33,357 nucleotides of DNA, from positions 1-33,357 of the forward strand of contig JANMPX010000206.1 in NCBI GenBank assembly GCA_031370085.1. Direction: 5' to 3'. Position numbers and translations under genes: made by a program. Numbering within the stretch: position 1 is the stretch's first letter; each line of letters opens with the position of its first letter. The DNA is from Chloroflexota bacterium. GTDB taxonomy: Bacteria; Chloroflexota; Limnocylindria; QHBO01. The notes beneath the pieces were generated by a model. That model had not been told where the DNA came from. It saw only the letters and a program-made list of their open reading frames with translations, and did not search any database. Positions 1 through 33,357 of the stretch are shown one piece after another.

Positions 1-25
1 GCCGGGGCGAGAGGGCTAGCCGGGC

Positions 26-31
26 TATACT
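26..31 (+). promoter_or_regulatory. -10 element (TATACT) upstream of dxs
   Basis: GGCTATACT lies 10 nt before the GTG at 42. The same TANNNT motif recurs before many starts in the window. Confidence 0.6.
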
Positions 32-41
32 TTCGCCCGCC

Positions 42-2012
42 GTGACGATCCTCGATACCCTGACCGATCCGGCGCAGCTGCGGGGCATGGCACCAGAGGA
101 CCTGGCAAGCCTGGCCACCGAGCTGCGCGAGAAAATGATCCGGACCGTGCAGCGCACCGGCGGGCACCTCGCCAGCTCGCTGGGAGCGGTTGAGATCACC
201 CTTGCCCTGCACCGGGTGATGGACGCGCCGCGCGACCGCATCGTGTGGGACACCGGTCACCAGGCGTACGCCCACAAGATGCTCACCGGGCGCCTGGAGC
301 GCTTCAACACCCTGCGCCAGCTCGATGGCGTGGGCGGCTTCCCGCGGCGCTCCGAGAGCGAGCACGACGTCTTCGATGGTGGCCATGCCGGCACCGGTGT
401 CAGCATCGCCGTCGGGCTGGCAGCCGCGCGGGACCTGCTGCCGATCGGCCACCCGGGACGGCAGCAGCGGATCGCGGTCTGCGTCGGCGATGCGGCGATC
501 CAGAGCGGCCTCACCCTGGAGGCGCTCAACCACCTGGGTGACATGCGCAAGCGGCTCCTGATCGTGCTCAATGACAACGAGATGAGCATCAGCCGCAGCG
601 TTGGCGGCCTTGCCACCAATCTCAACAAGCTGCGCCTCAGCCGCGCCTATCAGGAGACCAAATCCGCCACCGCGCGGCTCCTGCCTCGCGTGCCGCTGGT
701 CGGAGGGCAGCTGTATCGCGGCCTCGCCTTTGCCAAGGAGGGCTTCAAGCGCTCGTGGGCCAAGGTCGGCTTCTTCGAGGACATCGGCATCACCTACATC
801 GGTGTCCTCGACGGTCATGACGTGATGGAGATGGAAGAGGTCTTCGAGCGCGCCTTCGCCATTCATGGGCCGGTCCTGGTGCATGTCAAGACCACCAAGG
901 GCAAGGGATACGGGCCGGCCGAACTGGACAGCGTCAGCTTCCACGGGGCATCGCTGCCCCCGATCGACCTGTGCCTGATCGACCCGACCGAGGAGCCGCT
1001 GCCGCCGGTCAGCGAGCCCCGCCGCCGCCCGAAGACCTACACGGCCGCGTTCAGCGAGGAGCTGGTGCGGCTCGCCGCGACCGATGAGCGGATCTGCGCC
1101 ATCACGGCGGGCATGCCGACCGGCACCGGGCTGGCACGCTTCGCCAGCGAATTCCCGTCGCGGTTCTTCGACGTGGGGATCGCCGAGCAGCACGCGGTCA
1201 CCATGGCGGCAGGCCTGGCCCTCGCCGGGAAGCGCCCCGTGGTGGCGCTCTACTCGACCTTCAGCCAACGGGCCTTCGACTCGCTGGTGCACGACGTCTG
1301 CCAGAACGACCTGCCGGTGCTGCTGGCGATCGACCGCGCCGGCCTGGTCGGGGAGGATGGCACGAGCCACCAGGGAATGTTCACCCTGCCGGCGCAGCGC
1401 TCGCTGCCGAACCTGGTGATCGGCTCGCCAAAGGACGAGCAGGAGCTGCGCGACATGGTGCTCACGGCGCTGCTGCATGACGGCCCGGTCTCGCTGCACT
1501 ACCCACGTGACCCCGGCGAAGATCTCCTGGATCGGGAAGGATCGCGTCTCGAGATCGGTCGCGGGGAGCTGCTGCGCGAAGGGGCCGATCTGCTGCTCGT
1601 CGGCTTCGGTCCGATCGTCCAACGGCTCGTGGTCGTCGCGGACGCCCTGCTGCGTCAGCACGGCCTGCACGCCGGCGTGCTCAACGCGCGCTGGGCCAAG
1701 CCGCTCGACGAGGCCCTCATGGTCGCCAGCGCGGCCGGCTGCAAGCTGGTGGTCACCGCCGAGGAGAGCGCCGCCATGGGTGGCTTCGGTGACGGGGTTC
1801 TGGACGCGCTGAACCGTGCAGGGTGCAAGGTTCCCTTGCTCAAAGTGGCTCTGGCTGAAGGATTCGTGCACCACGGTGCGGTCGACGACCTGAGACGCCA
1901 GCAGCGGATCGATGCGCCGGGCATCCTGGCGCAGGTCCGCGAAGCCCTTGGCCTGACAGAGGCGGAGATTGACGCCGCGGCGGAGCAGCCGTCGAGCGTC
2001 AGCGCCGCCTGA
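42..2012 (+). CDS. dxs: 1-deoxy-D-xylulose-5-phosphate synthase
   Basis: GGHLASSLGAVE, WDTGHQAYAHK, TPP-binding GDAA...LNDNEMSI, DVGIAEQHAVT, DRAGLVGEDGTSHQG; 656 aa. Confidence 0.97.
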   Translation: MTILDTLTDPAQLRGMAPEDLASLATELREKMIRTVQRTGGHLASSLGAVEITLALHRVMDAPRDRIVWDTGHQAYAHKMLTGRLERFNTLRQLDGVGGFPRRSESEHDVFDGGHAGTGVSIAVGLAAARDLLPIGHPGRQQRIAVCVGDAAIQSGLTLEALNHLGDMRKRLLIVLNDNEMSISRSVGGLATNLNKLRLSRAYQETKSATARLLPRVPLVGGQLYRGLAFAKEGFKRSWAKVGFFEDIGITYIGVLDGHDVMEMEEVFERAFAIHGPVLVHVKTTKGKGYGPAELDSVSFHGASLPPIDLCLIDPTEEPLPPVSEPRRRPKTYTAAFSEELVRLAATDERICAITAGMPTGTGLARFASEFPSRFFDVGIAEQHAVTMAAGLALAGKRPVVALYSTFSQRAFDSLVHDVCQNDLPVLLAIDRAGLVGEDGTSHQGMFTLPAQRSLPNLVIGSPKDEQELRDMVLTALLHDGPVSLHYPRDPGEDLLDREGSRLEIGRGELLREGADLLLVGFGPIVQRLVVVADALLRQHGLHAGVLNARWAKPLDEALMVASAAGCKLVVTAEESAAMGGFGDGVLDALNRAGCKVPLLKVALAEGFVHHGAVDDLRRQQRIDAPGILAQVREALGLTEAEIDAAAEQPSSVSAA

Positions 2013-2018
2013 CCCTGC

Positions 2019-2807
2019 GTGGCGCGCCAGCGACTGGACCAGCTGCTCGTCGATCGGGGACTGGCACGCTCCCGGTCCGAGGCGGTCGCCCTGCTGCTCG
2101 CCGGGGCCGTTGACATGGCGGGGGCGGGGAGCGGAACGCTCAAGCCCGGTCAGCTGGTGGCAGCCGGTGTCGAGCTCACCCTCCGGCCGGGACCGCGCTG
2201 GGCCTCGCGGGCTGCCGCCAAGCTCGAGGCTGCGTTGGACGCGTTCGCGGTGGACCCCGCAGGACTCGCCTGCCTGGACGCGGGCGCCTCGACCGGAGGC
2301 TTCACCGATCTGCTCCTCGAACGCGGCGCCCGGATCGTCTACGCCGTCGACGTGGGACGCGGCCAGCTCCTCGATCGGCTGCTCCGCGACCCGCGCGTCA
2401 TCAGCATGGAGCGCACCAACCTGCGGGAGCTGCAGGCGCTTCCCGAGCTGGTCGACCTCGCCACGCTCGACCTTTCGTTCATCTCCCTGCGCTTGGTGCT
2501 GCCCGCCGTTCGCCGCCTGCTCACCGATCGGGGGCGCGTGATCGCACTGGTCAAGCCGCAGTTCGAAGCGGGGCGCGACGGGGTCCCGCGTGGCGGCGTG
2601 GTGCGCGATCCGGAGGTGCATCGGCAGGTCCTCCTGCAGTTCGGCTCCGATGCAGCGGACGCGGGCTTTGCCCCGCTGGCGCTCATCCGTTCGCCGATCA
2701 GCGGGGCAGACGGGAACGTGGAATTCCTCGCGCTGCTCGCGCCGAACGCGGAGGCCGAGGTTCGCTGGAGCGACGTCGTCGCACGCCTGATGGCCTCACT
2801 GGCCTGA
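2019..2807 (+). CDS. tlyA: TlyA-family rRNA 2'-O-methyltransferase (S4 + FtsJ-like domains)
   Basis: N-terminal RLDQLLVDRGLARSR (S4), LDAGASTGGFTD, VKPQFE, GADGNVEF; canonical dxs-tlyA-nadK-recN order. Confidence 0.95.
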   Translation: MARQRLDQLLVDRGLARSRSEAVALLLAGAVDMAGAGSGTLKPGQLVAAGVELTLRPGPRWASRAAAKLEAALDAFAVDPAGLACLDAGASTGGFTDLLLERGARIVYAVDVGRGQLLDRLLRDPRVISMERTNLRELQALPELVDLATLDLSFISLRLVLPAVRRLLTDRGRVIALVKPQFEAGRDGVPRGGVVRDPEVHRQVLLQFGSDAADAGFAPLALIRSPISGADGNVEFLALLAPNAEAEVRWSDVVARLMASLA

Positions 2808-2829
2808 GCGGCGTACTACGATGCGGACG

Positions 2830-3150
2830 ATGAAGCGCAAGGGCCCCACCACCGGGGAGCAGTTGAGCGCCTTCGAGGAGCTGGTGACCTCGGCGCCGCC
2901 GCTGCCCGAGCTGGCCCCCGACACGATGCGCCAGATCGTGTCGCTGCGCATGCCCGACGCTCTGCTCGCACGGGTCGAGGAGGTTGCGCGCGCTCGGGCC
3001 GTGTCGCCATCGGGGCTGATGCGGGCGCTGATCGCGGCCGGGCTGGACAGGTCCTATGCGGCGGTGACGCCCGACGAGCTGGCCGCCGAGCTGGCTTCGC
3101 TGCGGCGGTCGATCGAGGAGGTCGCGGCGCGGCTTCGGAACGGGGACTAG
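2830..3150 (+). CDS. Ribbon-helix-helix (CopG/BrnA-like) DNA-binding protein
   Basis: IVSLRMPDALLARVEEVARARAVSPSGLMRALIAAGL is a beta-alpha-alpha RHH pattern followed by a C-terminal coiled coil. Start 2830 chosen because TACGAT (2817-2822) lies 7 nt upstream; 2821 is the alternative. Confidence 0.75.
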   Translation: MKRKGPTTGEQLSAFEELVTSAPPLPELAPDTMRQIVSLRMPDALLARVEEVARARAVSPSGLMRALIAAGLDRSYAAVTPDELAAELASLRRSIEEVAARLRNGD

Positions 3151-3984
3151 ATGCGCCTCGGCTTCGCCTACAACCCGACCAACGAGGACGCGCGCGATGT
3201 CCTCCGTCGGGCCCTTGCCTGGTGCACGGAGCACGATGTCGAAGCGTGGCAGTCGGCTGCCGATGACCAGGCCCAGATCGTCGCGGGCTGCCCCGGCAGC
3301 GACATGGTCTGCGTGCTCGGAGGCGACGGCACTTTCCTGCGCACCGCGAGGGCAATCGGCGACTCGGGGGTGCCGACCCTGGGCGTGAACCTGGGTCGCA
3401 TCGGCTTCCTGGCCAAGGTCGAGATGGGGGACCTGGAGGGCGCCCTCGACCAGGTGGCAGCGGGCGATTATGAATTGGAGGAGCGATTTCGGATCGCTGC
3501 CACGCTGGTCCGCGCCAACGGGGAGCGCGAAGAGCACGCCTGCCTGAATGACGTGGTCGTGGCCCGCGGCGGCCGCGTCCGGCTCATCCAGGTGGCCGTG
3601 GAGATCAGCGACAGCCACCTGGCCACCTATGCCGCCGACGCGGTGGTGATTGCCACCCCGACCGGATCGACTGCGTACTCGTTCAGTGCCGGGGGGTCCA
3701 TCCTCGATCCGCAGTTGCGCAACATGATCGTGACCCCGGTGGCTGCCTACCTCTCGCCGATCCACAGCGTGGTGGTCGGCGAGCAGCACGTGGTCCGGCT
3801 CAGCCTCCGGCTGGCCGCGTCGCCCGCGGTGATCAGCCTGGACGGGCAATGGGAGATCCCGATGCAGGTCGGAGAGACTCTCGAAGTGCGCGCCCTGTCG
3901 GTTCCGCTGCGCATGGTCCAGCCCACCGGGAGCACACCGTTCTACGATCTGCTGCGCACCAAAGCCTCGCTCCTCCCGTACTGA
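3151..3984 (+). CDS. nadK: NAD(+) kinase
   Basis: LGGDGTFL, GVNLGRIGFL, LND, ATPTGSTAYSFSAGG motifs. Confidence 0.96.
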   Translation: MRLGFAYNPTNEDARDVLRRALAWCTEHDVEAWQSAADDQAQIVAGCPGSDMVCVLGGDGTFLRTARAIGDSGVPTLGVNLGRIGFLAKVEMGDLEGALDQVAAGDYELEERFRIAATLVRANGEREEHACLNDVVVARGGRVRLIQVAVEISDSHLATYAADAVVIATPTGSTAYSFSAGGSILDPQLRNMIVTPVAAYLSPIHSVVVGEQHVVRLSLRLAASPAVISLDGQWEIPMQVGETLEVRALSVPLRMVQPTGSTPFYDLLRTKASLLPY

Positions 3985-3987
3985 GAG

Positions 3988-5646
3988 ATGGGGCTCGTCG
4001 AACTGTCGGTTGAGAACCTGGCGGTCATCGAGCAGGTGCGCCTGCGCCTGGCCCCGGGATTCACCGTGCTCACCGGGGAGACCGGGGCAGGCAAGTCGCT
4101 GCTGGTCGATGCACTGGCGCTTGCCCTGGGTGCGCGAGCCGCAGCCGACCAGGTGCGCAGCGGAACGGAGGCGGCGCGAGTCGAGGCCGTCTTCGATGGC
4201 ATCGCGCCGGGGGCGGACGACCCGCTGGCGGACCTGCTGGCGGCCGGTGACGGCCAGGCGATCCTGCGACGGGAGGTGACTGCCGATGGCAGGTCGCTGG
4301 CGCGGGTTAACGAGCGGACGGTCACCGTCGGCAGCCTGGCTGAGCTGGGGACACGATTGGCGGAGATCCATGGGCAGCACGATCAACAGCGGCTCCTGGT
4401 GCCGGAGCGCCAGCTGGCCCTGCTCGATCGCTTCGGAGCACACCAGGCCGCGCTGACCGCGGTTGCGACCGATTTCCATGCCTGGCGGACGACGCGCGCC
4501 GAGGCCAGCGAGCTGCTGACCGACGCCCGCGAGCTCGCGCGCCGGGTAGAGCTGCTCAATCACCAGGTCGCGGAGCTCGACCAGGCGGCCCTAAGCCCCG
4601 GCGAGGACGAGGAGCTCGAGGCACGGCTGCGCAGCGCGACCAACGCCGCGGAGATTGCCCGAGCGGCCGATGCCGCGTCCCGGGCGCTCGTCGACGAGGG
4701 AGGCGGCCTCGATGCGCTCCGCATCGCCAGGTCGGAGCTGGCCGGGGCGGCCCACCACGATGAGCGCTTTGCCGAGCTGCGGGAGCGGGCAGAGTCGCTC
4801 GAGGCGGAGGCAACCGAGCTTGCCCGCGACGCTGCGACACTTGGCGAGCGGGTGGAGCTCGATCCGCGTGCCCGCGCCGAGGTCGAGGATCGGCTGGCGC
4901 TTGTCTACGACCTGAAGCGCAAGTACGGGGAGACGATCGAGGCGGTGGTCGCGTTCGCGGCCGCTGCACATGCCGAGCTCGAACGTCTCGAGGACCAGGA
5001 GGGCCTGTGCGAGCGGCTGCGGCGCGAGCAGGAGCAACGCCGGGAAGCGCTCGAGGGATCGGCGTCCGAGCTCGGCGCCTCCCGCCGTAGGGTCGCTGCC
5101 CTGCTGGCGGAACGGGTAAATCTCGAGCTCCCGCCGCTGGGGCTCCCCGGAGGCGCCTTCGGGGTTGCCGTCAGCGCCATCGAGATCGGCGCCAGCGGCG
5201 GCGACCGTGTCGAGTTCACCTTCGCCCCGAACCCCGGCGAACCACCCCGACCGCTGGGCCGGATCGCGTCCGGGGGAGAGGCCAGCCGGCTGTCGCTGGC
5301 ACTCAAGGTGGTGCTCGCCGAAGCGGACGAGACGCCGGTCCTGATCTTCGACGAGGTGGACGCCGGGGTGGGAGGCCGCAATGGCGCTGCGCTCGGTGAG
5401 CGGCTCAAGAGTCTCGCGCGCTTTCACCAGGTGCTGTGCGTCACCCATCTGGCCCAGATCGCGGCCTACGCCGATGCCCATCTGCACGTTGGCAAGCGGG
5501 TGGTCGACGGCCGGACGATGGCCGATGCCTCCCTGCTCGATGCAGAGGGGCGCCGAGCCGAGCTTGCGGCGATGCTGGCCGGCGAGGGAGCCGGCAGCGA
5601 GGCCCAGGCAGCGGCGGAGGCGCTGCTGCGCGCCGCGGCACGATGA
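3988..5646 (+). CDS. recN: DNA repair protein RecN
   Basis: Walker A LTGETGAGKS, EIHGQHDQQ, coiled coil, ASGGEASR signature, Walker B IFDEVDAGVGG, CVTHLAQIA. Confidence 0.96.
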   Translation: MGLVELSVENLAVIEQVRLRLAPGFTVLTGETGAGKSLLVDALALALGARAAADQVRSGTEAARVEAVFDGIAPGADDPLADLLAAGDGQAILRREVTADGRSLARVNERTVTVGSLAELGTRLAEIHGQHDQQRLLVPERQLALLDRFGAHQAALTAVATDFHAWRTTRAEASELLTDARELARRVELLNHQVAELDQAALSPGEDEELEARLRSATNAAEIARAADAASRALVDEGGGLDALRIARSELAGAAHHDERFAELRERAESLEAEATELARDAATLGERVELDPRARAEVEDRLALVYDLKRKYGETIEAVVAFAAAAHAELERLEDQEGLCERLRREQEQRREALEGSASELGASRRRVAALLAERVNLELPPLGLPGGAFGVAVSAIEIGASGGDRVEFTFAPNPGEPPRPLGRIASGGEASRLSLALKVVLAEADETPVLIFDEVDAGVGGRNGAALGERLKSLARFHQVLCVTHLAQIAAYADAHLHVGKRVVDGRTMADASLLDAEGRRAELAAMLAGEGAGSEAQAAAEALLRAAAR

Positions 5647-6539
5647 GTCCACCGGCCGATCCTGCCCTGCTCGATGCGATCGAGGGATTCCTGGGCGAGA
5701 TGCGGGTCGAGCGGGGTCTGTCGCCGCTGACGGTGGCGGCGTACCGTCGCGACCTCGCCCAGTTTGCGGTGGGTGCGGGGCGAGCCTGGCGCAGTGACCC
5801 CGAACCGGTTCGGGATTTCGTCAACGGCCTGAGGCGGGCCGGCCGCCGACCAAGCACCCAGGCGCGCAAGGTGGCGGCCATCCGCAGCTTCTATGGCTTT
5901 GCCCTGCGAGAGGGGCTGGCACAACGCGATGTGGCTGCGCTGGTCGACGCGCCGCGCCCCGGGAGCTACCTGCCCGACGTGCTGGCCGCCGACGAAGTGG
6001 CGCGCATCCTCGACGCGCCACCGCCGGATCAGCCGGTCGGGATCCGGGATCGGGCCATCCTGGAGCTGCTGTACGCCTGCGGACTGCGGGTGAGCGAGCT
6101 CACCGGCCTCGATACCGATCGGCTGGATCTGCCGGGGCTGCAGGTGCGCGTGATCGGCAAGGGGAATCGCGAGCGACGTGTGCCGATGGGCGAGGAGGCG
6201 CGCGAGCGGCTCCATCGGTACCTGTCGGGGCCACGGGCGACATGGACCGCCGGGAAGCCATCGGGGGCCGTGTTTGTCAGCCAGCGGGGGGCGCGGCTGG
6301 CGCGCGAATCGGTCTATTGGCTGGTTCGGCACTGGACGCAGGTGGCCGGCATCAGTGCCAGGGTGACGCCGCATACCTTCCGGCACAGTTTCGCGACGCA
6401 TCTGCTTGAGGGCGGAGCCGACCTGCGGGTGGTCCAGACGCTGCTCGGCCATGCTAGCATCAGCACGACCCAGCTCTACACCCACCTGACCGGAGAGCGT
6501 CTCCGCGAGGTCTACACGCGGGCGCATCCACGAGCCTGA
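5643..6539 (+). CDS. xerD: Tyrosine recombinase XerD
   Basis: ERGLSPLTVAAYRRDL, LYACGLRVSEL, GKGNRER, HTFRHSFATHLL, LLGHASISTTQLYT (R-K-H-R-H-Y intact). ATG 5643 overlaps the recN stop (ATGA). Confidence 0.92.
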   Translation: MSPPADPALLDAIEGFLGEMRVERGLSPLTVAAYRRDLAQFAVGAGRAWRSDPEPVRDFVNGLRRAGRRPSTQARKVAAIRSFYGFALREGLAQRDVAALVDAPRPGSYLPDVLAADEVARILDAPPPDQPVGIRDRAILELLYACGLRVSELTGLDTDRLDLPGLQVRVIGKGNRERRVPMGEEARERLHRYLSGPRATWTAGKPSGAVFVSQRGARLARESVYWLVRHWTQVAGISARVTPHTFRHSFATHLLEGGADLRVVQTLLGHASISTTQLYTHLTGERLREVYTRAHPRA

Positions 6540-6558
6540 CCATCAGCGGAGCATTCCG

Positions 6559-7359
6559 ATGAGCTATGCGCGAAACCTCCTGAGCCGCGGCGAGGAGGTC
6601 GTCTTCGAGAGCCGCCAGCACTGGTTCGCGGTGCTCGGCGAGACCTGGCCCTTCGTGCTGGCAGCGATCCTGGCGTTCGCCGTGCTGATCTGGCAGACCA
6701 CCTCGGCGGCGACCAGCATCACCGGATTCCTCCAGGTCGTCTCGCTGCTGGTGCTGGTGCTTTCGCTGGCCCGGATCGGCCTCAAGGTATGGGCCTGGCG
6801 CAACCAGGAGTACTTCGTCACCACCCGTCGCCTGATCAAGGCCGAGGGGATCTTCAACAAGGAGATGGCCGATTCCGGCCTCGAGAAGGTCAACGACGCG
6901 CATCTGACCCAGAGCTGGCTCGGCCGGATCTTCGACTACGGAACGCTCGATATCCTGACTGCAGCGGACGAGTCGGCCGGGATCCAGGACTACATCATGC
7001 TGGCGGATCCGATCAAGTTCAAGATCGCGATGCTCAACCAGAAGGAGCGGCTGGAGCGTCCCGACCTGGCGCCCCCGCCGCGCATGCAGGGTTCGCCCGC
7101 CGTGCCGTCGATGCAGCGGGCTGAGCCGATGGCGCCGCGGGCCGGCTCGGATCGCGTCGCCGAAGTGCCATTGCACGACGCAGAGCCGCAGGCGCCGGTA
7201 GCCGCTCCGGCCCCCGTGCCGGCCGCCACGCCTCCGCCGCTGTCGCCGGGAGAGCAGCTGGCAGCCACCCTGGAGAGCCTGGCGGCGCTGCGCGACAAGG
7301 GGCTTATCACCCCCGAGGAGTACGAGAACAAGAAGCGCGATCTGCTGGAGCGCATGTAG
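6559..7359 (+). CDS. Membrane protein with bacterial PH (bPH_2) domain and C-terminal SHOCT domain
   Basis: Two N-terminal TM helices, YFVTTRRLI...QSWLGRIFDYGTLDI, Pro/Ala linker, LAALRDKGLITPEEYENKKRDLL. Confidence 0.85.
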   Translation: MSYARNLLSRGEEVVFESRQHWFAVLGETWPFVLAAILAFAVLIWQTTSAATSITGFLQVVSLLVLVLSLARIGLKVWAWRNQEYFVTTRRLIKAEGIFNKEMADSGLEKVNDAHLTQSWLGRIFDYGTLDILTAADESAGIQDYIMLADPIKFKIAMLNQKERLERPDLAPPPRMQGSPAVPSMQRAEPMAPRAGSDRVAEVPLHDAEPQAPVAAPAPVPAATPPPLSPGEQLAATLESLAALRDKGLITPEEYENKKRDLLERM

Positions 7360-8244
7360 GTGGGGCTGCCCCGCCCCTCCCTCGCCGACGGGGTGTACGG
7401 GGCAGAGCTGGAGCGGAGGGTCGACGAGGCCGCGACCGCCATCCGCAACCGACTGGCTGCCGTCCCCGACCTGGCCAGCCCGCGACTGGCGTTCGTGCTG
7501 GGTTCCGGTTTGGGCAATATCGTCGAGCTGCTCGACCGCGATCCACGGATATGGATCCCGTATGCCGAGATTCCGCATGTGCCCGTGGCGGCCGTCGAGG
7601 GCCATGCGGGCGAGATCGTCGCGGGCCTGGCGAGCGGGATTCCGACGCTGGTTCTGTCGGGCCGCGCGCATCCCTACGAGGGCTGGTCGCACCGGGAAGT
7701 GACCATCCTGCTGCGGGCCTGTCTGAGCCTGGGGATCGGGACGCTGGTGGTCACCAACGCGGCCGGAGGCATCAACCCAGCCTTCGAGCCGGGCGACGTC
7801 ATGCTGATCAGCGACACCATCAACCTGTCGGGCGACAACCCGCTGCGTGGGCCCAATCTCGACCGTTTCGGGCCCCGGTTCGTGGCGCTGACCGACCCCT
7901 TCGACCGAACGCTGCTGGCTCAGGCTCGCGCAGCGGCCACCCAGGCCGGTGTCACCCTGCGTGAGGGGGTCTACCTGATGCTCTCCGGTCCGAGCTACGA
8001 GACTCGTGCCGAGCTGCGCATGCTGCGCACCCTCGGAGCCGATGCCGTCGGCTTGTCGACGGTGCCCGAAGTAATGGTCGCTCGCCATCAGGGCGTACGG
8101 GTGCTGGGCTTCAGCCTGATCACCAACAAGGCGACTCCGGAGATGCAGGGCGAGGTGACGCACGAGGAGGTGCTGGCGATGGGGCCGATCGGCGCCGGAC
8201 GTCTCCTGGCTCTCCTGCGAGAGCTGCTGCCGGAGCTGGGCTGA
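7360..8244 (+). CDS. punA: Purine nucleoside phosphorylase (trimeric PNP/XapA family)
   Basis: VLGSGLG, GHAG, GRAHPYEG, VTNAAGGIN, GPSYETRAE, GADAVGLSTVPE, ITNKA, HEEVL. Confidence 0.92.
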   Translation: MGLPRPSLADGVYGAELERRVDEAATAIRNRLAAVPDLASPRLAFVLGSGLGNIVELLDRDPRIWIPYAEIPHVPVAAVEGHAGEIVAGLASGIPTLVLSGRAHPYEGWSHREVTILLRACLSLGIGTLVVTNAAGGINPAFEPGDVMLISDTINLSGDNPLRGPNLDRFGPRFVALTDPFDRTLLAQARAAATQAGVTLREGVYLMLSGPSYETRAELRMLRTLGADAVGLSTVPEVMVARHQGVRVLGFSLITNKATPEMQGEVTHEEVLAMGPIGAGRLLALLRELLPELG

Positions 8245-8876
8245 TGCTCTTCGGCAACACGTCGCCACCGGTGCTGGTCGGAGTAGCGATCGCGCTTATC
8301 GTGGGGATCACCTTCCACGAGTTCAGCCACGCCTTCAGCGCCGATCGGCTGGGCGATCACCGGCCGCGGGCCCTCGGGCGCGTCAGCCTCAATCCGCTGC
8401 GGCACCTCGACCCGATCGGCTCGATCTTCCTCCTGATCGCTGGATTCGGGTGGGGCAAGCCCGTCCCGGTCAACGCCTATGCGTTGCGACCCGGCCGCAT
8501 CGGCATGACCGTGGTCGCGCTTGCCGGACCGATCGCCAACTTCGCGGTGGCGGTCGTCGCTGCCCTTCTCTTTCGGGGGTTGGACGTGGCCGGCCTGCTC
8601 GGCAGCGACTTCGGTCGCTCGGTCGGCTTCTTCGTCGTCTATTTCAATCTCGCGCTCGGGTTCTTCAACCTCCTCCCGGTTCCGCCCCTTGACGGCTACA
8701 ACGTGCTATTGCCGCTCCTTCCGCCGCGGCAGGCGTTCACCGTGCAGCGCTACGCTCAGTACGGGTACCTGCTGTTGCTGGGGTTGGTAGTGCTGTCGTA
8801 CGGGAGCTCCGGTGGACCCCTCGACTGGCTCTTCGGCCTCGTCGGCGGGCTCGCAGCGGGGATGACCGGTGCATAG
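8244..8876 (+). CDS. Site-2 protease family (peptidase M50) membrane metalloprotease
   Basis: HEFSH zinc motif, NPLRHLDP, GWGKPVPVN, NLLPVPPLDG. Confidence 0.93.
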   Translation: MLFGNTSPPVLVGVAIALIVGITFHEFSHAFSADRLGDHRPRALGRVSLNPLRHLDPIGSIFLLIAGFGWGKPVPVNAYALRPGRIGMTVVALAGPIANFAVAVVAALLFRGLDVAGLLGSDFGRSVGFFVVYFNLALGFFNLLPVPPLDGYNVLLPLLPPRQAFTVQRYAQYGYLLLLGLVVLSYGSSGGPLDWLFGLVGGLAAGMTGA

Positions 8877-9354
8877 GATCAGGCAGTTCTTCGGACATCT
8901 CAGCGCGCGGGTCAGCCCGCTTGAGGCTGAGCTCGCGCGACGCATGCTGCCCGCCGGTGCACGGTCCCTCTTCGAGGCGATGCCGGTGGCGGACCGGCGT
9001 CACGCCCTCGACGTCGTGCAGCGCGTGCTGGCCAGCGGACACCAGGAGGAGGACCTGCTCGTCGCCGCGCTTCTGCACGATGCCGCCAAGGGGCATCACC
9101 TGCGCCTGTGGCATCGGGTTGCCGGGGTTCTGCTCAGCGCCGCGGCACCACGCCTGCTGGACCGCCTCGGGTCGGTCGACGAGAACTCGTGGCGCTACCC
9201 GTTCCACCTCTTTCGGCACCATGCCGAGATCTCCGCCCGCTTCGCGCTGTCCGCTGGCTGCTCCCCGCGCGCCGCCGCCCTCATTCGGGGAGAGGTGAGT
9301 GGCAAGGATCGAGCGCTTGCGGCAGCACTGCTCAGTGCCGACGAGGCAAGCTGA
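8869..9354 (+). CDS. HD-domain phosphohydrolase-like protein
   Basis: DRRHALDV...ALLHDAAKG...HHAE...ADE metal-binding pattern; overlaps the upstream gene. Confidence 0.8.
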   Translation: MHRIRQFFGHLSARVSPLEAELARRMLPAGARSLFEAMPVADRRHALDVVQRVLASGHQEEDLLVAALLHDAAKGHHLRLWHRVAGVLLSAAAPRLLDRLGSVDENSWRYPFHLFRHHAEISARFALSAGCSPRAAALIRGEVSGKDRALAAALLSADEAS

Positions 9355-9358
9355 GCCG

Positions 9359-10132
9359 ATGTCGCTCGAGCCGATCCCGATCGCCGGCGCCGAGCCGCCG
9401 ATTGCCCTGGCGATCGCCCCGGGCGAGCCTTCGTTCGAGGTGCGCCTGCCGGTCTTCTCCGGCCCGCTGGGCCTGCTGCTGCACCTGATCGAGTCGCGGC
9501 AGCTGGAGATCCTGACCGTGCCGCTGGCCGAGGTGGCCGACGCGTATGTCGCGTACCTCGCAGCCAACTCGGTCGACGCAAAAGAGCTCTCTGAATTCGT
9601 GTCGATCGCCGCTCAGCTGATTCTGCTCAAATCCCGACGCATGCTCCCCGGGGAGCCGCTGCCATCATTGGCGGAGACGGACGACGAGACCGACGAAGAG
9701 GAGCTTCGGCGCCGCCTGGTCGAGTATCGCTCCCTGCGTGACGCGGCTCGCGCGCTCGGCGAGCTGGATTCGCTGGCGCCATTGGTCCGTCGTCAGCCTC
9801 GCCTTTCTGATCTGCCGGAGGTGCCAGGTCCCGTGCTCCATGTGGCACTGCTGGTGGAGGCCATGCGCCTGCTGTCGACGATCCCCGAGCCGGAGGAACC
9901 GGCCCCCGAGATCATGTCGCGTGAGATCACCATTGGCATGCAGATCACCGCGCTGCGGGCCGCTATGGCAGGCACCGGCCGCGTGGTGCTGCAGGAGCTG
10001 CTGGCGACCTGTCGGTCACGCACCGAGGCGACGGTCACGGTGCTGGCCACGCTGGAGCTGGTGCGGCGGCGCCAGATACGGGTCGAGCAGGATGAGCTGT
10101 TTGGACCGATCCTGATCGAGGTGATCAATTGA
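9359..10132 (+). CDS. scpA: Segregation and condensation protein A (kleisin)
   Basis: FSGPLGLLLHLI, AAQLILLKSRRMLP, LATLELVR...QDELFGPI. ATG 9359 follows the HD-gene stop. Confidence 0.93.
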   Translation: MSLEPIPIAGAEPPIALAIAPGEPSFEVRLPVFSGPLGLLLHLIESRQLEILTVPLAEVADAYVAYLAANSVDAKELSEFVSIAAQLILLKSRRMLPGEPLPSLAETDDETDEEELRRRLVEYRSLRDAARALGELDSLAPLVRRQPRLSDLPEVPGPVLHVALLVEAMRLLSTIPEPEEPAPEIMSREITIGMQITALRAAMAGTGRVVLQELLATCRSRTEATVTVLATLELVRRRQIRVEQDELFGPILIEVIN

Positions 10133-10644
10133 GCGTTGACGAGCTGCAAGTCTTCTTCGAGGCGCTTTTGTTCGTCGCCGAGCGGCCGTTGACCAGCGCC
10201 GAGATCGCGGAGCTCGGCGCCGTGCCGCGGCTGCAGGCGGAGGCCGGCCTGGCGGCCCTGGCCGAACAGATGATCGAAGACGGTCGCGGGTTGCGCCTCC
10301 AGCGCCACGACGACGCCTGGCAGATGGTCACCGCGCCCGAGGTCGGGGAGCGACTGGCCGCCTATGCCTCCCGCTCCGAGGCGCGGCTCACCCCCGCGGC
10401 GCTCGAGGCGCTGGCCGTGGTTGCCTACCGGCAGCCATGCACCCGCGGCGAGGTGGACCGCGTGCGTGGTGTCGATTCCGACTACGTCATGCGCTCGCTC
10501 CTGCATCGGCGCCTGATTCAGGAGGTCGGGCGGCGTGACACGCCCGGGCGACCAATCCTGTACGGCACCAGCTTTGCCTTCCTGGAGCGGTTCGGGCTCA
10601 CCTCGGTCGACGAGCTGCCTCACCTGGCGGCCGATGCCGGCTGA
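10129..10644 (+). CDS. scpB: Segregation and condensation protein B
   Basis: EALLFVAERPL, ALEALAVVAYRQPCTRGEVDRVRGVDS, GRPILYGT..FLERFGL. TTG start overlaps the scpA stop (TTGA). Confidence 0.95.
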   Translation: MSVDELQVFFEALLFVAERPLTSAEIAELGAVPRLQAEAGLAALAEQMIEDGRGLRLQRHDDAWQMVTAPEVGERLAAYASRSEARLTPAALEALAVVAYRQPCTRGEVDRVRGVDSDYVMRSLLHRRLIQEVGRRDTPGRPILYGTSFAFLERFGLTSVDELPHLAADAG

Positions 10645-12076
10645 GCGCATCCAGAAGCTGCTGGCCCGTGCGGGGGTCGCCTCACGGCGCGGTGGAGAGG
10701 CGCTCATCCAGGCCGGCCGCGTCACGGTCGACGGCCGCGTGGCCCTGCTTGGGGAGAGCGCCGACCCGGCCGCTCAGCGGATCGCGCTGGACGGTGTCCC
10801 GCTGGGCGATTCCCAGGCGGTCGTGCACTACGCGGTCCACAAGCCGCGCGGCTACCTGTCGTCGGCACAGGCGGAGCGCGGGCATCGGTCGGTGGTCGAG
10901 CTGGTGGCTCCGCATCGGGGATCGCGGCTCTGGCCGGCCGGTCGGCTCGACCTCGAGTCAGAAGGCCTGATGATCCTCACCAACGACGGTGCCTGGGCCA
11001 ACCGCGTGCTCCACCCGCGCTATGGGCTGGAGCGCGAATACGCCGTTCTGCTGGATGCGATGCCTTCCGACGGGGACCTGCAGACTCTCCTCGACGGTGT
11101 CGAGCTCGATGACGGTCCCGCCCGGCTGTTGGCGGCGGAACGACGCGCGCCGCCGCAGGAGCTGGCGCCTCCGGTCACGCCAGGTGGTGCGTGGCTGCGG
11201 ACCCGGGTGGGGGAGGGTCGCAAGCGCGAGGTGCGGCGCCTGTTTGCCACCGTGGGACGGCGGGTGGATCGGCTGGTTCGCACCCGGCTCGGACCGCTGA
11301 CCATCGACGGGCTTGCCGAAGGATCGTGGCGCTCCCTGGCGGCAGCGGAGGTCGAGGCTCTGGCCGGCAGGCGGCCGAAGGTCGTCACATCTTCTGCGCG
11401 ACGCGGGCCGTTGACGGTCGCCATCGACGGGCCGTCCGGCTCCGGCAAGAGCACCATTGGCCATGCGCTTGCGCAGCGCATCGGCGCGACCTTCGTCGAC
11501 ACCGGCCTGATGTACCGGGCGCTCACCCTTGCCGCGCTGGAACGCGGCGTCGATCCCGACGACGAGGCCGGGCTGGCCGGCCTGGCGCGAGCGGTGAGGA
11601 TCGAGGTCCGCAAGCCTCGCCGCGACCAGCCGGATCGTCGTGAAACGGTGCTGCTCGACCGGCAGGACGTGACCGATCAGGCCCGCACACCACGGATCGA
11701 CCGGGCTGTATCAGGCGTCAGCCGCCACGCAGCGGTTCGCGCGGCGATGCTCACCGTGCAGCGCGCGGCGGCGCGGCGGCACGACACGGTGATGGTCGGT
11801 CGTGACATCGGGACGGTGGTGCTGCCCGATGCGACGCTCAAGGTCTTCTTGACCGCCTCCGCCGCGGTGCGGGCGGGCCGGCGGGCATCGGAAATGGGGC
11901 GACCGGAGCGTGGCGATCGCTACCTGGCCGAGATCCTCGAACGCGACGCCGCCGACACGCAACGCCCGGTGGCCCCGCTGCGCAAGGCAAGTGGCGCGCT
12001 GGTCCTGGACACCGGCGAGGCCGATGTCGCAGCGTGCGTGGATGCCATCGTTGCGGCGTTGCCCGGCCACCGATGA
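10634..12076 (+). CDS. cmk: Fused pseudouridine synthase (RluB/RsuA family) - cytidylate kinase
   Basis: N-half: ERIQKLLARAGVASRR (S4), HKPRGY, GRLDLESEGL, EGRKREVRR. C-half: IDGPSGSGKST, DTGLMYRA, GRDIGTVVLPDA, RDAAD. One uninterrupted frame. Confidence 0.92.
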   Translation: MPAERIQKLLARAGVASRRGGEALIQAGRVTVDGRVALLGESADPAAQRIALDGVPLGDSQAVVHYAVHKPRGYLSSAQAERGHRSVVELVAPHRGSRLWPAGRLDLESEGLMILTNDGAWANRVLHPRYGLEREYAVLLDAMPSDGDLQTLLDGVELDDGPARLLAAERRAPPQELAPPVTPGGAWLRTRVGEGRKREVRRLFATVGRRVDRLVRTRLGPLTIDGLAEGSWRSLAAAEVEALAGRRPKVVTSSARRGPLTVAIDGPSGSGKSTIGHALAQRIGATFVDTGLMYRALTLAALERGVDPDDEAGLAGLARAVRIEVRKPRRDQPDRRETVLLDRQDVTDQARTPRIDRAVSGVSRHAAVRAAMLTVQRAAARRHDTVMVGRDIGTVVLPDATLKVFLTASAAVRAGRRASEMGRPERGDRYLAEILERDAADTQRPVAPLRKASGALVLDTGEADVAACVDAIVAALPGHR

Positions 12077-12747
12077 GCACCTGGTTCTTCCACCCCGGCT
12101 CGATCATGACCAACTGGCTCAAGTGGCTGCTGGGCGGCGGCCGGGTCGAGGGGCTCGAGCACGTGCCACGCAGCGGGCCGTACATCATGGTCGCCAACCA
12201 CTGTTCGAACCTCGACCCGCCGTTCATCGGCGCGGCGGTCGGACATTCGACCGGCCGGGTGATCTACTTCATGGCCAAGGAAGAGATTCGACACTGGCCG
12301 CTGGTCGGCTGGCTTGCCCGCTCGTCGGGCGTCTTCTTCGTGCGACGCGGCGAGGGCGATCGTGCCGCTCAGCGGATGGCGCTCGCCCACCTGGCCGTCG
12401 GCCGCCCGATCGGCATCTTTCCGGAGGGGACACGCTCGAGGGACGGGCAGCTGCGTGAGGCGAAGTCGGGGGTGGCGCTGCTGGCCATCCGCAGCGGCGT
12501 CCCGCTGCTGCCGGTCGGCATCAGCGGCAGCGGCAGGATCTTCCCCGGTCGCAGCCGCTGGCCGCATCGGACACGAGTGGATATCCGCATCGGCGAGCCG
12601 TTCTCGCTGCCGGCCCAGCCGGAAGGGCGTCTCGACCGCATAGAGCTCGAGCGCGGGACCGAGCGGATCATGCGCGAGATCGCAAAGCTGCTGCCGGATG
12701 CCCAAATCGGCCGATATCGGGCGGGGCCGATAGAATCGGAGCGATGA
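12073..12747 (+). CDS. plsC: 1-acyl-sn-glycerol-3-phosphate acyltransferase
   Basis: NHCSNLD (HxxxxD), FMAKEE, FPEGTRS; ATGA overlap with cmk. Confidence 0.9.
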   Translation: MSTWFFHPGSIMTNWLKWLLGGGRVEGLEHVPRSGPYIMVANHCSNLDPPFIGAAVGHSTGRVIYFMAKEEIRHWPLVGWLARSSGVFFVRRGEGDRAAQRMALAHLAVGRPIGIFPEGTRSRDGQLREAKSGVALLAIRSGVPLLPVGISGSGRIFPGRSRWPHRTRVDIRIGEPFSLPAQPEGRLDRIELERGTERIMREIAKLLPDAQIGRYRAGPIESER

Positions 12748-13622
12748 CCACCGCCATCCGAGCCCGTCCCGAGGTCCGCATCGCCGAGCGGGCCGGCTTC
12801 TGCTACGGCGTGCGCCTGGCGATCGACAAGGCCAAACACGCCCGAGACGAGGGCAAGGAGGTCACCACCCTCGGCCAGCTGGTCCACAACCCGGGGATCA
12901 AGGCCGACCTGTCGGACCGTGGCATCAAGACCGCCGACCTGGCCGACCAGGTCGAGGGTGGCACGCTGGTGATCCGCGCCCACGGCGTCCCCGCCACCGA
13001 CCTGGACAAGGTGCGCGGCAAGCCTCACTTGGAGGTGATCGATGCCACGTGCACCTGGGTCCTCCAGTCACAGAAGGCGGCCAGAGAGCTGGCGGAGGCA
13101 GGCTACACGGTCTGCATCATCGGTCACGAGGACCATCCCGAGGTCAAGGGTGTGCGCTCGTACGCGGGTGACCGGCACGTCGTCGTCGATGACATGGACC
13201 GATCCACGTGGGACCGCGTGCCGTACACCAAGAAGATCGGCGTGCTCAGCCAGTCAACCATCCTGCCCTTCAAGCTCGAGGAATTCGCCGCCTTCTGCCT
13301 GCGCCGTTGCCACGACCTGCGGGTGGTCAATACCGTCTGCCCGGTGACCCTCACTCGCCAGTCGGATTCGGTCGACCTGGCCAGGGAGGTCGACGGCATG
13401 ATCGTGGTCGGCGGCAAGAACAGCTCCAACACTAAGGAGCTGGCGGTGAAGTGCGCGGAGGTCTGCGCCCAGACCATCCATGTCGCCGATGCCGATGAGC
13501 TCGAAGCGGACTTCGCGGCGTGGCTGGCCGGCAAGGCCAGGATCGGGATCACCGGGGGCACCTCCACCCCCGAGGTCGACCTCGAGGCGGTACGCGATCG
13601 AATCTACGCGCTGACCGGCTAA
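12744..13622 (+). CDS. ispH: 4-hydroxy-3-methylbut-2-enyl diphosphate reductase
   Basis: GFCYGV, LVHN, IRAHG, DATC, GHEDHPEV, NTVC, GGKNSSNT, GGTSTP; three Fe-S cysteines. Confidence 0.95.
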   Translation: MTTAIRARPEVRIAERAGFCYGVRLAIDKAKHARDEGKEVTTLGQLVHNPGIKADLSDRGIKTADLADQVEGGTLVIRAHGVPATDLDKVRGKPHLEVIDATCTWVLQSQKAARELAEAGYTVCIIGHEDHPEVKGVRSYAGDRHVVVDDMDRSTWDRVPYTKKIGVLSQSTILPFKLEEFAAFCLRRCHDLRVVNTVCPVTLTRQSDSVDLAREVDGMIVVGGKNSSNTKELAVKCAEVCAQTIHVADADELEADFAAWLAGKARIGITGGTSTPEVDLEAVRDRIYALTG

Positions 13623-13651
13623 GTCGCCGGGCCGGATGGCCGGCTGCGTGG

Positions 13652-13681
13652 GCCCGCCGATGCCCGCCGATGCCCGCCGAT
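13652..13681. repeat. Tandem repeat (GCCCGCCGAT) x3
   Basis: Three exact 10-mer copies read directly. The last copy is the start of the dispersed element below. Confidence 0.9.
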
Positions 13682-13833
13682 CCGTAATTCTCACCCCTGG
13701 AGGCCTACGGCGAAGAAGCGGCGGCCCGGAGACCTTTCCGCGGGCCTGCCTCTCAGTCTGTGAGAATTACGCTCCGTGGGGCCGCGGATGAGCTCACCGG
13801 CTTGCCATAAGCCCCCGCAGCAGAGAAACAACG
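13672..13833. repeat. Dispersed palindromic (REP/MITE-like) element, copy 1
   Basis: Perfect 12-bp inverted repeat CGTAATTCTCAC (13683-13694) / GTGAGAATTACG (13760-13771). Shares ordered blocks with 15245-15404. Confidence 0.8.
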
Positions 13834-13945
13834 CTAAGACGGCGATGGCCAGGCGAGGAGAACGCCGCCGGCAGGATCTAGCATCACCACCCGGGATGCC
13901 ATGCGTGTCCGCACTTGGGGCGCTGCGCGGCGTCGCGTTCCCGGC

Positions 13946-15199
13946 TCACTGAGCCAGGCCATTCGGCTCCACCAGTCGTCGCAGCCGTCGGCGCAGGACC
14001 TTGTACGAGAGGCGCCGTCGCGCGATGTCGTAGTTGCGCCGCGCCCGCAGACCCTGGCGCTGCGGGTTGGCCAGCACGCTGCGCACGGTCGCTACGGTCT
14101 CATCGGTGATCTGCCCGTCGATCTCGATGAGTTCCAGGCCGAGCGGCGCGATGTCGGCCACGTACACCGGATAGCGGTTCACCACCACCGGCCGGCCGTA
14201 GAAGACGGCCTCGAGCAGCGCGTTGCCGTAGCCCTCGTACAGGCTCGGATAGGTGACCAGATCGGCCGCCAGGTAGGCGTCATGCAGGGTATGTGCCGGC
14301 CCGAGGCGCTTGCCCTCCAGGTCCGGCTCGAAGCGATCCGCGGCGTAGGAGAGGCGCACGCCGGCGCGCTCCGCCTGCCGCTCGAGCTCGACGAGGTAGT
14401 CGAGCCCCTCGTCGCCGGCAGGGCTGGTGATGAGCAGCACCGCGTCGGGATCCCCGAGTCGCCCGAGCAGCTCGATTGCAAGCTCGATGCCCTTGCGCGG
14501 CACCACCCGTGTCGGCTGGACCACGAGCAGGCCACGGTCACCCATCCCCAGCTCGGCGCGCATCCGGCGCCGCATGGCGGGGTGCGGGCGCGGCCGCGGG
14601 CGCTCAAAGTCGAACACGTTGGGCACCACCATCGAGTCGAGGCCGCGCCTGGCACGCAGCTGGGCGGCCGCCAGGCTGTTGATGCTCACGTGGCGGACGT
14701 TGGGCAGGTCGGGGGGAAACGCCTCGTCGAGGAGCTCGGGCACCACGCAGCCCCTGAAGCGATCCCGCTCCCACCAGTAGTCGTGGTGGTGGCCGATGGT
14801 CGGGATTCCGCGTCGCTCCACCGTTCGTCGCAGCGCAAGCGCCAGCGGCAAGTGCATCGGGATGGCCCATGCGTTTTCGACGATGAGCTGCTCGAGATGT
14901 TCGGACTCGATCCAGTTGTTGAGCACCGGAATCAGCAGGTCGGCGAGGCGCTCGATCTCCGCCCGGACAGCTGTCGCGTCGCTGTCAGGGTCGAAGGCTG
15001 CGGCCGTGACACGGGCTGCCGGCGGCCACGAGAAGTGCATCGGCGGCACCAGGCGAGCGCTGGCGCGCAGCGCGTCCACCTCGCCGGCGCAGAGGCGGAT
15101 CTCGTGGCCCATGCGCTCGAGCGCGATCTCCCACTTGGAGGTCTCAAAGGTCACGCCGTCGACTCCGGCGAGGCGGGTCGACACAATCCCGATACGCAT
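13946..15199 (-). CDS. Glycosyltransferase family 4 (GT-B fold); resembles compatible-solute mannosylglucosylglycerate-pathway enzymes
   Basis: STRLAGVDGVTFETSKW N-terminus, QPTRVVPRKGIE, YPSLYEGYGNALLEA (E-x7-E). TAGCAT -10 lies 7 nt upstream on the minus strand. The specific substrate is uncertain. Confidence 0.88.
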   Translation of the reverse strand: MRIGIVSTRLAGVDGVTFETSKWEIALERMGHEIRLCAGEVDALRASARLVPPMHFSWPPAARVTAAAFDPDSDATAVRAEIERLADLLIPVLNNWIESEHLEQLIVENAWAIPMHLPLALALRRTVERRGIPTIGHHHDYWWERDRFRGCVVPELLDEAFPPDLPNVRHVSINSLAAAQLRARRGLDSMVVPNVFDFERPRPRPHPAMRRRMRAELGMGDRGLLVVQPTRVVPRKGIELAIELLGRLGDPDAVLLITSPAGDEGLDYLVELERQAERAGVRLSYAADRFEPDLEGKRLGPAHTLHDAYLAADLVTYPSLYEGYGNALLEAVFYGRPVVVNRYPVYVADIAPLGLELIEIDGQITDETVATVRSVLANPQRQGLRARRNYDIARRRLSYKVLRRRLRRLVEPNGLAQ

Positions 15200-15244
15200 C
15201 GCGCCGATGCTAGCCGGGACTCGAGGACACCGATGCCTACTGCC

Positions 15245-15404
15245 GCCCGCCGATCGACATTTCTCACCCTCGGAGGCTTATGCCGAAGGCGCGGTCGTCA
15301 CCGACCTCTTCGACAGCCTGCCTCTCAACCTGTGAGAAGAATGCTCCTGTGGGCCGCGGATCAGCCCACTTGCGTCCCATAGCCCCCGCAGCAGAAAAAT
15401 GACG
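15245..15404. repeat. Dispersed palindromic (REP/MITE-like) element, copy 2
   Basis: GCCCGCCGATC..TTCTCACC..GGAGGC..GCCTGCCTCTCA..CTGTGAGAA..GGGCCGCGGAT..AGCCCCCGCAGCAGA, in the same order and orientation as copy 1. Confidence 0.8.
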
Positions 15405-15448
15405 GCCAGTCGCCCGCGAATCGACAGGACGCCACCAATCGCGCTGAC

Positions 15449-15490
15449 GCGAGCCGCGAGCCGCGAGCCACGAGCCGCGAGCTTCGAGCC
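15449..15490. repeat. Heptamer tandem repeat (GCGAGCC) x6
   Basis: gcgagcc gcgagcc gcgagcc acgagcc gcgagct tcgagcc, ending 10 nt before the der -10 element. Confidence 0.9.
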
Positions 15491-15500
15491 CGCTGAAGGC

Positions 15501-15506
15501 TACACT
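15501..15506 (+). promoter_or_regulatory. -10 element (TACACT) for probable leaderless der transcript
   Basis: GGCTACACT + 6 nt + ATG 15513; no Shine-Dalgarno. Confidence 0.65.
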
Positions 15507-15512
15507 CGGCGC

Positions 15513-16964
15513 ATGGCCTCCCTTCCCGTCGTCGCTATCGTCGGCCGCCCGAACGTGGGCAAATCGACACTCTTCAACCGCCTCGTCGGCCAGCGCGTCG
15601 CGATCGTCGAGGACATTCCCGGCACCACGCGCGACCGCGTGTACGGCATCGGCGAGTGGAACGGACGGCGTTTCACGCTGGTTGACACCGGCGGCCTTGA
15701 GCTCGAGCCGGGGAGCGATCTGGAGTCGCGCGTGCAGGACCAGGCTCGCGTGGCGATCGAGGAGGCGGAGCTCGTCCTGTTTGTGGTCGACGCCGCCATC
15801 GGGCTGGCTCCCCTGGACCACGAGGTGGCAGACCGTCTGCGCCGCGCCGGGAAGCCCACCATTCTGGTCATCAACAAGGCTGACAACCCGCGTCGCGAGC
15901 TCGAAGGCGCCGAGTTCTACGCCCTTGGATTCGAGCCGACGATCACCGTCTCGGCACAGCACGGCCGCAGTACCGGCGACCTGGCCGATCTGCTGGTCGA
16001 GATGTTGCCCCCCGCGCAGGCGGGGGAGGCGGAACCGGAGGCATCGGTCTATGACGACCGCGACCTGGCCGAAGGCGACCTCCAGGAGCTGGCCGAGACA
16101 GAGATGGGACCGCCCCGCGTGGCAGTCGTCGGTCGTCCCAACACCGGCAAGAGCACCTTTGTCAACCGCGTGCTGGGAGAGGACCGCATGATCGTCTCGA
16201 GCCTTCCCGGCACCACACGCGACCCGGTCGACTCCGCGGTGCTGGTCGACGGCGAGCCGATGATCCTGGTCGACACGGCGGGCATTCGGCGGCGTGGCTC
16301 GATCGACCAGGGGATCGAGCGCTACAGCGTGCTGCGGGCGATGAAGGCGATCGAGCGGGCCGATGTGGCGGTGGTGATGACCGATGCGGTGGAGGGCTAC
16401 ACCGCGCAGGACGCCCACGTGGTGGGACACGTGCTGGAGGCGTTCAAGGGGATCGTGCTGGTCATCAACAAGTGGGACGCCCTGGAAAAGGACGGCCATA
16501 CCGCTGACGAGTGGCTGCACAAGCTGCGCCGCGAGGCGCCATACCTGGCCTGGGCCGATATCGTGTTCGCCTCGGCACAGACCGGGCAGCGCGTCGATCG
16601 CATTCTGCGCGAGGCGCGCCGGGTCGCTGAGGAGCGATATCGACGAGTCTCGACCGGTGAGCTCAACCGGCTGATCAGCGAAGCGGTCCGCGAGCATCCG
16701 CCGGCCCACGTCCGCAACCGGCTGCCGAAGGTGCTCTACGCCACCCAGGTCGCGGTGGCGCCGCCGACCTTCGTGATCTTCGTCAACGACCCCGAGCTGA
16801 TCCACTTCAGCTACCGGCGCTACCTCGAGAACCGGATCCGGGCCGAATACGGGTTCCTCGGCACGCCGATCAAGCTCATCTTCCGGCAGCGGGTCTCGGA
16901 GGAGGCGGCCCGTCGTCCAACGCGTCCGCGGCGCGCCTCGCGGACCTCCCGCGCCCGCCGTTAG
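15513..16964 (+). CDS. der: Ribosome biogenesis GTPase Der (EngA)
   Basis: Two G domains (GRPNVGKS/DTGG/NKAD and GRPNTGKS/DTAG/NKWD) plus C-terminal PPTFVIFVN..YRRYLEN KH-like domain. Confidence 0.97.
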   Translation: MASLPVVAIVGRPNVGKSTLFNRLVGQRVAIVEDIPGTTRDRVYGIGEWNGRRFTLVDTGGLELEPGSDLESRVQDQARVAIEEAELVLFVVDAAIGLAPLDHEVADRLRRAGKPTILVINKADNPRRELEGAEFYALGFEPTITVSAQHGRSTGDLADLLVEMLPPAQAGEAEPEASVYDDRDLAEGDLQELAETEMGPPRVAVVGRPNTGKSTFVNRVLGEDRMIVSSLPGTTRDPVDSAVLVDGEPMILVDTAGIRRRGSIDQGIERYSVLRAMKAIERADVAVVMTDAVEGYTAQDAHVVGHVLEAFKGIVLVINKWDALEKDGHTADEWLHKLRREAPYLAWADIVFASAQTGQRVDRILREARRVAEERYRRVSTGELNRLISEAVREHPPAHVRNRLPKVLYATQVAVAPPTFVIFVNDPELIHFSYRRYLENRIRAEYGFLGTPIKLIFRQRVSEEAARRPTRPRRASRTSRARR

Positions 16965-17009
16965 AACCTGCCGCTACCCGTTTCGGCGACGGCTGCTATC
17001 GTGGCCCCC

Positions 17010-18248
17010 GTGACAACACCGGCCATGGCGACCCCGCGGATCCTGCTGTACACCGGCAAGGGAGGCGTGGGCAAGACGAGCATTGCCGCTGCCACCGCGC
17101 TGAACTGTGCGGCGCGCGGCTACCGCACGATCGTCCTCTCCACCGACCTCGCTCACAGCCTGGGTGACGCGTTCGGCATCGAGCTGGGCCCCGAGCCGCG
17201 CCAGATCGCCCCCAACCTGTGGGGCCAGGAATCGGATGCCTATTACAACGTGGCGCGGTATTGGGGCCGCATCCAGGGCTACGCGGCCAGCCTGCTGCGC
17301 TGGCGCGGGTTGGATGAGGTGCTGGCCGAGGAGATGACGGTGCTGCCGGGGATGGACGAGGTCGGCAGCCTGCTGTGGATCGCCGAGCACCACGATTCGG
17401 GAAAATACGACGTCATCGTGGTCGACGCTGCTCCGACCGGCGAGACGCTGCGCCTGCTGTCCCTGCCGGAGGCGGCCAAGTGGTGGATGGAGAAGATCGA
17501 GCCGATCGGGCGGCGCATCAGCAAGCTGACCGGGCCCCTGATTCAGCGGGTGGTGGGCATGCCGATGCCCGGCGGCGATGTGTTCGATGCGGGCGAGGAC
17601 CTCTTCCGCCGCCTGGACCATATGCACGAGCTGCTGGCCGATCCCGACAAGTCCTCGGTGCGAGTGGTGCTGACCCTCGAGCAGGTCGTCATCAAGGAGG
17701 CCCAGCGGTCGTTCACCTACTTCCACCTGTACGGCTATCCGACCGACCTGGTGATCACCAACCGGATCCTGCCCGACGACGTGAAGTGGCTCTTCTTCAA
17801 AGGCTGGTACGACGCGCAACAGCGCAACGCACCGTTGGTCGAGGAGGCATTCAGCCCGATCCCAGTGCTCAAGGCACCTTTCTTCGACCGCGAAGTGGTG
17901 GGCATCGCGCTCCTCACCGAGCTTGGCGAGCGCCTGTACGGCGAGACCGACCCGACGACCCATTTCTACCGCGGCCGCCCCTACTCGGTGGTGCGCGATG
18001 GCGGAGACTACGTCATGTCGGTGGAGCTGCCGTTCGCGATGAAGGAGGCGATCAAGCTCTCGCGCCATGCGGACGAGATCGTGATCGAGGTTGGCACATG
18101 GCGGCGCAACCTCGTCTTGCCGCGAGCCCTTGTCGAGGCACCGACCCTTGGCGCAAAGTTCGATGACCACGTCCTGAAGGTTCGATTCTTGGCTCCACCG
18201 CGGCCCCCACCTAGAGGCAAGAAACATGAGCGACAAGACAACCACTGA
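17010..18248 (+). CDS. ArsA/Get3-family ATPase with C-terminal HSP20 (alpha-crystallin)-like domain
   Basis: GKGGVGKT, STDLAHSL, PGMDE, DAAPTGETLRLL; beta-rich tail (VELPFA..EIVIEVGTWRRNLVLPRAL..GAKFDDHVLKVRF). GTG 17010 lies 7 nt after TGCTATCGT; 17001 and 17025 are alternative starts. Confidence 0.88.
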   Translation: MTTPAMATPRILLYTGKGGVGKTSIAAATALNCAARGYRTIVLSTDLAHSLGDAFGIELGPEPRQIAPNLWGQESDAYYNVARYWGRIQGYAASLLRWRGLDEVLAEEMTVLPGMDEVGSLLWIAEHHDSGKYDVIVVDAAPTGETLRLLSLPEAAKWWMEKIEPIGRRISKLTGPLIQRVVGMPMPGGDVFDAGEDLFRRLDHMHELLADPDKSSVRVVLTLEQVVIKEAQRSFTYFHLYGYPTDLVITNRILPDDVKWLFFKGWYDAQQRNAPLVEEAFSPIPVLKAPFFDREVVGIALLTELGERLYGETDPTTHFYRGRPYSVVRDGGDYVMSVELPFAMKEAIKLSRHADEIVIEVGTWRRNLVLPRALVEAPTLGAKFDDHVLKVRFLAPPRPPPRGKKHERQDNH

Positions 18249-18495
18249 CCTGGAAGCACGCATAGACGAGCTGGAACGCCGCACGCGACGCGGCGACAGC
18301 CGGGAGAGCATGGAGACCGCTTTCTGGGCGGTGATGCACAACGTGTTTCCCGAGGACACCCGGCGCCATCTCAAGGCGGCCAGCCGCGAGCAGCTGATGG
18401 CGGCTCGCAGCTACCTGGATCACTGGATCGCCAGGATGGACGACAAGCCGGCGTCCGAGAAGCAAGTCGAACGCGAAACGATCGAGGTCGAGTAG
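18226..18495 (+). CDS. Small helical hypothetical protein, probable partner of the Get3-like ATPase
   Basis: GAGG SD-like sequence upstream; overlaps the ATPase end; amphipathic PEDTRRHLKAASREQLMAARSYLDHWI; C-terminal ETIEVE. Confidence 0.78.
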   Translation: MSDKTTTDLEARIDELERRTRRGDSRESMETAFWAVMHNVFPEDTRRHLKAASREQLMAARSYLDHWIARMDDKPASEKQVERETIEVE

Positions 18496-18504
18496 CTGCC
18501 GGCG

Positions 18505-19512
18505 ATGACCGACCAGATTGGTGTGATCGGGGCCGGAGCCTGGGGCACCACCCTGGCGGTCAAGCTGGCTGCCGCCGAGCGTCCGGTCACCATCTGGGCG
18601 CACACCCCGACGGCCAATACGGAGCTGGCCGCCTCGCGCGAGAACAGCCGCTACCTGCCGGGGATCACCTTCCCGCCGAACATCCGGGTGGCCACCGATG
18701 AGGCCTACCTGGCCGAGCCGCATCGACTCTTCGTACTCGCGGTTCCATCGGCGCATCTCCGCGCGACGCTGGCGCGCCTGCGCCAGCACCTCTACCCGGG
18801 TGCGACTCTGCTGAGCGTGGTGAAGGGGATCGAGGAGCGGACCCACCTGCGCATGAGCGAGGTGATCGAGGAGGAGCTGCCCGGCCGGCGGGTGGCGGTC
18901 CTCTCCGGCCCAAACCTCGCCCGCGAGATCGCAGCAGGCCTGCCCGCGGGCACCGTGGTTGCGGCGGGGGACAGCGAGCTCGCCGCTGAGATGGCTGCCC
19001 TCTTCGCGTCCGATCGGTTCCGCGTGTACACCAATCCCGATGTAGTTGGGGTCGAGCTGAGCGGCGCGCTGAAGAATGTCGTGGCGCTGGCGGCTGGCTT
19101 CGTGGACGGGCTCGGCCTGGGGGATAGTGCCAAGGCGGGGATCATCACCCGCGGCCTCGCCGAGATGACCCGGCTGGGCGTGGCAGCCGGCGCCCATCCC
19201 CTGACATTCGCCGGACTGGCCGGGGTCGGCGACCTGATCGCGACCTGCATGAGCCCGCTGTCCCGCAACCGCCACGCCGGAGAGCTCATGGCTTCGGGCG
19301 TCTCCTGGACGGAAGCCGCGGCGCAGCTCAACGGGGTGGCGGAAGGAGTCTTCACCGTGCGCGGCGCCCTTGAGTTGGCTGCCAAACACGCCGTGCAGCT
19401 GCCGATCGCCGAGCAAGTGGAGGCAGTGGTCCACGGCGGCCGCCCACCGATGCAGGCAGTCGCGGAGCTGATGCAACGCGTTCCGCAGGACGAGCTGCGC
19501 CGCTCAGAGTGA
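18505..19512 (+). CDS. gpsA: NAD(P)H-dependent glycerol-3-phosphate dehydrogenase
   Basis: GAGAWGTTLA, KGIE, LSGPNLAREI, GALKNVVALAAG, GLAGVGDLIATC..SRN, VAEG. Confidence 0.96.
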   Translation: MTDQIGVIGAGAWGTTLAVKLAAAERPVTIWAHTPTANTELAASRENSRYLPGITFPPNIRVATDEAYLAEPHRLFVLAVPSAHLRATLARLRQHLYPGATLLSVVKGIEERTHLRMSEVIEEELPGRRVAVLSGPNLAREIAAGLPAGTVVAAGDSELAAEMAALFASDRFRVYTNPDVVGVELSGALKNVVALAAGFVDGLGLGDSAKAGIITRGLAEMTRLGVAAGAHPLTFAGLAGVGDLIATCMSPLSRNRHAGELMASGVSWTEAAAQLNGVAEGVFTVRGALELAAKHAVQLPIAEQVEAVVHGGRPPMQAVAELMQRVPQDELRRSE

Positions 19513-19528
19513 TCCCCGGCGCTGCAGT

Positions 19529-21250
19529 TCAGCCGGGCTCAAGCGGAAGGTAGGCCGGCCACCACATGGCGCGGTCGACCGCCGGTTCGATCTCCTCCGC
19601 GCGGTACTGCCGCCCATAGCCGCTCTCCTGGGCGTGATGCACCAGCGCGATGGCGATGGCGCGGGCACAGGTGCGCAGCTCCGAGATGGGCGGGTACAGT
19701 GCGCCGGCTGCCAACCGCTCTGGCGTCAGCAGACCGGCCAGCACGCGAGCGGCGACCAGGAATGCGTCGTCGGTGAGCTCGCGCGCTTCGGCCACGATCG
19801 CCCCGAGCCCGATCCCGGGAAAAATGAAGACGTTGTTGGCCTGGCCGATGGTTCGCTGTCCTGTCGGGCCGTCGACATCGGGGAATGGGCTGCCGGCGGC
19901 GACCAGGGCGCGGCCGTCGGTCCAGGCGAGGATCTGGTCAGGTCGCGCCTCGGCACGATCGCCCGGATTGGACAGCGGCAGGATGATCGGCTCGCGATCG
20001 TGGCGGGCCACCTCGCGGACCAGCTTCTCGGAGAAGGCGCCGTGGGACCCGGTGGTGCCGATCAGGATGGTGGGCCGGAACGCCGCCGCGACCGCCACCG
20101 GGTCCCGCCGTGCCACCTCGTCGAGCCCGAGGGCGGCTGTTCGAGCTTCGTCCATGGCGCTGGGGCGTTGATCGTCGGCGAGGTCGGGCCGCGACGTCTC
20201 GACCAGCCCATGGCTGTCGAGCAACGCGATCGCGTCGGCCGCTGCGGCGCGGTCGACCCCCTCCTCGGCGAGCTCCCGCAGGAAGAGGCGCGCGATGCCC
20301 AATGCCGCCGCGCCGGCACCCAGGAACAGCACGCGCTCGCCGGAGAGCTCTCCCCGCGATGCCCGTGCCGCAAGCAGTCCGGCCAGTACGACCGCGCCGG
20401 TCCCCTGGACGTCGTCGTTGAAGCTGGGCAGCCGATGGCGATAGCGCTCCAGCACGCGCAGGGCATTGTGCTGCTTGAAGTCCTCCCATTGAACGAGGGC
20501 CCGCGGGAAGACGCGTCCGACCGCATCGACGAATGCCTCCACCACCTCGTCGTAGGCCTCGCCGCGCAGGCGCCGCTCTCGGTAGCCCAGGTAGAGGGGA
20601 TCCGCCAGCAACTCCTCGCGACCGGTCCCCACGTCGAGGCTCACGGGGAGCGTCTGGGCGGGGTAGATGCCGGCCGCCGCGGTGTAGAGCGCCAGCTTGC
20701 CGACCGGGATCGCCATGCCGCCTGCCCCCTGGTCGCCGAGGCCCAGGATGCGCTCGTTGTCGGTGACTACGATCAGGCGCACGTCGCGATCGGTCGCCGC
20801 CCGCAGAATCGCGTCGATCCGACCGATGTCGGCCGGCGTGATCCATACGCCGCGCGGCCGCCGGAAGATGTGGCTGAACTCCTGGCAGGCACGACCGACG
20901 GTGGGGGTGTAGACGATCGGAAGGAACTCCTCGAGGTTGTCCAGCAGGAGCCGATAGAAGAGCGTCTCGTTGCGGTCCTGAAGCGCCGCCAGGCCAATGA
21001 AGCGCTCCAGGTCGTCCGACTTGCGCCGGACGTGCTCCAGCTCAAGAGCGAGCTGCTCCTCAATGGTCGAAACGCGCGCCGGCAGCAGGCCGCGCAGACC
21101 GAACTGGTCGCGCTCCTCATCGGAGAAGGCGGTGTCCTTGTTCAACAGCGGATGGGCGATCAGCTCCGGTCCGCGACGGCGCACCACGATCGGGCCTCGC
21201 GGCGCCTCGAGCGCCGGGGGCGCGGTCGAACGAGTCGCAACCCTCTCCAT
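19529..21250 (-). CDS. maeA: NAD-dependent malic enzyme
   Basis: [69 protein letters not shown]. Confidence 0.94.
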
Positions 21251-21352
21251 CGCGCCTGACAGTACGCGCTCAACCGATGCGGCGGAAGGGCCGTTGGGAC
21301 CCCCGATCGAAGGTCGGATGGCCCGCGTGTCGTAGACTTACGACCGCGCGGT

Positions 21353-21429
21353 CGGGGCGTAGCGCAGTCTGGTAGCGCACCTGAATGGGGTTCAGGAGGT
21401 CGAAGGTTCGAATCCTTTCGCCCCGACCA
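21353..21429 (+). tRNA. tRNA-Pro (anticodon GGG)
   Basis: 77 nt; acceptor stem CGGGGCG/CGCCCCG plus ACCA; anticodon arm CCTGA-ATGGGGT-TCAGG; T arm GGTTCGAATCC; TAGACT -10 at 21333-21338. Confidence 0.97.
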
Positions 21430-21512
21430 ATACCACGGCCTCGCTCCCTCTGCGGCCAGTCACGGTCACCGACCGGCACGAGGCGACCGAAGGAGGTCGA
21501 GCAGAGACTGGT

Positions 21513-22466
21513 TCAGGCGGTCGAGGCGTCGATCATCGGCTTGACCTCGCCAATCCAGCGTTCGATCGTCTCGGCGTCGTAAGGCGCCGGCAGCTCGGCG
21601 ATGAAGGTGTGGAAGCCGAGCTCCTTGCGCTCGACCATCATCTGCGCGATCTCTTCGGCAGTTCCGATCCAGAAGGTGTCATCGCTCTCCACCTCGCTCA
21701 ACGGCGTGCGGTTGTGCTCCATCTGTGCCTCCCATACCCGTCGCGCCTCGGCGGCGGAGTCGCGGATCAACGGCTTGCAGCCGAACGTGAGTTCGATGTG
21801 CGCCGGATCACGGCCAACCGCCTCGCAATGAGCGCGAAGGACCTCGACCTTGTGGCGGGCGAGTTCGAGGCTGCCCATCATGTTCCACATGTCGGCGTAC
21901 TTCGCCACGGTGCGCAGCGTCTTCCGCTCGCCGGAACCGCCGATCATGATCGGCAAACGGCCCTGGACGGGCGGCGGCGCCAGCCGCAGGTGATCGAAGG
22001 CGTAGCGGCCGCCGGAGTTCGAGGTGACCTCCTGGCCGTCGAGCAGGGCGCGCATCGCGCCGGCCGCCTCGTCCAGCCAGTCGAGCCGCTGCCCAAAGCC
22101 GGTGCCGAACTCGATGCCGAACGCGGTGTGCTCCAGCTCGAACCAGGCACCGCCGATGCCGAGGATGGCGCGGCCGTCGCTGAGGTGATCGAGCGTGGTG
22201 GCCGCCTTCGCCACCAGGCCCGGATTGCGGAACGTGTTGGCGCCGACCAGAAGCCCCAGCCGGGCGCGGCGGGTGACCTTGGCCAGCGCGGCGAGCGTCG
22301 CGTAGCCCTCGAAGATCGGCTGGTAGGGGTCGCCAAAGATGGCGTACAGGTGATCCCAGGCCCACAGGTGATCGTAGCCCAGCTCGTCGATATGCCGGGC
22401 CGTCCGCTCGAGGGATGGCCAGTCGGTCGCCTGGTTCCAGAGCAGAACGCCGAGCCGCGTTTCCAT
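21513..22466 (-). CDS. LLM-class (luciferase-like) oxidoreductase, probably F420-dependent
   Basis: GYDHLWAWDHL, NTFRNPGLVAKAATTLDHLSDGRAILGIGGAWFELEH, PIMIGGSGERKTLRTVAKYADMWN; GGAGG SD and TACGAT -10 upstream. Confidence 0.9.
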   Translation of the reverse strand: METRLGVLLWNQATDWPSLERTARHIDELGYDHLWAWDHLYAIFGDPYQPIFEGYATLAALAKVTRRARLGLLVGANTFRNPGLVAKAATTLDHLSDGRAILGIGGAWFELEHTAFGIEFGTGFGQRLDWLDEAAGAMRALLDGQEVTSNSGGRYAFDHLRLAPPPVQGRLPIMIGGSGERKTLRTVAKYADMWNMMGSLELARHKVEVLRAHCEAVGRDPAHIELTFGCKPLIRDSAAEARRVWEAQMEHNRTPLSEVESDDTFWIGTAEEIAQMMVERKELGFHTFIAELPAPYDAETIERWIGEVKPMIDASTA

Positions 22467-22707
22467 CGGTCAGAACCTCCAGTCAATCGTACCGGTCGCC
22501 ACCGCAGGATCGGGCCGACCAGCATCTCTCCCCGCCTCAGCCCCGCGAGAGGGCGAAACCGATGAAGTGGCGGCGGCGTTCGGCGGTCTACGCCCTTGCC
22601 AGGTGACCACAGAGCCAGTGTATGCACGTCGCCCATCAGGCCGCCTCGAATGTCGACCAGACGGAAGCCGGTACGATCACCCGGCACCTGGTATCTGCTG
22701 GGTTGAG

Positions 22708-22739
22708 TCCTTTCGCCCCGACCAATACCACGTCCTCGC
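22708..22739 (+). repeat. Direct repeat of the tRNA-Pro 3' end and trailer (att-like site)
   Basis: TCCTTTCGCCCCGACCAATACCACG[T/G]CCTCGC matches 21413-21444 at 31 of 32 nt. Confidence 0.88.
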
Positions 22740-22771
22740 AATGCATTGCGCGCTTCGGGTACCCTCGGGGC

Positions 22772-24169
22772 ATGCCAAGGATCGGGGAAAGGCTGGCCGG
22801 GCGTTACCGTCTCGACGCTCGGATCGGGTCGGGTGGGTTCGCCACGGTCTTTCGCGCCCGCGACCTGCGACTCGAACGTGACGTTGCGGTGAAGGTGCTC
22901 CTCGCCAACCACGCGACGGATTCGGTCATCGCCGCGCGCTTCGACCGCGAGGCACGGGTGCTCGCCGCGGTCAGCCATCCGAACGTGGTCGCCGTCCACG
23001 ACGTCGCCCCGGGCGACCCGGCGACCGCTGCAGAGCCGTTCCTGGTCATGGACCTGTGTGACGGCGGTTCCCTCGCGGATCGTCTCGCCGCGTCAGAGAC
23101 TGGGGCGCTCCCTCCGGATGAACTCGTTCCGGTCCTTGTCGACGTCGCGGCTGGCCTCGACGCACTGCACGCCCGAGGGATCGTCCATCGTGACCTCAAG
23201 CCGTCGAACGTCCTGCTGTCCGACGGCCGGGCACGGATCGCGGACCTCGGGATCGCCGCCACCGGTCCGAGCGAACTGACCACCATTGGGACCACCATCG
23301 GCACGCTCGCCTATCTCGCGCCGGAGCAGCTCGCGGGCGAGCCGGGGAGCCGCGCCAGTGACGTGCATGCCCTCGGGGTTATCGCCTTCCTCGGCCTGAC
23401 CGGGATGCTCCCTCGTCCCGCCGGCAGCGTCGCCGAGGTCGTCGCGGCGAGCGTCCAGCCGGTCCGCCCCGTCTCCGCCCTGGGACCCGGTCTCGGCTCA
23501 GCGTTTGATCCGGCGATCGCGCGCGCCCTCGCCGGCGACCCTTCTCAACGGCCCACGGCGTTTGAGTTCGGGGCAACGCTCGCCACGGCCCTCGAGCGCT
23601 GGCGGGCCGAGCCGGCGTCGGTGGCGGCGGGCGAGGCGACCACCCTCACCAAGGTGCCACTCCCCGTCGATGGCGTTGCGGCCGCGGCCGTCGCTGTCAC
23701 GACGCGCCGGGGCGGATGGTTGATCGCCACAGCGGGCACCGTGGCCGTGGCCCTTTTCCTCGGGTTGGTGGCCTTCCTGCTCTTCGGATCAAACGGTTCT
23801 GGTGGGACGGCGTCTCCCTCGGCCGCAGTCAGCGTCGGCGGGAATCCGTCGGCCTCCGCGACCGTCGACCCGTACGGCGACGCCGGCGCCGCGAGCGACG
23901 AGATGCGTGCGGCGATCGCAGCCGCCCGCGGACCCGACGGCCTGAACGGGCGCGAGGCGAAGGATCTCGAGAGCCTTCTCGATCGGTTCAACCAGGCGCT
24001 CAACGAGCAAGATCTAAAGACAGCGCGCGATGAGGCGGGCAAGCTGGCCGCGCAGGTCAGCCAGTTCATCGACCAGCGGGCCGTCGGCGCTGAGGCCGCC
24101 TCTCGGCTCCGGACCGCCGCCGATCGGCTCGTCGCGGCTGCGAACGCCCTCCCGACATCGCCCAAGTGA
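22772..24169 (+). CDS. Hanks-type Ser/Thr protein kinase with TM helix and helical extracellular domain
   Basis: IGSGGFATV, VAVKVL, HRDLKPSNVL, DLG, GTLAYLAPEQ; TM segment WLIATAGTVAVALFLGLVAFLLF. ATG 22772 lies 6 nt after TACCCT. Confidence 0.92.
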   Translation: MPRIGERLAGRYRLDARIGSGGFATVFRARDLRLERDVAVKVLLANHATDSVIAARFDREARVLAAVSHPNVVAVHDVAPGDPATAAEPFLVMDLCDGGSLADRLAASETGALPPDELVPVLVDVAAGLDALHARGIVHRDLKPSNVLLSDGRARIADLGIAATGPSELTTIGTTIGTLAYLAPEQLAGEPGSRASDVHALGVIAFLGLTGMLPRPAGSVAEVVAASVQPVRPVSALGPGLGSAFDPAIARALAGDPSQRPTAFEFGATLATALERWRAEPASVAAGEATTLTKVPLPVDGVAAAAVAVTTRRGGWLIATAGTVAVALFLGLVAFLLFGSNGSGGTASPSAAVSVGGNPSASATVDPYGDAGAASDEMRAAIAAARGPDGLNGREAKDLESLLDRFNQALNEQDLKTARDEAGKLAAQVSQFIDQRAVGAEAASRLRTAADRLVAAANALPTSPK

Positions 24170-24474
24170 TGCCGTTTTGGCGGGCCGTGCTCGGCTATAA
24201 GCTGCGCGCCGACAGCCCCGACGCGGACCTGGTCGATCCGCAGGATCGCGGCCCGGCGTTCTGGTTCGAGTCGATGGACGAGCCGCGCCCGGGTGACGGC
24301 GGCGCGATCCACGTCGCGATCTGGGTGCCGTACGAGCAGGTGGAGGCTCGCATCGCTGCGGCGCTCGCTGCCGGCGGCCGGATGGTGCGCGACGAGTTCG
24401 CACCCGCTTGGTGGACGCTGGCCGACGCGGCTGGCAACGAGGCCGATATCTCCACCGCGATGGGCCGCGACTGA
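24151..24474 (+). pseudogene. 5'-truncated VOC/glyoxalase-like gene (C-terminal domain only)
   Basis: In-frame PDIAQVMPFWRAVLGY...IHVAIWV...AAGGRMV...WWTLADAAGNEADI. It lacks the first beta-strand of a VOC domain and has no SD. Confidence 0.6.
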
Positions 24475-24534
24475 CGGTGAGAGGCCGGCGTCAACCGCGC
24501 ATCGATCACGGCGGCCGCTGCCTGCCCCTCGGCC

Positions 24535-24586
24535 TGTGGATGGCATGTGGACAACGGGCCGCGCCTCAGGAATGGATTGTGGGTAA
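24535..24586. promoter_or_regulatory. Three co-oriented DnaA-box-like 9-mers
   Basis: TGTGGATGG (24535), TGTGGACAA (24546), TGTGGGTAA (24578), compared with consensus TGTGGA(T/C)AA. Confidence 0.45.
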
Positions 24587-24620
24587 CCGACTGGACTGTT
24601 GAGCGACCGACGCCCACGAT

Positions 24621-24872
24621 AGACGCGGCGGGCGCCGGAGAAATCGCTCGACCGGTCACCAGGGGTGACACTGGAGCGGACACCCGAGGCGGCACTCGAT
24701 CCAGGCCAACAGCGTTTCGGTAGTGCCGGGTTGGTCGGCAGAGCCGAGACAACACCCGACCTGCGACGGCAACGTCACAGGCACGGAACTGGACGCGGGA
24801 CCATCCACGGGATCTTGCCACCGGATCATCCACTGGAATCGGCGCGGGGGTTACTCCGGCCCTCGCTGTTTT
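24621..24872 (+). ncRNA. Candidate structured non-coding RNA (~250 nt), family unassigned
   Basis: Long-range closing helix (24625-24645 with 24849-24869) encloses at least four hairpins, including a GCAA tetraloop, and is followed by a T-run. No credible ORF covers it. Confidence 0.55.
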
Positions 24873-25135
24873 CATGCGCCATCGGCACCGCTCAGCTGGA
24901 CGTGGGGTCCCCTTGGCCCGACCCATGAAGGGGTACACCGGGTCGTCGTACCCGTTGGCCGAGGCAGACCCTCCCCGTGGGTAGTGGGTCATGTCAGTAT
25001 GCACGAGCCCCGTCCGCCGGACGGAATCGGCGATCATGCGCTGGTGCCGGCAGGTAGAGCAGACATGGAACGGCAGTTAGGCTATCCCGCGCCGCGCATC
25101 GACCGCCGGGCACCTCGAAGATTGCGGGTGACCCG

Positions 25136-26476
25136 ATGACGACGACGCCGCTTCGCGATCTCCTGCGATCCCGGGGCACCCAGGCGGACCCGGAGGCGCC
25201 CATCGTGCTCGAGCACCGTGAGGCGCTGATCTACACCCTGGGGAAGGCCGCGGAGCTCGAGCACTACGTGATGTGCCAGTACCTCTACGCCGCCTTCTCC
25301 CTCAAGCAGACCGAGGCCGAAGGCATCTCCGCCGAGGGGCTGGCGCGCGTCAAGCAATGGCGGCACACGCTCTTCGAGATCGCGGAGCAGGAGATGTTGC
25401 ACCTGGCGCTGGTCGAGAACCTGCTCACCGCGGTGGGCGGCGCTCCACGACTGGCGCGTGCGAACTTCCCGCTGCCGGTGCGCAGCTACCCCGCCGGCAT
25501 CCAGATGGCCCTCCTTCCATTTGGCGAGATGGCGCTCCGGCATTTCGCCTACCTCGAGCGACCCGAGGGGCTGACGATGGATGATGCCGACGGTTTTGCT
25601 GCCCTCGAGCAGGCTGCGCCCCTGCCGCCAGCCGCCGAAGACGAGATCGGGCCGCACCTCCAGGACTTCACCACCATCGGGCACCTCTATCGGTCCATCG
25701 AGGGAGGACTGGCCCACCTGGCGGAGAAGCTCGGGGAGGATCGGCTCTTCATCGGTCCGCCCTCCGCGCAGGCAACCGCCGTCCATTTCCGATGGGACGA
25801 GCTGGTGGCGGTGACGGACCTTGCCTCAGCCCGTCGGGCGCTGGCGACGATCGTGGAGCAGGGAGAGGGGGCGCGCGGCGACTGGCGCGATGCCCACTTC
25901 GGCCGGTTGGTCACAGTCCTCGATGAGTACGTTGCCGCGCGGGACGCCGATCCCGCATTCGAGCCGGCTCGGCCGGTGCTGCTGGCTCGTGTGCGAATGC
26001 CTGAGGATGGCCCAGCGACGCCGATCATCAGTGAGCCGTTCACCGCTCGTTGCATGGACCTGTTGAACGCCGTGTACGAAGTCCTGCTCCAGATGCTGGC
26101 GCGCTATTTTGCGCACACCGATGAGACCGAGGGGCAGCTGGCGGCCCTGGCGGACGTGGCTGTAGGCCTGATGTACGGCGCCGTCAAGCCGCTGGGCGGG
26201 CTCGTCACGCGGCTACCCGTCGGGATCGAGTACCCCGACGTGACTGCCGGACCGGCCTTCGAGCTGTTCTACGCGGTGGATTACCTGCTGCCGCATCGGG
26301 AAGCGGCCTGGATCCTGATGGAGGAGCGGCTGCGCGAGGTTGCGGACCTCGCGATGCGGTGCCGGGACGCGTGCATTCCGACGTTCCTCGTGCCATTGAG
26401 CAGGATCACCGACGCGCTGCGCGCGAGTGCCGACAAGCTCAGCGCGGCGGGCGTGCTTGCCGCAGGAGAAGCGTAG
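25136..26476 (+). CDS. Ferritin-like domain protein (VioB/RebD C-terminal-like family)
   Basis: AAELEHYVMCQYLYAAFSLK, IAEQEMLHLALVENLLTAVGG, TIGHLYRSI, IVEQGEG...AHFGRL: di-iron four-helix bundle motifs. Confidence 0.82.
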   Translation: MTTTPLRDLLRSRGTQADPEAPIVLEHREALIYTLGKAAELEHYVMCQYLYAAFSLKQTEAEGISAEGLARVKQWRHTLFEIAEQEMLHLALVENLLTAVGGAPRLARANFPLPVRSYPAGIQMALLPFGEMALRHFAYLERPEGLTMDDADGFAALEQAAPLPPAAEDEIGPHLQDFTTIGHLYRSIEGGLAHLAEKLGEDRLFIGPPSAQATAVHFRWDELVAVTDLASARRALATIVEQGEGARGDWRDAHFGRLVTVLDEYVAARDADPAFEPARPVLLARVRMPEDGPATPIISEPFTARCMDLLNAVYEVLLQMLARYFAHTDETEGQLAALADVAVGLMYGAVKPLGGLVTRLPVGIEYPDVTAGPAFELFYAVDYLLPHREAAWILMEERLREVADLAMRCRDACIPTFLVPLSRITDALRASADKLSAAGVLAAGEA

Positions 26477-27487
26477 ATGCCGAAAGGGAGCTCAGATGTC
26501 GAGCTCCCCGTGGGCTATATCGCGCGGATCATCGACCCCGCCACCGATTCCGAGGCCATCACCGAGCTGTGCGCCGCGGCTGGTGTTGCTGAGTACGGGA
26601 CCCCCGACATCACGCTTCAGGCAGTGCGGGAGAGTTACAACGCTCCCTCCTTCCAGCCCGAGACCGACGGCCGACTGGTGGTCGATTCGAAAGGCGACCT
26701 CGCTGCTGTCGTCGAGTACTACGACAACGACGCGGAACATGTGGCGCCGTTCGTGTACATACGCGTGCGCCCTGATCTCCTCGAATCCGGGATAGGGGAG
26801 TCGCTTCTGGCCTGGGCGTCCCACCGCGGCGAGGCCACCGTGGAGCTTGCGGCGCCCGATCTGCGGGTAAGCCTGCATTCCAGTGCGGCAGGGGTCAACG
26901 AGCCGATGGACCGCATCTTCGAGCGCAGCGGTTGGGGTCTCGAGCGGATCTTCTGGACGATGGAGATCGAGTTGGGCGCCGAGATCCCGACGGTGCCGAC
27001 CCTGCCGGAGGGGATGCGCATCCGGGCCACCGTCGCCGACCGGGATGAGCAAGCGATCCACGCGGCGGAGGTCGATGCCTTCGCCGACCACTATGGCTAC
27101 CTGCCGCGTGTGTTTGAGGACTGGCTTGGATTTGCGACCAAGCTCTACCCGTACGACCCGAGCCTCTGGTTCCTGGCTGTCGCGGGCGACGAGATTGCCG
27201 GGATCGCCCTCTGCATCCTGGAGGCCATCGGCCGGCCGGACCTTGGCTGGGTCAATGTGCTCGGCGTCCGGCCGGCCTGGCGTGGGCGAGGCGTCGGGCT
27301 TGCGCTGCTGAAGCATGCATTCGCCGAGCTTCACCGCCGTGGCAAACGGCAGGTGGGTTTGGGCGTCGACTCGGAGAGCCTGACCGGCGCCACCCGGCTC
27401 TACAAGCGTGCTGGAATGCACGTGGCGCGGGATGCACGTGCGTACACGTGGGTGATGCGAGAGGGCCGCGAGATTCGGCCGATCTGA
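26477..27487 (+). CDS. Tandem GNAT-family N-acetyltransferase
   Basis: C-terminal LGVRPAWRGRGVGLALL, LGVDSESLTGATRLYKRAGM; degenerate N-terminal GNAT (VRPDLLESGIG). Confidence 0.88.
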   Translation: MPKGSSDVELPVGYIARIIDPATDSEAITELCAAAGVAEYGTPDITLQAVRESYNAPSFQPETDGRLVVDSKGDLAAVVEYYDNDAEHVAPFVYIRVRPDLLESGIGESLLAWASHRGEATVELAAPDLRVSLHSSAAGVNEPMDRIFERSGWGLERIFWTMEIELGAEIPTVPTLPEGMRIRATVADRDEQAIHAAEVDAFADHYGYLPRVFEDWLGFATKLYPYDPSLWFLAVAGDEIAGIALCILEAIGRPDLGWVNVLGVRPAWRGRGVGLALLKHAFAELHRRGKRQVGLGVDSESLTGATRLYKRAGMHVARDARAYTWVMREGREIRPI

Positions 27488-27563
27488 GGAAGCAGTCCAG
27501 TCTCTCAGTGAAAGGATGACCCGCTCCTTGGGCGATCTCGGCCTCAGCGCTGAGAGGGATGCA

Positions 27564-27593
27564 GAACGCCCGGTCCTTGCGGACCGGGCGTTC
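27564..27593. terminator. Hairpin terminator between convergent GNAT and csp genes
   Basis: Perfect 13-bp stem GAACGCCCGGTCC/GGACCGGGCGTTC with a 4-nt loop (GCAA on the minus strand). A second GCAA-capped hairpin lies at 27609-27626. Confidence 0.75.
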
Positions 27594-27640
27594 CGTCGAA
27601 TCGCTACTCGGGCGCTTGCGCGCCCGCGCGCAGATCGGTG

Positions 27641-27844
27641 CTAGGCGGCAGAGACCTTGCCGGCGCGGGGACCGCGGGGGCTGGACTCGACCTCGAAGTT
27701 GACCTTCTCGCCGCCGACCAGGCGATCGAACTCAAGGGTTCGATCGAGCCCGTCACGGTGGAAGAAGTACTCCTTGCCGTCCTCGGCTGCGATGAAGCCG
27801 AAGCCTCGGTCGGAGACGACCTTCTTGATGGTGCCTGTGGTCAT
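27641..27844 (-). CDS. Cold-shock domain protein
   Basis: TGTIKK..DRGFGFI (RNP1), EYFFHRD (RNP2), GPRAGKV; GAGG SD; TAGACT -10 at 27947-27952 on the minus strand. Confidence 0.93.
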   Translation of the reverse strand: MTTGTIKKVVSDRGFGFIAAEDGKEYFFHRDGLDRTLEFDRLVGGEKVNFEVESSPRGPRAGKVSAA

Positions 27845-28000
27845 GAAAACCTCGTTCTCTTCTCGAAGTAAGCCGACGACGCACGGCCGGCTCGAGAAGG
27901 AACCTGACGACCACGCGGGAACCTCCCAAGAGGGGAGGATGCACCGAGTCTACTCCTTTTGACCGCAAACGCCCAGCAATCGCCTACCATGTGCCGTCCC

Positions 28001-28285
28001 ATGACTGATCTGCTCGGCGTTATCGCTGCGTCGTACGGCGTCGTGATGGCCCTTTCGCCGGCGCTCCAGATTCGTCGCATGCTGATCACGCGCTCGTCGG
28101 CCGACGTATCGGTGGCCTACCTGGCTGTCCTCGAGGTGGGATTCGCGCTGTGGTGCGCCTACGGGGTGGCGCTGGGCAACCCGGCAATCGTGGTTCCGAA
28201 CGTGGTCGCGTTCACCGTCGGGCTGGCCACGCTCGTCGTGGTATTCCATTTCCGGACCGCACCCGCAGCGGTCGAAAGCGACTGA
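28001..28285 (+). CDS. SemiSWEET/PQ-loop family small membrane protein
   Basis: Three TM helices, SPALQIRRMLITRSSADVS, LWCAYG, IVVPNV. Confidence 0.78.
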   Translation: MTDLLGVIAASYGVVMALSPALQIRRMLITRSSADVSVAYLAVLEVGFALWCAYGVALGNPAIVVPNVVAFTVGLATLVVVFHFRTAPAAVESD

Positions 28286-28425
28286 AGCCAGGCGGGCCGG
28301 TCGGCGACGTTTGACCCCCGCGAGGCGTGCTCTTCGGCACTAGGCCCCCGGGTCCAACACTCCCACCGTCCTTGGCAACGGGTCGCGACGGCCCGACCTT
28401 GCAGTGACACGGAGGGTACCCCGCC

Positions 28426-29763
28426 ATGGCGCGTCGGGTAGTGATCATGGGGGCCGCGGGTCGCGACTTCCACAACTTCAATGTCGTCTATCGGGACGAC
28501 ACCGCGTACCAGGTGGTGTCGTTCACCGCCACCCAGATCCCCGGCATCGCCGGGCGGCGCTATCCGGCCGAGCTGGCCGGCTCGCTGTACCCCGACGGGA
28601 TCCCGATCGTCCCCGAATCCGAGCTCGATGACCTCCTGGCGCGTGAGGCGATCGACGAGGTGGTCTTCGCCTACAGCGACGTCAGCCATGAGACCGTGAT
28701 GCACGCGGCGTCGCGGGCCCTGGCTGGCGGAGCCGATTTCGTGCTGCTCGGCCCGTCGCGCACCATGCTCACCGCCCACCGTCCGGTGATCGCCGTCTGC
28801 GCCGTGCGCACCGGGTCGGGCAAGAGCCAGACCACTCGTCGCGTCGCAGAGATCATCGCAGCGTCCGGGCTGCGGGTCGCCGTGGTGCGCCACCCGATGC
28901 CCTATGGCGACCTGGTTGCCCAGCGGGTCCAGCGCTTCCAGACGCTGGCCGACCTCGACACGGCGAGCGCCACCATCGAGGAGCGCGAGGAGTACGAGCC
29001 CCACATCGCTGCTGGCCGCGTGGTCTTCGCGGGGGTCGATTACGCGGCAATCCTGGCGGCCGCAGAGGCTGAGGCGGACGTCATCCTGTGGGATGGCGGC
29101 AACAATGACCTGTCGTTCTACCGGGCCGACCTGCTCATCGTTGTGGCCGACCCGCTGCGGGCCGGCGACGAGCTGCACTATCACCCCGGTGAGGCGGTGC
29201 TGCGGATGGCCGACGTGGTGGTGATCAACAAGGTCGACTCAGCCAGCGCCGGCCAGATCGAACAGGTGCACGCCGACATCGCCTGGCTGAACCCGAGGGC
29301 TGCCATCCTCGAGGCACGCTCCGCGGTCCGGGTCGAATCGCCGATCGACAGGGCGCGCGTAGTGGTGGTAGAGGACGGGCCGACCCTTACGCATGGGGGA
29401 ATGACCTTTGGTGCCGGGATCGTCGCGGCGCAGCGCTTCGGCGCAACGCCGATCGACCCGCGGCCCTACGCCGTCGGCAGCATCGCCATGGTGCTGGAAC
29501 GCTACCCCGACCTCGGGCCGCTGGTGCCGGCGATGGGCTACGGCGACGAGCAGACGCGCGAGCTGGCGGCCACCCTCGACGCGGTGCCGGCCGACCTGGT
29601 GCTGGCGGCCACGCCGATCGATCTGACCCGCGTCCTCTCGGTCAACAAGCCGGTGGTTCGCGTTCGCTACGACCTCGACGAGACCGATCCGGGAGCGCTC
29701 CAGGCGCTCCTCGAGCCGGTGGTCAAGCTTGCGCGGGTGGCGCAGGCGGTGGGCGGTCGTTAG
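28426..29763 (+). CDS. COG2403 P-loop protein (often annotated cyclic 2,3-diphosphoglycerate synthase/GTPase); probable arginine synthetase-like
   Basis: MGAAGRDFHNFN, AVRTGSGKSQT, RHPMPYG, TIEEREEYEPH, WDGGNND, VEDGPTLTHGGM, PAMGY; GGAGG SD. Confidence 0.85.
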   Translation: MARRVVIMGAAGRDFHNFNVVYRDDTAYQVVSFTATQIPGIAGRRYPAELAGSLYPDGIPIVPESELDDLLAREAIDEVVFAYSDVSHETVMHAASRALAGGADFVLLGPSRTMLTAHRPVIAVCAVRTGSGKSQTTRRVAEIIAASGLRVAVVRHPMPYGDLVAQRVQRFQTLADLDTASATIEEREEYEPHIAAGRVVFAGVDYAAILAAAEAEADVILWDGGNNDLSFYRADLLIVVADPLRAGDELHYHPGEAVLRMADVVVINKVDSASAGQIEQVHADIAWLNPRAAILEARSAVRVESPIDRARVVVVEDGPTLTHGGMTFGAGIVAAQRFGATPIDPRPYAVGSIAMVLERYPDLGPLVPAMGYGDEQTRELAATLDAVPADLVLAATPIDLTRVLSVNKPVVRVRYDLDETDPGALQALLEPVVKLARVAQAVGGR

Positions 29764-29809
29764 CAGCGGGGTATAGCCGGCGGGGTGTCACGGCGGGTAG
29801 CATCCCGGC

Positions 29810-31144
29810 GTGACCAGTCCTGGCCCGCTCCCCGTCGCGCCACCGTTCGTCCTGCGCGCGGAGCTGCTGACGCCGCTGGCCGGCGGCGGACTGCGCCACG
29901 AGCCTGACGCGCGCATCGAGGTGGATGCGGAGGGTCGCCTGGTCAGGGTCGCCGCCTGGCGTGACGTTGATGCGGTGGGGCCGATGCCGCTGCTCGATCT
30001 GCGCCCCTGGCTGGTGGTGCCCGGCATGGTTGATCTCCATGCGCACCTGCCGCAGCTGCCGAACGCCGGCGTGGGCGCCGGGCTGGACCTGCTGAGCTGG
30101 CTCGAGCGCTACATCTTCCCGCTCGAGCAGCGCTTCGACACGCCGACCGCCGAGCTCATCGCACCTGCGGCCTTTCGGGCGTTTGCGCGGGCCGGCACCA
30201 CCACCGTGGTGGCGTACGGGGCGCTGTGGCCGGACAGCCTCGAGGCCTGCTTCAGGGCGGCCGAGGCGCATGGCATTCGCGCGGTGATCGGCAAGGTGAT
30301 GATGGACCGGTTGAGCTACGACACGGCTCGTGATCCGGCGGAGATGCTCGACCTCTCGCTCCGCCAATCAGCAGAGATCTGCGAGCGCTGGCACGGCCGC
30401 GATGACGGCCGCTTGGCCTACGCCTTCACGCCTCGATTCGCGGTGAGCTGCTCAGCCGAGATGCTGCGTCGCTCGGCAGAGGCGGCGACGGAGGCCGGTG
30501 CGTACTGGCAGACCCACCTTTCCGAGGATCGCGGCGAGATCGCCGAGGTGCGGCGCCTCTTTCCCGAGGCGATCGACTACACGGATGTCTACGACCGTGC
30601 CGGTGGCCTGACCAGACATGCCATCCTGGCGCACGCCATCCACCTGTCCGATCGGGAGGTGGCACGGCTGGCGGAGACCGGTGCCGCCGTCGCTCACTGT
30701 CCCAGCTCGAATCTCTTCCTTGCGAGCGGGGCGATGCCGCTGTTTCGCTACCTCGCGGCCGGGGTGCGGGTGGGACTGGGCTCCGACGTCGCCGCCGGTC
30801 CGGATGCGCCGCTGTTCAGCGTCATGCGAGCGGGCGCCTATACCCAGAACGCGCTCCGGGCCGCCGGCATGACCGATGCTGCGCCCCTGTCACCTGGCGA
30901 CTGGCTGCGCATGGGAACCCTGGGCGGCGCGGCGGCCCTTGGGCTGGAGGACAGGATCGGCTCGGTCGAGGAGGGCAAGGAGGCCGACCTGGTGGTGATC
31001 GATCCGTCGGTCACGCTGCCGTTGGAGGGGGTCGGCTCCCACGTCGCAGACGGCGTCGACGAGATGCTGAGTCGCCTCATCTTCCGGGCGCACCCGGCAA
31101 TGGTCCGCGCGGCGTGGGTCCGCGGCCGCCTGCTACCCGCCTGA
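29810..31144 (+). CDS. guaD: Guanine deaminase (amidohydrolase superfamily)
   Basis: PGMVDLHAHLPQ, LLSWLERYIFPLE, TPRFAVSCS, QTHLSE, HCPSSNLFLASG, GLGSDV. Confidence 0.9.
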   Translation: MTSPGPLPVAPPFVLRAELLTPLAGGGLRHEPDARIEVDAEGRLVRVAAWRDVDAVGPMPLLDLRPWLVVPGMVDLHAHLPQLPNAGVGAGLDLLSWLERYIFPLEQRFDTPTAELIAPAAFRAFARAGTTTVVAYGALWPDSLEACFRAAEAHGIRAVIGKVMMDRLSYDTARDPAEMLDLSLRQSAEICERWHGRDDGRLAYAFTPRFAVSCSAEMLRRSAEAATEAGAYWQTHLSEDRGEIAEVRRLFPEAIDYTDVYDRAGGLTRHAILAHAIHLSDREVARLAETGAAVAHCPSSNLFLASGAMPLFRYLAAGVRVGLGSDVAAGPDAPLFSVMRAGAYTQNALRAAGMTDAAPLSPGDWLRMGTLGGAAALGLEDRIGSVEEGKEADLVVIDPSVTLPLEGVGSHVADGVDEMLSRLIFRAHPAMVRAAWVRGRLLPA

Positions 31145-31172
31145 GGCGATCACCATCGGCTAGGCTATGCGC

Positions 31173-31556
31173 ATGGGCACTGAGCGTCTCGTCCAGATCC
31201 TGGTCAATGCCGGAGCACTGTATGTGGCCGACTATCTCATCGGTGGCATCAGCTTCGTCGGCGAGTGGTGGAAGTTCCTGCTGGTGGCGCTGGCCTTCAG
31301 CCTGCTGAACACCTATCTGCGCCCGATCCTGCGGATTCTGACCTTCCCGATCACGCTGGTCACCATGGGCATCTTCCTGCTGATCATCAACGCCCTCATG
31401 CTGCTGCTCACCAGCGCGGTGAGCGACCAGCTCCAGCTTGGCTTCTCGGTCGCGGACTTCGGGGCCGCCTTCCTTGGCGCGATCGTCGTCTCGATCGTGG
31501 GCTGGATCCTGTCGATGCTGGTTGGGGCAGGGCGCATGGGGAGCAAGGTCCTCTGA
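31173..31556 (+). CDS. YvlD-like 4-TM membrane protein (Phage_holin_4_2 family)
   Basis: LLNTYLRPILRILTFPITLVTMGIFLLIINALML, FGAAFLGAIVVSIV. ATG 31173 lies 6 nt after TAGGCT. Confidence 0.88.
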   Translation: MGTERLVQILVNAGALYVADYLIGGISFVGEWWKFLLVALAFSLLNTYLRPILRILTFPITLVTMGIFLLIINALMLLLTSAVSDQLQLGFSVADFGAAFLGAIVVSIVGWILSMLVGAGRMGSKVL

Positions 31557-32209
31557 TCACCGCGCCGCGCGCCTACGCCACCGGCTTCGCTCTCGCCGCC
31601 GCCCTGCTGATCCTGCTCAGCGGACCCCTGCTCCTGTTCAACCCGTGGTTCGTGTCGTGGGAGCAGGCGCGACATGACGTCCCGGCCTCCCTGGGCACCG
31701 AGCAGGCCGCCGTGGACGCGGTCACCGCACCGATGCTCCTGGACCTGTTCCGCGACGGCGCGTTTGACGAGGGCCTGGTCAGCCGCGGTCCGATCCTCAC
31801 CGATCCCGAACGCAGCCACATGCGGGATGTCGGCGCCCTTGTGCGGACGCTCGCGCTCATCGAGATCGGCGCGCTGGTGGTCTTCGTTCTTGGCTGGTGG
31901 CGGCTGCGCCGCGAACGATCCCGGCGCGGCAGATTGCTGCTCAGCGGGGCTGCACTGGTGGGAGGTGCCTCGATCCTGGTGGCGGCGCTGTTTGCGATCT
32001 CGTTTGATTTCGCCTTCGCCGCGTTCCACGCCCTCTTCTTCAAGGCGGGAACCTGGCAGTTCAGCATCGATTCGGGCCTGATCCGACTCTTCCCCGAACC
32101 GTTGTGGTTCGATGCCTCGCTCCTGGCGGGTGGATCGATCGCGGTCGGAGCGCTGCTCGCGGCGCTCGTCGCGCTACGCGATCTTCGCCAGGCTGCGGCG
32201 GTCGGCTGA
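31553..32209 (+). CDS. DUF1461 / lipoprotein intramolecular transacylase (Lit)-like membrane protein
   Basis: ERSHMRDV, FAAFHALFF..GTWQF, LIRLFPE. No ATG/GTG/TTG near the first TM helix; CTG 31553 overlaps the upstream stop. Confidence 0.75.
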   Translation: MITAPRAYATGFALAAALLILLSGPLLLFNPWFVSWEQARHDVPASLGTEQAAVDAVTAPMLLDLFRDGAFDEGLVSRGPILTDPERSHMRDVGALVRTLALIEIGALVVFVLGWWRLRRERSRRGRLLLSGAALVGGASILVAALFAISFDFAFAAFHALFFKAGTWQFSIDSGLIRLFPEPLWFDASLLAGGSIAVGALLAALVALRDLRQAAAVG

Positions 32210-32229
32210 GGCTCGGCTACACTCGGAGG

Positions 32230-33354
32230 ATGGGCCAGTCGATTCGGCTCGGGCGGATTGCCGGGATCGAGATTGGCCTGCACCCCTCCTGGTTCATCAT
32301 CGCGCTGCTGGTCACCTACTCGTTCGCGGCCGGAGAGCTGCCGACGAATTATCCGAACTGGCAGCCGGCACTCTACTGGGTGGTCGGAGCGAGCATCTCG
32401 CTCTTCTTTTTTGGCTCAGTGCTTGCCCACGAGCTGTCCCATGCCCTGGTGGCGCGGCGCTACGGCATGCGGGTGCGCGGCATCACCCTGTTCATCTTCG
32501 GCGGCATGGCGAGCATGGAGGACGAGGCCAAGACACCGCGCCAGGAGGCCGTGATGGCGGCTGCCGGGCCGTTGACCAGCCTGGCTATCGGAGCAGCGCT
32601 ATGGGTCGCCAGCGGCGTGTTGCGAGAGCCGGTCCTGGTGGCCACGGTCGGCTGGCTCGGCTTCATCAACCTGACCCTTGGCCTCTTCAACCTGATCCCT
32701 GGCTTCCCGATGGATGGCGGCCGCATCTTGCGAGCAGTGCTCTGGCACGTCCGCGGCGACCGCTACGCCGCCACCCGCAACGCGGCTGCCATCGGGCGGC
32801 TCTTCGGCTACCTGCTCATCGCCGTGGGCGTGTACCTGATCTTCCAGGGCAGCAACCTGTTCAGCGGGGTCTGGCTGGCGCTGATCGGCTGGTTTCTCTC
32901 CAGCGCGGCCGAGTCAACCGTCGCCCAGTTGAGCGTCCAGCGCTCGCTGCACGGAGTCAAGGTGCGCGAGGTGATGGAAGCCGATCCGGCATCGGTGACT
33001 CCCAACGAGAGCGTCGCGGACCTGGTCAATGAGCGCCTGCTGCGCAGCGGCGCCCGCTCGTTCCTGGTGCGCCACGACGATGGCGGCCTGGCCGGCATCG
33101 TGACCCTCTCCGACGTTCGGCGAGTACCACGTGAGGATTGGGCGCCCGCCCGGGTGACCGACATCATGACCCGCCACGCCGACCTTGCCACGGTCGGGCC
33201 CGATGACCAGGTCGAGGCCGCCCTGAAGCTCCTGCAGGAACGCGAGGTGAACCAGCTGCCGGTGGTCGACGTCGATCACCGCACTGTCCTCGGGCTGCTC
33301 ACCCGCGCCGGCATCCTGCGACTGATCGAGGCGCGCATGCGCCTCGGCGCCTAG
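32230..33354 (+). CDS. Site-2 protease (peptidase M50) with tandem CBS domains
   Basis: LGRIAGIEIGLHPSW, HELSH, AGPLTS, NLIPGFPMDGGRI; C-terminal CBS pair. ATG 32230 lies 6 nt after TACACT (32218-32223). Confidence 0.94.
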   Translation: MGQSIRLGRIAGIEIGLHPSWFIIALLVTYSFAAGELPTNYPNWQPALYWVVGASISLFFFGSVLAHELSHALVARRYGMRVRGITLFIFGGMASMEDEAKTPRQEAVMAAAGPLTSLAIGAALWVASGVLREPVLVATVGWLGFINLTLGLFNLIPGFPMDGGRILRAVLWHVRGDRYAATRNAAAIGRLFGYLLIAVGVYLIFQGSNLFSGVWLALIGWFLSSAAESTVAQLSVQRSLHGVKVREVMEADPASVTPNESVADLVNERLLRSGARSFLVRHDDGGLAGIVTLSDVRRVPREDWAPARVTDIMTRHADLATVGPDDQVEAALKLLQEREVNQLPVVDVDHRTVLGLLTRAGILRLIEARMRLGA

Positions 33355-33357
33355 GCC

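Follow-up and report, generated by a model that had tools for sequence, protein, structure and literature searches.

In the window (the whole 33,357-nt stretch of DNA analysed here), positions 24625-24872 of the plus strand are a genuine structured, expressed noncoding RNA of ~250 nt, which fits no described RNA family and whose matches are confined to a single family in the class whose named members are Candidatus Limnocylindria. The RNA is a near-continuous rod, i.e., a single long imperfect hairpin with one side branch in the source copy, and it is built from short modules set 12 nt apart that may serve as binding sites for a protein. Limnocylindria, which abound in soil and fresh water, are almost uncultured, and our literature search found no paper on regulatory RNAs in this class.

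The family covariance model (R1) scored positions 24621-24874 at 253.5 bits, and the features of the gene and its promoter are collected in Table 1. The -10 element and the 5' limit of the run X1 contig led us to place the start of the RNA at 24625; for its 3' end we went by the T-run. An earlier note, made from the letters of this DNA before any search, had proposed an independent transcript here, with a T-run after the closing helix and a gap of about 260 nt to the next gene; both are present (the T-run at 24869-24872, and a ferritin-like gene that starts at 25136, 262 nt downstream), and the transcript is a conserved, expressed, separate gene in Chloroflexota whose neighbours vary while its own promoter is kept. 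The source genome's copy has no plus-strand open reading frame of at least 15 aa, and in the 29 homologues checked no frame was open and neither a conserved start nor a conserved reading frame was found.

Table 1. Coordinates of the RNA gene, its structural parts and its promoter in the window
Feature	Positions	Strand	Details
Upstream box A, TGTGGATGG, DnaA-box-like	24535-24543	+	TGTGG-type sequence at the same place in most homologous promoters (by eye)
Upstream box B, TGTGGACAA	24546-24554	+	Position conserved in homologues
Promoter-proximal box C, TGTGGGTAA	24578-24586	+	GTGGA/GTGGG in 31/31 promoters; GTGG[AG][ACT][AG]A in 29/31
Sigma-70-like core promoter	24592-24620	+	-35-like TGGACT 24592-24597, 17-nt spacer, -10-like CACGAT 24615-24620
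RNA gene, long form, ~248-252 nt	24625-24872	+	Fold z score, covariance-model score, covariation, RNA-library contigs
Rod 5' arm	24625-24704	+	Units CGCCGGA, CGCTCGA, CACTGGA, CACCCGA, CACTCGA in a 12-nt register; pairs with 3' arm
Branch hairpin, long form only	24714-24750	+	Invariant GGGTTGG tip; 8 long-form sequences only
Apical hairpin (hairpin D and its base)	24756-24786	+	GCAA tetraloop; helix 7 covariation
Rod 3' arm	24789-24869	+	Units CGCGGGA, CACGGGA, CACCGGA, CACTGGA, spaced 12-13 nt
T-run, terminator-like	24869-24872	+	Immediately 3' of closing helix; TTTY or TTTC kept in relatives

Transcripts of the region occur in four RNA libraries (metatranscriptomes from four studies) as whole contigs of 183-203 nt that lie wholly within 24627-24829, with no others there, three of them at least 99% identical to the source and one at 95-99%. 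At a depth of 3-6 these contigs give neither transcript ends nor strand, and their cover stops ~45 nt before the predicted 3' end. In run X2, adapter-like sequence directly abuts position 24638. The flanks (24380-24620 and 24830-25120) are without contig cover in the four libraries, and such gaps are no proof of anything.

The plus strand folds with a minimum free energy of -126.1 kcal/mol, compared with -101.1 +/- 5.3 kcal/mol in 200 dinucleotide shuffles (z = -4.72), none of which folds as well, while the minus strand reaches a z of -2.11 with 7 of 200 shuffles as good; the RNA thus beats its shuffles in the comparison that the earlier note had suggested. The covariation proposed there as a further check is also found: among 38 homologous sequences, 91.5% of alignment cells at paired positions are paired, versus 80.5% in shuffles and 37-44% in slid controls, and 33 pairs show compensatory double changes, a number equalled by 0 of 500 shuffles. 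An independent alignment of 23 short forms (MAFFT/RNAalifold) predicted 64 pairs, 23 of them compensatory; the 8 long forms gave 89.2% paired cells, with 34-45% for slid controls. Many conserved pairs are G-U (e.g., UG in 31/37 and GU in 23/37 sequences of the homologue alignment), and since these would be A-C mismatches on the opposite strand, the fold is strand-specific. The duplex amounts to ~80 bp and is nearly unbroken, with the largest consensus internal loops only ~3x2 to 4x5 nt; the short helices that lie between invariant boxes vary in sequence and keep their pairing. There are two size classes: the source copy is a 252-nt long form with an extra branch hairpin in its 5' arm, and most relatives have 203-209 nt.

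Rather than the multibranched, four-hairpin multiloop proposed in the earlier note, the homologues therefore describe a rod with one side branch. The pairing of the two ends that had been proposed (GCGGCGGG with CCTCGCTGT, and GCCGGAG with CTCCGGC) stands, the closing helix having 19 of 38 pairs changed on both sides across 38 homologues, and so does hairpin D, which we find with its base at the rod apex, where helix 7 has compensatory changes in 6 of 12 pairs and 98.2% of cells paired, beneath a GNRA-type loop that reads GYAA in nearly all homologues. The other elements fared less well. Hairpin A is at most a possible local alternative, as its bases pair with the 3' arm instead, its positions are 69.3% paired in homologues, and its inner helix has no compensatory change; hairpin B (CGGCACT/AGTGCCG) occurs in the source copy only, its relatives having ATGTCGG or AAGTCGG there (by eye); hairpin C is superseded by the longer branch hairpin at 24714-24750; and the supposed pseudoknot of TCCAG with CTGGA (24789) is a plain nested rod helix, with one compensatory A-U/U-A swap (pair 83-171). 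The helices of the branch hairpin (5 and 6) carry 3 and 1 compensatory pairs, and the 203-209-nt forms are without the branch. By eye, GGCCAAC (24705-24711) has a possible alternative pairing with GTTGGTC.

The rod is periodic. A 7-nt unit, C-R-C-N-S-G-A (variants include CACCGGA, CACUCGA, and CRCGGGA), recurs in 8-12 copies per RNA on both arms, with up to 6 copies per arm and a spacing of 12 nt, and the distance between neighbouring units is exactly 12 nt in 202 of 264 cases (31 sequences). The source RNA has 10 units, whereas 1000 dinucleotide shuffles average 0.78 and never exceed 5; counting 24621 as RNA position 1, those of the 5' arm start at positions 13, 25, 49, 61, and 73 (the slot at 37, CACCAGG, deviates from the unit) and those of the 3' arm at 174, 186, 199, and 211. 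In the fold, every 4-nt core is paired with that of another unit in the opposite arm (CCGG:CCGG or CUCG:CGGG), which results in about six two-fold-symmetric 4-bp G/C boxes with an unpaired A or CA on both sides. Tandem Repeats Finder left the 12-nt modules unreported because only 7 of every 12 bases are fixed.

Collecting homologues, as the earlier note had advised, gave five relatives by blastn with 82-86% identity over 24577-24877 and, by covariance model R1, matches in 42 of the order's 151 genomes, every one of them from a single family (40/151 with model R2). Across the class, matches came from 13 of the 50 genomes that belong to the same family as the RNA (G000 not counted) and from none of 100 in four other families. 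The first filter of these genome searches scored only 13-16 candidates per genome, so that divergent copies may be missed. The distribution is patchy, with carriers making up only 8 of the 48 high-quality genomes of the order and with near-complete congeners (99% and 97% complete) giving no match, which makes a core housekeeping role unlikely. Copy number is one to two per genome, with two copies in three genomes. Carriers with names are Candidatus Limnocylindria, Chloroflexia, or Chloroflexota (phylum Chloroflexota), and the RNA thus lies outside Actinomycetota, as the earlier note had thought possible, in the class Limnocylindria to judge by the named relatives.

Genes around the RNA differ from genus to genus. 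In the source genome the flanking genes are a Ser/Thr kinase, a glyoxalase-like, a ferritin-like, and a GNAT gene (glyoxalase|RNA|ferritin-like), and elsewhere the arrangements are sodN-sodX|RNA, glpX|RNA|folK, UDG|RNA, and DnaJ|RNA|nusA; the promoter accompanies the RNA at every one of these loci, and within a genus the locus is stable (e.g., glpX|RNA|folK). We saw no recurring neighbour gene that would suggest a partner, no terminal repeats or transposase genes beside the RNA, and no proximity to dnaA, which lies 139-644 kb away in three genomes and ~1.36 Mb by coordinate in a fourth (G045). The ferritin-like gene was tried as a synteny anchor and rejected, since among the 28 further genomes of the genus it was found in G044 and G004 only, neither with a match to the RNA. 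A possible link to Ms1 through actinomycete records matching a 22-base pattern of the 3' arm (13 records) was likewise set aside: they are 10-12-nt tandem repeats, several evidently coding, score at most 12.4 bits with model R1, and were caught because the 22-base pattern is itself periodic.

The promoter is conserved along with the RNA and contains three DnaA-box-like sites (TGTGGAYAA). Boxes A and B form an 11-nt tandem repeat (Tandem Repeats Finder); box B, TGTGGACAA, is the exact complement of TTGTCCACA, which we take to be an actinomycete-type DnaA box; and boxes B and C make up one of only two clusters of the strict motif in the 2.14-Mb genome. The core promoter aligns with TGGACC...TACGGT in the closest relatives, and by our own reading the -10 element is TANNNT in 30 of 31 homologues, the source copy (CACGAT) having C at the first position; a strict sigma-70 scan returned no site at the RNA promoter. 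From the end of box C to the -10 element there are 28-29 nt, the same spacing that we see by eye at the ftsZ promoter of the source genome. Further motif pairs in that genome lie at ftsA|ftsZ (ftsA, identified by eye from sequence, adjoins ftsZ), divIC, rsmG/hpt, and parB, and a single perfect DnaA-like box lies between dnaA and dnaN. Because the boxes are DnaA-like and the same motif stands at dnaA|dnaN, ftsA|ftsZ, divIC, rsmG, and parB, production of this RNA is probably linked to the cycle of replication and division. The strict motif is not enriched genome-wide (20 found vs. ~26 expected from composition); the DnaA reading draws on the position and clustering of the boxes, and another GTGGA-binding factor could apply.

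Comparison with known families was negative throughout. At gathering score, Rfam 15 found only a tRNA in the window (21353-21426); an E-value search of 24400-25200 returned only asR3 and SNORA49 at chance level (E of 1.7 and 2, respectively), and ten homologous loci gave 0 matches at E <=0.1, so that no known family was matched in the Rfam check that the earlier note had named. 6S RNA (RF00013) was rejected as a candidate, with no match at gathering score in the window nor at E <=10 on 24400-25200; none was found in the source genome at E <=10, where the same search was positive in 7 of 14 reference genomes as a control, or in 101 genomes of the family at E <=0.01. The SRP RNA (RF00169/RF01854) is also set aside, since the genome's own SRP RNA lies elsewhere (contig C308, 2742-3007, 185.1 bits to RF01854), and so is a CsrB/Rsm-type sponge for CsrA, as the 93%-complete genome yielded no CsrA (PF02599) match and the motifs are paired in the rod.

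The earlier note had left two readings side by side, a divergent relative of the mycobacterial RNA Ms1 (MTS2823), suggested by an order of short motifs, and a new RNA class. It is the latter that holds, the RNA being independent, conserved, expressed, and without an Rfam match, while profile, covariance-model, synteny, and central-bubble tests all speak against the former, and the proposed motif order was not upheld by profile or covariance-model comparison. Our custom Ms1 HMM, the kind of model that had been called for, was made from 24 actinomycete sequences, with a Streptomyces locus that has 6C RNA and HAD-IB as neighbours serving as anchor; it found no match at the RNA in the window and 37 homologous loci (best E 3.3, away from the RNA) and reached a best E of 0.19 in the whole source genome. 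In the reverse direction, an HMM of this RNA family had a best E of 0.024 on 26 Ms1 loci, not at Ms1, and on the same 26 loci the Ms1 HMM, as a positive control, gave 26 match rows at E <=1e-3; model R2 with its filters off scored at most 10.8 bits on three HAD-IB loci, one of them the Streptomyces Ms1 locus. A route to a true Ms1 through Lapillicoccus had yielded no 6C RNA, one weak HAD-IB match, and no Rfam match, and the Streptomyces locus was used instead; Rfam 15 gave no Ms1-type match on that locus either, and an excerpt of PMC9130861 has Rfam yielding Ms1 only near mycobacteria. Ms1 synteny, as outlined in excerpts of PMC9130861 and PMC6582537, comprises a HAD-IB hydrolase, an oxidoreductase, and 6C RNA; the search for a HAD-IB gene (TIGR01490) came up empty in the 93%-complete source genome, and no 6C synteny was seen at the RNA. 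The central single-stranded bubble, described in an excerpt of PMC4191392 as the most conserved part of Ms1 and required for RNA polymerase (RNAP) binding, is absent here: both size classes have a paired centre (the 23 short forms, and the 8 long forms with 91.9% pairing in helix 2), and compensatory changes occur in the middle of the rod in both.

What, then, might such an RNA do? Its almost complete lack of single-stranded sequence makes base-pairing with mRNAs unlikely. Six identical two-fold-symmetric modules would offer sites for several copies of one protein, which might bind as a dimer at each module or as a ring or filament, and the RNA would then act as a scaffold, or as a decoy that titrates the bound protein; the DnaA-box-like promoter sites suggest that its synthesis may follow the replication and division cycle. 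That this modular rod, a member of a new family, is a protein scaffold or decoy with probably cell-cycle-linked synthesis is in our view an even call. A narrower version seems to us rather unlikely, namely that a double-stranded RNA "ruler" of six modules at a 12-nt pitch cooperatively titrates a dimeric or oligomeric nucleic-acid-binding protein, and that synthesis set by DnaA would couple the availability of this protein to replication initiation and division in Limnocylindria.

Several other functions were weighed against the scaffold or decoy. [quoted passage not shown] Yet this reading is improbable to our minds, given a paired rod middle with compensatory changes in place of a central bubble, no Rfam match, no profile or covariance-model similarity to Ms1, no HAD-IB/6C synteny, and a presence in no more than 8 of 48 high-quality genomes, which would be odd for a global RNAP regulator. 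We are just as doubtful that the rod is a substrate or precursor, cut by an RNase III-like enzyme into small regulatory RNAs, or a sponge for that enzyme. Its ~80 bp of nearly continuous duplex would lend itself to this, and contigs confined to 24627-24829, with the adapter-like sequence of run X2 at 24638, could reflect internal ends; however, contigs at depth 3-6 cannot define ends, and the invariant boxes, the exact 12-nt spacing, and the conserved flanking A would be left unexplained.

Function at the level of DNA, with transcription incidental, is very improbable, whether as a DnaA-titrating or replication-related box cluster or as a mobile inverted-repeat element. The three DnaA-box-like sites conserved alongside the element, its variable genomic position, its two copies in three genomes, and its patchy distribution would be in keeping with such a role, but neither compensatory changes between distant arms nor strand-specific G-U pairs would be selected for in a site that acts as duplex DNA, and the element occurs in one or two copies per genome rather than many, is stable in its locus within a genus (glpX|RNA|folK), has no terminal repeats or transposase genes, and is not near dnaA. 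Least probable of all, and by our estimate barely credible, is that the RNA regulates the ferritin-like gene in cis as its leader, or that it encodes a small (toxic) peptide. The RNA does lie on the same strand 262 nt upstream of that gene, and type I toxin mRNAs, as parts of toxin-antitoxin systems, have 5'-3' end pairing and a patchy distribution, both of which may be seen as resembling those described here; against this, the ferritin-like gene adjoins the RNA in the source genome only, the downstream gene is on the opposite strand in many homologues, a T-run follows the rod, and there is neither a conserved open frame or start in the 29 homologues nor a plus-strand frame of at least 15 aa in the source copy.

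Returning to the protein scaffold or decoy with cell-cycle-linked synthesis, its promoter may be set beside DnaA-controlled promoters such as gidAB-parAB of Pseudomonas aeruginosa (described in an excerpt of PMC13438810). They are alike in having pairs or triplets of DnaA-box-like 9-mers just upstream of the promoter, and the motif in the source genome stands at rsmG (gidB), parB, dnaN, ftsZ, and divIC; here, unlike there, the product is a noncoding RNA, and DnaA binding is proposed from the motif alone. If the boxes are true DnaA sites, the RNA would be a rare noncoding member of the DnaA regulon.

With Ms1/MTS2823 the RNA shares a length of a few hundred nucleotides, a high-G+C host, its own promoter, paired ends forming a long hairpin, and short words such as GCACGGA and CCACG. 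It differs in that the conserved core of Ms1, GGGCACCCACGCG, is absent, in having neither the central bubble nor the separate terminator hairpin that the excerpted descriptions give for Ms1, in not adjoining HAD-IB and 6C, and in its host and place (Chloroflexota and far from dnaA, compared with Actinomycetota and close to ori). Ms1 itself binds the RNAP core, is abundant in stationary phase, and is transcribed toward ori. For the Ms1 field this is a caution that short G+C-rich words and a rod fold are insufficient for an Ms1 call outside Actinomycetota. 6S RNA is also rod-like, and the short form lies within its size range, whereas the large central bubble of 6S, which lies between closing and terminal stems, mimics an open promoter, and goes with pRNA synthesis, is absent here, and only some one in four of the genomes searched carry the RNA. 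CsrB, RsmY, and RsmZ are protein-titrating small RNAs with repeated sites, and the many copies of a short GGA (or CGA) motif in our RNA may be analogous, suggesting that several copies of one protein are bound per RNA; their motifs lie in hairpin loops, in contrast to motifs held here in duplex at a strict 12-nt spacing. To our knowledge, nothing like an RNA body made up of identical duplex modules in a strict 12-nt array is seen in 6S, Ms1, CsrB-type, or Y RNAs, and the modular rod speaks for a type of protein-RNA assembly as yet undescribed in bacteria.

The stretch at 24621-24872 encodes a new, conserved, strand-specific and expressed RNA gene (hereafter the RNA), which folds as a modular rod and follows a conserved promoter with box motifs. 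On the + strand its MFE was -126.1 kcal/mol vs -101.1 ± 5.3 for 200 dinucleotide shuffles, none of which folded as well (z = -4.72; 0/200), and the minus strand reached only z = -2.11. A structured RNA here had been noticed in the earlier note, as had the T-run after the paired ends and the lack of known RNA signatures, and all three were borne out: a whole-window Rfam 15 scan gave a single match, a tRNA at 21353-21426, with no family match at the RNA, where a permissive scan of 24400-25200 gave two chance-level matches (E 1.7 and 2). Elsewhere in the window, a 513-aa ORF (10535-12076, +) combines S4 and pseudouridine-synthase domains with a complete cytidylate kinase domain after them; it represents an rluB-cmk fusion, or else a crude ORF call has merged two genes.

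Five homologous copies were found by blastn in 40 relatives (82-86% identity, spanning 24577-24877) and, with the window copy, gave a six-sequence covariance model (R1) that matched 42/151 genomes of the order, all in one family (10/23 genera); a second model made from short forms (R2) matched 40/151. At class level, the RNA was found in 13/50 genomes of its own family and 0/100 of four other families, and no relatives were found beyond this one Limnocylindria family. These tallies take in two unpublished genomes (G072 and G089), on which no other result depends. The distribution is patchy, since carriers make up only 8/48 high-quality genomes of the order. The source genome shares a ~252-nt form with five genus-mates and with two genomes from a second genus, while every remaining homologue is 203-209 nt. 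Three genomes have two copies each (G107: L031, L061; G124: L030, L063; G132: L045, L059), and because the long and the short form occur together in two of these, the size classes are paralogues able to coexist. A pattern scan of named genomes yielded 61 loci, the majority titled Candidatus Limnocylindria, uncultured Chloroflexia, or Chloroflexota; as the class Limnocylindria is placed in Chloroflexota, the lineage is not actinomycete, a possibility already raised, and ftsA adjoining ftsZ in the source genome (by eye) is consistent with this. RNA matches of 177, 101, and 93 bits also fell on short contigs (L102, L069, L067) from bins titled Gemmatimonadales, Steroidobacteraceae, and Salinarimonas, which are probably misplaced Limnocylindria contigs.

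In the 38-sequence R1 alignment, which is fitted to the model, 91.5% of cells held standard pairs vs 80.5% in column shuffles and 37-44% with partners slid 1-3 columns, and 33 pairs had changed on both sides, a count reached in 0/500 shuffles; 19/38 pairs of the closing rod and 6/12 of the apical hairpin were compensatory. Independently of R1, MAFFT/RNAalifold on 23 short forms returned one continuous hairpin (64 pairs, 23 compensatory), and the window-copy MFE structure was 89.2% paired on 8 long forms (34-45% in slid controls), with 91.9% at the rod centre (helix 2). Because covariation, the RNAalifold hairpin, and long-form mapping agree on the paired arms, the RNA is a rod, with a GYAA tip and otherwise very little single-stranded RNA, to which the long form adds a single branch hairpin in the 5′ arm. 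The rod replaces the multibranched fold of the earlier note, from which the paired 5′ and 3′ ends and hairpin D (now the apical hairpin) survive. As an alternative fold, its hairpin A fares worse (69.3% paired, inner helix without compensatory change), hairpin B is confined to the window copy, hairpin C lies by sequence inside the branch hairpin in a register other than that claimed, and the TCCAG/CTGGA pseudoknot gives way to a nested rod helix in which A-U is swapped for U-A. GGCCAAC (24705-24711) can pair, in each of the 8 long forms, with GUUGGYC (24730-24736) at the branch-hairpin tip, which would compete with the inner helix or make a pseudoknot with the outer helix; variation there is slight.

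Both rod arms repeat a 7-nt unit, C-[AG]-C-[CUG]-[CG]-G-A, at 8-12 copies per RNA (10 in the window copy; 1000 dinucleotide shuffles averaged 0.78 and never exceeded 5), and neighbouring units lie exactly 12 nt apart in 202/264 cases (31 sequences). In the fold, the 4-nt unit cores pair across the arms (CCGG:CCGG or CUCG:CGGG), each core box is flanked on both sides by an unpaired A or CA, and 4-5-bp helices of variable sequence and preserved pairing separate the boxes, an alternation that results in about six two-fold-symmetric modules.

Four metatranscriptome libraries from four studies (labelled soil, marine sediment, rice paddy, and sediment) each held one 183-203-nt contig entirely within 24627-24829 (three at 99% identity or more, one at 95-99%; one beginning ≤3 bases from the predicted RNA start), which indicates presence in RNA libraries rather than transcript ends, strand, or level. 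Neighbours vary by genus, the downstream gene often lying on the opposite strand, and no conserved ORF was found, in line with the independent transcript originally proposed. The 203-209-nt RNAs are followed, after about 40 nt, by a second conserved element of ~60 nt, AAUAGGGGCGACCGGCG...GACCCUCGGGACAGAGG...CGGCCGCCCCGUUC, with an equivalent site in most short-form loci (e.g., L033, L036, L044, L047). It resembles a long G+C-rich hairpin, has no Rfam match, is not present after the long form in the window, and may be a true terminator or a separate RNA.

A conserved block starts ~100 nt upstream of the RNA, and its element order is common to all 31 homologous promoters compared. The DnaA-box consensus, which we take to be TTATCCACA or TTGTCCACA, has TGTGGAYAA as its complement. 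In the source genome this strict motif shows no excess (20 copies vs about 26 expected) and clusters only in the RNA promoter and upstream of ftsZ; relaxed motif pairs occur at divIC, rsmG/hpt, and parB, several 31-32 bp apart, and one perfect box lies between dnaA and dnaN on each of two dnaA contigs. As in the RNA promoter, 29 nt separate the end of the proximal box from a -10-like hexamer at ftsZ and at another promoter. Judged by motif and position, the sites at dnaA-dnaN, ftsZ, divIC, rsmG/hpt, and parB are putative DnaA boxes, and the replication and division genes beside them look like a small putative DnaA regulon. The two full-length dnaA genes and 6% contamination suggest two strains in one bin, not true duplication.

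Table. Positions of the RNA, its promoter elements, neighbours, and related sites (C, source-genome G000 contigs; L, loci)
Feature	Position	Strand	Description
Upstream gene	ends 24474		glyoxalase-like
RNA	24625-24872	+	long form
Branch hairpin	24714-24750		5′ arm
T-run	24869-24872	+	directly after closing helix
Downstream gene	starts 25136		Pfam Ferritin-like protein
Promoter box 1	first in order		TGTGGAyGG
Promoter box 2	11 nt after box 1		GTGGAyrA
Promoter box 3	next to -35-like yTGGyc		GTGGAYAA(AGGGG)
Spacer	between -35-like and -10-like elements		17-18 nt
-10-like element			TANNNT in 30/31 promoters (counted by eye); CACGAT in window copy
RNA start	about 7 nt beyond -10-like element
Neighbours, source genome			glyoxalase-like/RNA/ferritin-like
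Neighbours, two genus-mates			sodN-sodX upstream of RNA
Neighbours, other genera			glpX/RNA/folK; UDG/RNA; DnaJ/RNA/nusA
TGTGGAYAA-like sites (L148-L155)	C263:16641-16671, C258:3308-3347, C311:4337-4377, C77:12196-12265, C46:21047, C94:15944
dnaA	C94:14571-15881		564.6 bits
dnaA	C46:21116-22426		562.4 bits; dnaN-type ORF follows
Second element	L032:1740-1810		short-form locus
Actinomycete Ms1 gene	L157:899-1308	-

Because the modules are repeated, identical, symmetric duplexes and nearly no sequence is single-stranded, we favour a reading in which the RNA would bind several copies of one protein via its modules and, once bound, would serve as scaffold or decoy; because of the promoter boxes, this reading includes DnaA-linked control through the upstream sites. 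We give the composite an even chance. That so fully paired a rod, with its regular modules, is a substrate for dsRNA processing seems unlikely. An element acting at the DNA level or a mobile element is less probable still, set beside the patchy distribution on one side and the strand-specific fold on the other. Least probable, and very much so, is a leader or small-ORF mRNA; downstream genes differ among genera, and no conserved reading frame was found across the homologues.

An RNAP-binding analogue we consider as unlikely as a processing substrate. The 6S RNA model RF00013 had no match in the source genome or 101 genomes of the family, and the central bubble of 6S RNA is absent here. SRP RNA was rejected as an identity, as the source genome's SRP RNA sits on another contig, and so was a CsrA sponge, the CsrA gene not being found in that genome.

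The earlier note had likened the RNA to Ms1, which the literature describes as ~300 nt and near ori (PMC4191392, PMC9130861, PMC6582537), with a long hairpin whose conserved central bubble is required for RNAP-core binding (PMC4191392) and synteny with HAD-IB, oxidoreductase, and 6C (PMC9130861, PMC6582537). Our Ms1 anchor was a Streptomyces locus in which 6C RNA (47.9 bits) adjoins an HAD-IB gene (203.6 bits); its 410-nt intergenic region (fold z -4.49) matched 32/251 actinomycete genomes by blastn. These matches gave a 27-row alignment with conserved core GGGCACCCACGCG and, with three poor rows left out, a 24-row HMM, which as positive control returned 26 match rows (E up to 1e-3) on 26 Ms1 loci. 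Searched against the RNA and 37 homologous loci, it had no match at the RNA (best E 3.3, elsewhere), and its best match in the whole source genome, at E 0.19, was not significant. The reverse HMM of the RNA family had no match at Ms1 genes, and R2 with filters off reached 10.8 bits at most on three HAD-IB loci. TIGR01490 was not found in the source genome (93% complete). The distance between the RNA and dnaA is 139-644 kb in three genomes and, measured by coordinate, about 1.36 Mb in a fourth. On these grounds Ms1 identity was rejected, the RNA showing 0/4 of the defining Ms1 features tested. Actinomycete Ms1 genes themselves share the core CCACGGACCG..GCACGG....GGGCACCCACGCG and keep a 3′ block, GCACGC-TTGGTAACCCGG, across genera; at the Streptomyces locus, Rfam 15 detected the adjoining 6C and gave no Ms1 match.

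A limited literature search, including Limnocylindria and 6S RNA with Chloroflexi, found nothing on this RNA. With no Rfam family and its relatives all in one Limnocylindria family, the alternative that had been offered to Ms1 prevails, and we rate the RNA as a new RNA class with no function assigned. To our knowledge, its architecture is unlike that of any known protein-binding sRNA.
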